Origin: Eubacteriales bacterium
Lineage (GTDB): Bacteria > Bacillota > Clostridia > Oscillospirales > QAKW01
DNA length: 64,000 nucleotides
Direction: 5' to 3'
Assembly (NCBI GenBank): GCA_045541535.1
Contig: JAZQJG010000098.1
Location: 26,981-90,980, forward strand
The position numbers and the translations under genes are program-made. The notes below the pieces were generated by a model, which saw only the letters and a list, made by a program, of their open reading frames with translations, was not told the origin of the DNA and did no database searches. Each line of letters begins with the position of its first letter. The first letter of the stretch is position 1. This document shows, piece after piece, positions 1 to 64,000 of this stretch.

Positions 1-95
1 TAATCTTCGCCAGTAACTTTGCTTTCGCCACGGGCGACTTGAATATACATCAAAAAATCACGCACGATCGGGGGGATATCCTGATATTGTTGCAT
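1..95 (-). CDS. Tyrosine recombinase/integrase, N-terminal 31 codons only (gene body lies left of the window)
   Basis: ATG at 95-93 with a GAGGTG RBS 5 nt upstream. It translates to MQQYQDIPPIVRDFLMYIQVARGESKVTGED. This fits the N-terminal core-binding (SAM-like) pattern ..L.dFL.Y....rG.S..T...Y that I recognise from clostridial tyrosine recombinases. Too short to be certain. Confidence 0.4.
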   Translation of the reverse strand, partial: MQQYQDIPPIVRDFLMYIQVARGESKVTGED

Positions 96-154
96 TATAA
101 CACCTCATTTACGGTTTGATGGTTAATGGGAGGGAGGGATATTTCGATATTGCA

Positions 155-184
155 AATTATACATAATAAATATTATGTATAATT
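155..184. other. Candidate Xer/dif-type recombination site: AATTATACATAA-TAAATA-TTATGTATAATT
   Basis: Exact 12-bp inverted arms (155-166 and 173-184) around a non-palindromic 6-bp core. The right arm matches the XerD-side arms of E. coli and B. subtilis dif at 9/11 positions (dif sequences from memory). It lies 60 bp upstream of the recombinase ATG. It could instead be an operator or promoter element. Confidence 0.4.
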
Positions 185-648
185 AAGGGGAGGGATAAAT
201 ATATAAAATTAGGTATATAAGGGCGATTTTGGCCGTTTTACTAAAACAGCACCATTTGAGTCTATTTGTAAAAGAAATCTATCATAATCCATATACTGAA
301 CTTATTTTATGATATAACTGCAGCTTGATTAATCTTTTCTGCTTAGCTTTTCGTTTTTAAAAATTAACTGCAATTTTAATATGCCTTCCTTACTATTTCT
401 CCCAAAAAAAGATCCTCTCATTTTTTTAAAATGAACTCTGCTATGTTATAAATGTTTCTATTTGATTTTGGTATCTGCTATTACTATCAAAATCGTTTTC
501 AATTCATTATATCGGTAATATTTCAAAAATCGGGTCTCCAAGTGTTATGCCCTGTGGCTCATTTCGGAATCAAACAACCTAACCGGATTCTTTCCCATTG
601 CCCTCAGGATAAGTCAACGATTAAAGAAAATCAACTATACAATTTCAA

Positions 649-665
649 AAATATTATGTATAATT
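649..665. repeat. Second copy of the 17-mer AAATATTATGTATAATT (identical to 168-184)
   Basis: Exact 17/17 direct repeat of the dif-like right arm plus 5 nt of core. The partner (left) arm is degenerate here (AACTATACAAT at 633-643, wrong spacing). Confidence 0.6.
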
Positions 666-682
666 GGAGATATGGAATACAA

Positions 683-2056
683 TTAGTTTTGCATTCCGTT
701 TCTGACAATATGAATTGCTTGGGATACCGATTTAACAGCGATAATTTCAATTCCGCTAAAAGTCTGTTTTAATACGTTTCTTCCGGGAACCATAATTCGT
801 TTGAAGCCCAGTTTTTTAGCTTCTGCAATACGCTTGTCCAAAAAACTTACAGCTCTGATCTCTCCGGACAGCCCTATCTCCCCTACTACCAACAAATCTG
901 AAGGAATTTCAAAATCAGCAAGACTGGAAGCAATTGCCATGGTAATTGCAAGATCGGCGCTGGGCTCATCAATCCGAAAACCGCCGATCACGTTTAAGTA
1001 GATATCCTGATTAAAAAGTTGATAATTGGCCCTCTTTTCCAGCACCGCCGTTAACAGATGCATTCTGTTCAGGTCAATGCCTGCCGACATTCTTCTGGGA
1101 TTGGGATATACGGTTTTGGAAACAAGGGCCTGCACCTCCGCCAAAATCGGACGGGAGCCTTCGATCAGGCAGGTGACGCAGGAGCCGGGTACGTTTTCAG
1201 GGCGGCCTTCCAAAAACATTTTGGAGGGGTTGTCCACCTCCACCAAGCCCTCAGCCGCCATATCAAATACGCCGATTTCGTTGGTAGAGCCGAAACGGTT
1301 TTTAACCGCACGCAGTAAACGGTAAGAAAGATTTTTATCTCCTTCAAAATACAGCACCGTATCTACCATATGCTCCAGCATTTTGGGGCCTGCCAAAGAT
1401 CCTTCTTTGGTAACATGACCAATAACGAAAATGGTAACGCCGTGTTCTTTTGCAAGACGCATCAGCGCCGAAGTGGATTCTTTGATTTGAGAAGCACTGC
1501 CGGGTGCATAGGAAACGTTACCGCAGGTCATGGTTTGAATGGAGTCGATAATCAGAATATCCGGTTGATGCTCCAGCACCAACTGAACGATGGTGTCCAT
1601 ATCGGTTTCGGAAATCAGTTTGATGTTCGGAGACGAAACGCCAAGACGGTTGGCACGAATCTTGATTTGACCTTTAGATTCCTCGCCGGAAACGTAATAA
1701 ACCTCTTGGGTCTGAGCAAATTTTTCACAAACCTGCAACAGTAAGGTGGATTTACCGATGCCGGGATCACCGCCAACCAACACTAATGAACCGTAAACCA
1801 GCCCACCACCCAATACACGGTCAAACTCCTTTAGGCCCGTTAAAATACGCTTGCCCGAACTCTCGCTGACCTCATTGATGGGAACCACGTCAACTTTCTT
1901 TGCAGCTGCTTTGGCGGCAGAATTTTGCACGGAAGCTTCCGTTACAATTTCTTCTTCCAGCGTACCCCATTCGCCGCAATTGGGACATTTGCCCCAAAAT
2001 TTGGCGCTCTCGTAGCCACAATTGGTACAAACAAATTTATTCTTTACCTTTGCCAT
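683..2056 (-). CDS. radA: DNA repair protein RadA/Sms
   Basis: N-terminal CxxC...CxxC zinc finger (CTNCGYES..CPNCGEWG), Walker A GDPGIGKST, KNRFG motif (AVKNRFGSTNEIGVF), Lon-protease-like C-terminal domain. Confidence 0.97.
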   Translation of the reverse strand: MAKVKNKFVCTNCGYESAKFWGKCPNCGEWGTLEEEIVTEASVQNSAAKAAAKKVDVVPINEVSESSGKRILTGLKEFDRVLGGGLVYGSLVLVGGDPGIGKSTLLLQVCEKFAQTQEVYYVSGEESKGQIKIRANRLGVSSPNIKLISETDMDTIVQLVLEHQPDILIIDSIQTMTCGNVSYAPGSASQIKESTSALMRLAKEHGVTIFVIGHVTKEGSLAGPKMLEHMVDTVLYFEGDKNLSYRLLRAVKNRFGSTNEIGVFDMAAEGLVEVDNPSKMFLEGRPENVPGSCVTCLIEGSRPILAEVQALVSKTVYPNPRRMSAGIDLNRMHLLTAVLEKRANYQLFNQDIYLNVIGGFRIDEPSADLAITMAIASSLADFEIPSDLLVVGEIGLSGEIRAVSFLDKRIAEAKKLGFKRIMVPGRNVLKQTFSGIEIIAVKSVSQAIHIVRNGMQN

Positions 2057-2065
2057 GTTTTCTCC

Positions 2066-2737
2066 TTACTGTTGTACAGCCTCATAAATCAGACGGGCAA
2101 GTTTACGTTGATATTCTTCATCCTTTAATTTCAAAAGCTCCTCTTGATTTGTCAAAAAGCCGCACTCAATCAAGATTGCAGAATTATCGGTGTTTTTAAA
2201 AAGGTATAGTGAGTCGGAAATCGGCTTACAGTTTTTAGTGTGATCAGGCTGTAGTTGTTCGTTAATGTTTTGTTGCAGGCGTTGGGCAATTGACAAGGAT
2301 TTCGGATCATTATCCTTATAAAAGACCTGACAGCCGTATACGGATGAATTGGGATAGGTATTCATATGAACGCTGATCAACAATGCCTGCGGATATCTTT
2401 TAGCCAGTTCCACCCGTTGCTTCATATCCGAAATTTTATGTTCCCGAATACTGCCTTTCACAACGGAAAGTCCCTGTTCGCTACTACGAGAAATAATCGC
2501 TTTTCCCTGATCAAACAGTTGATAAACAGCCGTTCCTATTTGCAAATTGAGCATCTGTTCCGTAGTTCCGTCAAGGCCAACTGCACCACCGTCCGGCAAC
2601 CCGTGACCGGGATCAATGATAAATTGTACCATAGATTGCTCAATCATCGGCTTGGTAGCCGGCAACAAAAGACATACGGCCATAAAGGCCAAACAGCCAA
2701 AACTCAATAAAATTTGCTTGCGATAACGAGAAAACAA
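2066..2737 (-). CDS. N-acetylmuramoyl-L-alanine amidase (Amidase_3), CwlD-like
   Basis: N-terminal membrane anchor, then IDPGHGLPDGGAVG and HMNT/ECGFLTN motifs typical of the Amidase_3/CwlD germination amidase family. The stop lies 9 nt before the radA start. Confidence 0.8.
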   Translation of the reverse strand: MFSRYRKQILLSFGCLAFMAVCLLLPATKPMIEQSMVQFIIDPGHGLPDGGAVGLDGTTEQMLNLQIGTAVYQLFDQGKAIISRSSEQGLSVVKGSIREHKISDMKQRVELAKRYPQALLISVHMNTYPNSSVYGCQVFYKDNDPKSLSIAQRLQQNINEQLQPDHTKNCKPISDSLYLFKNTDNSAILIECGFLTNQEELLKLKDEEYQRKLARLIYEAVQQ

Positions 2738-2772
2738 AAACCATCACCGCTAAAGCATATTCACTTTGGCGT

Positions 2773-3321
2773 TTATTTATGTGAGGAATAACGTCCAAAA
2801 GCATCCTTGAGTTTTTGAGAGTAAACGATGCCCTTACAACCGCTGATATAACCTATGAACGGAAACAAAATTTGCATTGCAAGACAAAGCAAACAAATCA
2901 ATATAGGATGATTGGGTATAATGTGCTGTAACGGCCAATAACCGAAAAGATTCCACATAGTAAAAACGTACAGGCCGCTCTTGAGATATAATACACCGCC
3001 AAAATGCCCAACAGCCCAAACCAACAGCATAAGCAAGCTGGGCACAGCCCCCAGCACAGCGCCGAGCAATCCGCGCAACAGATATCCCTGATCATACGCT
3101 TCGGAAGAATGCCGACTTACGTCGTGAAATCCGGCCTTGTAGGCGCCGTGATAAGAGATATAATAATAGAAAAACACGTTTAAAATCAAAAATAAAACGT
3201 AGGTCAACAAGCTATTTTGACCGAAAACAAAAGGAAACGGTATGATACACATACAACACGCAATATCTGCGATAAATTGATTGAGCAGCAAAGTACCGCT
3301 TAACTTAAATACAGGTTTCAA
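2773..3321 (-). CDS. Uncharacterised polytopic membrane protein (about 5 hydrophobic segments)
   Basis: 182-aa ORF, strongly hydrophobic and aromatic-rich, in the operon gap between gatB and the amidase. No family recognised. Confidence 0.6.
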   Translation of the reverse strand: MKPVFKLSGTLLLNQFIADIACCMCIIPFPFVFGQNSLLTYVLFLILNVFFYYYISYHGAYKAGFHDVSRHSSEAYDQGYLLRGLLGAVLGAVPSLLMLLVWAVGHFGGVLYLKSGLYVFTMWNLFGYWPLQHIIPNHPILICLLCLAMQILFPFIGYISGCKGIVYSQKLKDAFGRYSSHK

Positions 3322-3329
3322 AAGATCAC

Positions 3330-6759
<3,430 letters not shown>

Positions 6760-8220
6760 TTACTCATTTCCTTTCAGATTTTCGTAAATCAAGTGTAGCT
6801 GTTCTTCCAGCTTTTCGGGGAATTTTAAATATTCTTGTGGGTATTTTGTATTAACAAAACGGTCAATCCGACCGATTTTGTTGTGAATAATTTTGGTGGA
6901 GGCGCCGGCGCCACAGCCGAATACGCTGTGAACGTCTTCCATCATATACACGTTATATTTTCCGATATATCCGGCTTTGGCATAGCCGATGTTTTCTCCG
7001 TTGGAAAGAGTGCTTTTTTGCCGGTAGATATAGTAGGGATAAAACTCGTTTTTATGCAAAATCTCATAGCCGCCGGCAAGCATTTCCGCCACCCGGTCTG
7101 CTTTCGGATCATACAAGCGATCCGGCGTGCTCCAGGTACTCGCTTTTTTGATGGACAAGGAATGTACCGTAACATTCTCCACACCAAGATCTATTACCTT
7201 GTGTAAAGAATCCAGATGACTTTTCACCGTTTCCTCCGGCAAGCCTGCAATAAAGTCCACATTAATGCAATCAAAGCCAAAACTGCGTGCAAGCTTGCAG
7301 GCAGCTATAAATTCCGCGGCTGTATGCCGACGCCCTACCCCCGCCAGTACTTGATCATTTAGGGTTTGACAATTGATGCATAATCGATCAATGGGATATT
7401 TTCTTAACACCGCCAGACGGTCAGGGGTCACGGTTTCGGGGCGGCCGATCTCAAAGCAACATTCTCGCAGCGGATGCCGCAGTTTTGAAAACAGCAGTGA
7501 AAGCAAGGCCTCCATTTGCTCCGCAGACAAAATACCCGGTGTGCCACCACCCACGTAAACTGTGGAAATCTTTTTACCAAAACGGTAGATCAGATCAATC
7601 TTTTGCTCCACTTCCCACAAAAGCCGTTGTAAATACGGCTCAACCAAATTTCTAACCTTCTCTACCGAGGCGCTGACAAAGGAACAATAGGAGCATTTTG
7701 ACGGGCAGAACGGAATGGAAATGTACAGTGAAACATCGTTTTCCACCCCATTGTAGTAAATACTTTTACGAAAAGAAAAGATCGTGTCAAGAATTTGACT
7801 CTTTTGTTCGGAAACGTAAAAATTTTTTTGTAAAATCTCGCCGGCCTTATCTCCGTATTGCGCCGAAATTTTTTCGTATACGCTCATAGGACGAATGCCT
7901 GTTAAAATCCCCCAGGGTGGACAGATACCCGTTGCCTTGCAACAAGCAAAATAAACCGTCTGCTTTACAAAACGAAGTTCATTTTCAGGCGATTTGCCCA
8001 CAAAAGTCCTTTGACAAGAAAATCTCTTCCCGCCGAAACGAACGCAAGCATATGCAATTTTTCGGTCATCACCGATGGCAGAAAGTTTTGAATAGACGGA
8101 AACGTCATGCCTTGCGGCACTGTTATCCAGAATTCTGCTACCCGGCCAGAATAAAAGCGTTACGTTAATAACGTCAAACGCCTTTTTATGACCGGCGGTG
8201 TTTACGTAAACGTTGGCCAT
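6760..8220 (-). CDS. HemN-family radical SAM protein (HemZ-like oxygen-independent coproporphyrinogen dehydrogenase family)
   Basis: CPSKCSYCSF (CX3CX2C) radical SAM motif, GGGTP motif, HemN-like C-terminal region and about a 150-aa N-terminal extension. Confidence 0.85.
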   Translation of the reverse strand: MANVYVNTAGHKKAFDVINVTLLFWPGSRILDNSAARHDVSVYSKLSAIGDDRKIAYACVRFGGKRFSCQRTFVGKSPENELRFVKQTVYFACCKATGICPPWGILTGIRPMSVYEKISAQYGDKAGEILQKNFYVSEQKSQILDTIFSFRKSIYYNGVENDVSLYISIPFCPSKCSYCSFVSASVEKVRNLVEPYLQRLLWEVEQKIDLIYRFGKKISTVYVGGGTPGILSAEQMEALLSLLFSKLRHPLRECCFEIGRPETVTPDRLAVLRKYPIDRLCINCQTLNDQVLAGVGRRHTAAEFIAACKLARSFGFDCINVDFIAGLPEETVKSHLDSLHKVIDLGVENVTVHSLSIKKASTWSTPDRLYDPKADRVAEMLAGGYEILHKNEFYPYYIYRQKSTLSNGENIGYAKAGYIGKYNVYMMEDVHSVFGCGAGASTKIIHNKIGRIDRFVNTKYPQEYLKFPEKLEEQLHLIYENLKGNE

Positions 8221-8232
8221 AGGTTCTCCTGA

Positions 8233-8820
8233 TCAAAAAGATTTTCTTTCCTTAAAAATCGTTGTAGACGGTCCGTGTCCGGGATACACCGTCAAATTAT
8301 CGTTAATCTCCAGTAACTGTCTCACCGAATTCATTTCCGTCAAAGCGTCGCCGCCGGGAAACGAAGTGTTACCGATACCCTGACAAAAGAGCGTGTCACC
8401 CGAAAACAGCGCGTCCTCTACACGATAACATACCGATCCCGGCGAGTGGCCGGGAGTATGAATGATTTCGATCCCGTATTGACTAAGATCAATTTCTTCA
8501 TTAGCACAGAGAAGATCAAAGGTAACTGCTTGTCCGAGTATTGCAGTTGATAAATTGAAGGAAGGATCGCAGAGATAATGTTGATCCGCAGAATGAATAA
8601 CGATCTGCGTATCACTGTTTTCAAACAGTGAAAGGGATGAAATATGATCAATGTGACCGTGGGTCAACAACAGAAAGTCAGGCCAGATGCCAAAAGAAGC
8701 AAGATGCCGCTTCGTATCCTGTACCGATCCGCCGCAATCCACCATAAAGCATTTATTATTTTTTTCAAAAAGATACACGTTGGTGTCAAAAAAATCTGTA
8801 ACAAAATGCTGTATTTTCAT
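8233..8820 (-). CDS. MBL-fold metallo-hydrolase (glyoxalase II-like)
   Basis: THGHIDH (HxHxDH) metal motif, 195 aa. Confidence 0.85.
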   Translation of the reverse strand: MKIQHFVTDFFDTNVYLFEKNNKCFMVDCGGSVQDTKRHLASFGIWPDFLLLTHGHIDHISSLSLFENSDTQIVIHSADQHYLCDPSFNLSTAILGQAVTFDLLCANEEIDLSQYGIEIIHTPGHSPGSVCYRVEDALFSGDTLFCQGIGNTSFPGGDALTEMNSVRQLLEINDNLTVYPGHGPSTTIFKERKSF

Positions 8821-8822
8821 AT

Positions 8823-11003
8823 CTACACTCTTGAAATCTCAATCACGTCTTTCAGTTTCTCCAGCTTTGCAATAATCTGGTTAAGATGCTGGATATCCCG
8901 CACCTCAAAGGACATTGTGATCACAGCGTGATCTTTCTCCGTACGATGGGGATTGGCGCTGACAGAATGAATGGAAACCTTCATATCCGCCATAGCAGAA
9001 GCAACTGCCGCCATAACACCAATACTCTCTTTGGTTTCAATACGAATGTTGGCGGTAAAGGCGGCCGGTGTCGTTTCATCCCAATGCGCCTTCAGCCATC
9101 GCTCCGGTGCTGCATCCATTCCCGTTACGGCGTTGGGACAATCCACTTTATGAATAGACACGCCAAAACCTTTGGTAATAAAGCCGCAAATATAGTCGCC
9201 CGGCAGAGGTGAACAGCATTTTGCAAACTTCACAAGACAATTATCAATGCCCTCCACCACAACGCCGCCGGAAGCGGTTTTACGTTTGTGAACGGGAATC
9301 ACCTTGATTTCTTTGGCCTTTTGCATTTTCATGGCAATGTCCTTGACTTTGTTTGCCACCTTAAATGCGGTGGTACCGCCGTAACCGATAGCGCTATATA
9401 GATCGTCTATGTGATTATAGTGCATTCTCTCACAGACGAGTTCAAGTATTTTCAACTTGTCTTCCTGCTCCAGTCGGATGCCCAGTTCCCGCAACTCTTT
9501 ATCCAGTTCGGTCTGACCCGTGGTAATATTTTCTTCACGACACTCTTTTTTGAAATACTGTCGGATCTTGTTACGGGCCTCACTGGTGGTTGCAATCTTC
9601 ATCCAGTTGCGAGAAGGGGCATGATTGGCAGAAGAAGTGGTAAGGATTTCTACGATCTCGCCGGTACTGAGTTTATAATCAAAGGGCACGATCTTGCCAT
9701 TTACTTTGGCACCGATCATTCGATTACCGACAGCCGAATGGATGGAATAGGCAAAGTCAATCAGATTTGCCCCAAGAGGCAGATCCACCACGTCGCCTTT
9801 CGGCGTGAATACAAATACCTCTTCTGCAAACAGATCCACCTTTAGTCCGGAAATGAAGTCCTCGGTGTCCCCTACCTCGTTTGCTTCCAGCAGAGAACGA
9901 ATCCAATGAAGCTTGGAATCCACGGACTCCGAACTGCTACGTACGCCGCTCTTGTATTTCCAGTGAGCCGCGATACCGTATTCTGCCGTATTGTGCATAT
10001 CCCAGGTACGAATCTGTACCTCAAACGGGATGCCGGTTTTTCCGATTACCGTCGTGTGCAAGGATTGATACATATTGTGCTTCGGTGTGGAAATATAATC
10101 CTTAAACCGACCGGGAATGGGATTGAAAATATCGTGAATCAAACCCAAAACAAAGTAGCAATCCGTCATACTGTCCACAATTACCCGGAAGGCATATACA
10201 TCGAAGATTTCTTCAAAAGCCTTGTTTTGCGTGAACAGCTTACGGTAAATACTGAAAATATGCTTTACACGGTATTCCAGATGGAACTTGATGTTAAACT
10301 CCGCCAGCTTTTCGGAAATGCGTTGCAGCGTCTGATCAAAGAAATTGCCGTCGGTATTGGCAAATTGCTCCAGTCGGTCAACGATCATCTTATAGCCGAC
10401 GGGATCCAGATAGGACAGACAGGTATCCTCCAGCTCAGTTTTGATTTTTTGCATACCGAGACGATGCGCAAGGGGCGCATAGATTTCCATAGTTTCCAAC
10501 GCCACCCGCAATTGCTTGGAGGAAGGTACTGCATCCAAGGTGCGCACGTTGTGCAAACGGTCAGCCAGCTTAATGATAATGACCCGCAGATCTTTTGCCA
10601 TAGCAAAAAACATCTTGCGCAGATATTCAATCTGCTGTTCCTCTTTAGAGGAATAAGGAATCTTGCCGATTTTGGTAACGCCGTCTACCAGTTCCGCTAC
10701 CGAGCGGCCAAACTCTTCCTTGACAGTGTCGAAGGTTGCCTCGGTGTCCTCGATGGTATCGTGCAGTAACGCGGCAATGACCGAGTCGGAATCAAGGCCC
10801 AACTCGTGGGTAATGATCGCCACCTGCAAAGGATGACAGATATAGGGCTCGCCCGACGTTCTGCGCTGATCCCCGTGATGGGATTTGGCAAACTCAAAGG
10901 CCTTTTCAATTTTTTCAAAATCATAAGTCCTGCCGTCCGAATGAAGACAGTCACAGAGCTTTTGATACAGTTGATGGACTATATCCATTGTTTCCTCCCT
11001 CAA
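8823..11003 (-). CDS. relA: Bifunctional (p)ppGpp synthetase/hydrolase RelA/SpoT (Rel)
   Basis: HD hydrolase domain (HDTIEDT), synthetase motif RFKDYISTPKHNMYQSLHTTV, TGS and C-terminal ACT regions. Confidence 0.97.
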   Translation of the reverse strand: MREETMDIVHQLYQKLCDCLHSDGRTYDFEKIEKAFEFAKSHHGDQRRTSGEPYICHPLQVAIITHELGLDSDSVIAALLHDTIEDTEATFDTVKEEFGRSVAELVDGVTKIGKIPYSSKEEQQIEYLRKMFFAMAKDLRVIIIKLADRLHNVRTLDAVPSSKQLRVALETMEIYAPLAHRLGMQKIKTELEDTCLSYLDPVGYKMIVDRLEQFANTDGNFFDQTLQRISEKLAEFNIKFHLEYRVKHIFSIYRKLFTQNKAFEEIFDVYAFRVIVDSMTDCYFVLGLIHDIFNPIPGRFKDYISTPKHNMYQSLHTTVIGKTGIPFEVQIRTWDMHNTAEYGIAAHWKYKSGVRSSSESVDSKLHWIRSLLEANEVGDTEDFISGLKVDLFAEEVFVFTPKGDVVDLPLGANLIDFAYSIHSAVGNRMIGAKVNGKIVPFDYKLSTGEIVEILTTSSANHAPSRNWMKIATTSEARNKIRQYFKKECREENITTGQTELDKELRELGIRLEQEDKLKILELVCERMHYNHIDDLYSAIGYGGTTAFKVANKVKDIAMKMQKAKEIKVIPVHKRKTASGGVVVEGIDNCLVKFAKCCSPLPGDYICGFITKGFGVSIHKVDCPNAVTGMDAAPERWLKAHWDETTPAAFTANIRIETKESIGVMAAVASAMADMKVSIHSVSANPHRTEKDHAVITMSFEVRDIQHLNQIIAKLEKLKDVIEISRV

Positions 11004-13045
11004 CCCTGCATTTTGCGATACAGGGCTGAATGTTCCAACGAAACCTTATGAGAATCATCAATTGATAAAATCATCAGTTGATGATCCACTAAAAGATATT
11101 GTACAACGCCGATCTGCTCCAAAATTTCCAAAGAAGGTAAAATGCTGCGAAGATCATAATAGCCCAGGCCACTCTTTTTCATCAATACCGGAAGATCGGT
11201 CAGATCCAGCAGCGATAAACTATTCTGAACGCATTTTTGTGCAAAACGGTAGACGTTTGCGATGATTTTGCGATTGGGATAAAGGCGGGGCGGAATCTCA
11301 CCACCGAGAGCGCACTCCAGGTCGCTGATCATCTGATTATATTTCTTCTCATAGGGGCGAATACCCTTAACGATCATTTGCAGATCACATTTACCGCGAA
11401 ACTCATTAATAGAAGCTTGAAATATTACGTCGACACAGCTTTGCGCTTCCAGAGCAAACGCATCCGGACGCATTCCGAAAAATACGGCATTGATCCGCTT
11501 TGAGCCGATCTGGAAAACAAGTCGCATATGTTTTTGATTTCCGATGGGCTTCAGCTCCCGAATAATGGCATTACGTACGCAAAACAGGGGCACCTCGTTT
11601 TGGGTGCCAAAGGGTTCCAGAAGAGAAATCTTTTGAAAGCTCTCCAGTTCAAAATCTGTTTCAAAGAGCTGGGCATCAATCTTGATGCTGTTGACATAGG
11701 GTGAGTTTTTCGTTTCAGCCTTTGCATAGGCGCAAAAACGGTCTCTGAATTTGGGAAGCTCGGACGAAGGCAACGTGATGCCCGCCGCCATCGCATGACC
11801 GCCAAAGCGAAAATCGACGTCCTCCAGTGCCCCCAGTGCGTTATATAAATTCAGGGGTTCCATACTGCGGCCGGAGCCCTTTGCTTTGCCCTCGGATACG
11901 GCAAACAAGATGGTGGGCAGACCGTACTTTTCTTTAATGCGGGAGGCGACGATGCCGATAACACCGTGATGCCATCCTTCCTTCCATAAAATCAGAGCGC
12001 TTTGATCACGGTATAACTTTTTCTCTCGGATAATGGTATCCGCTTCCTCAAAAATTTTAGCCTCAATTAACTGGCGTTTGTTATTGAGCTCACACAAATA
12101 GTCAGCCGTTTGGGTCCAAACCGAAGGCTTTTGTGAAATCAGCAGTTCCACAGCTTTCAATGAATCACCGATCCGGCCGGCGGCATTGATGCGGGGTGCG
12201 ATCAGAAAACTGACGTCAAACACGGAGAGCTGATCCAAGTTACGAATGCCGGCTGCTAGCATCAAAGCGTGAAGTCCACTGCGATTTTTAGAAAGTACTT
12301 GCAGGCCTCGACGGATAATATAACGATTTTCTCCAACTACAGGCATAACGTCGGAAATGGTGCCCAAGGCTACAAGATCTGAATACTGATCCAGCAGTTC
12401 CTCCTGAGTGCCCGGTGCGTGTAGTGCAGCAATCAACTTAAAAACAACGCCGACACCTGCCAAAGCGCGAAACGGATAATCGCAATCCGGTCTTTTTGGA
12501 TTACATACGGCTACGGCAGCAGGGATCTCTCCGGCGCATTCGTGATGATCGGTGATGACAAAATCAATGCCGATCTTCTTTGCATATTCCACTTCCTCTA
12601 CGGCGGTTACGCCGGTATCCACTGAAATAATCAAGCTACTACCGTTTTTTGCAATGCGATCAATGGCGTTACAGTTTACGCCGTAACCTTCTTCAATCCG
12701 GTCGGGAATGTAAAAATAAACCTGTAAACCGCGGCGAGTCAGATAGGTATACAGCAGCGCAACCGATGTAATACCGTCCACGTCATAGTCTCCGTAGATC
12801 GTAACAGTCTCACCCGCAGTAATAGCGGTGTTGATTCTTGCTACCGCAAGATCCATATCACGAATGACAAAAGGATCGTTCAACACGGCAGCAGTTGTAT
12901 GAAGGCAATTATCAATTTCTTCAAAGCTATCAAAGCCGCGATTAATCAAAATATCAGCAAGGAATAAAGGGATATTATATCGTCCGGCAATGACCGCGGC
13001 ACGTTCATTTTGCTGTTTGGGCATAATCCAATTTTTAATTGCCAT
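11000..13045 (-). CDS. recJ: Single-stranded-DNA-specific exonuclease RecJ
   Basis: DHH family motifs (DYDVDGITS, ITDHHE) and a DHHA1 region. A 4-nt ATGA overlap links it to relA. Confidence 0.95.
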   Translation of the reverse strand: MAIKNWIMPKQQNERAAVIAGRYNIPLFLADILINRGFDSFEEIDNCLHTTAAVLNDPFVIRDMDLAVARINTAITAGETVTIYGDYDVDGITSVALLYTYLTRRGLQVYFYIPDRIEEGYGVNCNAIDRIAKNGSSLIISVDTGVTAVEEVEYAKKIGIDFVITDHHECAGEIPAAVAVCNPKRPDCDYPFRALAGVGVVFKLIAALHAPGTQEELLDQYSDLVALGTISDVMPVVGENRYIIRRGLQVLSKNRSGLHALMLAAGIRNLDQLSVFDVSFLIAPRINAAGRIGDSLKAVELLISQKPSVWTQTADYLCELNNKRQLIEAKIFEEADTIIREKKLYRDQSALILWKEGWHHGVIGIVASRIKEKYGLPTILFAVSEGKAKGSGRSMEPLNLYNALGALEDVDFRFGGHAMAAGITLPSSELPKFRDRFCAYAKAETKNSPYVNSIKIDAQLFETDFELESFQKISLLEPFGTQNEVPLFCVRNAIIRELKPIGNQKHMRLVFQIGSKRINAVFFGMRPDAFALEAQSCVDVIFQASINEFRGKCDLQMIVKGIRPYEKKYNQMISDLECALGGEIPPRLYPNRKIIANVYRFAQKCVQNSLSLLDLTDLPVLMKKSGLGYYDLRSILPSLEILEQIGVVQYLLVDHQLMILSIDDSHKVSLEHSALYRKMQG

Positions 13046-13083
13046 ATCCCCTTCTCCTTTCTAAAAAATAAAATTATTATATA

Positions 13084-13112
13084 ATTATAGCATTATTATA
13101 TTATAATATCAA
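13084..13112 (-). promoter_or_regulatory. Sigma-A-type promoter for the recJ-relA operon
   Basis: On the minus strand: TTGATA (13112-13107), a 17-nt spacer, then TATAAT (13089-13084), about 40 nt upstream of the recJ ATG. Confidence 0.5.
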
Positions 13113-13140
13113 GATTTTTAAAATATTATGTTCAATTAAT

Positions 13141-13177
13141 TTTTCAAAAAAATAAGGCGACGCAAAAGCGTCGCCTT
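13141..13177 (-). terminator. Rho-independent terminator after ispH/S1
   Basis: AAGGCGACGC-loop-GCGTCGCCTT stem followed by a T-run on the minus strand. Confidence 0.85.
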
Positions 13178-13189
13178 AAATATAAAAGA

Positions 13190-15175
13190 TTATTCAGCGT
13201 CGGTTTCCTCAGCGATGTCGCCATTGTCCTCCAGCAAAGCGCGGATGGACAGGCCAACCTTCTGCTTTTCGGTATCGATCTCAACGATCTTAACGTCAAC
13301 CTCGTCGCCAACCTTAACAACGTCGGCAGGCTTGCCGATACGCTTGTCGGACAGCTGAGAAATATGAATCAGACCGTCTACACCGTCAACGATGTTGGCA
13401 AATGCGCCGAAGGGCATCAGATTTACGATCTTAACGGTGGTAACGTCACCTTCAGCAAACTTGTCGGTGAACAGTTTGAAGGGATTGTCTTCGTCCTTTT
13501 TGTAGCCGAGAGAAACCTTCTTGTTCTCAACGTCAAGCTCTTTGATGTAAACTTCCAGAGTGTCGCCAACCTTGACAACCTCGTTGGGATGCTTGATCTT
13601 CTTCCAGCTGAGCTCGGTGATATGTACCAAGCCGTCTACGCCGCCGATGTCAACAAAAACACCGAAATTGGTGATAGATCTCTCGCTACGAACGGTACCG
13701 GTCAACTTCTGGCCAACCTCGGCGTTCGCCCAGAAAGCTTCCTGAGCCTGCTTTCTTTCAGCACTGGCAACAGCCTTCATGGAGCCGATGATCTTCTTGC
13801 GTCCGCGAACGGTGGAGAACTCAATGATGTTCAGCTTAACTTCGGTCTTCAGCAGGGTCTCAAAGTCAAAGTCACGGGGCTTTGCAGTCTGAGACATGGG
13901 AACGAACACACGTACGCCGTATACAGAAACTGTCAGACCGCCGTTGTTAACGCCGGTTACGACACCTTCAACAACTTCCTTTTCATTCATTGCGGCCTCA
14001 ATCTTCTCAAAGCCTGCAAGGGCGTCCAGTTTCTTCTTGGACAAAGCGATCGTACCTTCTACGTCGCTGACTCTCAATACGATAGCGTCAAACTCGTCGC
14101 CGACTTTGACGGCAGTCTCCAGATCCACGGCAGGATCCGAAGAGAAATTGTCTCTGGTAATGAAGCCGGATTGTTTGGCCCCCAGTTCTACCTTGATTTC
14201 AGTAGGAGTAACACCTACTACAACAACCTTTACACGCTCACCGGTGGTAATGGTCTTGCAGGAATCCTCCAGCATTTCGGCAAAGGTCATTTCGCCAACT
14301 TCCGCTACATTTTTCGTCTCTTCTGACATTGTTTCTTTTACCTCCTCAATTACACAGTCCGGTGTTGAAGCACCGGCTGTGATACCGATCAAATTGAATT
14401 TTTTTATAGTTTCGATCGGTAGTTCGCCGGCCGACTCAATCAAAAAAGAATTCGGACACACTGCCTGCGCTATGTGATAAAGCTTGTTTGTATTGGAGCT
14501 TTGCTTGCCGCCAACCACAAAAAAAGCGTCACATTTTGCAGCCAATCGGCCGCATTCTTCCTGTCTTAAATCGGTAGCATTACAGATTGTATCATATATT
14601 ATTGAATTTTTAAAGGTTTTTTTGATAATTTTTTCACATTTTTTAAATTCTTTTACGGAAAAAGTAGTTTGCCAAACTACATCCACAAACAAATTCTCGG
14701 AATGTGTAAAATTTTTGGTGATTTTTTCAAGTCCTTCCGCATCCCGAAAGACCAGACATCGCTCCGGATGGGCAAAACTACGAATCCCCATCACCTCGGG
14801 ATGACCTTCATCCCCACCGATAAGTACCCAATGATCACCCTCAGCCACTCGCTCAACAATCCGATGGATCTTGGCCACAAAGGGACAGGTTGTGTCAATT
14901 ACTTTACCGGCTTTTTGGTCCAGTAAAAGATAATCTTCCTTGGTGATTCCGTGAGCACGCACCACGGCAACGGCTCCTTCCGGAAGATCGGCGGGTGAAT
15001 CCACAATTTTTACCCCTCTTTCCCCCATCCGTGCAATAATCTGGGGATTATGGATAATCGGACCGATGGTGCAAATTTTTTCATTGTGCTCCTCAATTGC
15101 CTTTTCCAAAAGATTTACAGCACGCTCTACGCCAAAACAAAATCCCGCACTTTTTGCTACGATTATCTTCATCAT
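13190..15175 (-). CDS. ispH: Fusion protein: 4-hydroxy-3-methylbut-2-enyl diphosphate reductase (IspH/LytB) + four S1 RNA-binding domains (RpsA-like)
   Basis: N-terminal LytB region (GFCFGVERAV, conserved Cys). From about aa 290 there are repeated S1 motifs (e.g. GTVRSERSITNFGVFVDIGGVDGLVHITELS). It sits downstream of cmk, as rpsA/ypfD does in other bacteria. Confidence 0.93.
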   Translation of the reverse strand: MMKIIVAKSAGFCFGVERAVNLLEKAIEEHNEKICTIGPIIHNPQIIARMGERGVKIVDSPADLPEGAVAVVRAHGITKEDYLLLDQKAGKVIDTTCPFVAKIHRIVERVAEGDHWVLIGGDEGHPEVMGIRSFAHPERCLVFRDAEGLEKITKNFTHSENLFVDVVWQTTFSVKEFKKCEKIIKKTFKNSIIYDTICNATDLRQEECGRLAAKCDAFFVVGGKQSSNTNKLYHIAQAVCPNSFLIESAGELPIETIKKFNLIGITAGASTPDCVIEEVKETMSEETKNVAEVGEMTFAEMLEDSCKTITTGERVKVVVVGVTPTEIKVELGAKQSGFITRDNFSSDPAVDLETAVKVGDEFDAIVLRVSDVEGTIALSKKKLDALAGFEKIEAAMNEKEVVEGVVTGVNNGGLTVSVYGVRVFVPMSQTAKPRDFDFETLLKTEVKLNIIEFSTVRGRKKIIGSMKAVASAERKQAQEAFWANAEVGQKLTGTVRSERSITNFGVFVDIGGVDGLVHITELSWKKIKHPNEVVKVGDTLEVYIKELDVENKKVSLGYKKDEDNPFKLFTDKFAEGDVTTVKIVNLMPFGAFANIVDGVDGLIHISQLSDKRIGKPADVVKVGDEVDVKIVEIDTEKQKVGLSIRALLEDNGDIAEETDAE

Positions 15176-15753
15176 TATTCTCCCAAAGCGTAGATGGAAT
15201 CCAGAATTTTTTGACTTGCTTCTTGATATTCCATATCACCGCAAAGTTCCTCATAGGAGCGGGGTTGATCAAAATAAACGTCGGTACGGCAAAATGGCTT
15301 AAAGGTGCCCTTAGAAGGCTTAATACGCACCATCAGTAACGGAGCCTTTGACCGTTTGGCAATTAAAGCTACGCCTGCTTTTGCACTGGACACCTTACCG
15401 TTAAGAATGCGCGTGCCTTCCGGAAAAATACCCAAAATACCGTTGTCTTTTACGATAGAAAGACAGGTACGGATCGCTTTAAGATCCTTCCCTTCCCGAT
15501 CCACCGGAAATGCACCGATTTTTTGTAAAATAAATCCAAGTACAGGTGCGTTGCATGCCTCTTTTTTTGCTATAAAACGAAGCGGGGTTTTCATCGCTAA
15601 ACCGATAAAAACCGGATCAAAATATGAAATATGATTGGCGCAAACGATCAGCGGACCGCTTTGGGGAATGTTTTCAAGTCCGTGATATTTTCTGGGCATC
15701 AACACAAAGCAAATGGGTCTGATCAGCTCACGAATAAATTTATAAAATTTCAT
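15175..15753 (-). CDS. plsC: 1-acyl-sn-glycerol-3-phosphate acyltransferase
   Basis: NHISYFD (NHxxxxD) and FPEGTR acyltransferase motifs. Confidence 0.9.
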   Translation of the reverse strand: MKFYKFIRELIRPICFVLMPRKYHGLENIPQSGPLIVCANHISYFDPVFIGLAMKTPLRFIAKKEACNAPVLGFILQKIGAFPVDREGKDLKAIRTCLSIVKDNGILGIFPEGTRILNGKVSSAKAGVALIAKRSKAPLLMVRIKPSKGTFKPFCRTDVYFDQPRSYEELCGDMEYQEASQKILDSIYALGE

Positions 15754-15755
15754 AT

Positions 15756-16427
15756 TCAGATCTTCTCCTTGATAATCGCAACCAGCCGCTCCAGAGATTG
15801 GTCAAAATCAAGTTCAGAGGTGTCCAGTATAATGCTGGTTTCAGAAGGTTTGAGCGGTGCCACCTCACGGTGAGAATCCTGATAATCACGATCAATGATA
15901 TCCTGCAACAATTGTTGAAAATCAATTTGCTGTCCCCGCTGCTGCAGTTCAGCATACCTGCGTTTAGCACGGATTTCGGGAGATGCAGTCAAAAAAATCT
16001 TTACGTTTGCATCGGGCAATACTACGGTACCAATGTCACGCCCATCCATAATTACACTGTTTTCTCTGGCCAACTTTCGCTGCGTCTCCAGCAAAAAGGC
16101 TCTGACCTCAGGAATTTTGGCTACGGCAGAAGCATAGGCGGAAATAATATGGGTGCGAATCTCCGCCGAGACGTTTTCACCGTTCAAATAGATAAGTTGT
16201 TCCCCGTCCACGTACCGAATGCTGATATCGATTTCGGAAAGCATTGAAACAATAGGCGTTACGTCATCCAGTACAATGCCTTTACGATGGGCGTACAGAC
16301 CAATCGTACGATACATTGCGCCGGTATCTACGTAAATAAAACCTAACTGCGCCGCTGCTTTTCTGGAAAGGGTGCTTTTTCCGCTACCGGAAGGCCCGTC
16401 GATTGCTACATTTACAATTTTATTCAT
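15756..16427 (-). CDS. cmk: Cytidylate kinase
   Basis: P-loop IDGPSGSGKST, 223 aa, typical Cmk layout. Confidence 0.95.
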   Translation of the reverse strand: MNKIVNVAIDGPSGSGKSTLSRKAAAQLGFIYVDTGAMYRTIGLYAHRKGIVLDDVTPIVSMLSEIDISIRYVDGEQLIYLNGENVSAEIRTHIISAYASAVAKIPEVRAFLLETQRKLARENSVIMDGRDIGTVVLPDANVKIFLTASPEIRAKRRYAELQQRGQQIDFQQLLQDIIDRDYQDSHREVAPLKPSETSIILDTSELDFDQSLERLVAIIKEKI

Positions 16428-17644
16428 AATAACTCCTCCGCCGCACTTTTTCCGGCAAGATACCCGGTTGAAAATGCGATTTGTAAATTAAATCCACCGG
16501 TATAGGCATCCACGTCCAACACCTCACCGGCAAAATAGATTTTTTCATTGATTTTTGAAGCCATGGTTTTGGGTGAAATTTCACTCACCGCAACACCGCC
16601 GGCAGTAATGATAGCTTTTTCAATCCCTTCTTTTCCAATCAAATCAAGGGTAAATGACTTAAGGCCTTGCACCAGCGTCTCTCGTTCCTCTTTGGTAATC
16701 TGATTGACCTTCTTGAAGGGTGAAATTCTACAGTATTCTAACAAAATCGGCAATAATTTGTGAGGTAATAACCCCTCAATGCCGTTGAGCACGTTTTTGT
16801 TCATAACCAATGAAAAGTCGCGCAATAAACGCTGGTGTAGTTGCTCTTCACTCAGTGCCGGTTTAAAGTCGATGACGGCTCTGGCCTGCTCAAAATCATC
16901 AAAATGAGCCGACGCCGATAAAACGGTAGGGCCGGAGATTCCGATATGGGTAAACAGCAACTCTCCAAAATCGGTATACACACGCTTATTGCCGCGATAA
17001 AAGGATACCCCAACGTTTTTAAGGGTCATCCCTGCCAGCTCACAGCAAAAATTCTGCTTACATTTCAGACCGATCAAAGAAGGACGGGGCTCCACAATGG
17101 TGTGACCAATTGCCTCTGCAAAGCGGTAACCATCCCCCGTGCTACCCGTTTTGGGATAGGACAGGCCGCCGGTTGCAATGATACAACGCTTGGCCATATA
17201 TTCTTTCTGTCCCACAATCAAAACGTCGTTTACTCGAGGTGTAATACTCTTCACTGTATCCTGACATATTACAACGCCAAGTTCTTTTGCAAAGCGTACC
17301 AAAGCATCGCGAATATCCGCAGACCTGTCACTTTGAGGAAACACTCTTTGTCCCCGTTCGGTTTTCAGCTTTACGCCCAGGTTTTCAAAAAAAGACATAG
17401 TGTCTCTTGCGTTAAACTGATAAAAGGCACTGTATAAAAATTTGGGGTTATGTGCTACTTCGGCCAGCAAAGTTTGTTCATCACAGTTATTGGTGACGTT
17501 GCATCTACCCTTTCCGGTGATTAACAGTTTGAGGCCCGGAGCTTCGTTCTTTTCAATGATCTCCACCGTTGCCCCCAGCATAGCCGCCTGAATAGCGGCC
17601 ATCAAGCCGGCAGGTCCGGCACCGATCACAATTATATCTATCAT
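16424..17644 (-). CDS. FAD-dependent oxidoreductase, HI0933/BaiN-like family
   Basis: Dinucleotide fold VIGAGPAGLMAA and the full-length family pattern. I prefer the MIDIIVIG start (GGTGA RBS), which is 9 codons inside the ORF-track start at 17671. Confidence 0.85.
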   Translation of the reverse strand: MIDIIVIGAGPAGLMAAIQAAMLGATVEIIEKNEAPGLKLLITGKGRCNVTNNCDEQTLLAEVAHNPKFLYSAFYQFNARDTMSFFENLGVKLKTERGQRVFPQSDRSADIRDALVRFAKELGVVICQDTVKSITPRVNDVLIVGQKEYMAKRCIIATGGLSYPKTGSTGDGYRFAEAIGHTIVEPRPSLIGLKCKQNFCCELAGMTLKNVGVSFYRGNKRVYTDFGELLFTHIGISGPTVLSASAHFDDFEQARAVIDFKPALSEEQLHQRLLRDFSLVMNKNVLNGIEGLLPHKLLPILLEYCRISPFKKVNQITKEERETLVQGLKSFTLDLIGKEGIEKAIITAGGVAVSEISPKTMASKINEKIYFAGEVLDVDAYTGGFNLQIAFSTGYLAGKSAAEELL

Positions 17645-17715
17645 ACATTTCACCATTTTGTATTGTAACACATATTTATTTAATTGGCAACAATTACGCT
17701 ATAAGAAAAAAACAG

Positions 17716-17743
17716 TTGATTTTTTCAAAATATATGTTAAAAT
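17716..17743 (+). promoter_or_regulatory. Sigma-A-type promoter for tRNA-Thr
   Basis: TTGATT (17716-17721), a 16-nt spacer containing a TG, then TAAAAT (17738-17743), 12 nt before the tRNA 5' end. Confidence 0.55.
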
Positions 17744-17755
17744 ATATAAGTGCTT

Positions 17756-17831
17756 GCTGGAGTGGCACAGTCGGTAGCGCAGCTGATTCGTAATCAGCAG
17801 GTCGTGGGTTCAAGTCCCATCTCCAGCTCCA
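17756..17831 (+). tRNA. tRNA-Thr (anticodon CGU), CCA encoded
   Basis: I folded the cloverleaf by hand: a 7-bp acceptor GCTGGAG/CTCCAGC, anticodon stem GCTGA/TCAGC with loop TTCGTAA, T-loop TTCAAGT. There is one A-C mismatch in the D stem. Confidence 0.9.
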
Positions 17832-17836
17832 TATTA

Positions 17837-17869
17837 CAAGGACCGTTTTATTGGCGGTCCTTGTTTTTT
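17837..17869 (+). terminator. Rho-independent terminator after tRNA-Thr
   Basis: CAAGGACCG-loop-CGGTCCTTG followed by TTTTTT. Confidence 0.85.
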
Positions 17870-17889
17870 ATCTCATTTTAAATTTTTTA

Positions 17890-17918
17890 TTGAAATTTTA
17901 CGTAAAATGAGATACAAT
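17890..17918 (+). promoter_or_regulatory. Sigma-A-type promoter for ireB
   Basis: TTGAAA (17890-17895), a 17-nt spacer, then TACAAT (17913-17918). RBS AGAGGTGAG precedes the ATG at 17938. Confidence 0.6.
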
Positions 17919-17937
17919 ATATCAGAGGTGAGTTATT

Positions 17938-18183
17938 ATGAACGGAAATACTTTGCAATTCAATATCAACGGCGATCGTGAACAACAAACCAAAATGATT
18001 TTGACCGCTGTATATGATGCACTTAAAGAAAAGGGATACAATCCCTTAAATCAGATCGTCGGTTACCTGTTGTCCGAGGATCCCACGTATATTACCAACC
18101 ATAACAACGCACGCTCCCTGATTCGCAAAATCGACCGTGAGGAGCTGTTGCAAACGCTCTTAAAATCTTATTTAGATGGCTGA
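17938..18183 (+). CDS. ireB: IreB-family regulatory phosphoprotein (UPF0297, YrzL-like)
   Basis: 81 aa. The core [51 protein letters not shown] is the hallmark of the IreB/UPF0297 family. It is the only protein gene on the plus strand. Confidence 0.9.
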
Positions 18184-18190
18184 TCAAAAC

Positions 18191-18228
18191 TCCTGTGGCG
18201 GCATTTTGCTGTCACAGGATTATTTTTG
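18191..18228 (+). terminator. Rho-independent terminator after ireB
   Basis: TCCTGTG...CACAGGA stem followed by TTATTTTTG. Confidence 0.7.
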
Positions 18229-18229
18229 T

Positions 18230-18265
18230 TCAAAATAAGCTGACCCCGGATTACAGGGTCAGCTT
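18230..18265 (-). terminator. Terminator after the DUF4330 operon (hairpin usable in both directions)
   Basis: AAGCTGACCC-loop-GGGTCAGCTT, followed by ATTTTG on the minus strand. Confidence 0.65.
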
Positions 18266-18268
18266 ATT

Positions 18269-18763
18269 TCATTTAATTTCAATTGAAAGCAGAGTGCCCT
18301 TGCACTCCAAAACACCGTTGGTAACGTCCAGTGCCTGACCGGGAATGAGTTTATAGTTTTTGCCCACGAAATACTTCCCATCACGACAAACCAGCTCATC
18401 CGATTGCAGTGTCACTTCCGCCACAAAATACATAGGATTGGCGGCAGAATATATTTTTCCATCTGCGGAATTTACCGTATCCACACGGTTTTCACTGGTG
18501 ACGGAAACCACCTTTCCCAAATCCTGAATCTTCGGAACGGCAATCAGGTCACCTTGCTGCAACGCCTCCACCTCATAGGAACGCAAATTGCTCAGACGAA
18601 TGGTGATCTCACCCTGCTGATAGTCGGGCATATAGACCGTGTTATCCACCATCGTTAGCTTATAAACGCCGCCAAGCAACAACACAGTGAAAATAAGAAG
18701 CAAAATAAAGTCAAGCAGATTGATCTTACCAAACAGATTTCCCTTTTGATCTACGATTCTCAT
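18269..18763 (-). CDS. DUF4330 domain protein (N-terminal membrane anchor + beta-rich ectodomain)
   Basis: The N-terminus DQKGNLFGKINLLDFILLLIFTVLLLGG matches the DUF4330 signature as I remember it. A 4-nt overlap links it to the upstream gene. Confidence 0.75.
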   Translation of the reverse strand: MRIVDQKGNLFGKINLLDFILLLIFTVLLLGGVYKLTMVDNTVYMPDYQQGEITIRLSNLRSYEVEALQQGDLIAVPKIQDLGKVVSVTSENRVDTVNSADGKIYSAANPMYFVAEVTLQSDELVCRDGKYFVGKNYKLIPGQALDVTNGVLECKGTLLSIEIK

Positions 18764-19245
18764 TTGGATACCTCAACCTCCTTTATACCGGTAACGTAAC
18801 CATTAAAACGATACGTATCCGTTTCAAAGTGCCACTCATCGTCGTAAATAACCGAACGGTTTTGCGCAAACACGGCACCCTTATCATTTTTATATCCGGT
18901 GGTTTTAACAACGACGCGACAGAAAATATGATCGTCACTTTCCGCCAAATCAAATTGTTTAGTCGTTTCATTAAACACAGCCGCTTGATACGGTAAGGAT
19001 TCAACGGACTCAATAACGCCGAATTCCTTATCGTCGGAAATAATGTACACAACGTCGCCGACTTTGAGTTTATCAAACGTGCCCACCTTTGCCTTTTCGG
19101 TCTCAAAGGTAAGATAGTAATCCATTTCCGGATTTGCGCTCAATTCAGTGTCTGCAGGGCGGAACAAAAAGAAGCAGACACCTGCAATCAAAACAACTGC
19201 GATACAAACGATCAGTGTATCCAGCCAATTCCATTTTCTTTTCAT
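18760..19245 (-). CDS. DUF4330-like paralog (membrane-anchored)
   Basis: Same size and architecture as the neighbour: a WLDTLIVCIAVVLIAG anchor followed by a beta-rich domain. The sequence is divergent. Confidence 0.6.
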   Translation of the reverse strand: MKRKWNWLDTLIVCIAVVLIAGVCFFLFRPADTELSANPEMDYYLTFETEKAKVGTFDKLKVGDVVYIISDDKEFGVIESVESLPYQAAVFNETTKQFDLAESDDHIFCRVVVKTTGYKNDKGAVFAQNRSVIYDDEWHFETDTYRFNGYVTGIKEVEVSK

Positions 19246-19246
19246 A

Positions 19247-20368
19247 TCATTTGCTCCTTTGTATTAAATCGGAATATACTTCTTCCATTTCGGCAGCCAT
19301 CGTCTCCGCCGTAAATCGCTTCTTAAAGCTGTCGCCGGCGCCAACCGAAGTTTTTGCATACAATTCCTTATCATTTTTCATACGCAAAATTGCTTTTGCC
19401 AAGGTATGGGCATCCTTTTTACGGAAAATCAAACCGTTTTCTTCGTGGGAGACAACGTACGGGTTACCTCCAAAATCCGAAACAACGGCCGGAATGCCCA
19501 ATGAAAAGCCTTCCAGCAAAGCCATAGAAGTGGCTTCAGTACCATAGGAGGCGTTTAACTGCAGATCGGTAACAGACAGCAGGCGCCCGATTTCTTTGAT
19601 AAATCCGACGAAGCAAACCATATCCGTTACGTCCTGCTCAGCGGCATACGCTTTCAACTCTTCTTCAATACCACCGGTGCCGGCAATCAATACACGAACG
19701 TCACTTTCTCCCTGATCCTTCAGCAATCTGGCGGCATCAATCACGTATTTGTGACCCTTAACCTCTTCCAGACGGGCGATAATGGAACAGACAAAGGCAT
19801 CTTTGCCAATACCGTATTGTTCACGAATCTGAATACAATTTTCCACGTCCTGGCGTTCCACTGCTTCCACGCCATTGAAAATCACGTCAATCTTATCCTC
19901 CGGCGTGCCGGAATCTGTGAGCAACGTCTTGGCGGCAGGAGAAACGGCAATAATTCGGTCAGCATAATGGGAATTGATGGTGCCAAGGGCTGTACGACCC
20001 AAAAAGGAGGTTTGCCAAGCAGGCAGATCAAATACACTGTGTCTGGTATACACCACCTTACAACCGCATTGTTTTCCTGCAATGCGAGCACTAAGCGCAC
20101 CATGGGAATGTACAATATCGGGACGAAGGGTGCGAATTACTTTTTTCAATGCCTTTACATCAGCCGCATTAAAAGAACGGTCATACAAGCCGTCAAGTTC
20201 AATGATCTGATATGCATCAGCGTCCATATATGCAAGAAGCTTGCTCCCTTTGGGCAGGACGACGGAAACCTCGAATTTTGCAGAGTCAAAGTGATTGAGA
20301 TAATTAAGAAGCACTCTGCCGGCACCGCCAAAATTTGTATCACTGATGCAATGCAATACTCTAATCAA
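19247..20368 (-). CDS. Glycosyltransferase family 4 (GT-B, RfaB-like)
   Basis: N-terminal GGAGRVLLN and C-terminal EGFSLGIPAVVSD..G (E-x7-E-like) motifs of GT4 enzymes. Confidence 0.85.
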   Translation of the reverse strand: MIRVLHCISDTNFGGAGRVLLNYLNHFDSAKFEVSVVLPKGSKLLAYMDADAYQIIELDGLYDRSFNAADVKALKKVIRTLRPDIVHSHGALSARIAGKQCGCKVVYTRHSVFDLPAWQTSFLGRTALGTINSHYADRIIAVSPAAKTLLTDSGTPEDKIDVIFNGVEAVERQDVENCIQIREQYGIGKDAFVCSIIARLEEVKGHKYVIDAARLLKDQGESDVRVLIAGTGGIEEELKAYAAEQDVTDMVCFVGFIKEIGRLLSVTDLQLNASYGTEATSMALLEGFSLGIPAVVSDFGGNPYVVSHEENGLIFRKKDAHTLAKAILRMKNDKELYAKTSVGAGDSFKKRFTAETMAAEMEEVYSDLIQRSK

Positions 20369-22133
20369 CCTTCTTTTCCTCCCCTCTCAAAATCTTATAG
20401 GTAGCAAAGCCGAGAGCCACTACGATCCAGAACAGAAAATACACTCTGTAGTTATACCAAGTATAGTCAAAAATACTTTGTACCAAAAAGCCGAATAGTA
20501 CCGAACCGAAGGTGATCAACAGCACCTTACGACGGTCCGTATGTTTCAACCGCTTTTCAAAAGAAATAATATTGCGGTGATAGACAAACATCAGAAAAGC
20601 AAAATATACCAGACCGGCAATACCAAAGCTTGTCATCAATTGCAAAAAGAGAGAGTGAGTATGTGGCGCAACAATGCCTTGTATGCCAAAGAAGGGATAT
20701 ACGTAATTGAACGCCGCCTCACCGATTCCAAGACCGCTGGGCCAATAAGTTTTTAGCAACTCAAAGGAACCCTCATAAATTTTCAAACGATAGGAGGTAG
20801 AACTATCCGCCAGATTCACCATACTCAAAATACGGTCAATCATATTTTGCGGCAACATCATAATGCCCACCGGCGTTCCAACCACCAGCAAAATGCCCAA
20901 AATCTTTTTGTTATACATCCACAAAAAAACGAGTACTGTGACCACCAATCCCACGTAACAACCACGGGAATATGTCAAAGCCAGCGCTATGAGAGATAAA
21001 GCAAGGGTACCAAAGCAGGCGATTTTATATTTCCATTTATTAAAATAAATGCCAAGACCTGCCGCCAGCGGAATAACCAGCAACAAGAATTCGCCGAAAA
21101 CGTTGGGATTGGCAAAGGTGCTGTAAATACGAATATCCAGATTTTGAAACAAAGTCGTATCGGTCCACGTGGTATCCACCTGTCCGGATAAATATTGATA
21201 GAGACCGATCACACCGGCGATCACGGCGCCAATCATCAACCAGCTTAAAGACATCACCAAATCACGACGGGATCTGACGTTGCGAATAATAATAAAGACG
21301 GTGGAAAACATAATGATCCACATCGCGGAAACCCGCAAGCTGTCACTGACAGAAAAAGAAAACAGGCTGCTGATCAGGCACAAAGCAATATAAGCCGCCA
21401 GTAAAAGGTCAATATAATCCAGCCGCGTTTTACCAATCGTACCGTAAAAGCGTTGAAGCCATTGAGACAAGGCGAGCAGGATGCAAAGCGTAATACAAAC
21501 GCTGGTTCCGAAAACCGGCAAGCATACCATAATCAAGCAAATAAAACCAATGGGCTTAATATAAGTAAGCATTACCAACAAAGCGGGTGCCAGAGGCAAA
21601 AGAAATGCATATGGCATCGGTAAAAACATACCGCCGATAATGCCCAAAACTCCAATCAGACAAAGCATAAATTTGCTCTGTTTTTGAGTCGGCGCATCTT
21701 GTTTGAATTCAAAAAAACGACCGATCAAGGAGCTGCCAATTACCGCAGAAACAGAACGGCAGGAAAAGAACAGGGGCAGAACAAACAACTCACAAACCAA
21801 ATAGAGGATTCCTTCGGTTGTACTCCCATCAATCCAGCCCGATACAGATAAAGAAAGCAAGAAGAAAAACAACAAAATTGCCAACTGGCAGCATGAAATA
21901 TGCAAAAGTTTTTCAGCGCTCTCATACAAAGCGGGCAAAATCTTTCCTTTTTGAAAAGGTTTAGCGTCCTTTTCCCGTCCAATTAAGGCAGAGTTGCCGA
22001 TCGCACCATCCAACTCCCCTGCCCGATTTAAGGAGAAAATCACACTGCTCCCGTAGGCCTTGGCAACAAAGCGGACAAATCGCGCCAGTAGGCTGGATTG
22101 ATACGTATTGGATAAAAACTGACCTATCTTCAT
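20361..22133 (-). CDS. O-antigen ligase / polymerase-like (Wzy_C family) polytopic membrane protein
   Basis: 590 aa with more than 10 hydrophobic segments. The central loop region LTYSRGCYVGL resembles the Wzy_C signature. An 8-nt overlap links it to the GT4 gene. Confidence 0.75.
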   Translation of the reverse strand: MKIGQFLSNTYQSSLLARFVRFVAKAYGSSVIFSLNRAGELDGAIGNSALIGREKDAKPFQKGKILPALYESAEKLLHISCCQLAILLFFFLLSLSVSGWIDGSTTEGILYLVCELFVLPLFFSCRSVSAVIGSSLIGRFFEFKQDAPTQKQSKFMLCLIGVLGIIGGMFLPMPYAFLLPLAPALLVMLTYIKPIGFICLIMVCLPVFGTSVCITLCILLALSQWLQRFYGTIGKTRLDYIDLLLAAYIALCLISSLFSFSVSDSLRVSAMWIIMFSTVFIIIRNVRSRRDLVMSLSWLMIGAVIAGVIGLYQYLSGQVDTTWTDTTLFQNLDIRIYSTFANPNVFGEFLLLVIPLAAGLGIYFNKWKYKIACFGTLALSLIALALTYSRGCYVGLVVTVLVFLWMYNKKILGILLVVGTPVGIMMLPQNMIDRILSMVNLADSSTSYRLKIYEGSFELLKTYWPSGLGIGEAAFNYVYPFFGIQGIVAPHTHSLFLQLMTSFGIAGLVYFAFLMFVYHRNIISFEKRLKHTDRRKVLLITFGSVLFGFLVQSIFDYTWYNYRVYFLFWIVVALGFATYKILRGEEKKVD

Positions 22134-22154
22134 ATGCCGGTTCCTTTCTTAAAG

Positions 22155-22183
22155 TAAAAATGCACCAACAAGCGTTGATGCAT
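22155..22183 (-). terminator. Terminator-like hairpin directly after tRNA-Val
   Basis: On the minus strand: ATGCATCAAC-GCTT-GTTGGTGCAT followed by TTTTT. It ends about 20 nt before the ATG of the Wzy_C-like gene. Confidence 0.6.
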
Positions 22184-22185
22184 TT

Positions 22186-22262
22186 TGGTGGAGACAGAGG
22201 GACTCGAACCCGCGACCTTTCGCATGTGAAGCGAACGCTCTAACCAGCTGAGCTATGCCTCC
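22186..22262 (-). tRNA. tRNA-Val (anticodon CAC), CCA encoded
   Basis: Cloverleaf folded by hand: acceptor GGAGGCA/TGTCTCC (one G-U), D stem GCTC/GAGC, anticodon stem TTCGC/GCGAA with loop TTCACAT, T-loop TTCGAGT. There is one C-U mismatch in the T stem. Confidence 0.85.
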
Positions 22263-22305
22263 GTATATTAATATTTGCGCTGTAAAACGCATCGTTATTA
22301 TGAGG

Positions 22306-22338
22306 GAGTATACGGCCTCACGGCGAGGCCGTATACTC
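22306..22338. other. Perfect 14-bp GC-rich hairpin without a U-tract between pfkA and tRNA-Val
   Basis: GAGTATACGGCCTC-ACGGC-GAGGCCGTATACTC, 7 nt after the pfkA stop. Confidence 0.7.
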
Positions 22339-22345
22339 TAAAGTG

Positions 22346-23317
22346 TCAGATAGAAATATCGTAACTCATTTTGTAGAGATCCATAGGAAACTCTTTTTTC
22401 ATTGCAAGGGCTTCTTGAATATCAAAGTCGGTTACAACACCGTGTTGTAAAGCCACGACACGGTTACCAATACCCTTGACCAAGAGATTCACAGCATAAT
22501 TGCCCATTTCGCTGGCCATCACACGATCTCGCACGGTGGGAGATCCACCACGCTGTACGTGGCCCAAAATAGTGCAACGGGATACGATGCCGGTATCCTC
22601 TTCAATTCTACGAGTAAGCTCCTCAGCTCCGCCGACGCCTTCAGCCACCACAATGATGAAGTGGGACTTACCGGTTGCCCGGCTACTGCGAATCTTTTCG
22701 ATAATCTTCTCATAAGGAAGCGGAATTTCGGGAACCAATACGCAGGTAGCACCTGTTGCAATGGCAGATTCCAAAGCAAGATATCCGGCTCTACGACCCA
22801 TAACCTCAACCACCGAGCAACGCTCGTGGGACTGAGAGGTATCACGAATGCGATCCACCATTTCCATAACACAGTTCAGCGCCGTGTCAAAACCGATGGT
22901 ATACTCACTGGAAGCAATATCGTTATCAATGGTACCGGGAATGCCGATACAAGGGATTCCCTTGGCTGATAATGCGGCAGCTCCTCTAAAAGAGCCGTCG
23001 CCGCCGATTACAACCAGACCGTCAATTCCATATTCTTTACATTTTTCTACGCCTTTATTCTGAACGGCATCCTGAGCAAATTCAGGAAGTCTGGCAGAAT
23101 ACAGCGAGGTGCCGCCTGTTTGAATAATGTTAGAAACAGAACGGAGATTCATATCAAAAATGTCTCCGCTGAGTAAGCCGGCATAACCTCTGCGGATGCC
23201 GACAACTTCAATCCCCTTTGCAAGAGCACTTCTTGCAACTGCGCGGACAGCAGCATTCATGCCGGGGGCGTCGCCACCGCTGGTCAACACGCCTATTTTT
23301 TTTACTTTGCTTGTCAT
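22346..23317 (-). CDS. pfkA: ATP-dependent 6-phosphofructokinase
   Basis: GVLTSGGDAPGMNAA, GGDGS and PGTIDND motifs. Confidence 0.97.
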   Translation of the reverse strand: MTSKVKKIGVLTSGGDAPGMNAAVRAVARSALAKGIEVVGIRRGYAGLLSGDIFDMNLRSVSNIIQTGGTSLYSARLPEFAQDAVQNKGVEKCKEYGIDGLVVIGGDGSFRGAAALSAKGIPCIGIPGTIDNDIASSEYTIGFDTALNCVMEMVDRIRDTSQSHERCSVVEVMGRRAGYLALESAIATGATCVLVPEIPLPYEKIIEKIRSSRATGKSHFIIVVAEGVGGAEELTRRIEEDTGIVSRCTILGHVQRGGSPTVRDRVMASEMGNYAVNLLVKGIGNRVVALQHGVVTDFDIQEALAMKKEFPMDLYKMSYDISI

Positions 23318-23384
23318 TCAAATTCCCCCAAAGTAATTACATCTCATTAATAATATCATATTAATTTAAAAAAATCAATACCTT

Positions 23385-26300
23385 TTATCGCACAATCACT
23401 TGGTTATTTCCCAAAATATTCCGAAGCGCCGCCAGCAATTCCGTGGAACCGTCAACACCGAAATCCTGCTTGGTGACAACCGTTTTGCCACTATCGGAAA
23501 AATGCAACACACAGCAAATATCACCTTTATGGGAATTTATCAGGTCACGCACCGCCTGCCAAGCCTGCGAATCTTTTGACGGAATTTTTAGATAAAGCTT
23601 TTTGGCGGCATCGGCAATACGTTTAACGTCAGCATCCACAAGCTTTTCACAGATGATTTTGACGCCTTCCTCCTCAATGGAAACCTTTCCTTCCGCAAAT
23701 ACGATCTGCCCATTGCGTAGCACAGCGTCCACACGATTAAAGGCCGCAGGGAAAATGATCAGTTCCACACTGCCGGATTCATCCTCCAAGGTTGCAAAAC
23801 CCATTGATTTTTTGGCTTTGGTCATTTTAGTTTTACAATTATCCAAAATGCCAAAAAACTTATAGGAACGGTCCTTTTCAAACTTAAACTCAGAATTATA
23901 AAGTGAAGCGATACGAACGTATCCTTTATTTTCATACAGCACATCATAGCCGGACAGCGGATGACCGGTCATATACAAGCCGGTCACCTCTTTTTCCATC
24001 AACAGCTTTTGCTCAGGCTCAAATTCAGGTATATTGTTAACAAAATACCGTTCAAGGCCTGCATTTTCTTCATGGAAAACACCGCTGAAAAGGTCCATCT
24101 GACCAAAGGCCCCGCGTGTCGCATCATTATGTGCGCCTTCCAAGACCTTATCGTAAACGCCTAACAAATGCTTACGGCTAAATCCGAATTCATCAAAAGC
24201 GCCGGCTTTGATTAAGCTTTCCAAGGACTTTTTGCTCATTTCCTTGCCATCCATACGTCGCACAAAATCCGGAAAACTTTCAAAGGGGCCGTTGAAGTCT
24301 CGCTCGCTGACAACAGATTCCACAAACTTTCTGCCCACGTTTTTAATGGCGGAAAGGCTGAAAATAATGCTACGATCCGATACGGTAAAGGTAGAGCAAC
24401 CTTTATTGATAATCGGCGGCAAAACGGAAATACCCAGTTTTTTACACTCTTCAATATAGCCGGCCACCTTTTCCGTATTGTCCATAACACTTGTCATCAT
24501 TGCCGCCATAAATTCTGCGGGATAATGACACTTTAAAAAGGCAGTCTGATAGGCCACGTAGGCGTAACAGGCAGCGTGAGACTTATTAAAGGCATACTTT
24601 GCAAAATCGGTCATTTCATCAAAAAGCTCGTTGGCCGTTTTGGCGTCGACGCCCCTACGCAAGCATCCATCAATCACAACCGTACCGCTTTCATCCGTCA
24701 ATCCGTTAATGAAGATATCCCTTTCTTTTTCCATTACGTCCATCTTCTTTTTGCTCATCGCACGGCGAACAAGATCGGCGCGTCCATAGGAGTAACCAGC
24801 CAGATCTCTAACGATACGCATTACCTGTTCTTGATATACGATACAGCCGTAGGTAACACCCAATATTTTCTCCAGACGAGGGTCTTTGTACCGGATATTT
24901 TCAGGGTGATTTTTATTTTCAATATATTTAGGGATTGAATCCATCGGGCCCGGTCGATACAGGGAAATCACAGCAATAACGTCTTCAATGCTGCGAGGTT
25001 GCATACGACGAAGCACTTGCTTAATTCCCTCGGATTCCAACTGAAATACACCCTGGGTTTGCCCGCGACATAGCAAAGCGTAAACCTTGGGATCTTCAAA
25101 ATCAATTTGATCTGCACGGAAATCCGGCTGATAGCGACGGACCAAACGCTCGGTCTCGTGGATTACCGTAAGATTACGCAAACCCAGAAAATCCATTTTG
25201 AGCAGACCCAACTGTTCCAAAGTTCCCATAGGAAATTGAGTCACCACATTATTATCCGTAAGCTGAACGGGAACGTACTCGTATACAGGCTTTTGCGTAA
25301 TTACAACGCCTGCGGCATGAGTTGAAGCATGACGGGGAAAACCCTCCAACTGCATTGCCATATTCACCATTTCTCTCACTTGCATATCGGTGTCATACAA
25401 CTGGCGCAACGCCTTGGAATCCCGCAGCGCATCCTTTAAGGTGATTCCCAAGCGGAACGGCACCGCCTTAGAAGCCTGATCCGTCAGAGAATACGAAATT
25501 CCCATTGCCCGCCCCACGTCTTTAATGGCAGCCTTGGCGGCCAGCGTACCGAAGGTGATGATCTGGGCAACGTTATCCGCACCGTACTTTGAAACCACGT
25601 AATCAATTACCCGGCTTCGCTGTTTGACGCAAAAATCAATATCAATATCCGGCATACTGACACGCTCCGGATTCAAAAACCGTTCAAACAACAAATCATA
25701 GCGCATAGGATCGATCTCGGTAATACGAAGACAATACGCCACGATAGAGCCTGCGGCAGAGCCTCTGCCGGGGCCTACAGGGATATCATTGGATTTCGCA
25801 TAATGGATAAAATCGTGGACGATCAAAAAATAATCCACGTATCCCATTTTTTCAATCACGCTCAGTTCATAATCCAGACGCTCTTTATACTCCGCCCAAC
25901 GATCGGGATAACGCATTTTAAGCCCCTGCAATGCGAGCGCAGACAAATAAGCAAAAGGCGTTCTGTCATCCGGCATCGCAAAGGATGGCAGATGATAATG
26001 ATCAAAATCAAATTCAACGTTACATTGTTCTGCAATTTTTACCGTATTCTCCAACGCCTGAGGATAATGAGCAAATAAAGCCTCCATTTCCTCACCGGAT
26101 TTCAGATAAAACTCTTGGGTTTCAAAGGTCATAGCATCTGGATCACCAACAACCTTATTGGTCTGGATGCACATCAGTACTTCCTGCAGTTTTGCATCCT
26201 TCTTTTCTACGTAATGAACGTCGTTGGTGGCCACAAGAGGAATGCCGGTTTCTGTAGAAAGACGAGCAAGTCCGGATATTACCGCTGCATCTTCTTTGAG

Positions 26301-26834
26301 ATTATGATCTTGCAATTCCAGATAAAAATCATCGCCGAAAATCGCCTTATATTCCAGCGCCTTTTCTTTGGCGCCCTCATAATTCTCCTGTAAAAGAAAC
26401 CGTTGTACATCACCTGCCAGACAAGCAGACAGCGCAATCAGCCCCGTTGAATGCTCCCTTAACAGTTCCATATCCACACGGGGTTTATAATACATACCCT
26501 CCACCGATGCCTTAGACACCAAGTGAATCAAATTTTGATATCCTTCATTATTTTTTGCAAGCAGCACAAGATGTCCGATTTGGCCGTCAAACTCATAGAG
26601 TTTATCAAATCTCGTTCTGGCAGCAGTGTATACTTCACATCCGATAATCGGCTTGATTCCTTGTGCCTTGGCTTCTTTATAAAAATCAATTACACCGTAC
26701 ATCACACCGTGATCAGTGATCGCCAAAGCCGTTTGTCCAAGACTTTTAGCCCTTTGAAGAACGCTGCTGATTTTTGCGGCGCCGTCCAAAAGGCTGTATT
26801 CAGTGTGAACGTGCAAATGAACAAACTCTCTCAT
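23385..26834 (-). CDS. dnaE: DNA polymerase III alpha subunit, DnaE type
   Basis: N-terminal PHP domain HLHVHTEYSLLDG, polymerase core and an OB fold, 1149 aa. Confidence 0.97.
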   Translation of the reverse strand: MREFVHLHVHTEYSLLDGAAKISSVLQRAKSLGQTALAITDHGVMYGVIDFYKEAKAQGIKPIIGCEVYTAARTRFDKLYEFDGQIGHLVLLAKNNEGYQNLIHLVSKASVEGMYYKPRVDMELLREHSTGLIALSACLAGDVQRFLLQENYEGAKEKALEYKAIFGDDFYLELQDHNLKEDAAVISGLARLSTETGIPLVATNDVHYVEKKDAKLQEVLMCIQTNKVVGDPDAMTFETQEFYLKSGEEMEALFAHYPQALENTVKIAEQCNVEFDFDHYHLPSFAMPDDRTPFAYLSALALQGLKMRYPDRWAEYKERLDYELSVIEKMGYVDYFLIVHDFIHYAKSNDIPVGPGRGSAAGSIVAYCLRITEIDPMRYDLLFERFLNPERVSMPDIDIDFCVKQRSRVIDYVVSKYGADNVAQIITFGTLAAKAAIKDVGRAMGISYSLTDQASKAVPFRLGITLKDALRDSKALRQLYDTDMQVREMVNMAMQLEGFPRHASTHAAGVVITQKPVYEYVPVQLTDNNVVTQFPMGTLEQLGLLKMDFLGLRNLTVIHETERLVRRYQPDFRADQIDFEDPKVYALLCRGQTQGVFQLESEGIKQVLRRMQPRSIEDVIAVISLYRPGPMDSIPKYIENKNHPENIRYKDPRLEKILGVTYGCIVYQEQVMRIVRDLAGYSYGRADLVRRAMSKKKMDVMEKERDIFINGLTDESGTVVIDGCLRRGVDAKTANELFDEMTDFAKYAFNKSHAACYAYVAYQTAFLKCHYPAEFMAAMMTSVMDNTEKVAGYIEECKKLGISVLPPIINKGCSTFTVSDRSIIFSLSAIKNVGRKFVESVVSERDFNGPFESFPDFVRRMDGKEMSKKSLESLIKAGAFDEFGFSRKHLLGVYDKVLEGAHNDATRGAFGQMDLFSGVFHEENAGLERYFVNNIPEFEPEQKLLMEKEVTGLYMTGHPLSGYDVLYENKGYVRIASLYNSEFKFEKDRSYKFFGILDNCKTKMTKAKKSMGFATLEDESGSVELIIFPAAFNRVDAVLRNGQIVFAEGKVSIEEEGVKIICEKLVDADVKRIADAAKKLYLKIPSKDSQAWQAVRDLINSHKGDICCVLHFSDSGKTVVTKQDFGVDGSTELLAALRNILGNNQVIVR

Positions 26835-26843
26835 TCTATTTCC

Positions 26844-27722
26844 TTATCCGTCAATTTTATTTGCAATTTCAATTATTTTAGTCAGGCGTCGGCTGAGCCC
26901 CGCCTTGCTGAACTTTCCTTCCGTCAAGCGGCAAAGTTCGGACAAAGACGCCATTTGATGATCCAGTCGCAACTGCGCAATCTCCTGCAAATCTTCCGGC
27001 AATGACACCAGTCCCATCTTTTCCTGAATTTTGCGAATGGCCAGCAATTGATGAATGGCTTTGTCCATCATTTTGTCCCGATTGTACTCAGCGCAATTAT
27101 TTAATCGGTTATCATCATTTTGCAATTGTTTATAAATTTTGGCATCCACCAAAGCAAATGCCGCCTTTTTAGCGCCAAGAACGTACAAAAAACGTTCAAT
27201 CACTACGCTATCTTTTAAATACAAAACGTACTGAGATTTACGAACAACGGATTTAAAGGCAAAGTCAGCGCGTTTTAAAAAAGATAAAATTTCTTTACTC
27301 AAATGATAATGATGACATATCAGTTCCAAATGATATGCCGACTGGGGATTGGCAATGGAGCCGCCCACAAGAAAAGCGCCTTTTAAAAAAGCGGAGACTT
27401 CATCAGTATTTTCGGCAAATTCTACGTCAAGATGGGGTTGAACGGCGTGAGGATCAATATGAAACTCACTGCATACTCGCTCAAATGAATCTCCAAGCAA
27501 AGTGGCAGTGTAGGAATTGCCGTTTTCATCCACCAAAAAATGCTGTTCAAACAAACCGAAGCAAAGTTCTTCCAGTAAGTTGATCACAAAAACGTTCTCC
27601 GTAGTGATCTGTAGTCGGTCGGTAATCCGATCGGCAAACATAATCATACCGTAAAACAATGCTCTTTTATTCTTTTCTTCCGCAGAACAGATTTCCTGTT
27701 TGGTATCAAAACAATAAGACAT
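26844..27722 (-). CDS. whiA: DNA-binding protein WhiA
   Basis: Degenerate LAGLIDADG-like region (FLKGAFLVGGSI..P..YHLE) plus a C-terminal HTH (SLSELCRL...SKAGLSRRL). Confidence 0.92.
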   Translation of the reverse strand: MSYCFDTKQEICSAEEKNKRALFYGMIMFADRITDRLQITTENVFVINLLEELCFGLFEQHFLVDENGNSYTATLLGDSFERVCSEFHIDPHAVQPHLDVEFAENTDEVSAFLKGAFLVGGSIANPQSAYHLELICHHYHLSKEILSFLKRADFAFKSVVRKSQYVLYLKDSVVIERFLYVLGAKKAAFALVDAKIYKQLQNDDNRLNNCAEYNRDKMMDKAIHQLLAIRKIQEKMGLVSLPEDLQEIAQLRLDHQMASLSELCRLTEGKFSKAGLSRRLTKIIEIANKIDG

Positions 27723-27735
27723 AGCTCAACTTCCT

Positions 27736-28590
27736 TTATTTTTCGGCATCCCGATGAGTTAAAGTCGTATGATACATATGGTTGGTGCAAAAACGGCTGA
27801 AATGCTCGGCAAAAGCAACCGAGCGATGTTGCCCCCCGGTACAGCCAAAGGCGATCACTACAGAACTTTTTCCCTCTTCTGCATACAGCGGAAGCAAAAA
27901 GCCGATCATATCCTCCAGCTTTGCTTTAAACTCTTGGGTAACAGACCATTGAAATACGTAGTCAAACACCTCTTTATCATAACCGCGTTTGCCCCGAAGC
28001 TCATCAATATAATAAGGGTTGGGCAGGCAACGAACGTCAAAAATCAAATCCGCATCCGTGGGAACGCCGTATTTATACCCAAAGGACAACACGGAAACAT
28101 CCATGGAACTGGAACGTTCACTGAACAACTGATGCAATCGCTTTACAAGTTCCTTACCCGAAAGATATGTAGTATCAATGACAAAATCTGCGCTATCGCG
28201 AGCCACCTGCATCTTTTCCCGTTCAATACGGATGGCATTTTCCAAAGATCCGTCTGCCTCCGCAATCAACGGATGACGACGGCGGGTTTCTTTATAACGT
28301 TTAAGCAATACTTCGTTTGAGGAATCCAAAAACAACAGATCAAAACGAACGTTATGCGCATTCAGATGTTCCAAAGCTGCCGAAAGACCGGAAAACAGTT
28401 CCGCCGAGCGGCTGTCAACCACCAATACCATCTTGTCAATACTACAGTTTGGTGCCGTCAAAATTTCAGAAAATTTTTCAATCAGTTCAGGGGGCACGTT
28501 GTCCACACAGCTAAAGCCCATATCCTCAAAGGAACGTAAGGCGCTGGATTTTCCGGCGCCGGACATTCCGCTGATGATTACAAATCGCAT
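27736..28590 (-). CDS. rapZ: RNase adapter / nucleotide-binding protein RapZ (YvcJ)
   Basis: MRFVIISGMSGAGKSSALRSFEDMGFSCVDNVPP. The start is placed at the MRFVII ATG (GGGAGA RBS), 17 codons inside the ORF-track start. Confidence 0.93.
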   Translation of the reverse strand: MRFVIISGMSGAGKSSALRSFEDMGFSCVDNVPPELIEKFSEILTAPNCSIDKMVLVVDSRSAELFSGLSAALEHLNAHNVRFDLLFLDSSNEVLLKRYKETRRRHPLIAEADGSLENAIRIEREKMQVARDSADFVIDTTYLSGKELVKRLHQLFSERSSSMDVSVLSFGYKYGVPTDADLIFDVRCLPNPYYIDELRGKRGYDKEVFDYVFQWSVTQEFKAKLEDMIGFLLPLYAEEGKSSVVIAFGCTGGQHRSVAFAEHFSRFCTNHMYHTTLTHRDAEK

Positions 28591-28616
28591 AAGTTCATTT
28601 CTCCCGCATTTTGCAT

Positions 28617-29510
28617 TTATTCTATAATTTCCACTTCGCACGCAAGAAAATAGCCGGTCTCTTCCAAAACAGTTTTCTGAACGTGCTCAATCACTTGCTT
28701 TACGTCATCGAAGGTTGCGTGGTCCACGTTTACGACAAATCCCGCATGCTTTTCGCTCACAGCGGCCCCTCCGATTCGGAATCCTTTTAATCCGCAATCC
28801 TGAATCAGTTTTCCGGCAAAAGCGCCCTCCGGCCGTTTAAAGGTGGAGCCGGCGCTGGGCAGATGCAGTGGCTGCTTATCCTTACGTCGTTGCATAAAAT
28901 CGGCCATTTTATCTTTGATGGCCGTTTTATCCCCCGGTTGTAGCACAACACTCGTTTCAAGAACAATGGCGTTCTTACCGGAGAAACAACTGTGTCTGTA
29001 GGAAAAATCGTGGGCCTCACCACAGATCGTTTCAATTTCTCCCGCCTCGTTTAAAAACGTAGTAGAGTCAACAATCATAGACATAGTGCCATCATAAGCG
29101 CCGGCATTCATATACACGGCGCCGCCAATGCTACCGGGAATACCGTGAGCAAACTCCATGCCGGTATATCCGTGGTCTGCCGCAAACAATGCGGCTTTTG
29201 CCATTTTAACACCGGCGCCAAAGGTAAAGGTCACCCCTTCAGCCTTCATCAATGTTAGGCGATCTGTTTTAATGATAGGACGCTCATGACGCTTGTCGGA
29301 AAAAAGGAGATTGGAGCCGTTGCCCATGACAAAATAGTCCAGTTGATTGTTTTTGAAGAAAGTGACCAGTTGTTGCAGCTTATCCGCCGTATCGGGATAG
29401 ATCACAATGGAAGCGATTCCGCCGACCCGAAAGGTGGTCAGCTCTGACAAAGACACTTCCGTTTCATATGCAATGCCATTTTTGTCTAAAAATTCAATAA
29501 GCATACGCAA
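28617..29510 (-). CDS. murB: UDP-N-acetylenolpyruvoylglucosamine reductase
   Basis: FAD-binding FRVGG..., GNGSNLLF and C-terminal MurB motifs. Confidence 0.95.
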   Translation of the reverse strand: MRMLIEFLDKNGIAYETEVSLSELTTFRVGGIASIVIYPDTADKLQQLVTFFKNNQLDYFVMGNGSNLLFSDKRHERPIIKTDRLTLMKAEGVTFTFGAGVKMAKAALFAADHGYTGMEFAHGIPGSIGGAVYMNAGAYDGTMSMIVDSTTFLNEAGEIETICGEAHDFSYRHSCFSGKNAIVLETSVVLQPGDKTAIKDKMADFMQRRKDKQPLHLPSAGSTFKRPEGAFAGKLIQDCGLKGFRIGGAAVSEKHAGFVVNVDHATFDDVKQVIEHVQKTVLEETGYFLACEVEIIE

Positions 29511-29519
29511 TTGCTCTCC

Positions 29520-32500
29520 TTAGAAGAAAGTAACCTGAGAGGATGCCGGCAGGTCACCGAACACTCCCTCTTGATTAAAGAGTTCAATAATGGTTTTAGA
29601 AACACCGGATTGGAGACGGAATTCTTCTTGGGACATAAAACCGCCTTCATCTCTGGTTTTTGCAATGGCAAGGGCCGCATTTTCACCAACACCGGAAAAT
29701 ACCGAGAATGGCATTCTGATCTTGCCGTTTTCCACAGTGAAATCAGTGGCGTGACTATGCTCAATGCTAACGGGCAAAAAGTCTACGCCTCGTTCCATTG
29801 CTTCAATAACAACCTGATAAGTCGTAGCTTTTTCCGTTTCGGTCGCTTTGGCTTGCTTGCCGAGATTTTCAATGGATTTAATCACGTTGCGCAGGTAATC
29901 TTCACCCTTGGAAACCTCCAGAGCGTCAAAACCGTCAGGACGTACACTCAAATGAGCCGCATAAAACTCCAACGGCGTATGAATCTTATACCAGCCCAAA
30001 CGAATGGCACCCATAACGTAAGCGGCGGCGTGGGCCTTGGGGAACATATATTTGATCTTCATACAAGATTCAACGTACCATTCAGGACAGCCGACGCGGT
30101 ACATTTCATCAATCATTTCCTGCGTCAACAATTTCTTGGCCTTACCCTTACGGACGATCTCCATAATTTTAAACGCCAGCGAGGGCTCCATTCCCTTATG
30201 AATCAGATACACCATAATATTATCACGGGTACCGATTACCTCTGAAATCGTACAGGTTCCGTTTTCAATCAAATCAGCGGCGTTACCGATCCATACGTCG
30301 GTACCATGGGACAAACCGGAAATCTGCAACAACTCAGAAAAGTTGGTGGGTTTTGCCTGCATCAGCATGCCACGTACGAAGTTGGTACCCATCTCGGGCA
30401 GCGCTAAAGTGCCGGTTTCGCAATCAATTTGTTCCGGCGTAACGCCCAGTGCCGCAGGAGATTGAAGCAAGCTGTACACCTCCGGATCGTTCATGGGAAT
30501 AGTCTCAAAGGGTATCCCGGTCAAATCATACATTTTACGAAGAAGAGTGGGCACATCGTGACCCAGAATATCAAACTTCAGGATCGTATCGTGCAAAGAA
30601 TGAAAATCAAAGTGAGTCGTCAAAATATCCGAAGTCTGATCATCTGCCGGATGCTGAATGGGGCAAAAATCAAACACGTCATATTCCTTCGGCACGACAA
30701 CCATACCGGCAGGATGCTGGCCGGTGGTACGTTTAGTCCCCATACAGCCATTAACGAGACGCAGGGTTTCGGCCTTATTGACCTGCTGACCCTTTTCTTC
30801 AAAGTATTTCTTAACATAACCAAAGGCGGTTTTATCCGCCAGCGTACCGATAGTACCTGCTTTATAAACATATTTAGCGCCAAACATCGTACGAACGTAT
30901 TCGTGAGCCACCGGTTGATAGACGCCGGAGAAGTTAAGGTTGATATCAGGAACTTTATCTCCCTTAAAACCAAGGAAGGTTTCAAAAGGAATGTCGTGAC
31001 CGTCACAACTAAGCTGAGTGCCGCAGTTTGGACACTTTTTAGGAGGCAGGTCAAATCCGGAACCAATAGACCCGTCGTCAAACCATTCCATATATTTGCA
31101 CTCAGGGCACAAATAGTGCGGCGGCAATGGGTTTACCTCCGAGATGCCGACAATATTAGCGGCAAAGGAAGAACCAACCGAACCACGGGAGCCGACGAAA
31201 TAGCCGTCTTCGTTAGATTTTTTAACCAGTTTTTGCGAGATCATATACATAACCGCAAAACCGTTACCGATAATGGCATCCAGTTCCCGTTCCATACGTG
31301 TAAGAACCTTTTCGGGGATGGGATCACCGTAAATGCGCTTTGCATTACTATAAGCAATTTCGCGAAGCTCATCCTCACAGCCCTCAATAACCGGAGGATA
31401 CATCCCTTCGGGAATGGGAATGATTTCCTCACACAGATCTGCAATGGCATTGGGATTTTTAATTACGATCTCTTGCGCTTTATCAGGCGGAAGATAATCA
31501 AATTCAGCTAACATTTCCGTAGTGTTACGGAAATAGAGGGGCGGCTGTTGATCAGCATCTCCATATCCTTGCCCTGCCTGCAAAATGCGACGGAAAACTT
31601 CATCATTTTTGTTTAAGAAATGAGCGTCACAAGTGGCACAAACCGGTTTACCAAGCTGATCACCCAAAGCAATAATCTTGCGGTTAAAATTACGAAGATC
31701 TTCAGAACTGTTTGCCAAGCCGTCACGTAGCATATACTGATTATTGCCCAAGGGTTGTACCTCTAAAAAGTCATAAAAAGAAGCAATATCGCACAACTCA
31801 GCATCGCTTTTTCCGTTCAAAACAGCCTTAAACAGCTCGCCTGCTTCGCAAGCGCTACCGATGATCAAGCCTTCCCTCAACTCTGCAATTTCACTTTTAA
31901 AAATTACGGGATGGGAATAAAAATGTTCAATGCTTCCCTTGGTGACCAACTTATAAAGGTTTTTAAGACCGATCTTATTCTTAACCAGAAGAATGATGTG
32001 ATAAGGCCGGTTATGCTTATGCACCAGTTGCATCAGCTCCGGCTCAACGATGGTGCGAATACCGTCCAGATCATCCCTACCCGTCTGATCTGTCACGTGA
32101 TTCATCAAAAACTGGAAAATACGGGCCAAAGTTTTAGCATCATCTACAGCGCGATGATGTTCAAAGTTGGGAAGATGAATTTTCTTTGCAACCGTATCCA
32201 ATTTGACAGAACGAACGCCGGGAAAAGCATACCGACAAAGAGGTACTGTGTCAATATAAGTATAATCAAAGGGGCGACCCAATTTGGCGGCACAAACCTT
32301 CATAAAACCAACGTCAAAGTTTGCATTGTGAGCAACAAGAACGCCATCCTCACCGCAAAAACGAATGAATTTTTCAAACGCCTCATCGGGTAAAGGTGCG
32401 TTAGCCACCATATTATCATTGATGCCGGTAAGCTCCACAATCTCAGGCGGGATAGAACAATCGGGGCGAACGAAGGTATGGAACTCTTCTTCAATAGAGC

Positions 32501-33872
32501 CGCCCACTACCTTCACGGCGCCGATTTCAATGATCTGATGTACCGCAGCTGAAAGACCGGTTGTTTCAATATCAAATACGACAAAGGTATCCTTAAAACT
32601 CTTTTTGGCATCACCGCAAATCACAGGCGGTATGGTATCGTCGGCCATATATCCTTCCATACCATACAAGATTTTGACGCCGTGCTCTTTACCGGCGGCG
32701 GCAGCCTGAGGATAGGCCTGGACGTTACCGTGATCGGTGATAGCAATAGCTTTATGTCCCCACTCAGCGGCACGCTTTACAAAATCACCGATTTCGTTGG
32801 TAGCATCCATAGAAGACATTTTTGTATGAAGATGCAGCTCCACACGTTTTTCAGGCGCATTATCCAAAAGCTTTTTCTTGGTAGCGGTGGCGATAGCCGA
32901 GGCGTTTAATATTATATCATCCTCAAAGCGATCATATTCCACCATACCGGAAACAGCAATACAATTACCGTTAGTAAGCTTGCCTTCGTATTTTTCAAAC
33001 GCAGTAATACTGTCACGGAATTTTACGACAAAAGAACCGGTCTGATCGGTAATATAAATGGTCGCGCGGATATTTTTACCGTCCCAAAGAACACGGGTAT
33101 CAAAACTAAAAATTTCACCAACAATCGTGACCCTACCACTGTCGGGATTCAGCTCACTGATTTTAACGATGGTATCGCCGATTTTCTTTCCACGCAACAT
33201 TTCGGAATCCTTGAGATCAAAGGGCATATCCCCTACTGCAAACAGCATCTTAGGATCAACCAGTGACGGCTTACGACGCTGAACCGGTGCCGGAGCCTCC
33301 TTTTGCTGAGATGGCGGAGGAGGCGGAGGAGCCATCATATCAATAGGCGGAGGCACGGGAAGATCAATCTCACCGATTTCGTTGGCATCTTCCGTAATCT
33401 GCGTAACGCCGGTAAAAACAACGTTTACGCTAACGTCAAACCACTGTGCAATCAGTTTACGAATCTGCTCGTCCACCTTGAAAGTTTTCAGAATTGACAA
33501 ACCACCATGGGTAAGTTCAATGGCCAACTCATTCTCATTCAATGTGGCCCGGCTACCGTCCAAAAATCCATTACAATTCCGGTTTTTGGAACGAACATAT
33601 GCGACGATCTCCCGCCACATGTCGTCATTAAACGTAATTTTTGAAAAGCTGACGTCCAGTTGCAAATGTTGCAAACGATACACACGCTCAAGGTCGTCAA
33701 ACACACCTTTGATCATTTTGAAAGGAATAAATTCATTAAACCGAACGTTTCCCAATAAATAGCGTTTTTCTCTTTCAATACGTACGTTTGAAACGATTGC
33801 AGAAGCAAAGGCGGAATCATAATCATCCTTATTCAGTTTCGTAAAAATTTCAAAGAATAAACGTTCCGTCAT
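29520..33872 (-). CDS. polC: DNA polymerase III PolC type (Gram-positive replicase)
   Basis: 1450 aa with an embedded DEDD exonuclease (FVVFDIETTGLS, HRAVDDA), a split PHP domain and the polymerase core. Confidence 0.98.
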   Translation of the reverse strand: MTERLFFEIFTKLNKDDYDSAFASAIVSNVRIEREKRYLLGNVRFNEFIPFKMIKGVFDDLERVYRLQHLQLDVSFSKITFNDDMWREIVAYVRSKNRNCNGFLDGSRATLNENELAIELTHGGLSILKTFKVDEQIRKLIAQWFDVSVNVVFTGVTQITEDANEIGEIDLPVPPPIDMMAPPPPPPSQQKEAPAPVQRRKPSLVDPKMLFAVGDMPFDLKDSEMLRGKKIGDTIVKISELNPDSGRVTIVGEIFSFDTRVLWDGKNIRATIYITDQTGSFVVKFRDSITAFEKYEGKLTNGNCIAVSGMVEYDRFEDDIILNASAIATATKKKLLDNAPEKRVELHLHTKMSSMDATNEIGDFVKRAAEWGHKAIAITDHGNVQAYPQAAAAGKEHGVKILYGMEGYMADDTIPPVICGDAKKSFKDTFVVFDIETTGLSAAVHQIIEIGAVKVVGGSIEEEFHTFVRPDCSIPPEIVELTGINDNMVANAPLPDEAFEKFIRFCGEDGVLVAHNANFDVGFMKVCAAKLGRPFDYTYIDTVPLCRYAFPGVRSVKLDTVAKKIHLPNFEHHRAVDDAKTLARIFQFLMNHVTDQTGRDDLDGIRTIVEPELMQLVHKHNRPYHIILLVKNKIGLKNLYKLVTKGSIEHFYSHPVIFKSEIAELREGLIIGSACEAGELFKAVLNGKSDAELCDIASFYDFLEVQPLGNNQYMLRDGLANSSEDLRNFNRKIIALGDQLGKPVCATCDAHFLNKNDEVFRRILQAGQGYGDADQQPPLYFRNTTEMLAEFDYLPPDKAQEIVIKNPNAIADLCEEIIPIPEGMYPPVIEGCEDELREIAYSNAKRIYGDPIPEKVLTRMERELDAIIGNGFAVMYMISQKLVKKSNEDGYFVGSRGSVGSSFAANIVGISEVNPLPPHYLCPECKYMEWFDDGSIGSGFDLPPKKCPNCGTQLSCDGHDIPFETFLGFKGDKVPDINLNFSGVYQPVAHEYVRTMFGAKYVYKAGTIGTLADKTAFGYVKKYFEEKGQQVNKAETLRLVNGCMGTKRTTGQHPAGMVVVPKEYDVFDFCPIQHPADDQTSDILTTHFDFHSLHDTILKFDILGHDVPTLLRKMYDLTGIPFETIPMNDPEVYSLLQSPAALGVTPEQIDCETGTLALPEMGTNFVRGMLMQAKPTNFSELLQISGLSHGTDVWIGNAADLIENGTCTISEVIGTRDNIMVYLIHKGMEPSLAFKIMEIVRKGKAKKLLTQEMIDEMYRVGCPEWYVESCMKIKYMFPKAHAAAYVMGAIRLGWYKIHTPLEFYAAHLSVRPDGFDALEVSKGEDYLRNVIKSIENLGKQAKATETEKATTYQVVIEAMERGVDFLPVSIEHSHATDFTVENGKIRMPFSVFSGVGENAALAIAKTRDEGGFMSQEEFRLQSGVSKTIIELFNQEGVFGDLPASSQVTFF

Positions 33873-33882
33873 ATGTCCTCCG

Positions 33883-34917
33883 TTATAATTTATCTATTTC
33901 CGTTTTTAGTCTATCCAATATTTCATCATAGGGAACCTTACAAATGATTTCACCACGTTTGAACAGCAGTCCCTCCCCTTTACCGCCGGCAATGCCGATA
34001 TCGGCTTCACGGGCTTCTCCGGGGCCGTTTACAACGCATCCCATGACGGCAACTTTGATGGGTTTATGAACGTCCTGCAACATTTTTTCTACTTGTTTTG
34101 CCAAGCCAATCAAATCAATTTGTGTTCTACCGCAGGTAGGACAGGAAACAAGCTGAGGCTCACCCGGTAAAAGATCCAAAGCGTTGAGAATTTGACGAGC
34201 AGCAACAATCTCCTCCACCGGATCATCTGTCAAGGAAACACGGATGGTGCTACCAATGCCGTCCAACAGCAAAGCGCCGATGCCGACGGCGTTTTTAATG
34301 ACACCACGAGCGCCGGGGCCTGCTTCAGTTACGCCGATATGCAGCAAATAATCCCGCTCCTTTGCCATCAAACGATAAGCACGGACCATTTCTGCTACGT
34401 TAGAAGATTTCATAGAAATCACAATATCAGTAAAGTTAAACTTTTCCAGCAAAGACGCATGATACAGCGCACTCTCAACCAACGCTTCGGCAGTTGGCGC
34501 TCCGTACTTTTCCAAGATTCCTTTTTCCAGCGATCCGCCGTTTACACCGATGCGGATCGGAATATGATGTGCTTTGCATTTTTCAGCTACCACACGGACA
34601 TTGTCGTCACCACCGATATTACCGGGATTGATGCGCACCTTGTCAACACCGGCATCCACAGCCGCCAAAGCAAGCTTGTAATCAAAGTGAATATCTGCCA
34701 CAATGGGCATCGTCGTGTGTGCTTTCAGTGCCTGAATAACGGGAATCGCCTGAAGATCAGGCACCGCCAGTCGCAACACCTGACAGCCGGCCTTTTCCAA
34801 AGCATCGGCCTGCTGCAATGCTGCTTCAACGTCACCATTAGGGGTTGAAAGCATGGATTGAATCAATACAGGGCAACCGTCCCCGATGGTAAATTTTCCA
34901 ATTTTAAGCTGTTTCAT
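33883..34917 (-). CDS. ispG: 4-hydroxy-3-methylbut-2-en-1-yl diphosphate synthase
   Basis: TIM-barrel N-terminal region plus the Fe-S Cys motifs CPTCGRT and MGCVVNGPGE. Confidence 0.95.
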   Translation of the reverse strand: MKQLKIGKFTIGDGCPVLIQSMLSTPNGDVEAALQQADALEKAGCQVLRLAVPDLQAIPVIQALKAHTTMPIVADIHFDYKLALAAVDAGVDKVRINPGNIGGDDNVRVVAEKCKAHHIPIRIGVNGGSLEKGILEKYGAPTAEALVESALYHASLLEKFNFTDIVISMKSSNVAEMVRAYRLMAKERDYLLHIGVTEAGPGARGVIKNAVGIGALLLDGIGSTIRVSLTDDPVEEIVAARQILNALDLLPGEPQLVSCPTCGRTQIDLIGLAKQVEKMLQDVHKPIKVAVMGCVVNGPGEAREADIGIAGGKGEGLLFKRGEIICKVPYDEILDRLKTEIDKL

Positions 34918-34925
34918 ATAAACTC

Positions 34926-35975
34926 CTAAAAGAGATTGATAACATCCTTTACGGTAATGATTATCATCAAAAGCATCAGCAATCCAAAGCCAATGGTATT
35001 TATGGCCATCTCTACTTTTTCATTCAGTTTTTTGCGAAAGACCGCTTCATAACCGAGCAAAACGATTCTTCCACCATCCAACGCCGGAAACGGAAGCAGA
35101 TTCACCACGCCCAAATTGATGGAAATCATTGCCATCATCAAAAACAGTGAGGCAAAATCAATGCCCTTTTCCGTAGACACCGTTTCTCCGACGATCTTTG
35201 TGGTGCCAACTACCCCGCTGACGTTATTAATGTTGGCTTTTCCGGTGATCAAAGAGCCGAAAAATGAATAAATGGAACGGGAAAGAGATACCGTACTGTT
35301 GAAAGAATATTCCAACGTGCTCCAAACCGTCTTTTTGGCGGGATTAACATAAAAATCAACGCTGTAAAAGCTACCGGCGTAATCCGTGTCCGTAACTGGA
35401 AGAAGGACGTCGTTTACTTCCACCTTTTTTCCGTCTCGAATCACCACAAAATCCAACGGCTCTTTTACATCCATAGAGCAAGCATAGCCTATATCGTTGT
35501 AAGTGAAAATACGATATCCGTTGATTGAATGAATTTTATCCTGTTCTTGTAAACCATAACCAACAGAAACCGCATCATCGTGAAACTGATCGATTACCGT
35601 GGTGGGATAAGCTCTCCAGCCAGCCAACGCACCGTATACCAGGCAAGTCAGCAAAAAACCAAAGATCAAATTATTAAAAGCGCCGGCAAACAGAATGATA
35701 AACCGTTTCCATTTGGGCTTGTTATTAAAGGAATTCTCATCCGTTCCCTCGCCGTCTTCACCATCCATTTGAACAAAACCGCCAATCGGAAAAAGACGAA
35801 GAGAATATAGGGTTTCTTTACCTTGCTTTTTAAAAATCGTAGGTCCCATTCCAAGGCCAAATTCATTGATCTTAACTTTAGCCCAGCGAGCGGTTAAAAA
35901 ATGACCAAGTTCGTGAACTAAAATCAATACACCGAACATCAACACGGTAAGCACGATGGTAACTACTGTTTGCAT
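34926..35975 (-). CDS. rseP: RIP site-2 metalloprotease RseP/RasP
   Basis: HELGH zinc motif in TM1, a central PDZ-like region, NLLPFPALDGG motif. Confidence 0.93.
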   Translation of the reverse strand: MQTVVTIVLTVLMFGVLILVHELGHFLTARWAKVKINEFGLGMGPTIFKKQGKETLYSLRLFPIGGFVQMDGEDGEGTDENSFNNKPKWKRFIILFAGAFNNLIFGFLLTCLVYGALAGWRAYPTTVIDQFHDDAVSVGYGLQEQDKIHSINGYRIFTYNDIGYACSMDVKEPLDFVVIRDGKKVEVNDVLLPVTDTDYAGSFYSVDFYVNPAKKTVWSTLEYSFNSTVSLSRSIYSFFGSLITGKANINNVSGVVGTTKIVGETVSTEKGIDFASLFLMMAMISINLGVVNLLPFPALDGGRIVLLGYEAVFRKKLNEKVEMAINTIGFGLLMLLMIIITVKDVINLF

Positions 35976-37135
35976 AAATCCTCCTGACCGAATGAACTAT
36001 TTACAAAATGACGAGCCCAAGCGTCGGTATCCAACACGTCCTGTAATGTATATTCGGCAACGTCGTTTGAAAATGTATGAAAACATTGCTCCACAATTTC
36101 ACCGATCTCACAAAAATCAATTTTGTCCTGCAAAAACAGTGCAACCGCCTGTTCATTAGCGCCGTTGACTGCCGCAGGATACAATCCGCCACGAGCAAGC
36201 GCCCTACGACAAACGTCCAGACACTTAAACACCCCAGTGTCAACGTCTTCAAAATGCAAGGTTTTGCCATACAAATCAAGCCCCAGCGTTTCGGCAGGCG
36301 CCGGAGCACGATCGGGATAGGTAAAGGCATACTGAATGGGAATCTCCATACTGGGAACCCCCATTTGGGCCAATACGGCGTGATCCTCAAATTCCACCAT
36401 GGAATGAACGATACTCTCGGGATGCACCACGACTTTTATACGCTCTGCCGGTACGTCAAACAGCCATCTGGCCTCTATGACCTCCAGCCCTTTGTTCATC
36501 ATCGTAGCACTGTCAATGGTAATTTTTGCTCCCATAGACCAATTGGGATGGCGAAGGGCCTGTTCTTTTGTCACCTCACGGAGTTGTTTGGCAGTATAGC
36601 CTCTGAATGGGCCGCCGGAGGCAGTGAGCAAAATGTTCTCAACTTTATTATGCACCGTTTGTTGCAAACATTGAAAAATTGCACTATGTTCGCTGTCAAC
36701 AGGATAAATATGAATCCCTTTTTCCTGCGCTTTGCTCATAATCAGTTGACCGGCACACACCAAGGTCTCCTTATTGGCAAGAGCAATATCCTTACCGGCT
36801 TCAATAGCAGCAAGCGTGGGGACAAGACCAATCATACCAACCATAGAGGTCAGCACGATATCAGCTTCCTCCAGCGTAGCCACAGTGACGTTGCCCTCTT
36901 GTCCGGTAAGAATCTGTGTAGATAAATCTTTAATTTTTTCTTTAAGTTTAGCGGCTTGTTCCGCATCGTAAACGGAAACCACACGAGGTCTGAACTCACG
37001 AATTTGTTCTTCTAAAAGTTCAATGTTTTTATAAGCACTTAAAGCGCCCACGGTATATCCGAGTCTTCGGATCACCGTAAGCGCTTGTGTACCTATGGAA
37101 CCTGTGCTGCCTAAAATAGCAATCGTTTTCATCAT
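35963..37135 (-). CDS. dxr: 1-deoxy-D-xylulose 5-phosphate reductoisomerase
   Basis: ILGSTGSIGTQAL NADPH-binding motif, 390 aa. Confidence 0.96.
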   Translation of the reverse strand: MMKTIAILGSTGSIGTQALTVIRRLGYTVGALSAYKNIELLEEQIREFRPRVVSVYDAEQAAKLKEKIKDLSTQILTGQEGNVTVATLEEADIVLTSMVGMIGLVPTLAAIEAGKDIALANKETLVCAGQLIMSKAQEKGIHIYPVDSEHSAIFQCLQQTVHNKVENILLTASGGPFRGYTAKQLREVTKEQALRHPNWSMGAKITIDSATMMNKGLEVIEARWLFDVPAERIKVVVHPESIVHSMVEFEDHAVLAQMGVPSMEIPIQYAFTYPDRAPAPAETLGLDLYGKTLHFEDVDTGVFKCLDVCRRALARGGLYPAAVNGANEQAVALFLQDKIDFCEIGEIVEQCFHTFSNDVAEYTLQDVLDTDAWARHFVNSSFGQEDLCKQ

Positions 37136-37986
37136 ACAACAATAGGCTGAATGCTCAGCAACATATAAAAGGTGGGTGCGATGAAGATCAAAGAATCCAG
37201 GCGATCTAATACCCCGCCGTGACCGGGCAAAATACTACCGAAGTCCTTGATTCCATAGGAACGTTTGATCATAGAGAAAGATAAATCTCCGATCTGACCC
37301 ACAATGGTACAAACAAAAGAGTAAAGCAACACCAATTCCCAACGGATGGTGACATTTCCGAATTCTTGATACACCAGTGCGCTGATGCAGAAAAAGATAA
37401 CACAGCACACCGCTCCACCCAAAGAGCCCTCAATGGATTTTTTGGGGCTGACAAGCGGCGCAAATTTGTGCTTGCCGATACAAATACCGATCAAATACGC
37501 AAAAATATCCGTAACCCATGCGCCGCCGACAATGGCAAGAATCATATAAAACAAGCCGTGATCCAAACGACGAATGTAAATGATACAAGACATAAAAGAA
37601 GAAATGATCAGCGAAAGAAACATAATTGCTGTAGTGTTATTAAATTTTAAGGTTTTCATATTGCACATTAAGAGCAAAAAGGAAACCATACAGTAAGCAA
37701 AGGACAAAATAATAACACCGTAAAAGGCGCTCCGTCCCGGAATGATATAGGGCTTAAAAGCAAATACCAAGGGATTAAGCGCGCCAAAAATCAAACTGGG
37801 CAAAATAAACACTTTTTTCTCATCGGCATACCCGGTGCCCCGAATCGCTTCCCAAATACAAAAACAAACCAAAAGCGAAATGGAAATTTCGAATAAGGGG
37901 CTGGAGAATGAGGTAAGAAAAATCAACGCAAATACGGCAAAGACAATCAAGCTTGAATAAAAGCGGGTCAAAATGTTTTGTTTCAT
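37132..37986 (-). CDS. cdsA: Phosphatidate cytidylyltransferase
   Basis: Signature SMIKRSYGIKDFGSILPGHGGVLDRLDS. Confidence 0.95.
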   Translation of the reverse strand: MKQNILTRFYSSLIVFAVFALIFLTSFSSPLFEISISLLVCFCIWEAIRGTGYADEKKVFILPSLIFGALNPLVFAFKPYIIPGRSAFYGVIILSFAYCMVSFLLLMCNMKTLKFNNTTAIMFLSLIISSFMSCIIYIRRLDHGLFYMILAIVGGAWVTDIFAYLIGICIGKHKFAPLVSPKKSIEGSLGGAVCCVIFFCISALVYQEFGNVTIRWELVLLYSFVCTIVGQIGDLSFSMIKRSYGIKDFGSILPGHGGVLDRLDSLIFIAPTFYMLLSIQPIVV

Positions 37987-38729
37987 ATAGCGCCAAATCT
38001 CCTTTCTCTGTTTTGATAATGAATGATGGCTTGTACCAAATTTTCAGGCTTGTAATCAGGCCACAAAATTTCATCAAAGTAAAATTCGCTGTACGCACTT
38101 TGCCACAGCAAAAAATTGGATAAGCGGTATTCCCCGCTGGGACGAATGATCAGATCACATTCCGACAAGTCATCAAAATACAAATGATCTGAAATTATTT
38201 CCTCGGAAATATCGTTTGCAAGGAGCTCCCCTTTTTCAACTTTCCGGGCAATGCGTCGAACGCCATCTGCAATTTCTTTACGACCGCCGTAGTTCAACGC
38301 AACATTCAGCGTTTTAGGAGCATATTTTTCACTCTCACGTTCCAAAAGACGAATCCGCTCAACCATAGCTGGGTCCAGTGGCGAGAGGTCACCCAAAAAG
38401 CGAACACGCACCTTACGCACGTCGCAATCACGTAAACCTTCCTCAACGTAGTCTTTTAAAATGGACATGATTTTATCCACTTCTTCTTTGGGGCGTTTCC
38501 AGTTCTCGGTAGAAAAAGCATAAAAGGTAACCTGTTCAATACCGAGATCGCCGGCAAATTGAGAAATGGTGCGAAAGGCCTGAATTCCCGCAAGGTGACC
38601 TGCCGTGCGAGGCAATCCCCTCTTTTGCGCCCAACGTCCGTTTCCGTCCATGATAAGTCCGATATGACGAGGCAAATTGTTCAGATCCAAACCTTCTGTG
38701 ACTGGCTTTTTCTTTGAAAACAAACTCAT
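37983..38729 (-). CDS. uppS: Undecaprenyl diphosphate synthase (isoprenyl transferase)
   Basis: HIGLIMDGNGRWA and RxSNFLLWQ motifs. Confidence 0.96.
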   Translation of the reverse strand: MSLFSKKKPVTEGLDLNNLPRHIGLIMDGNGRWAQKRGLPRTAGHLAGIQAFRTISQFAGDLGIEQVTFYAFSTENWKRPKEEVDKIMSILKDYVEEGLRDCDVRKVRVRFLGDLSPLDPAMVERIRLLERESEKYAPKTLNVALNYGGRKEIADGVRRIARKVEKGELLANDISEEIISDHLYFDDLSECDLIIRPSGEYRLSNFLLWQSAYSEFYFDEILWPDYKPENLVQAIIHYQNRERRFGAI

Positions 38730-38744
38730 AAAAACTCCTAAATA

Positions 38745-38774
38745 ATGGAAAATTGACCCCTCCGAAGAGGGGTC
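38745..38774 (-). terminator. Hairpin/attenuating terminator between frr and uppS
   Basis: GACCCCTC-loop-GAGGGGTC followed by AATTTTCC on the minus strand. The U-tract is weak. Confidence 0.5.
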
Positions 38775-38781
38775 GGAATAA

Positions 38782-39333
38782 TTATACGGACATTACTTCC
38801 TTTTCCTTGTCAGCAATCAAGGCATCGATATCCTTACAATACTTATCCGTCAGCTTTTGAATATCGTTCTCTGCGCCCTTTAAATCGTCCTCGGTCATTT
38901 CACCGGCCTTTTGCATTTTCTTGAAAGAATCCAGTGCATCACGGCGAATGGAACGAATGGCAACCTTGCTGTCCTCACCCATCTTCTTTACGTCTTTAAC
39001 CAATTCCTTGCGGCGCTCTTCGGTGGGCTGCGGGAAAGTCAGACGAACGGCTTTATCATCAGTGCTGGGTGTAATACCCAGATCGGAAGCGAGAATTGCT
39101 TTCTCAATCGGTTTAACCAGAGAAGCGTCCCAAGGCTGAACATAAAGTACACGAGGCTCGGGAACGGAAATGGCGGCAACCTGATTCAGCGGAGAAGGAA
39201 CGCCGTAATACTCAACCGTAATACGGTCCAGTACGGCAGCATTTGCTCTGCCAGCCCGCAGGCTTCCCAAATCTCTGGTGAGTACCTGGATAGTCTTCTG
39301 CATTTTGGTTTCAAATTCAACATACTTACTCAT
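38782..39333 (-). CDS. frr: Ribosome recycling factor
   Basis: Full-length Frr pattern (LRAGRANAAVLDRI.., TEERRKELVK). Confidence 0.97.
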   Translation of the reverse strand: MSKYVEFETKMQKTIQVLTRDLGSLRAGRANAAVLDRITVEYYGVPSPLNQVAAISVPEPRVLYVQPWDASLVKPIEKAILASDLGITPSTDDKAVRLTFPQPTEERRKELVKDVKKMGEDSKVAIRSIRRDALDSFKKMQKAGEMTEDDLKGAENDIQKLTDKYCKDIDALIADKEKEVMSV

Positions 39334-39335
39334 AA

Positions 39336-40052
39336 TTAAAACTCCTTTGCAACAAGTGTGCCAATATCGTCGCCCCGAACGGCACGAATAATATTTTCGG
39401 GATCGGACATATCAAATACATAGATCGGAATACTGTTATCACGGCATATGGCAGTAGCAGCGCCGTCCAGCACGTGAAGATCTTTTGCAAGCATTTCATC
39501 CAAGGAAAGATGATCATAACGAGTGGCATCCGGATTCTTTTTGGGATCGTCAGTGTACACACCGTCAACGTTGGTCGCCTTGAAAATCACGTTGGCATTA
39601 ATTTCCGCTGCGCGCAGTGCAGCAGCGGTATCAGTGGAGAAATAAGGATTGCCGGTTCCGCAACCAAATATTACGATTCTCCCCTTTTCCAAATGACGAA
39701 CTGCGCGATTGCGAATATAAAGCTCGGCAATCTGTCTCATCTCAATAGCGGTCTGCACTCTGGAATCAACGCCTAACTGGGAAAAAGCGTCGTGAATTGC
39801 CAAAGCGTTCATCGTGGTAGCCAGCATACCGATATGGTCCGCTCTGGTGCGATCCATATACTGATTACTTCTGCCTCTCCAATAGTTACCGCCGCCAACA
39901 ACGATTGCAATATCGGCACCCATTTCCTTACATACCTTGATCTTTTCACAGATCTTAAGCAAATTTTCAAAGTCAATACCCATTGATTTGCCGTTTGCCA
40001 GCGCCTCACCGCTGAGCTTAAGTAAGATCCGTTTGTACTTTAACCCGGCCAT
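39336..40052 (-). CDS. pyrH: UMP kinase
   Basis: [13 protein letters not shown] and GGGN amino-acid-kinase fold motifs. Confidence 0.97.
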
Positions 40053-40140
40053 ACTCCGCCTCCTAAAAACTTTATTATATATAATATATAAAATTTTCTA
40101 CAATTTGTAAATAGAATTATAAAAAATTCTTAATTTTTTC

Positions 40141-40175
40141 ACATTAAAAAAGCAAAGCGGTTACGCTTTGCTTTT
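40141..40175 (-). terminator. Rho-independent terminator after thiT (stem spans the stop codon)
   Basis: AAAAGCAAAGCG-GTTA-CGCTTTGCTTTT, with TTTTTT on the minus strand. Confidence 0.8.
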
Positions 40176-40964
40176 CATTTTTGAGGAAATGAGGAAAAGG
40201 ATGAGCCATAAAAGAACACATCCCGCCGTAACCCCTAAGAGTAACAGCACGTTAATTTCACTCATACCTGTCCAACTAAATCCGTCTTCCGTTTGAAGTG
40301 CAGAAAACAAATATAGAGCATCAAACACGACACCAACAACCAAAGCAAGGATGCCAATTCCCTCCAATGCAATCACCTTACCGGGCTGATGCTGTTTGTT
40401 TGCCGTGATACGCTCACCCTTAAAATTCAAAATGCGAGTTAAATACCACACTCCGGCCGCAGTAACAATAGTTTCAGGGATCATATAGGCAGCATTATAA
40501 GCAAGAGAATAAACCATACCGCCGATTTCGGGGATGGAAACGCCGGCCCACACGGTACATCCCGAGATAAAATGACACACGAAACGCAAAAAACAGCACA
40601 GCAGAACGCCGGACAACATAGACGCCGTTTGAGATTGCATTATATTTTTAAAAATTCCCGCAAGTCCCAAAACCACGAAAGCGAAAATATAGTCCAAAAA
40701 GATGATTGCGCAAACCGCCGCAAAAGATGTGCCGTAGCGCAGATTGTTCATACCAAGAAGCATTTGCAGTACGGCATAAACCAAGGCCGTCAATAGGCCC
40801 CATTTGGTGCCGCGACGGTACGCCAGTAAAAGGATCGGCAGCATTGCGCACGCAGTAACAGAACCGCCAAAGGGCATTTCTACCAACGTTACCATACTCA
40901 AAACCGTGGCAAGGGCGATCATTGCCGCGCCTTCCACAAGCGCCAGTAAATTACTTTTTTTCAT
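40161..40964 (-). CDS. thiT: Thiamine transporter ThiT-like (ECF S-component type) with a C-terminal extension
   Basis: The N-terminal two thirds resemble ThiT/YuaJ (LVEGAAMIALATVLS...). It lies immediately downstream of a TPP riboswitch. About 80 extra C-terminal residues carry two hydrophobic segments. Confidence 0.75.
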   Translation of the reverse strand: MKKSNLLALVEGAAMIALATVLSMVTLVEMPFGGSVTACAMLPILLLAYRRGTKWGLLTALVYAVLQMLLGMNNLRYGTSFAAVCAIIFLDYIFAFVVLGLAGIFKNIMQSQTASMLSGVLLCCFLRFVCHFISGCTVWAGVSIPEIGGMVYSLAYNAAYMIPETIVTAAGVWYLTRILNFKGERITANKQHQPGKVIALEGIGILALVVGVVFDALYLFSALQTEDGFSWTGMSEINVLLLLGVTAGCVLLWLILFLISSKMKSKA

Positions 40965-40980
40965 AAAAACCTCCGTATAA

Positions 40981-41016
40981 CAAAAAATCCTATGCGCCGA
41001 TAATGGCGCATAGGAT
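40981..41016 (-). terminator. Riboswitch expression-platform terminator
   Basis: 12-bp stem ATCCTATGCGCC/GGCGCATAGGAT followed by TTTTTT on the minus strand, between the TPP aptamer and the thiT RBS. Confidence 0.85.
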
Positions 41017-41027
41017 GCACGAATGGC

Positions 41028-41122
41028 TCTCTTTTTCCTACGGCGGCATTATCCGCATCAGGTCAAGGGTTTCAGCGAAATACGCTTCTCTCAGCCAAGT
41101 CAATCCTTAGCTCCCCATTCAA
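41028..41122 (-). promoter_or_regulatory. TPP (THI-box) riboswitch aptamer
   Basis: The minus strand reads GGGGAGC..GGCTGAGAG...ACCCTTGACCTGATGCGGATAATGCCGCCGTAGGAA. This matches the conserved CUGAGA and ACCUGAU..GGAUAAUGCC..CG.AGGGA cores of THI elements. Confidence 0.92.
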
Positions 41123-41155
41123 TTTTCACTAAACCGGTTTTAGCTTGAAAACATA

Positions 41156-42082
41156 TTAACACATATTCTTAAGCTTTGTCAACAAAAACTTAAAATATTC
41201 CGGCAATTCCGACTCAAAAATCATTCGTTCCCTGCTGATGGGATGCGTAAAACCTACTTTGAGCGCATGAAGGCATTGACCCTCAAAATCAAATTTTAAC
41301 TTACAGGTGCCGTTAAAGTAAAGCGGATCATTCAACACAGGATGCCCCACAGAAGCCATATGAACGCGAATTTGATGAGTCCTGCCCGTCTCCAATTTGC
41401 ACTCAATATATGAAAATCCACCAAGTTCTTCCAACACCTTATAATGCGTAATCGCAGACTTTCCGTTTTGATAATTGATCGCCATCTTTTTTCGGTCACT
41501 CGGATTGCGGCCGATGGGTGCATCAATGGTGCCCTCACTCGTTTTGAATGTACCCAATACAATTGCCCGATAACAACGATCCAGCGAGTGCTCTTTAATT
41601 TGTTCAGCTAAAAGATTGTGCGCACGATCGGTTTTTGCAACCAAAAGTAAACCACTGGTATCTTTGTCAATCCGATGCAAAATGCCCGGACGTGCCACGC
41701 CGTTGATGGAAGATAAACGATCGGCACAATGGTACAACAAAGCGTTTACTAACGTACCCGTATAATTGCCGGGTGCCGGATGGACCACCATTCCCTTCGG
41801 CTTGTTGACTATCAACATTTCATCATCTTCATACACAATGTCAATTGCAATGTTTTCAGGTAAAATGTCGGGAATCACGGGGTCCGGCAAAGAGATTTCA
41901 ATTTCATCTCCGACAGTCACTTTCATACTTTTTTTAGCCGTTTTACCGTTCAGCAATACCGCTCCCTGCTCCAACAAATTCTGCACAAAGGAACGGCTGT
42001 TTTCTTCCAGCAAAAATTGCAGGGTCTTATCAATACGAAGACCCTGCAAAGATTCAGTTATCTGAAATTTCTTGATTTCCAT
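41156..42082 (-). CDS. rluD: 23S rRNA pseudouridine synthase, RluA family (RluD-like)
   Basis: N-terminal S4 domain and catalytic HRIDKDTSGLLLVAK. The start is placed at MEIKKF (GAGGA RBS), 16 codons inside the ORF-track start, and overlaps the lspA 3' end. Confidence 0.92.
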   Translation of the reverse strand: MEIKKFQITESLQGLRIDKTLQFLLEENSRSFVQNLLEQGAVLLNGKTAKKSMKVTVGDEIEISLPDPVIPDILPENIAIDIVYEDDEMLIVNKPKGMVVHPAPGNYTGTLVNALLYHCADRLSSINGVARPGILHRIDKDTSGLLLVAKTDRAHNLLAEQIKEHSLDRCYRAIVLGTFKTSEGTIDAPIGRNPSDRKKMAINYQNGKSAITHYKVLEELGGFSYIECKLETGRTHQIRVHMASVGHPVLNDPLYFNGTCKLKFDFEGQCLHALKVGFTHPISRERMIFESELPEYFKFLLTKLKNMC

Positions 42083-42578
42083 CTGAAGATTCCTCATTGG
42101 ATTTTTCCAAAAACAGAAAATAGATGACAAATAATACCGTACCTACTGTGACGAATATATCTGCTATGTTAAACACGGCAAAATCCCAGCCAAAGAAAGT
42201 AAAAGCAAAAAAATCTACAACGTAATGTAAAAATACTCTGTCAATCAGATTTCCGATGCCGCCACCAACGATCATGGCAACTGTAACGATCCCAAAGGGA
42301 TGTTTGACCACACCGCGAAAAATTGCAAAAATTGCCAAAACAATTAAGATACAGGTAAGGGCAGCAACAAAGATCTTTGAAATGTTTCCGTTTTTGGACA
42401 ACATTCCGAAGGCGATTCCCTCATTGTGAATATGAGTAATGGAAAAGAAATCGGGTATGACGGGAATTTCGTCATACAATTTCAAATTATTGCTGATGAT
42501 AAATTTAGTAATTTGATCCAAAAGAACAATAAATGCGGCAATCAAAATCCAATAATACTTTTTTAAAAACTTTCCCAT
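42054..42578 (-). CDS. lspA: Lipoprotein signal peptidase II
   Basis: NEGIAFG, GGIGNLIDR and VVDF motifs, four TM segments. Confidence 0.93.
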   Translation of the reverse strand: MGKFLKKYYWILIAAFIVLLDQITKFIISNNLKLYDEIPVIPDFFSITHIHNEGIAFGMLSKNGNISKIFVAALTCILIVLAIFAIFRGVVKHPFGIVTVAMIVGGGIGNLIDRVFLHYVVDFFAFTFFGWDFAVFNIADIFVTVGTVLFVIYFLFLEKSNEESSDGNQEISDN

Positions 42579-43663
42579 TATTTATCTTTCTTAACGTCAA
42601 AATTTACGCCGAATTTCAGCTTTTTGCGATATCTGGGATTCTTATCCTTATCCCCGTCCTGCTCATCATCTTCATCATCTGAGATATCTTGCGGGAAGAT
42701 CAAAGAACTGCCGCCAAACAATTGAAATCCGTCGTCTTCATCATCCTCATCTTCATCGTCGTCCTCGGTGGAAAATTCAGGTGCCACAGGCTCAACGGGC
42801 GAAGATTGTGCCGACAAAACGTCGTCGATACTAATTTGTTCTTCATCAGCATCAGAAACGGACTCTTCCTTAGCGTCAGCTATCAATTCCTCTTCAGCCT
42901 CAACTACCGGCTCCTCTTCTGTTACTGCAATGGGATTATCTTCAACATTCACATTCGGCACTTCTTCTGCCGGCTCCTCAGATACGCCGGGCTCTTTTGT
43001 TTCAACCGTTTCCTGTGCGGGAGCCACAGAGATTTCTTCCTCAGTTTTAACAGGCGCAATCTCTACGTTTTGAGGTTTTTCAGGCAATTGACGAAGAAGA
43101 TCCGCCTGCTGTTCCAAAACCTGCATGGCACGTAATCTATAGGCTTCTACTTCACCGGCAAGAGCGGCAAATTCTGCCTTCTTTTCAGCAATCTTTGCCT
43201 CATATTCCTTTTTCTCTGCCTCGTAAGAGCGAACGATCTCCTGCTGTTTATCGGCGAATTCTCTGGTGGTTTTCTCCCGGAATTCAGCAACTTTGGCATC
43301 GGCCTCAGACAGCATTTGATCCGCCTGAGCTTTAGCTTGAGTGAGAATCTCCTCGGCTTGTGCCCGAGCGTTTGCTTCCGTTTCTTTACGCTTGGTTTCC
43401 ATTTCAACCAAGGCGTTTTCGTTAAGTTTTTGAGCGTTTACGATTGCAGACTTAAGAAACTTTTCGTCCTCACGATACTCCTCAATCTTACTCACGCAAA
43501 CCTTCAGTTTGCCGACAAGTTCACCGTTTTCTTTGTACAAACGGGAGTATTCCCCATAGAGTTTGTCCAGAAATGCGTCGACATCCTCCTTTTTGTACCC
43601 GCTGAAAACACTTTGTTCGAACGTTACGTTTTTGATTTCTTCCGGCTTTAACATAATTGCCAT
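42578..43663 (-). CDS. divIVA: DivIVA-domain cell-division protein with a long coiled coil and acidic tail
   Basis: N-terminus LKPEEIKNVTFEQSVFSGYKKEDVDAFLDKL (DivIVA lipid-binding domain), followed by coiled coil and a D/E-rich C-terminal third. Confidence 0.9.
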   Translation of the reverse strand: MAIMLKPEEIKNVTFEQSVFSGYKKEDVDAFLDKLYGEYSRLYKENGELVGKLKVCVSKIEEYREDEKFLKSAIVNAQKLNENALVEMETKRKETEANARAQAEEILTQAKAQADQMLSEADAKVAEFREKTTREFADKQQEIVRSYEAEKKEYEAKIAEKKAEFAALAGEVEAYRLRAMQVLEQQADLLRQLPEKPQNVEIAPVKTEEEISVAPAQETVETKEPGVSEEPAEEVPNVNVEDNPIAVTEEEPVVEAEEELIADAKEESVSDADEEQISIDDVLSAQSSPVEPVAPEFSTEDDDEDEDDEDDGFQLFGGSSLIFPQDISDDEDDEQDGDKDKNPRYRKKLKFGVNFDVKKDK

Positions 43664-43676
43664 AATTGCCTCCGAT

Positions 43677-44402
43677 TTATTGATATTGTTTAATTAATAT
43701 ATATGTTTTTCCTTTTTTGGATAATCCGTCTTCATCCAAAAATACGAATTTACCACAGCCTCTGACAACGACAGAATCACCGGGTCGCAATAACTGTGTG
43801 CTTTTTGTCACTGATTTGTGATTTATAAATACGCGTTTATCAGCAATAGAATCCTGCGCTGTCTGACGGGAAAGATGCCATACGGCGGCGATCACAACGT
43901 CAATTCTTAAGGAAGAAACCGGTAAACGCATTTCCTTAAACTGACCGGCAGGAATTTCATCCGGATCGTTAACAACGCTCCACGTTACCGAACATCTACC
44001 GATACGGTCAACACCGGATGTGATATACAGCACCATACGGTCTACGACAAAGAGATAGAATTTTCGCTGATCCTGCAAAACCAAAATGTCGCCCAAACAA
44101 CGACGCTCAATGCCGGTGGCCATAATACTGCCAAGAATATCACGATGGGAAATCTCGCCAAATTTATCCCATTTACCGCACAAAACAGAAATAGGAGCAT
44201 TTCCTTTAATCTCTTGTGCGCCAAGGCAAAGTATACGACGATCTGCCTGTGGATAACCACCCTCAAAGGAATAATACAAACCGGTTTCAGACACCGAACG
44301 CAAAGCAGCATCCGCCTCTTCCAGACTCAAAAAATCCGTATACTGCTCCTCTTCATCCATAAAGCAAGCAGCAATTTTATCTTCAATACTTGCAAGTAAC
44401 AT
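43677..44402 (-). CDS. ylmH: YlmH-like RNA-binding protein (S4 domain)
   Basis: Position between yggT and divIVA, plus a C-terminal S4-like segment (RIDVVIAAVWHLSRQTAQDSIADKRVFINH). Confidence 0.85.
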   Translation of the reverse strand: MLLASIEDKIAACFMDEEEQYTDFLSLEEADAALRSVSETGLYYSFEGGYPQADRRILCLGAQEIKGNAPISVLCGKWDKFGEISHRDILGSIMATGIERRCLGDILVLQDQRKFYLFVVDRMVLYITSGVDRIGRCSVTWSVVNDPDEIPAGQFKEMRLPVSSLRIDVVIAAVWHLSRQTAQDSIADKRVFINHKSVTKSTQLLRPGDSVVVRGCGKFVFLDEDGLSKKGKTYILIKQYQ

Positions 44403-44413
44403 ACTGCCGCTCC

Positions 44414-44653
44414 TTAGGGAAAGAGAAAGGATAACACAAGGCCCAAAACCAAAGGTGAAAGATCAATTGGACAATTGGCCAAAAATGGAATTTTTGAAAG
44501 AAGAGTGCGAATGGGATTCAAAACGGGATCGCAAATTCTACTTAAAAAAACGTAAACCTTATTAAACGGATCACGCACGATCCAGGAGAAAATGCAATAG
44601 ACAAGTAAAATCAGCCGAATGGCGTCGGCCAAAAAATACAGCAATCTGATCAT
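44414..44653 (-). CDS. yggT: YggT family membrane protein (YlmG)
   Basis: 79 aa with two TM segments and the YggT-like PxLxPIR motif (DPVLNPIRTLL). Confidence 0.88.
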   Translation of the reverse strand: MIRLLYFLADAIRLILLVYCIFSWIVRDPFNKVYVFLSRICDPVLNPIRTLLSKIPFLANCPIDLSPLVLGLVLSFLFP

Positions 44654-44656
44654 ATT

Positions 44657-45205
44657 TTAGAAAATCGCACGATCCATCTTGAGTTCGTCCAATACGTCAC
44701 CCATAATATTGACGTCATAAGGAGTAATAATAAAGGTAGCATTTGCCACGCGTTTCAAGGCGCCGCCCTGACCGTATGCTACGCCACTCAGGAAATCAAC
44801 CATACGGCGTACCGTTTCCTTATCAACGCCTTCAACGTTTAAAAGCACTGTTTTACGATTGATCAGGTGATCGGCAATTTGCGGTGATTCACTAAATTCT
44901 TCCGGTTTTACCAAAATCACCTGCAACTGTGCCGTAGCATTGATGTTCACATAACGCTCATCACGAGCAGATTTTCTCGCTTCTCTTCTGGCGTCGTTAC
45001 GAGAGTCACGACGGGGTTGCTCTCTTCTGACAGGCTCTCTGTATTCATAAGAACTGCCGGAAGGCTTGTAACTGTCTTTTTCGGCAAAAAACTGATTTCT
45101 TTGATCTTCCGGACTGTTATCCATCCCCGATTGCATCTCTTCTTCCGTTGCAAATTCATCTTCAGGGACACCCATAATTCTTTTAAGTTTAGACCACCAT
45201 TCCAT
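44657..45205 (-). CDS. sepF: Cell division protein SepF
   Basis: N-terminal amphipathic MEWWSKLKRIMG, a disordered linker, and the conserved C-terminal SepF domain (VILVKPEEFSESPQIADHL...VLLNVEG). Confidence 0.92.
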   Translation of the reverse strand: MEWWSKLKRIMGVPEDEFATEEEMQSGMDNSPEDQRNQFFAEKDSYKPSGSSYEYREPVRREQPRRDSRNDARREARKSARDERYVNINATAQLQVILVKPEEFSESPQIADHLINRKTVLLNVEGVDKETVRRMVDFLSGVAYGQGGALKRVANATFIITPYDVNIMGDVLDELKMDRAIF

Positions 45206-45219
45206 AGTGATACCTCCCG

Positions 45220-45897
45220 TTAATATTTTCTACTTCCGAATAAAGCACTGCCGATACGAACCATATTACTGCCGCATTCAACGGCAATCTCATAATCCCC
45301 CGACATGCCCATAGATAATATATAATCATTTATATTATCCATCTTTTTATCCACATTGTCAACCAGTAATTTTTTCAAAGACTCAAAATAGCCTTGCAAC
45401 GTTGACCGATCCCGACTGATCGGAGGTATGCACATCAAGCCCTTCCAGCGAATATTCGGGCAGTTTTTGATGTGAGAAAGCAGTTTCTGCAGTTCACTCG
45501 GCGCTATACCGCCCTTGCTGTCCTCTCCCCCAACGTTTACTTCCACCAAGATATCCTGTATCTTACCGATTTTTGCGGCCTGTTTTTGAATTTCATTCAC
45601 CAAACGTTCGGAATCAACCGATTGAATCAGTTCAACCTTATCAATAATGTACTTGACCTTATTGGTTTGCAGGGATCCGATCAAATGAATATGAAGTTCA
45701 TCACGCATGGCCAGTTGATCGTATTTTTGCAACAGCTCCTGCACTCGGTTTTCACCGATATACCGGATACCGCCTTCTAATATAGCAAGATTAATTCTTT
45801 CCACGGGAACAGTTTTGGTCACAGCAAGTAAAGTAACCTTGTTTTCGTCAATTTTACTTCGGATGTTTTTTAAATTCTCAAGCAAAACGTCTTGCAT
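45220..45897 (-). CDS. ylmE: YggS/YlmE family pyridoxal-phosphate homeostasis protein
   Basis: LLAVTKTVP (PLP lysine), HLIGSLQTNKVK, SMGMSGDYE motifs. Confidence 0.93.
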   Translation of the reverse strand: MQDVLLENLKNIRSKIDENKVTLLAVTKTVPVERINLAILEGGIRYIGENRVQELLQKYDQLAMRDELHIHLIGSLQTNKVKYIIDKVELIQSVDSERLVNEIQKQAAKIGKIQDILVEVNVGGEDSKGGIAPSELQKLLSHIKNCPNIRWKGLMCIPPISRDRSTLQGYFESLKKLLVDNVDKKMDNINDYILSMGMSGDYEIAVECGSNMVRIGSALFGSRKY

Positions 45898-45906
45898 AAA
45901 TGCCTC

Positions 45907-47121
45907 CTAAGACACCGTTTTTCCGTCGTATAAATTTTTACCTCCGACGATCACTTCATCAAAACCGACAACAGATCCTTCGGGGTCAAGCAATGCATAG
46001 GTTGTACCCATATACAATACGTCGGCTTTTTTGAATTTGATGATCTGACCGACTTTAACGTATACGCCGCTTTTACCATCCAGCAAACGAACACTATTTT
46101 TATCAACTCGGATACCGGCGTAGGTTTTTGTAATCACAACGCCTTCTAAAGTACGGAGAGATAAAAACTCAGAGTGCACTGCGTTGCATTGTACACCGAC
46201 CAATACGTTGTCCGCTTCATTCTTCAATGAAATAATTTCGCCACCAATACGCTCATCCGTAACCGAAGGAAATCGAAAATAAATATCGTCTCCAACTTTG
46301 TAATTCTTCACGGTGGATGCCGGAACAACGAAATAATACTGCCAATTATAATCAGATACGATTTTGCCGACGTTTTCGGTCGGTGAGACCGGATTTGTCT
46401 TCATATCCATAATCAGTTTGTTATACTGTTCAATGGAATAATCGGCAAAAATTTCAGGGGTCACAGAAGACTCATAACCGTCAACACTTCTGCTGTAAAA
46501 TCCGGAACTGTCGGCGGCCATATTTTCCACGGCGCCGCTGATAGATCCCTCAAGTTCCGAAATTTTAGCCTGTAAAGTCGCTATTTCTTGTTTGTATTCC
46601 TCATTATCTCCGGTAACAATTTCTTTAATAAAAACGTTCTTTTCAAAGGCAGATAATGCCTCCTGTGCCGCAAAGGCATCCTTACTTTGCAGGGCGCCGG
46701 CATATTCGGATAAAGATTGCTGCACACTTTGCTCATAAGCAGAATAATCACCGGAATAGGTGGTTTTTGCAGCGATAGCTGCAGTGTAACTGTCTACCTC
46801 TGCCTGCAGTACACGAATTTCTTCTCTTGCCTTAACATCCGCTTCTCTTCCGTAAATATGTGCAATGGTGCCGCCTTTGGACACTTTTTCTCCATCCTCC
46901 AGGATAATATCGTGATATCCTTCAACGTTGTCTGCCAGCGTATGCTCTGTTCTGCAAACCACGCCTCTAATTTCGAAGGTATCCTCCATGGTCGCTTCCA
47001 CGGCATATTCGGTTTTCAGTGATAAGAAAAAATAGTTATAAATCTGAAACACGAGTAAAGCCAGCACCAACAGCAGTACGCCTACGACCGTTGCGTTGAC
47101 CCATTTGCGCGATCCCTTCAT
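45907..47121 (-). CDS. HlyD-like membrane-fusion/adaptor-family protein (single TM, coiled coil, beta-barrel C-terminus)
   Basis: An N-terminal anchor, a lipoyl-like segment (GEKVSKGGTIAHIY), a long coiled coil, then a beta-rich C-terminal half. No transporter partner is adjacent. Confidence 0.65.
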   Translation of the reverse strand: MKGSRKWVNATVVGVLLLVLALLVFQIYNYFFLSLKTEYAVEATMEDTFEIRGVVCRTEHTLADNVEGYHDIILEDGEKVSKGGTIAHIYGREADVKAREEIRVLQAEVDSYTAAIAAKTTYSGDYSAYEQSVQQSLSEYAGALQSKDAFAAQEALSAFEKNVFIKEIVTGDNEEYKQEIATLQAKISELEGSISGAVENMAADSSGFYSRSVDGYESSVTPEIFADYSIEQYNKLIMDMKTNPVSPTENVGKIVSDYNWQYYFVVPASTVKNYKVGDDIYFRFPSVTDERIGGEIISLKNEADNVLVGVQCNAVHSEFLSLRTLEGVVITKTYAGIRVDKNSVRLLDGKSGVYVKVGQIIKFKKADVLYMGTTYALLDPEGSVVGFDEVIVGGKNLYDGKTVS

Positions 47122-47124
47122 TTC

Positions 47125-48048
47125 TCAGTTCCTTTCAACAATATCAATTGCCTGTTGTAGTATAGTTTCAAATTCACTTTCACGGGAAATATCAATCCAA
47201 TGAATTGCCTCGTTTCGTTTAAACCAGGTGATCTGTCGCTTTGCATAACGGCGAGAATTTTGCTTGATGGCTTCCACCGCCTCTTCCAAGGTGACCTTAC
47301 CGCCCAAATACTGCAAAATCTCTTTATATCCAATGCCTGCGGCCGCGGTTGAGTTAGAAAAGCCGGGTAAAGATTTCAAAGATAAAACCTCTTCTAACAA
47401 CCCGTTATCCATCATAAGATCCACTCTCTTATTGATACGCTCGTACAAATAATTCCGATCAATAAAATTAAGGCCGATCATAATAGCCGGCAAGGGTGAG
47501 CTGTTTACGTGACTCTGCTCTTCCCAATACAAAATGCTCTTGCCGGTCAGCAAAACAATTTCAAGGGCACGAACGATGCGTTTTTTATCGTTTACATGTA
47601 ATCGTTGGGAGGCTTTGGGGTCTAAATCACGTAAACGTTCCAACAAAACTTCGCCTGTCAACCCATTTAGCTCTTCTCTTAAATCGGCGTCGGCCGGCAT
47701 ATCGGCAAACTGTGTATCCTGAATCAAATGATCCACGTACAGTCCCGTTCCACCCGCCAAAATACAATAGCGATCACGGGCGGCTACGTCATCTACACAT
47801 TGTCTGGCCATAGTCACAAAGCGTTGAACACTACAGTTTTCCCAAGGCATCAAAACGTCTATCATATGATGCGGAACGCCCTGCATCTCCGATTTCGTCA
47901 CCTTGGCTGTTCCGACATCCATATTTTTGTATAATTGCATAGAATCAACGGAAACAATTTCTCCATCGTAATGCTTGGCCAGAGCGACCGATAAAGCAGT
48001 TTTGCCGGAAGCCGTCGGGCCGATCACTGAAATGATCTTGCTCATCAC
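47125..48048 (-). CDS. miaA: tRNA dimethylallyltransferase
   Basis: P-loop VIGPTASGKTALS and the full-length MiaA pattern. Confidence 0.96.
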   Translation of the reverse strand: MMSKIISVIGPTASGKTALSVALAKHYDGEIVSVDSMQLYKNMDVGTAKVTKSEMQGVPHHMIDVLMPWENCSVQRFVTMARQCVDDVAARDRYCILAGGTGLYVDHLIQDTQFADMPADADLREELNGLTGEVLLERLRDLDPKASQRLHVNDKKRIVRALEIVLLTGKSILYWEEQSHVNSSPLPAIMIGLNFIDRNYLYERINKRVDLMMDNGLLEEVLSLKSLPGFSNSTAAAGIGYKEILQYLGGKVTLEEAVEAIKQNSRRYAKRQITWFKRNEAIHWIDISRESEFETILQQAIDIVERN

Positions 48049-50075
48049 TTGATCCTCTTGAACATTTTGTCAATTTCTTTATGAGTAAAGGATTGAACCA
48101 CCGGACGACCGTGGGGGCAATAGCCCACGTCCTTCTCTGTCAGCATTCGGGCAATCAACGGCAACAGCTCCTCAACGGAGCAACTACTGCCGCCCTTAAT
48201 AGCAGATCTGCACGCAATGGTTTTGAGCATCTTATCCTGACGGTCCGGAATATTTTTATTACTGCGTACCATTTCAAGCAAATCAACGAATGCGTCGGTA
48301 TAACTACCGTGGGGCAAGATGCCGGGCACGGACGTAACGGAGATCCGATCCATTCCGCTCTCATAAAAGTCAAAGCCGGCAGAATAAAACAGCAAAGAAT
48401 TGGTGAGCACGATCTCCATGTCGTCCGCCGGGAGAACGATAACCAACGGCTCCAATAAGCGTTGTGAAGAAACGTTGTTGTTTTCAGTTACCTGCTCCAG
48501 CAGTTGATTATAAATCATTTTTTCGTGAGCGGCGTGTTTATCAATCAAATATAGTGTATCTTGATATTCCACTACGGCATATACCGTAAAGATTTCGCCC
48601 AATACAACCATACCATCCGGCAACTTGTTCAACGATGACTTGGATGTATAGTGGGTTTCTATCACAGGAGCAGAAACCGTTCTGGGCTCTTCCTTAGCTG
48701 TGCTGGGAGTCGTTTGAGAAACAAAGGGGGCGTCAAAGAGATCTTGCTGATCAAGATGCTCCTGTTCTCCCTCCCGGTCTTCCCGATCTTCCCTATCTTC
48801 CCTATCTTCCCTATCTTCTCTGTTCTCATAATTCTCGTCATCGTCAGGGTCAGGCTCAAGGGGACCGATATAATAACCAAGCACCTCTTCAGGCGTTCGG
48901 GGATTCCTGATCACGGCCGCTCTGGGCTTTTCCTCCTCATCATATGACGCCAAATGGGCAAATGGATAACCGCCAAAATAATCGGTGACTCTGGTACATG
49001 CAGGGGTTGTCTGCTTTTTCCTCCAACTGCCATCAAACAATTCTTCTCGGGTAATCTGGAAGGAAGGATCCGCCAAAGACTGCAACGGGCTGTCCGATTC
49101 CAAAGCATCCAGAACACCGTATTTCGTTAAAACGATGGCCGCGGAATCATCACGGAATTTAACCTCCAATTTGGCGGGATGAACGTTCACATCCACCTCT
49201 TTTGGCTCCATGGTATAGCACAAAAAGCATACCGGATGCTTGCCCGTCTCGCGAGTGGTACTGTACGCCTGATCAATACCCTGATATAAAATCTTGGATT
49301 TAACAAATCTGCCGTTGACGTAAGTAAACTGCATATTGCGGTTGGAACGCATCACGTTGGGTTTGCAGGTGTAGCCGGTAATCAAATAATCTTTATGAAC
49401 AAAATCAACCTTCATCAGGTAATCCGAAATGGTAGCGCCGTAAATCGCGTGAATAGCGTTTTTCATATCATCACTGCGTGCCGTGCGGAAAACAACCTTT
49501 TGATCAGAAATGAGCGTAAAAGAAACGTCATATCGGCCAATAGCGATACGTTCCAGCATCGTGGCAACCGCTGCTGCCTCAGTGGAATCTTTTTTCATAA
49601 AATGAAGTCTGGCCGGCGTGTTGTAGAACAAATCACGTACGATAATAGAGGTGCCGACCGGCGCACCGATCTCATCCTCTTGTACGATATCGCCGCCCTC
49701 CAGTTCTAAATAAAAAGCCGTAGCGGCGGAATCAGTACTGGTAATCAGTTCCACTTTAGATACAGAACAAATGGCGGCCAGCGCCTCACCACGAAAACCG
49801 TAGGTACCGATATTGTTCAAATCGTCAACCTCAGAAATTTTACTGGTGGCGTGGCGAAGGAACGCAGTTTTGGCATCCTCGGGGCGCATACCGTAACCAT
49901 CATCGGTGACACGAATGAAGGTGATACCGCCACGCTTGATTTCCACCGAAATATTTTGAGCACCGGCGTCCAAAGAATTCTCCACCAGTTCTTTCACAAC
50001 AGAGGCGGGACGTTCCACAACCTCACCTGCGGCAATTTTATCCGCTAAAGAAGGTGGTAATACTTTTACTTTCAT
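48045..50075 (-). CDS. mutL: DNA mismatch repair protein MutL
   Basis: GHKL ATPase N-terminus (IAAGEVVERPASVVKELVENSLDAGA), a C-terminal dimerisation/endonuclease region, and a low-complexity linker. Confidence 0.97.
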   Translation of the reverse strand: MKVKVLPPSLADKIAAGEVVERPASVVKELVENSLDAGAQNISVEIKRGGITFIRVTDDGYGMRPEDAKTAFLRHATSKISEVDDLNNIGTYGFRGEALAAICSVSKVELITSTDSAATAFYLELEGGDIVQEDEIGAPVGTSIIVRDLFYNTPARLHFMKKDSTEAAAVATMLERIAIGRYDVSFTLISDQKVVFRTARSDDMKNAIHAIYGATISDYLMKVDFVHKDYLITGYTCKPNVMRSNRNMQFTYVNGRFVKSKILYQGIDQAYSTTRETGKHPVCFLCYTMEPKEVDVNVHPAKLEVKFRDDSAAIVLTKYGVLDALESDSPLQSLADPSFQITREELFDGSWRKKQTTPACTRVTDYFGGYPFAHLASYDEEEKPRAAVIRNPRTPEEVLGYYIGPLEPDPDDDENYENREDREDREDREDREDREGEQEHLDQQDLFDAPFVSQTTPSTAKEEPRTVSAPVIETHYTSKSSLNKLPDGMVVLGEIFTVYAVVEYQDTLYLIDKHAAHEKMIYNQLLEQVTENNNVSSQRLLEPLVIVLPADDMEIVLTNSLLFYSAGFDFYESGMDRISVTSVPGILPHGSYTDAFVDLLEMVRSNKNIPDRQDKMLKTIACRSAIKGGSSCSVEELLPLIARMLTEKDVGYCPHGRPVVQSFTHKEIDKMFKRIK
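48776..48826. repeat. 9-bp tandem repeat (TATCTTCCC x ~5) encoding (EDR)n in the MutL linker
   Basis: Units read directly: GGTCTTCCC GATCTTCCC TATCTTCCC TATCTTCCC TATCTTCTC. The protein reads REDREDREDREDREDREGEQE. Confidence 0.9.
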
Positions 50076-50125
50076 AGCGTGCTCTTCCTTTCCAAGGCGT
50101 ACAAAATTGCTTATTCCATATACGC

Positions 50126-52729
50126 CTAATTCTCTTGTTTTGCTTTGTTAGACAGTTCATACAATTTGGAAATTGCTTCAATGGGAGTCAGAGTACTGAC
50201 GTCCAGCATTTTCAACTCATCGCAAATTTGTTGAGCTGAGAAGTCCATTAACGACACCTGCTCTTGCGGCTCGGGTATCTTGTTCGCCTTTTCGGGCATA
50301 GGATGCTCCAAAGAAAGGGTTTCCAAAATTTCTCTGGCTCTGTTTACGACAGGTTTCGGTATGCCGGCGAGGGCCGCAACCTCAAGACCGTAGCTGTTGT
50401 CTGCGCCGCCCGGAACGATCTTTTTTAAGAAAATCACTTGCTCCCCACGTTTTTTGACGGTTACGTTAAAATTCACGATACCATCCAAAGTATTTTCAAG
50501 GGCACAAAGTTCGTGATAATGAGTAGCAAACATCGCTTTTGCCCGCAAATTCTTCTTTTGGGACAAATATTCCACAACGGATTGGGCAATGCTCATACCG
50601 TCCAGCGTGGACGTGCCTCTGCCGATTTCATCCAAAATCAACAAGCTCTTGGGAGTGGCATTATTCAAGATATACGCCACCTCCTTCATTTCCACCATAA
50701 AGGTGGATTCACCGGAGGAAAGATCGTCCGAGGCCCCGACTCTGGTAAAAATCTTATCTACGATGCCGATTCTGGCACTTTTAGCAGGCACAAAACAACC
50801 GATTTGTGCCATAACCGTAATGATCGCAACCTGACGCATATATGTGGATTTACCGCCCATATTGGGGCCGGTAATAATCATAATGCGACGGTCGGAGGCG
50901 TTTAGGTTAATATCGTTGGGTACGAACAGACTGTCCTTAAGATTACACTCCACAACAGGATGGCGTCCCTCTACAATCTGCAACTCATCCCCTTCCGTAA
51001 GATCGGGTTTGACGTAGTTTTGCTCAGTTGCGATTTGAGAAAAAGAACAAAAAACGTCAAGTTCAGCCAAGGCAGACGCTGTGGTGCGGATACGATAATA
51101 ACTTGCGGCGATTTTATCCAGCAACTCATCAAAAAGTTGCTGTTCTAAAACCACCTTTTTATCCTTGGCAGAGAGGATTCGGTACTCCAGATCCTTCAGT
51201 TCAGGAGTGATCATACGTTCCTTATCCGTCAGCGTTTGCTTGCGGATATAATCCTCGGGAATTTTATCAAAATAGGCACGGGTAACTTCAATGTAATAGC
51301 CAAAAACACGATTATAACTGATTTTCAGATTCTTAATGCCGGTGCGCTCACGCTCTTTTTCCTGCATCTGTTCAATAACCGTTTTGTTATCTTCCAACAG
51401 TAGCGTATATTCATCCAGCGTTTCATTATAACCGGGTTTGATATAGCCGCCGTCACGCATTACCGTGGAAGCCTCTTCGCGAATAGAGCGCTCGATCAAC
51501 TCATAAAGATCCTGAAGTTCATCAATGTTGCTGTAAATCATCTTCAGCTTTTGTGCCGAAAAAACGGAGATGGCGTTGCGAATGTGCGGCAACGTTTCAA
51601 AGGTTTGTTTTAGCGCCAGCAAATCTCTGGGATTGGCCCGACGATACATTACGCGAGTGATCAAACGCTCAAGATCATAGATCTTGTACAACTGATCTCT
51701 GATCTGTGAACGCAGAATCGGCTCAAGATTTAAGTTTTCAACCGCATCCAAGCGACGGTTGATTTCAACCACAGACAGTAAAGGCCGCTCTAAAAAGCTG
51801 ATCAGCATACGCTTACCCATTGCCGACTTGGTTTTATTAAGCACAGAGAACAAAGAGCCCTTGTGATCGCCGGTACGCATTCCTTCCACCAACTCCAGAT
51901 TACGTCTGGCCGTAATGTCAAGCTGCATATATTGAGTGTTGGAATAAACGTCAATATGATCCAGGTATTCTATGTTACACTTCTGAGTCTGCTTGATATA
52001 AAACAGCAAATAGTACAAGCAGTATAATTGATCAAAGCGCTCCTCCAGTCCGATCTGTTGCACAGACTGTATGGAAAAATGCTTACAGATGGAATCCGCC
52101 ATGTCTTCCGGCTTGATTTCATCCATTGTAGTGATCAAAGCCCCGATTTTGACAGAAATATACTCCTTCAGTTTAGGGTATCGCACCAGCAGATCGCCGG
52201 AGGCCAAAACCTCGCTGGGCATAAATTTACACAGTTCATTACAGGACAGATTTTCAAAGTCGGTATCAAAGAAGGTCATTTGAATTTCACCGGTTGAAAT
52301 ATCGGCAAAACAAACGCTGCCCTTTCCTTCCTGCTCAACAATACAGGCAAGGAAATTATTTTTGTCCTCCGGAAGCATTCCGCCATCGGAAACGGTGCCG
52401 GGGGTGATCACACGAACCACCTCGCGTTCCACCAGTCCTTTAGAAGTGGCAGGATCGGTCACCTGTTCACAGATGGCAACCTTATAACCCTTTTGCACCA
52501 ATTTTGCAATATATGTATCGCAACTGTGGTAAGGGACGCCGCACATAGGTGCGCGGGTCTCTTGACCACAACTTTTACCTGTCAGGGTCAGATCCAGTTC
52601 CTTGGAAACCGTGTGGGCGTCATCATAAAACATTTCGTAAAAGTCACCCACGCGAAAAAGTAAAATATAATCGCCGTATTCTTCCTTGATGCTGAAGAAT
52701 TGCTGCATTAATGGCGACAATTTAGCCAT
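50126..52729 (-). CDS. mutS: DNA mismatch repair protein MutS
   Basis: N-terminal mismatch-binding domain (GDFYEMF), Walker A TGPNMGGKSTYMRQ, 867 aa. Confidence 0.98.
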   Translation of the reverse strand: MAKLSPLMQQFFSIKEEYGDYILLFRVGDFYEMFYDDAHTVSKELDLTLTGKSCGQETRAPMCGVPYHSCDTYIAKLVQKGYKVAICEQVTDPATSKGLVEREVVRVITPGTVSDGGMLPEDKNNFLACIVEQEGKGSVCFADISTGEIQMTFFDTDFENLSCNELCKFMPSEVLASGDLLVRYPKLKEYISVKIGALITTMDEIKPEDMADSICKHFSIQSVQQIGLEERFDQLYCLYYLLFYIKQTQKCNIEYLDHIDVYSNTQYMQLDITARRNLELVEGMRTGDHKGSLFSVLNKTKSAMGKRMLISFLERPLLSVVEINRRLDAVENLNLEPILRSQIRDQLYKIYDLERLITRVMYRRANPRDLLALKQTFETLPHIRNAISVFSAQKLKMIYSNIDELQDLYELIERSIREEASTVMRDGGYIKPGYNETLDEYTLLLEDNKTVIEQMQEKERERTGIKNLKISYNRVFGYYIEVTRAYFDKIPEDYIRKQTLTDKERMITPELKDLEYRILSAKDKKVVLEQQLFDELLDKIAASYYRIRTTASALAELDVFCSFSQIATEQNYVKPDLTEGDELQIVEGRHPVVECNLKDSLFVPNDINLNASDRRIMIITGPNMGGKSTYMRQVAIITVMAQIGCFVPAKSARIGIVDKIFTRVGASDDLSSGESTFMVEMKEVAYILNNATPKSLLILDEIGRGTSTLDGMSIAQSVVEYLSQKKNLRAKAMFATHYHELCALENTLDGIVNFNVTVKKRGEQVIFLKKIVPGGADNSYGLEVAALAGIPKPVVNRAREILETLSLEHPMPEKANKIPEPQEQVSLMDFSAQQICDELKMLDVSTLTPIEAISKLYELSNKAKQEN

Positions 52730-52761
52730 TGTTTTTCTCCGTTTCTTTGTAAATCTCCGGT

Positions 52762-53148
52762 TTAGTGACAGCCACTGCAGGTGGCACAGTTATGCGTACA
52801 ACCGGGTTGCTCACCGGTAACGCTCTGCTGTAAGATGCCGTTCACCTGATTCAGCAAGCCTTCCAATGCAATTTCCGCATCATTGAGTTGTTGCATAACG
52901 GGATGTTCCATTACCTTTTCATAGGCCTCAGTAGTCTGAAGACGAAGCTGCTCCGTTTTCTCGGCATCCGGCTTATCTTTGTTGGACTCGTTCATCAAAG
53001 CCAGTTTTGCCATATTAAAGGCGCCGATCAGATCCTGCAACTGAGCATCCGTATCAAAGGCTTTTTTAGCGGCGCGCTGGTTTTGAACAATTTCACTTTG
53101 CTCCAGAAGAGCGCCCAATTCTTTTGCTTTTTCAATAATCTTTTCCAT
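52762..53148 (-). CDS. YlbF/YmcA (RicF/RicA) family protein with a C-terminal Cys cluster
   Basis: Helical Com_YlbF-like sequence (IEKAKELGALLEQSEIVQNQRAAKKAFDTDAQLQDLI). It occupies the ymcA position between miaB and mutS, as in B. subtilis, and ends in CTHNCATCSGCH. Confidence 0.8.
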   Translation of the reverse strand: MEKIIEKAKELGALLEQSEIVQNQRAAKKAFDTDAQLQDLIGAFNMAKLALMNESNKDKPDAEKTEQLRLQTTEAYEKVMEHPVMQQLNDAEIALEGLLNQVNGILQQSVTGEQPGCTHNCATCSGCH

Positions 53149-53153
53149 GATAT

Positions 53154-54551
53154 TTATCCTTTCAATTCTCCTTGCAAAAACCAGGTTTTTGCTTTGGTTA
53201 TTTTTACTTCTACAATTTTACCGATACATTCAGAATCCGCCTTAAAATCAACCTTTTTACCGCTTTGCGTATGACCACTGATCATAGATGTGTCCGTCTT
53301 ACTCACAGTTTCGGCAAATACCTTCACGACCTTATCCTGATATTCCATATTTTTCTTCTTGCAAATCGGCGTTTGTACGTCAAGCAACCGTTGAAAACGG
53401 CGTTGCTGAACTTCCGGTGGGATTTGATCAGGCATTTCAGCGGCGGGCGTTCCCTGCCGTTTGGAATAAATAAAGGTAAACAAATTGTCATACTCTACTT
53501 GTTGAATCAAAGAGATAGTCTCCTCAAACTGCTCTTCCGTTTCACCGGGAAAGCCAACAATGATATCGCTGGTAATTGCAAGATCGGGAATCTGCTCCTT
53601 TGCATATGCAATCAGGGACAGATAATCCTCACGACTGTATTTGCGATTCATTCGGCGCAACACTTCGCTGCTGCCGGACTGAACGGGAAGCTGGAGATGA
53701 TTGCACACTTTTTCACAGTCACGCATGGCGTCAATCAACTTATGAGTACAGTCCTTGGGGTGGCTGGTAACAAAGCGGATCCAGAACTCACCGGGAAGCG
53801 CATTGATCTTACGAAGCAGATCTGCAAAATCAATTTCTTCTTCCAGATCCTTGCCGTAGGAATTGACGTTCTGACCAAGTAGCGTAATATCTTTATAGCC
53901 GTCGGCAATCAAAGAACGAATTTCATCCAGAATATCGGCGCTGTTACGGCTGCGTTCACGACCTCTGACGTGGGGCACGATGCAGTAGGTGCAAAAATTA
54001 TTACAACCGTACATTACCGTGACCCAAGCCTTTCCCTGTTCCTCACGCAAAACCGGCAGACCTTCCACAACATCCAGAATTTCGTGACGGTCAAAAATCT
54101 TGACGCGATTTACCAGAACATTATATAACATTTGCGGAAACTGCACGTGCAGGCTGGGTCCAAACACCATATCCACGTGTTTGAACTTCTCTTTTATATA
54201 AGTTTGTACCTGTTGCTGTTGCATCATACATCCGCATAATGCGATAACAAGATCGGGTTTCTTTTCTTTAATTCGCTTCAAAGCACCAACGTTGCCGTAA
54301 ATCTTCAGTTCTGCATGTTCACGAACGGCACAGGTATTCAACAAAATAAGATCCGCTTGCTCTGTTTTGTCAGTAAAACCGTACCCCATATCACGCAAAA
54401 AGCCCTTGATTTTCTCACTGTCGCTGACGTTTTGCTGACAACCGTAAGTCATCACGCAGGCAAGAGGTTGCCTGCCGGTTACGGAAAAATACTGTGCCAC
54501 TTTTGTAACGTATTCACTTTGATCATATAAATTTGTTTTGCTCATTTTCAT
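53154..54551 (-). CDS. miaB: tRNA-2-methylthio-N6-dimethylallyladenosine synthase
   Basis: UPF0004 N-terminal Cys motifs (TYGCQQN), radical SAM CNNFCTYCIVP, C-terminal TRAM domain. Confidence 0.96.
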   Translation of the reverse strand: MKMSKTNLYDQSEYVTKVAQYFSVTGRQPLACVMTYGCQQNVSDSEKIKGFLRDMGYGFTDKTEQADLILLNTCAVREHAELKIYGNVGALKRIKEKKPDLVIALCGCMMQQQQVQTYIKEKFKHVDMVFGPSLHVQFPQMLYNVLVNRVKIFDRHEILDVVEGLPVLREEQGKAWVTVMYGCNNFCTYCIVPHVRGRERSRNSADILDEIRSLIADGYKDITLLGQNVNSYGKDLEEEIDFADLLRKINALPGEFWIRFVTSHPKDCTHKLIDAMRDCEKVCNHLQLPVQSGSSEVLRRMNRKYSREDYLSLIAYAKEQIPDLAITSDIIVGFPGETEEQFEETISLIQQVEYDNLFTFIYSKRQGTPAAEMPDQIPPEVQQRRFQRLLDVQTPICKKKNMEYQDKVVKVFAETVSKTDTSMISGHTQSGKKVDFKADSECIGKIVEVKITKAKTWFLQGELKG

Positions 54552-54637
54552 TAGTCCTAAATCAAATTATAATTAGTATCATTATAAACCAATTTTATCT
54601 TTTTGTCTATATATAGTATTAAAATATTTATAGATTA

Positions 54638-54672
54638 CTAAAAGTAAAAGCGGCAACCGTAAAGTTGCCGCT
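54638..54672 (-). terminator. Rho-independent terminator after the SPOCS/LysM gene
   Basis: AGCGGCAAC-loop-GTTGCCGCT followed by TTTACTTTT on the minus strand. Confidence 0.8.
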
Positions 54673-54677
54673 CTATT

Positions 54678-56189
54678 TCAGCGTTTTGTAACAAATAATA
54701 AACAAGAATCTTTAATTTCTTCACACTCAAGGTGATTGTTTTCCATCAAAGTTCTGATTGGAACGCGATATTTTTTCCCGATCTCCCATAAGTCTTCTCC
54801 CGCATCGGCGTAATACAATACCAAGGGCGAGGACATCTGATGCTCAACAGGACGTTCCGTCAATGCAAGAGCGGCTATCGCTTCGCTTTTACTCACAAGA
54901 AAAACGTTTAAATGTAGCTTACATTCGCAGCTGATTTCCATTTCCGATTCACCGGTAATAAGATACCCGATCTCATCAATAGAAATTTGTGCCTCACATT
55001 TCATTCTGGCGAAGAAATCTTCCGATTTTCTTGTGGTCTGGAACGGCAAAGTGAAAGCAGTACGCATCACCTCATTATCCAAAAGGCTCATCACCGTTAT
55101 CAGAACCTTTCCTTCAATCACCATCAATCCATCCTGGACGGTGATTTTATCTACCTCACCCTCTGCATCGCTATAAAGAACGTCAATGCCGTTAGCATTC
55201 ATCGGCACGTTCTGAGAGCATCTGATTGGAACGTCAACGGATAACACCTTAGAATAATAGGGCACCTGTTTCATATCACATTGTAATTCATACTCCGGAT
55301 GATACGCATCTGCCGTAAGCGCAAGCTTTTCGGGGTAGAACAAATTAATTTGAGCCAATGCCGTCGTGTGAATAATCAGCAATTGCCGACCGTCTTCTTC
55401 GCCAATTTGCGTGTCACATTCCAATACCTCCGTACCGGCGATGACAACACAGCCTTCCTTTGCCTTTTCCACCTCAAAAACTTGACTAAACATCGTTTCC
55501 GTTTCAACACATTCGGCAAACCGATCTTCCTTTGAAACCAATATGATACGGCTTTTACAGCTTCCTTTCAGAAGAACTTTACCGTCCATGCTTCTTCTTT
55601 CTTTAATCTGAAGCACCGAACATGCCTTGTGGACCTCAACGTCTTTTCGGTGCTTAAGTTGAATCTCACCGGTCACTTTAAATTCGCATTCCTTTTCCGC
55701 AACGGGAATCATTGCATCTACGTACATTTGACGCAGTTGAACGCTCTCGTCCTCAACACCCGTCACAACTGTTTGGGCCTGTTGCTCCGTGAGTTGCACC
55801 GCTATACATACCGTCGCCCTACAGACAGCCTTTTGAGCACTCTGCAACTTACACACAACGTTTTTCGTTTTGATTTTATATCGGAGCATTCCGCCGCTTT
55901 TTCCCAAAGAAAAATGCTCTGTAAAATTCTTTTCACAATTCAGCGTATGGATCATCATATCTTCTTCAGAGAGGTACATAATTTTCCAGATACACAAACC
56001 GTCCAGTGTAATCTTATCCTCACTGACCGATTTATCCAAAATCACTGTTCTTGCTTCGCACTGAATGATTTTTTGCGCAGAGCTCAAATAATCCGGTATC
56101 ACCAGATCCTGCTCCAGTTTATCTTCTATGTAATTCTCATATAGAGTTTCCGGGGTAAATACTTCACTGTATTTTAATTGCAATTCCAT
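54678..56189 (-). CDS. DUF3794 (SPOCS) repeat protein with a C-terminal LysM domain, SpoVID/SipL-like
   Basis: N-terminal DUF3794-type pattern (VIPDYLSSAQKIIQCEARTVILDKSV..DKITLDGLCIWKIMY), repeated beta-rich modules, and a C-terminal LysM-like YYADAGEDLWEIGKKYRVPIRTLMENN. Confidence 0.7.
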   Translation of the reverse strand: MELQLKYSEVFTPETLYENYIEDKLEQDLVIPDYLSSAQKIIQCEARTVILDKSVSEDKITLDGLCIWKIMYLSEEDMMIHTLNCEKNFTEHFSLGKSGGMLRYKIKTKNVVCKLQSAQKAVCRATVCIAVQLTEQQAQTVVTGVEDESVQLRQMYVDAMIPVAEKECEFKVTGEIQLKHRKDVEVHKACSVLQIKERRSMDGKVLLKGSCKSRIILVSKEDRFAECVETETMFSQVFEVEKAKEGCVVIAGTEVLECDTQIGEEDGRQLLIIHTTALAQINLFYPEKLALTADAYHPEYELQCDMKQVPYYSKVLSVDVPIRCSQNVPMNANGIDVLYSDAEGEVDKITVQDGLMVIEGKVLITVMSLLDNEVMRTAFTLPFQTTRKSEDFFARMKCEAQISIDEIGYLITGESEMEISCECKLHLNVFLVSKSEAIAALALTERPVEHQMSSPLVLYYADAGEDLWEIGKKYRVPIRTLMENNHLECEEIKDSCLLFVTKR

Positions 56190-56212
56190 AGATTCATACT
56201 CCTTTCAATCCT

Positions 56213-56241
56213 ATCTTATGAAAGAAGCCGTCAAGATATGT
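56213..56241 (-). promoter_or_regulatory. Possible mother-cell (sigma-E/K-type) sporulation promoter for the SPOCS/LysM gene
   Basis: On the minus strand: ATATCT, 13 nt, then CATAAGAT (CATA-N3-TA type -10), about 25 nt upstream of the RBS GAAAGGAG. The spacing to an AC -35 does not fit sigma-K well. Confidence 0.3.
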
Positions 56242-56325
56242 TAGCTATATTTTAAAAATCTTCTTTAGAATTCCCGATACAAATTTTGACGGTTGATACA
56301 CGACGACCTTCATCCCACTCACCCC

Positions 56326-56481
56326 CTATTTTAATAGCATCAAACACAAAAAGACAAGAATAGCCGTCAAAAGTACAATAATCAAAATATCCGGGAGAAA
56401 CACTGCCGTCAGAATGCCGACCGCAAACGCCAAACTTAGCAAAACAGGCAAAGGAGAACGATGCACTCCCCTTCTTTTCAT
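56326..56481 (-). CDS. Small (51 aa) two-segment hydrophobic protein
   Basis: MKRRGVHRSPLPVLLSLAFAVGILTAVFLPDILIIVLLTAILVFLCLMLLK. An AGGGTGG RBS lies 9 nt upstream of this ATG. No family recognised. Confidence 0.45.
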   Translation of the reverse strand: MKRRGVHRSPLPVLLSLAFAVGILTAVFLPDILIIVLLTAILVFLCLMLLK

Positions 56482-56546
56482 TTTGACGCACCACCCTTTC
56501 TGTTTCAATATATGGTAAAAAAGTAAAATGGTGCAAACCGACAGGT

Positions 56547-57449
56547 TTACACCATTTTTTTAGTATAAGTATTTTTGTCGCGTTCTTTCAGCGCCTCAAA
56601 CATCAACGTGTAACTATTATAACGGCTTTGCAAAATTTCACCGCTTTTAACCTTATCCCGAAGGATGCATCCGCGCTCCCCCGTGTGAGTACAATCAGCA
56701 AATCGGCACTGTGAAATCCAAGGGCGAAACTCTTCAAAAAAGCTTGCCAGATTATCGGCGTTAAGTTCACTTTCAAGTGCGATATCCACGTTACCAAAGC
56801 CGGGAGAATCGGCCAAAAGCCCACCGTCGGGCCGACGATAAAATGTTACCTCTCTGGTGGTATGGCGACCACGTCCCAGTTTTTCGGAAATCTCACTCAC
56901 CTTTGCTTCAACGCCAAGCCCTAAAGTGTTGAGAATACTTGATTTTCCCACACCGGTATTACCGGTGAATACTGCAATTTTGCCCTTGGTAATTTCCAAT
57001 ATTTCATCAGCCTTTGTCATATCGGTGGCGGTACAAGCAATCACCGGATAACCCAAAGCACGGTATTGCTCCAATATTGCTTGGGCCGAGCGATCATCGT
57101 CCAAATCCAATTTGTTAAGGATGAGGACAATCTCCACTCCCTTAAGTTTTGCAAGTACCGTCATCTTATCAATCAAAAAAGGATCCGGCGCCGGTAGTCT
57201 GGAAGAAATGATATAGCATATCATATCAATATTGGCAACATTCGGACGTATAAACGAATTACGGCGCGGCAAAATCGTTTCGATGATCCCTTCATCTTTC
57301 CCAAGCGCCTCAAACTCTACACGGTCACCGGCAGACAAAGTAATCTTATTTTTACGGAAAATACCGCGAGCGCGGCAATGATACACGTCGCCGCACTCGC
57401 ACAGCACTTGATATAATCCGGATAAATTTTGTACAATAATTCCTTGCAT
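56547..57449 (-). CDS. rsgA: Ribosome small-subunit-dependent GTPase A (CpgA)
   Basis: Circularly permuted GTPase: NKLDL (G4) before GNTGVGKSS (G1), with a C-terminal zinc knuckle CRFADCTHTGERGC. Confidence 0.95.
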   Translation of the reverse strand: MQGIIVQNLSGLYQVLCECGDVYHCRARGIFRKNKITLSAGDRVEFEALGKDEGIIETILPRRNSFIRPNVANIDMICYIISSRLPAPDPFLIDKMTVLAKLKGVEIVLILNKLDLDDDRSAQAILEQYRALGYPVIACTATDMTKADEILEITKGKIAVFTGNTGVGKSSILNTLGLGVEAKVSEISEKLGRGRHTTREVTFYRRPDGGLLADSPGFGNVDIALESELNADNLASFFEEFRPWISQCRFADCTHTGERGCILRDKVKSGEILQSRYNSYTLMFEALKERDKNTYTKKMV

Positions 57450-57460
57450 ATATCCTGCCT

Positions 57461-59770
57461 TTACGGAGTTGTTGGAGTTGTAGGAGTTGTGGGGGTGGTT
57501 GTTGTCCCACCGTTACCACCCGGCGTAGTAGTACCGGGATCACTTCCCCCATTGCCTCCGGGTGTTTCACCCGTACCGGGCGTTGTGCCGGAACCGGGAT
57601 TTTCGCCGGGATTAACGGTACCACCACCGGTCGGTGTATCACCACCGACGCCAGGCGACTGCCCATTTCCACCGGTACCATCACCGGTACCGGGCGTCTC
57701 TCCGTCTCCACCGGTGCCATCACCGGTGCCGGGCGTCTCTCCTTCCCCACCGGTGCCGTCGCCCTCACCGGGCACATTTTCACCATCGCCGGGGATGGTT
57801 TCATCATCGGGTGTCTCATCCTCGGGCGCACCCATAAACACCTCGATGGTCTTGAGGCCTTCCGTAACGGTCTCGCTCTTTTGGACGACACCGTTTACCA
57901 GAACGGAAACTTCTTCTCCAACCTTGGCAGTACCGCTCCAACGGAAGATACCATCCGCCAAACTGTCATAGGCAATTTCCTGTGCACCGAGAATGGTATC
58001 ACCCTGTTTAACGGTAATGCTGACTGTTTGACCAACGTAGGTCTCATCAAAAGTGACCGTAACACTAATGCTGCCATTTTCAGGCTCCTTGGAAGGATCG
58101 GGGCCTTTGCTGATATAAATCGTTACAGTTCTGCCCTTATCTACAAGACTACCGGCCGTGGGTGTTTGACGAACGACCTTACCTTTTTCAATCGTGTCGT
58201 GATAAACCTCTTCTACAGTAGCATTAAAGTCGAGTCCGACGTTTGCTACGGCGAGGCGAGCCTCGTCCACTGTCATACCGGCGAGATCAGGCACTTTAAC
58301 GTGATCATTCTCCGACCCTTTGCTGACATAAACCGTTACAACGTCCTCGGCAAGATTCACTTCATCGCCGGCCCTGATGCTGGTAGAGATTACGTGATCC
58401 TTGGCAACGTTGTCACTGTATAGTTCAACCGTCTTAAAGGGAATCTGATTGTCTTCCAAAATCTCTTTTGCTTTGGAAATCGGCATGCCGATAATATCGG
58501 GCAAGCACACCATTTGAGAGCCGGAGCTCACAAACACTTCAATTGTAGTCCCTTGAACAACCATTGAGAACTCGGGTACAGACTGACTGAGAATAGTGCC
58601 CTTCTTCTTTTCGCTGGGTTTCTCGCCCTTTTTGACAATCTTAAAGAACTCGTATTCAGGATCGTTTACAACCTCGTCAAACATCTTGTTGATCAGGTTA
58701 GGAACCTCATATTTCTTTTCCGCTACGGCATCGGGAATGATGAACATACCGATCAAAATGCACAAAAAGATTGCAAACGCAGACGCAATACCACTGAAAA
58801 TCGGAATTTTGGTGGAAAGGCGCTTCTTCTCCGCTTTGGAAAGTTCCCCTTCCTCCTCAATGGGAATCAATAATTTTTCTCTCTTTTTAGAGGGAATAGG
58901 TGTTTCCTGCTGTCCATATTCGTCGTCGCGAAACATATGGGAAGGATTATCTTCAATTCTCTCCACGTCAGCCAGCATATCCGACGCTTCCATATATCTG
59001 TCAAAAGGATTCTTCATCATAGCCCGTAAAATTATCTGCTCCAGACCAACCGGCAAATCATCCTTAAGATCACGAGGCAACGCAGGCTGTTCCTGAATCT
59101 GCATCAATGCCACAGATACGGCATTTTCATCGTCAAAAGGCAGTGATCCGGTGCACAACTGATACAGCATAATACCGATAGAATAAATATCTGTACGCTC
59201 GTCCAAGGCATCGCCGCTGGCCTGCTCGGGACTAATATAATGTACCGAGCCAATTGCCTCTTTACTCATACTCTGGGTTTCATAATCGGCTACTCTGGCA
59301 ATGCCAAAGTCCATTACCTTGATACTGCCATCTCGCATCAACATAATATTCTGCGGTTTGAGATCGCGGTGCACGACACCACGGGCATGGGCGTGTTGAA
59401 CAGCACTGAGAATCTGTTTAATGTAGTGAGTAGCCTCACGCCATTCAAGGACACCAACAGTATCAATATATTCCTTCAGCGTCACGCCGTCCAGATATTC
59501 CATGGCAATAAACAACACTTCCCCTTCCAGAGAAACGTCATAAATATCCACAATATTTTTATCTGCCAGCAAAGTAATTGCCTTGGACTCGTTGGAAAAT
59601 CTGCGACGAAACTCATCGTTTCGCATAAATTCATCCTTTAGAATTTTGACGGCAACGTCCTGCGCCAACACTTGATCGTACGCCTTGTATACAACAGCCA
59701 TTCCGCCGTTGCCGATAATCTCATTGATCCGATAACGACCCTTGAGTGTTTGTCCTAAATATCTTTCCAT
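57461..59770 (-). CDS. prkC: PASTA-domain Ser/Thr protein kinase PrkC with a G/T/P-rich C-terminal tail
   Basis: Hanks kinase motifs (HRDLKPQN, DFGIA), one TM, three PASTA-like repeats, an Ig-like segment, then about 130 aa of low complexity ending in TTTTPTTPTTPTTP. Confidence 0.96.
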   Translation of the reverse strand: MERYLGQTLKGRYRINEIIGNGGMAVVYKAYDQVLAQDVAVKILKDEFMRNDEFRRRFSNESKAITLLADKNIVDIYDVSLEGEVLFIAMEYLDGVTLKEYIDTVGVLEWREATHYIKQILSAVQHAHARGVVHRDLKPQNIMLMRDGSIKVMDFGIARVADYETQSMSKEAIGSVHYISPEQASGDALDERTDIYSIGIMLYQLCTGSLPFDDENAVSVALMQIQEQPALPRDLKDDLPVGLEQIILRAMMKNPFDRYMEASDMLADVERIEDNPSHMFRDDEYGQQETPIPSKKREKLLIPIEEEGELSKAEKKRLSTKIPIFSGIASAFAIFLCILIGMFIIPDAVAEKKYEVPNLINKMFDEVVNDPEYEFFKIVKKGEKPSEKKKGTILSQSVPEFSMVVQGTTIEVFVSSGSQMVCLPDIIGMPISKAKEILEDNQIPFKTVELYSDNVAKDHVISTSIRAGDEVNLAEDVVTVYVSKGSENDHVKVPDLAGMTVDEARLAVANVGLDFNATVEEVYHDTIEKGKVVRQTPTAGSLVDKGRTVTIYISKGPDPSKEPENGSISVTVTFDETYVGQTVSITVKQGDTILGAQEIAYDSLADGIFRWSGTAKVGEEVSVLVNGVVQKSETVTEGLKTIEVFMGAPEDETPDDETIPGDGENVPGEGDGTGGEGETPGTGDGTGGDGETPGTGDGTGGNGQSPGVGGDTPTGGGTVNPGENPGSGTTPGTGETPGGNGGSDPGTTTPGGNGGTTTTPTTPTTPTTP
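57670..57775. repeat. 39-bp tandem repeat (~2.7 copies) inside the prkC tail
   Basis: Units 57670-57708 and 57709-57747 differ at a few positions, and a partial third copy follows. They encode the GETPGTGDGTGG(D/N) 13-aa periodicity. Confidence 0.85.
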
Positions 59771-59783
59771 AACAGCCTCCGAA

Positions 59784-60521
59784 TCAGCAATCTTGTTTAA
59801 TCAATAATGCGGTGATATTATCACGGCCGCCCTGCGCGTTTGCATAGGCAATCAGTTGCTCCGTAACGCCCACGGCCGAATCATTTTCGTTCATAATATT
59901 CAACAAAACTTCATCACTGCAATAATTTGAAAGTCCGTCCGAACAGAGCAACACCCGATCTCCCTTGCCGAAGTTATAAGTAAAATAATCAAATTCAACA
60001 ATGGAATCTACACCGATGGCACGGGTGATAATGTTCTTTTGGGGATGATTGATAGCTTCTTCCTTGGTGATTTTCCCTTGATCCAATAGTTCCTGTACAG
60101 CAGAATGATCCACAGAAATCTGCTGTATGGCATCACCGAAGAATAAATAAGCCCGGCTGTCGCCGACGTTAGCAACGTACAACTCGTTCTGTAATACAAT
60201 GGCAACAACCAGCGTCGTTCCCATACCGTTTAAATCGGGGTCTTTTCGACTCGCTTTAAATACAACGTCGTTTGCAGTGCGGATCGCACGTCTGAAAAGT
60301 CCGGTGATATCGTATGGCGGTTTTTCCTCAGCAAAGAAATTGTCAAAAATTTCAGCCACGGCGTCAGAAGCCAATTTACTGGCCATCTGGCCGCCGTTCA
60401 CACCGCCCATACCGTCACAAACGATTCCATAAGCAATCTTGTCACTCACGATTCGTAAGCGGTAGGTATCTTCATTGTGTTCACGCACCATACCCGTATC
60501 TGTTCTGGCAGCCGTTATCAT
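59784..60521 (-). CDS. stp: PP2C-family Ser/Thr phosphatase (Stp/PrpC)
   Basis: NEDT, CDGMGG, GTT and DGL/GGRDN PP2C motifs. Confidence 0.95.
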   Translation of the reverse strand: MITAARTDTGMVREHNEDTYRLRIVSDKIAYGIVCDGMGGVNGGQMASKLASDAVAEIFDNFFAEEKPPYDITGLFRRAIRTANDVVFKASRKDPDLNGMGTTLVVAIVLQNELYVANVGDSRAYLFFGDAIQQISVDHSAVQELLDQGKITKEEAINHPQKNIITRAIGVDSIVEFDYFTYNFGKGDRVLLCSDGLSNYCSDEVLLNIMNENDSAVGVTEQLIAYANAQGGRDNITALLIKQDC

Positions 60522-61552
60522 TGGATCACCCCTTTCATTTTTTTACTGCGAAGCTGACCGCAGGATGCGGCAATATCAGCCCCGAGCGTGCGGCGGATGG
60601 TAGCATTCAAACCACCGTCCGTAAGTCTTTTTTGGAATCGCAAAACAGCTTCACGTTCCGTCGGATCATATTTTCCATTATCTATTTTATTGACGGGAAT
60701 CAAGTTGATATGACACAACGTCCCTCTGAGCAAAGAAATCAAACGATCGGCACACCGATCACTGTCGTTTACGCCTCTGACCAACGTGTATTCATAGGAA
60801 ATACGACGGCCGGTTACCGACTGATACTTTTTACAGGCATCCAGCAACACGGCGATATTATATTTTCGGTTGATGGGCATCATTTCGCTGCGAATCTCAT
60901 CAAAAGGTGCGTGCAAAGATACTGAAAGGGTGAGCGGTAGGTCGTAATCCGCCAGCCTTTCAATCCCGGGTACCACGCCGCAGGTCGATAATGAAATATG
61001 ACGATATCCAATGTTAAGTCCCTGGGGATCATTTACCAGTTCCAAAAAACGGATTACGTTATCAAAGTTGTCCAACGGCTCACCGATTCCCATCATTACG
61101 ATGTTATGAATAGTAATACCCAGGTCCATATTGGCGTACATAATTTGATCCAAAATTTCACCGGCAGACAAATCACGAATCTTCCCACCCTTGGTGGATT
61201 GGCAAAAGCTACAGCCCATTCTGCACCCAACTTGAGAGGAGATGCAGATTGTATAACCGTGATGATACCGCATCACAACGCTCTCAATATAATTACCGTC
61301 GTTCAGGCGATACAGATATTTTACGGTGGAGTCAATGGCAGAAACGAATTTTTCTTCCGGTTCCAGCAGTGATAAGCACGCTTTTTCCGTCAAAAACGAA
61401 ATCATCGCCTTTGGAAGATTGGTCATCTGATCAAACCGACGAACGCCTTTGTATATCCAATTAAAAATTTGTTTTGCTCGAAATTTCGGAAAACCGTTGT
61501 TAACAACAAAATCTTCCAACTCGGCAAGCGTCATACTCTTAAGATCGATCAT
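60518..61552 (-). CDS. rlmN: 23S rRNA/tRNA adenine-C2 methyltransferase RlmN
   Basis: Radical SAM CRMGCSFCQS, second catalytic Cys region, 344 aa. Confidence 0.95.
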   Translation of the reverse strand: MIDLKSMTLAELEDFVVNNGFPKFRAKQIFNWIYKGVRRFDQMTNLPKAMISFLTEKACLSLLEPEEKFVSAIDSTVKYLYRLNDGNYIESVVMRYHHGYTICISSQVGCRMGCSFCQSTKGGKIRDLSAGEILDQIMYANMDLGITIHNIVMMGIGEPLDNFDNVIRFLELVNDPQGLNIGYRHISLSTCGVVPGIERLADYDLPLTLSVSLHAPFDEIRSEMMPINRKYNIAVLLDACKKYQSVTGRRISYEYTLVRGVNDSDRCADRLISLLRGTLCHINLIPVNKIDNGKYDPTEREAVLRFQKRLTDGGLNATIRRTLGADIAASCGQLRSKKMKGVIQ

Positions 61553-62814
61553 ACCTTATCTTTCTTTATCACAGCGTAATAAAAGCCTTCTGTTCCGTCG
61601 CTCTGCGGCAAAAACGTTTTTTCCTCCACAATTGTCGGAGCCAGCCGTCCTGCCACGCCTCTGTTTTCTGCAGGATGTATCGTACAGGTGGAATACACCA
61701 AACTACCCTTTTGTTTTAAATAAGTGAGTCCGTTTTGCAAAATGGCGCTTTGCGTACCATATAAATCAAAATCACTCATACTTTTATAGCGAATATCCGG
61801 TTTTTTACCGATAATACCCAGACCGCTACAGGGTACGTCACACAAAACCTTATCTGCGGTATTGACCCAACTCTCCTGTAATTTTACGGCGTCAAGACAT
61901 ACGAATTCAACGTTGGTAATTCCCAAGCGCTTTGCCTGTACTTCCAAAGCATCAATTTTATGAGGATGAATGTCGCAGGCAATAATCCTGCCTTGATTTT
62001 TCATTTTATAGGCCAGCGCAAAGGTTTTGCCGCCCGGAGCGCTACAGAGATCCAGCACCGTATCCCCGGGGCAGACGTCCAATTTTTGAGCCGTAAGATA
62101 GGATGGCAAACCCATCACGTGAAACAAGCCTTCCCGAAAAGCTTGCAAAGAAGAAGGATTTGAAGTAAAACGAACTTTCAAAAGACCGGGCTCGGCAATT
62201 TCAGCAGATACACCTTCCATTTCAAGTTTTTCAATCAAACTTTCGTCGTCGGTCTTCAATGTATTTACAGCAATATAGCTATAATCATTAGAAATACTCT
62301 CCAGGCCTTCAAAATATTCTATCGCAAATTGGGCGGAATACTCCTTGATAAGTAAAGAAATGATAGACGGATCCACCGAATATCGTACACTCAAAGCGCC
62401 CGCATCCGTTCCTGAAGGCAAAGCCGGCAAAGATGGTGCGGAAAGCAGTTTGCGCAATACAGCATTTACAAACCCGCTGCTTTTATACTGTCCGTTCTTT
62501 TTAGCAAGTTCCACCGAGGTATTGCAGGCCGCAGACACCGGGACGTCAAGTAACAGCCCCTGATACAGCCCCATACGTAAAATATTACGATTTACGATAT
62601 GAATTTTGCGGAGAGGCACACTGGAGACCTTTGAAATGTAAAAATCAAGCTTCAACTTATTTTCTATGGTACCATACACCAGTTGCGTACAAAAAGCTCG
62701 GTCCCTGCGATCGGATAAACGGTCCAGTTTTTCCTTGAGTAATAAATTCGGATAGCTCCCCTCTCGCTCCCAAGCAATGAGAACGTCAAGGGCAATCTGT
62801 CGGGATAGGCTCAT
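61549..62814 (-). CDS. rsmB: 16S rRNA (cytosine-C5) methyltransferase RsmB
   Basis: NusB-like N-terminus, SAM motif DLCSAPGGKT, catalytic DVPCSG and TCT motifs. Confidence 0.93.
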   Translation of the reverse strand: MSLSRQIALDVLIAWEREGSYPNLLLKEKLDRLSDRRDRAFCTQLVYGTIENKLKLDFYISKVSSVPLRKIHIVNRNILRMGLYQGLLLDVPVSAACNTSVELAKKNGQYKSSGFVNAVLRKLLSAPSLPALPSGTDAGALSVRYSVDPSIISLLIKEYSAQFAIEYFEGLESISNDYSYIAVNTLKTDDESLIEKLEMEGVSAEIAEPGLLKVRFTSNPSSLQAFREGLFHVMGLPSYLTAQKLDVCPGDTVLDLCSAPGGKTFALAYKMKNQGRIIACDIHPHKIDALEVQAKRLGITNVEFVCLDAVKLQESWVNTADKVLCDVPCSGLGIIGKKPDIRYKSMSDFDLYGTQSAILQNGLTYLKQKGSLVYSTCTIHPAENRGVAGRLAPTIVEEKTFLPQSDGTEGFYYAVIKKDKV

Positions 62815-62827
62815 AAAACGGCTCCTG

Positions 62828-63754
62828 TTATTTCAGTAAATCTCCGACCTTCAGCCGAAGTCCTTGGGCAAAAGAATATCCGTCCACCGGCTTTTTGCCG
62901 GGACGTTGCAGTTGTTGCAAAATAACGCTCATTCCATCCCCGCAAGCCACCTCAATCCCTTGCGTTGCAATGGAAAGTACGGTTGAAGCAAGCTCATCGG
63001 TTTTGCCGCCTATAACGGCAGAAAATACTTTAGTTGGCTCATCACCAAGTGTGATTTTGGCCACCGGCCAAGGATTAAGACCTCGCACAAAACAACAAAA
63101 ACGATGAGCAGACATATCAAAATTCAAAGAAGCATCTTCTTTCGTAAGCATTGGCGCATAAGTTGCCTTGCTATGGTCTTGTGCCGTACGCTGGGCGCAC
63201 CCCTGCGCAATCAGTTCTATCGCCTCCAGCAAAGCCTCGGCACCTAACAAACTCAAACGATCAAAGAGTTCCCCGCTGGTTTCATTTTCTCCGATGTCGG
63301 TTTCTTTCGTAAGTATAACGTCACCGGTGTCCATTTCTTTTGCCATATGCATAATGGTCACTCCGCTCTTCTCATCGCCATTGAGAACTGCCCATTGAAT
63401 CGGAGCGGCGCCACGGTATTTCGGAAGCAAGGATCCATGCACGTTAATACAGCCAAAGGTAGGATATTCAAGAATATATTCCGGTAAAAGCTTACCGTAG
63501 GCGGCCACAACAATCAGTTCGGGATCGTAGTGCCGCAAGGTTTCCATAAAAGCACCGTCTTTTAATCTTTCCGGTTGCTCCACAGGAATATTACGGCTCA
63601 ATGCAAAAGCCTTGGTTCGCGTAGGCACAAGATTGTGCCCACGACCCTTTGGCTTATCCGGTTGTGAAACTACGCAAACAACCTCATGATGCGCACACAG
63701 TGCTTCCAAAGAAGGTACGGCAAAATCCGGAGTGCCCATAAACATCACTCTCAT
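62828..63754 (-). CDS. fmt: Methionyl-tRNA formyltransferase
   Basis: MRVMFMGTPDFAVPSL and HGSLLPKYRGAAPI motifs. The start is placed at MRVMF because its ATG overlaps the def stop (ATGA). Confidence 0.95.
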   Translation of the reverse strand: MRVMFMGTPDFAVPSLEALCAHHEVVCVVSQPDKPKGRGHNLVPTRTKAFALSRNIPVEQPERLKDGAFMETLRHYDPELIVVAAYGKLLPEYILEYPTFGCINVHGSLLPKYRGAAPIQWAVLNGDEKSGVTIMHMAKEMDTGDVILTKETDIGENETSGELFDRLSLLGAEALLEAIELIAQGCAQRTAQDHSKATYAPMLTKEDASLNFDMSAHRFCCFVRGLNPWPVAKITLGDEPTKVFSAVIGGKTDELASTVLSIATQGIEVACGDGMSVILQQLQRPGKKPVDGYSFAQGLRLKVGDLLK

Positions 63755-64000
63755 TTTTCCGTACATTCCTTTCCAATCATGGGAATAACAATACCGTTCA
63801 AGTGATCGTTTTCGTGCATAATAGCTCTGGCTAAAAATTCCTCAAGCTCCATTTCAAAGAGTTCGCCCTCAACGTTGTACGCCCTGATTTTAACGTAGTC
63901 GGGGCGCTCGACCACAAACAAGCGACCGGGAAATGAAAGACAGCCCTCCTGATAGTCGGTATTTTTTCCTTTTGTTTTTACAATTTCGGGATTAATAAAT
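63751..64000 (-). CDS. def: Peptide deformylase, C-terminal part (5' end beyond the window)
   Basis: The minus-strand frame reads ...EEFLARAIMHENDHLNGIVIPMIGKECTEK*, which contains the HExxH metal motif 3 of deformylase. It is not in the ORF track because no start lies in the window. Confidence 0.88.
   Translation of the reverse strand, partial: FINPEIVKTKGKNTDYQEGCLSFPGRLFVVERPDYVKIRAYNVEGELFEMELEEFLARAIMHENDHLNGIVIPMIGKECTEK

Follow-up and report, generated by a model that had tools for sequence, protein, structure and literature searches.

The 30-nt palindrome at positions 155–184 of the DNA analysed here, a stretch of 64 kb to which we refer as the window, is, with a probability that we put at about 85 %, the chromosomal dif site of this Oscillospirales-type bacterium, lying at the junction of the replication arms and directly upstream of its cognate Xer recombinase gene. 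It is very probably a real dif site, and the reading of this locus in an earlier note, which was made from the sequence alone, is to that extent supported, having survived those of the note's refuting checks to which it was put. In the mechanism that we infer, which covers binding, catalysis, control by FtsK, autoregulation and the choice of recombinase at the site, recombinase monomers would bind the two identical 12–13-bp arms on each of two sister sites, and strand exchange where the 6-bp centre TAAATA meets the arms would convert a chromosome dimer to monomers at cell division.

A perfect palindrome with a one-sided flank

The two arms of the site, AATTATACATAA and TTATGTATAATT, are exact reverse complements of each other (Table 1), and the symmetry continues inwards to a 14-2-14 arrangement (155–168/171–184), so that the perfect 12-6-12 palindrome reported earlier, 60 nt upstream of a recombinase gene, is exact and extends further than had been described. 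The element is non-coding, being situated between radA and xer, and its geometry is that of a dif site, namely inverted arms of ~11 bp around a centre of 6–8 bp in a total of 28–31 bp. A match at 9 of 11 positions to the XerD-side arm of known dif sites had also been claimed, and holds for the E. coli arm. The same score of 9/11 was obtained with the XerD-side arm of the Bacillales-type dif ACTTCCTATAATATATATTATGTAAACT, as printed for Staphylococcus aureus in the supplement of Kono et al.

Such a structure is rare in the window. The exact 12-mer arm occurs three times in 64 kb (at 155, 173 and 654), against 0.48 occurrences expected even with one mismatch allowed, and perfect inverted repeats with arms of at least 12 nt and a gap of at most 8 nt are found at four places, against 0.15 expected. 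The other three of these repeats are G+C-rich and resemble terminator hairpins; the objection that many equally good AT-rich palindromes might occur therefore finds no foothold in the 64-kb window. There is one full and one defective copy of the site in the window, and one full copy in each locus with which it was compared. No match to the exact 30-mer was present in JGI metagenome contigs, and an Rfam search of positions 1–900 returned a chance-level match only.

Table 1. Features at the left-hand end of the window (positions in nt from its first letter)
Feature	Position	Strand	Description
xer 5' end	1..95	-	31 codons in window, ATG 95-93; full protein 330 aa
xer leader	96..154	-	Ribosome-binding site GAGGTG (complement of 101-106); C-rich tract on sense strand
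dif-type site	155..184	.	Arm 155-166, asymmetric 6-bp centre TAAATA 167-172, arm 173-184
G-rich flank AAGGGGAGGG	185..194	+	On one side of site only; nAGGGGAGG after same arm in nearly all 49 aligned sites
Non-coding segment	195..632	.	~440 nt between the two copies; conserved block ~402-469
Defective second copy	633..665	.	Degenerate arm 633-644, 9-bp spacer 645-653, intact arm 654-665; direct orientation with full site
radA	683..2056	-	Last gene of co-oriented minus-strand run; stop codon 18 nt from defective copy

Among the 49 aligned sites the G-rich flank nAGGGGAGG is kept whatever sequence stands beyond it and, once the sites are oriented by this flank, the centre is purine-rich on the same strand in every one of them (TGAATA, TAAATA and similar sequences). 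Because the centre is asymmetric and the G-rich flank one-sided, the site has polarity despite its identical arms, and it is from these two elements that its polarity in recombination would come. Relative to xer, the unit as a whole is turned round in the window, in the sister contig L088, in the nearest relative L001 and in the group of variant loci that we call clade II (see below). The conserved flank had been overlooked in the earlier note, as had a third copy of one arm plus centre at 649–665. Strand counts of the word AGGGGAG in the window, made to ask whether the G-rich flank is a KOPS/SRS-type FtsK-orienting word, were 9 versus 0; they are confounded by the location of all genes on one strand, and the word behaves like a ribosome-binding motif.

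The recombinase gene downstream of the site

The minus-strand ATG at position 95 opens MQQYQDIPPIVRDFLMYIQVARGESKVTGED, the same residues with which P0002, a Xer-family recombinase of 330 aa, begins. Through this protein we reached the sister contig L088, which is 96.7 % identical to the window over ligA-gatB-radA; an exact-protein look-up with the window's RadA had found no identical protein on record. The gene cut off at the left-hand edge, previously read as that of a tyrosine recombinase, is shown by the sister contig to encode a complete Xer-type protein. The xer leader shows no difference in L088 and is conserved in part in L167 and L001, the latter representing the nearest GTDB species, with a RadA that is 86 % identical.

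The L001 orthologue of the linked Xer contains the Pfam domains Phage_integrase and SAM_1. Compared in full with curated models, this orthologue fell under the cut-offs of all four Xer types considered: XerC (NCBIfam TIGR02224, the best-scoring NCBIfam model; 228.5 bits, cut-off 335.15), XerD (TIGR02225; 209 bits, cut-off 329.6), XerS (NF003462; 149.7 bits, cut-off 267) and archaeal XerA (NF040815; 193.7 bits, cut-off 220), the last being relatively the nearest to its cut-off. Among structures in the PDB, the linked protein matched E. coli XerD (E=5e-35) and XerA (4a8e, E=4e-33; 5hxy, E=7e-29) best, with a weaker match to XerH (5jjv, E=8e-16). The family to which the linked protein belongs has more than 8000 members and is named ‘tyrosine recombinase XerC’ by NCBI. 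The motifs RLSEL, GKGNKQR, HKLRH and LGH..IYTH are all present, and from knowledge of the family we take them to be the full catalytic set.

Conservation of the site in Oscillospirales and Acetivibrio

A RadA-anchored scan with one genome per species yielded 80 loci, from uncultured Eubacteriales, Caproiciproducens, Faecalispora, ‘Clostridium’ merdae and minihomine, Bittarella and others, 39 of which carry AATTATACAAAAT-N3-5-ATTTTGTATAATT a few kb downstream of radA. Clade II has the variant AACTGCACAAAAT-N4-ATTTTGTGCAGTT upstream of its xer orthologue, and further variants precede the xer orthologues of L066 (AATCGCGCTAAAT..) and L062 (AACGCAACAAAAT..). Contigs found independently, through the protein, include one from a Ruminococcus sp. 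with the site 60 nt upstream of xer and one from an Acetivibrio sp. with an identical site 5.9 kb from xer. The palindrome AAyTrnnCAAAAT-N4-ATTTTGnnyArTT is thus present in ~50 related Oscillospirales and Acetivibrio loci, and 49 sites were aligned.

The site is kept while the genes that flank it vary (a sulfatase gene in L001, efflux genes in L030 and cohesin/PilZ genes in L089), and in nearly every site-bearing locus with enough flank the xer gene stands 55–700 nt from it and points away, the exception being the one Acetivibrio contig. The palindrome and the gene are therefore conserved together, in orthologous loci of ~50 species, and the placement of the site directly upstream of a recombinase gene, which had been likened to that seen with xerS, is a general one rather than a peculiarity of the window. 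Genetic linkage of dif and xer of this sort is counted among the features of single-recombinase Xer systems as a class.

Position relative to the switch in strand bias

All 44 non-overlapping ORFs of at least 200 aa in the window lie on the minus strand and the plus-strand GC skew is negative throughout, in agreement with the earlier description of the site as lying at the downstream end of a run of more than 60 kb of co-oriented minus-strand genes. The window shows the approach to the skew switch; the switch itself is beyond its left-hand end and is seen in the sister contig and related contigs. Flanks of 3 kb or more were available on either side of the site in 26 loci, and in these the GC skew was positive to the left of it in 25 and negative to the right in 24 (means +0.083 and −0.068), with the coding-strand bias likewise flipping at the site. 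Right-side skew was also negative in 10 of the 12 clade-II or other variant-site loci with a usable right flank.

Across the site of L091 the skew changes from +0.073 to −0.117. The sister contig L088 has the order radA(+), xer(+), followed by genes for DUF624, XerD, SpoIIM, DUF3792 and YajC, all on the minus strand; gene orientation turns from plus to minus straight after xer, and the skew reaches −0.136 by 13.5 kb. On two complete chromosomes the site is found at 51.7 % and 45.6 % of the length, provided that both records begin near the origin. The change of sign in skew and gene orientation that the earlier note had proposed to look for at this site is found there in its relatives.

One recombinase or two

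The arms of the aligned sites vary in concert. With the two arms treated as a helix, changes are found on both sides at 8 of 13 arm positions and 96.9 % of cells are complementary, a level reached in 0 of 500 shuffles, although the count is biased upward by the partial selection of sites for being symmetric. Replacements affect both arms together, giving the pairs ATAC/GTAT, GCAC/GTGC, AGTC/GACT, ATAG/CTAT and GCGC/GCGC. Arms that are alike and that vary jointly from clade to clade are most likely read by one and the same protein; such co-variation is to be expected of a single DNA-reading protein, and not of distinct XerC and XerD arms.

A canonical XerD is also encoded in this neighbourhood. 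Its gene, in a spoIIM-xerD arrangement, lies 1–4 kb from the site in most loci where it is seen and is convergent with xer in most, at a distance beyond xer of ~0.8 kb in this lineage and 0.02–2.4 kb across loci. The 299-aa product scores 321.7 bits on the XerD model, against a cut-off of 329.6, and passes the subfamily model NF001399/PRK00283 (302.9 versus 279). It also scores 199.9 bits on the XerA model, as well as the linked Xer does, and the XerA-model score therefore does not discriminate between the two. Like the linked Xer, the XerD neighbour appears to keep its catalytic residues.

The site might be an ordinary two-recombinase dif, at which the linked protein is a clostridial XerC that binds one arm and the neighbouring XerD, as the partner activated by FtsK, binds the other. 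The presence of a near-equivalog XerD gene so close to the site, the name XerC given to the linked family, the tendency of xerC genes to be near dif (Kono et al.), the apparently intact catalytic residues of both proteins and the resemblance of each arm, at 9 of 11 positions, to the Firmicutes XerD arm all favour this arrangement. However, the arms are identical and co-change at the very outer positions that tell XerC from XerD arms in known sites, the linked protein is under both cut-offs (228.5 versus 335 bits for XerC and 209 versus 330 bits for XerD), and no XerD gene is found within 10 kb of the site in L091. Furthermore, in many loci, L088 among them, the xerD operon is preceded by clusters in which TTATGTAAAC(T), the canonical XerD half-site of Firmicutes, is directly repeated 2–5 times; if XerD binds these separate clusters, they hint that its specificity differs from that of the dif arms. 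We therefore consider a two-recombinase dif possible yet rather unlikely, and regard joint action at the site by the linked Xer and the neighbouring XerD as correspondingly doubtful.

Our working hypothesis is instead that the linked Xer would act at the site as a homotetramer, a view that we hold by a narrow preference and on the basis of sequence comparison. It is from the symmetry of the arms that we infer a one-recombinase system, in genomes where an XerD gene is nearby in most loci where seen. The earlier proposal that a single recombinase serves both halves of the site thus stands in part, being favoured by arms that are identical and co-varying and weakened by the canonical XerD nearby and by the NCBI family name. 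A canonical B. subtilis-type dif near the site was also sought, and every occurrence of TTATGTAAACT proved to be in a direct repeat, none having an inverted partner 6 bp away.

Prophages inserted at the site

In L027 and L028, elements of 5.3 and 6.3 kb, respectively, are bounded by a hybrid copy of the site and a full one. The hybrid copy consists of one arm and the centre followed by unrelated sequence, the junction being at the centre/arm border, which points indirectly to recombination having taken place at the site. Both elements encode a Zot/pI assembly ATPase (PF05707) and a rolling-circle Rep (PF23343 or PF02486), and no integrase homologue was detected in them even at E<=1. The same junctions are present in IMG/VR, in viral contigs. 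These inovirus-like prophages accordingly have the attributes of an IMEX, i.e. no integrase of their own, a location at dif, and one partial and one full copy of the site. Their anatomy is the signature of elements that exploit Xer; CTXphi and XacF1 are integrase-less filamentous phages that exploit XerCD-dif. In a 2023 paper on Enterocloster inoviruses, flanking direct repeats are the only thing reported.

A different insert, with a Rep_1 gene and a 172-aa integrase fragment, is present in L049 and L031, where the spacer of the hybrid site is 3 nt longer. When IMG/VR was searched with the 17-mer of arm plus centre, the 74 matches obtained were all unrelated AT-rich DNA, including the palindrome-like L118. 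The earlier note had left the palindrome as either a chromosome-dimer resolution site or the attachment site of a Xer-exploiting element; the two descriptions apply together, as it behaves as a dif and integrase-less inovirus prophages are inserted there in relatives.

The site and the xer promoter

Each arm contains TATAAT, and in most species the alignment shows a TTGACA-N17-TAtAAT promoter that takes in the opening bases of the site and is directed across it towards xer, whereas in this lineage the site itself holds the only TATAAT before xer. The back-to-back TATAAT boxes of the two arms, together with the near-constant proximity of site and gene, raise the question of whether the palindrome is an operator or promoter of xer and nothing else, with the true dif elsewhere. 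We think this highly improbable. Prophages and a plasmid-like element have inserted exactly at the site, and join it where centre and arm meet; conservation of the site persists in the window, L001 and clade II, where its orientation relative to xer is inverted; and a promoter/terminator scan of positions 1–1000, which found such sites to be no commoner than in shuffles, made no call at 155–184. In the Acetivibrio contig, an identical site 5.9 kb from xer implies that the palindrome is more than an operator. A dif may nevertheless have an operator role alongside: because the site stands between the promoter and the start codon, or holds the only TATAAT, its occupancy by the recombinase would probably repress xer.

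A second, defective copy of the site

The defective copy at 633–665 reads AACTATACAATT-TCAAAAATA-TTATGTATAATT. Its last 17 nt, AAATATTATGTATAATT (649–665), are the same as 168–184 and lie 18 nt past the radA stop codon. The layout is the same in L088 and L167, and in a three-way alignment of the window with these two contigs the 18-mer AATTATACATAATATTTT (plus-strand 648–665) shows no change, while decay is seen in its flanks and in the other arm; further conserved islands are a ~70-nt block (402–469) and the full site with its flank. Divergence of the segment between the copies is close to the neutral rate: it is 82 % identical to that of L088, with indels, as against 96.7 % in the flanking genes. 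It contains no ORF of note and has no Rfam match, and the 466 nt from 185 to 650 had no homologue by BLASTN or TBLASTX in any of the loci compared, nor in a related search against 74 viral contigs.

We consider the defective copy to be, most likely, a now fixed remnant of an insertion that took place at dif long ago. Its unequal spacer (9 bp, against 6 bp in the full site) and its one decayed arm should prevent excision or recombination with the full site, and the persistence of the intact half suggests continued binding to it. The alternative that the recombinase flips or deletes the 483 nt between 143–168 and 652–677, as a phase switch or a dif module, draws on the 26-nt inverted repeat (85 % complementary) that encloses this segment beside a tyrosine recombinase gene, and on the invariance of the half site in three relatives, but it is scarcely credible, given that the spacers differ, that one arm is decayed or, in L167, missing, that the segment has no recognizable gene, that the asymmetric centres are in direct and not inverted orientation, and that all three assemblies have the segment the same way round; on the last two counts and the unequal spacers, we rejected an inverton. 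It is likewise extremely unlikely that the palindrome is the attachment site of an element with its own integrase, the recombinase and palindrome being cargo and not core genome, for although a site with an adjacent recombinase gene resembles an integration module, as has been noted for difSL-xerS, the module lies in housekeeping synteny (radA ... xer/xerD-spoIIM) at the strand switch in dozens of species of at least two orders and has no element borders or cargo genes around it.

Relation to known Xer systems

The XerS/difSL system of streptococci and lactococci, also in Firmicutes, is similar in that dif directly precedes the recombinase gene, at the terminus, site and gene forming one module. 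It differs in its recombinase, the linked protein here scoring 149.7 bits on a model with a cut-off of 267, and in its site, since difSL is 31 bp long with unequal arms, whereas the present site has identical arms and a 6-bp centre in genomes that have, in addition, an XerD predicted to be catalytically intact. The archaeal XerA/dif system resembles ours in that XerA is a single recombinase, to whose model the linked protein comes near (193.7 of 220 bits), with matches to 4a8e and 5hxy; but the lineage here is bacterial, and the neighbouring XerD scores equally on that model.

Classical XerC/XerD-dif sites, as in E. coli and with CodV/RipX in B. subtilis, share with the present one a geometry of 11-6-11 to 12-6-12, the inner arm TTATG, a position at the terminus, an XerD orthologue in a spoIIM-xerD arrangement and exploitation by integrase-less filamentous phages. 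They are unlike it in having distinct XerC and XerD arms; the linked protein is under both equivalog cut-offs, and the site described here is distinguished by its fusion to the promoter or leader of xer and by its one-sided G-rich flank.

In the XerH/difH system of Helicobacter and Campylobacter, dif is likewise near xer and its arms are near-palindromic. The similarity of the linked Xer to XerH is, however, weak (E=8e-16 for 5jjv, compared with 5e-35 for XerD), and the arms of difH have partial dyad symmetry only (PMC9765430), whereas those of the present site are identical. With the XerL/dif system of Legionellales (mBio 2022, PMC9765430) the present site has in common both long, uninterrupted and perfect inverted-repeat arms, described in that paper as unusual for a dif, and the circumstance that a mobile element with a mimic of the site reveals the dif. 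The gene for XerL, which belongs to another phylum and another recombinase lineage, is separated from its dif by more than 400 kb or is carried on a plasmid (PMC9765430); here the gene is 60 nt away.

Implications

Searches of the literature by keyword and by arm sequence found no published description of this site. Knowledge of dif in Clostridia is poor: in the survey of Kono et al., two Clostridium genomes are among the three failures in Firmicutes, and two Clostridium dif predictions are ~175 degrees from the skew shift point. A conserved and easily searched 30-mer at the terminus would be an anchor with which to orient and close metagenome-assembled genomes of abundant gut and rumen anaerobes. 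The finding also gives the chromosomal location of integrase-less inovirus prophages in these relatives and suggests their route of entry. It raises the question of how a Xer site with identical arms orders strand exchange, for which the centre and the G-rich flank, both short and mutable, are candidates, and it provides a natural comparison of a dif-linked Xer with an XerD that is retained beside it in the same genomes.

We tentatively propose, with rather less than even confidence, that many Clostridia of gut and rumen, in Oscillospirales and at least part of Acetivibrio, resolve chromosome dimers by a hitherto undescribed one-recombinase system, in which an XerC-like homotetramer would act on a symmetric dif that doubles as the operator of xer and takes its polarity from centre and flank, with XerD freed for another role at the terminus and with the first Xer-exploiting filamentous phages in Gram-positive anaerobes. 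The TTATGTAAAC clusters near the xerD operon would, if bound by XerD, recall the XerD/XDS sites of B. subtilis, which are involved in the unloading of SMC complexes (review PMC11894783). If the one-recombinase reading is true, the conserved XerD would be free for functions such as binding these clusters, in a manner analogous to XerD/XDS unloading of SMC, and the site would be the entry point of the first Xer-exploiting filamentous phages to be recognized in Gram-positive anaerobes.

Elements associated with dif-type sites

At dif-type sites, in which two identical arms enclose an asymmetric 6-bp centre, the related loci L027 and L028 carry inovirus-like prophages that encode Zot/pI and a rolling-circle Rep and are without an integrase. 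In both, a TTGACA promoter-like flank is duplicated at the prophage end adjoining the full copy of the site; this end carries the flank with it, so that the downstream xer, the gene of the dif-linked tyrosine recombinase, still has a promoter once the element has inserted. L049 and L031 share a plasmid-like insert of higher G+C content (52.5% versus 44%), which contains a plasmid-type Rep_1 replication gene and a fragment, 172 aa long, of a tyrosine recombinase. In the hybrid site of this insert the spacer is extended by 3 nt (AATTATACAAAATGAATAGAGTTTTGTATAATC), and the hairpin cgcgcgggggtaaccccgcgcg comes directly after the site. A lengthened spacer, of 9 bp, is also seen in the defective copy of the site in the window.

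Features of the window and related loci
Feature	Locus	Position	Remark
Plasmid-like insert	L049	14585-19008	4.4 kb
Plasmid-like insert	L031	4728
Inovirus-like prophage	L027	6019-11421	5.3 kb
Inovirus-like prophage	L028	14585-20901	6.3 kb
Viral contigs grouped with these prophages	L081, L082
G-rich flank	window	185-194	GGGGAGGG
Conserved block	window	402-469	complement: AAATCAAATAGAAA...AACATAGCAGAGTTCATTTTAAAAAAATGAGAGGATCTTTTTTT
Other perfect inverted repeats	window	22307-22337, 40148-40175, 40987-41016	arms at least 12; G+C-rich hairpins
Solitary arm	window	47925-47936	TTTTGTATAATT
Palindrome with flanks	L078	2716-2808	fold-back artefact
TTATGTAAAC(T) cluster	L088	13210-13360
TTATGTAAAC(T) cluster	L030	18249-18310
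TTATGTAAAC(T) clusters	L024, L032, L033, L038, L040, L042, L044, L047, L048, L052, L065, L068, L069, L071, L080

Sequences flanking the site and other palindromes

The G-rich flank nAGGGGAGG recurs at the equivalent position in almost all of the 49 aligned dif-type sites. It always keeps to one side of the asymmetric centre, irrespective of whether a gene lies beyond it. In the window it matches the KOPS pattern GGGNAGGG, which is that of E. coli. The xer leader holds a degenerate copy of an arm plus G-rich flank (ATGGTTAATGGGAGGGAGGGATA; 119-141 versus 175-197, 74% identity), and part of it resembles the xer coding start (GGGGGGATATCCTGATATTG; 70-89 versus 133-152, 80% identity); the sister contig, L088, is identical to the window at both pairs of these short, imperfect direct repeats. 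Within a rapidly diverging spacer, a block of about 70 nt is kept in L088 and in L167, a further relative; it lacks a conserved ORF and matches nothing in Rfam.

The three other inverted repeats of the window look like terminator stems and are unrelated to the dif palindrome. The solitary arm, apparently inside coding sequence, is identical to the larger clade's consensus arm and is without a partner. In L078, the flanks of the palindrome are mutually reverse-complementary, and Illumina adapter sequence (agatcggaagagcgtcgtgtagggaaagagtgt) forms the end of the contig; this is an assembly fold-back at the palindrome.

Candidate XerD half-sites

Direct repeats of TTATGTAAAC(T), the canonical Firmicutes XerD half-site, occur in clusters of two to five at 14-23 nt spacing in L088, L030 and 15 further loci. 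In L030 and L088, the two loci inspected closely, the clusters are intergenic, upstream of a (proC-)spoIIM-xerD operon and 3.4-3.7 kb from the palindrome. The repeats are candidate XerD-binding half-sites, which may have an XDS-like or an autoregulatory role.
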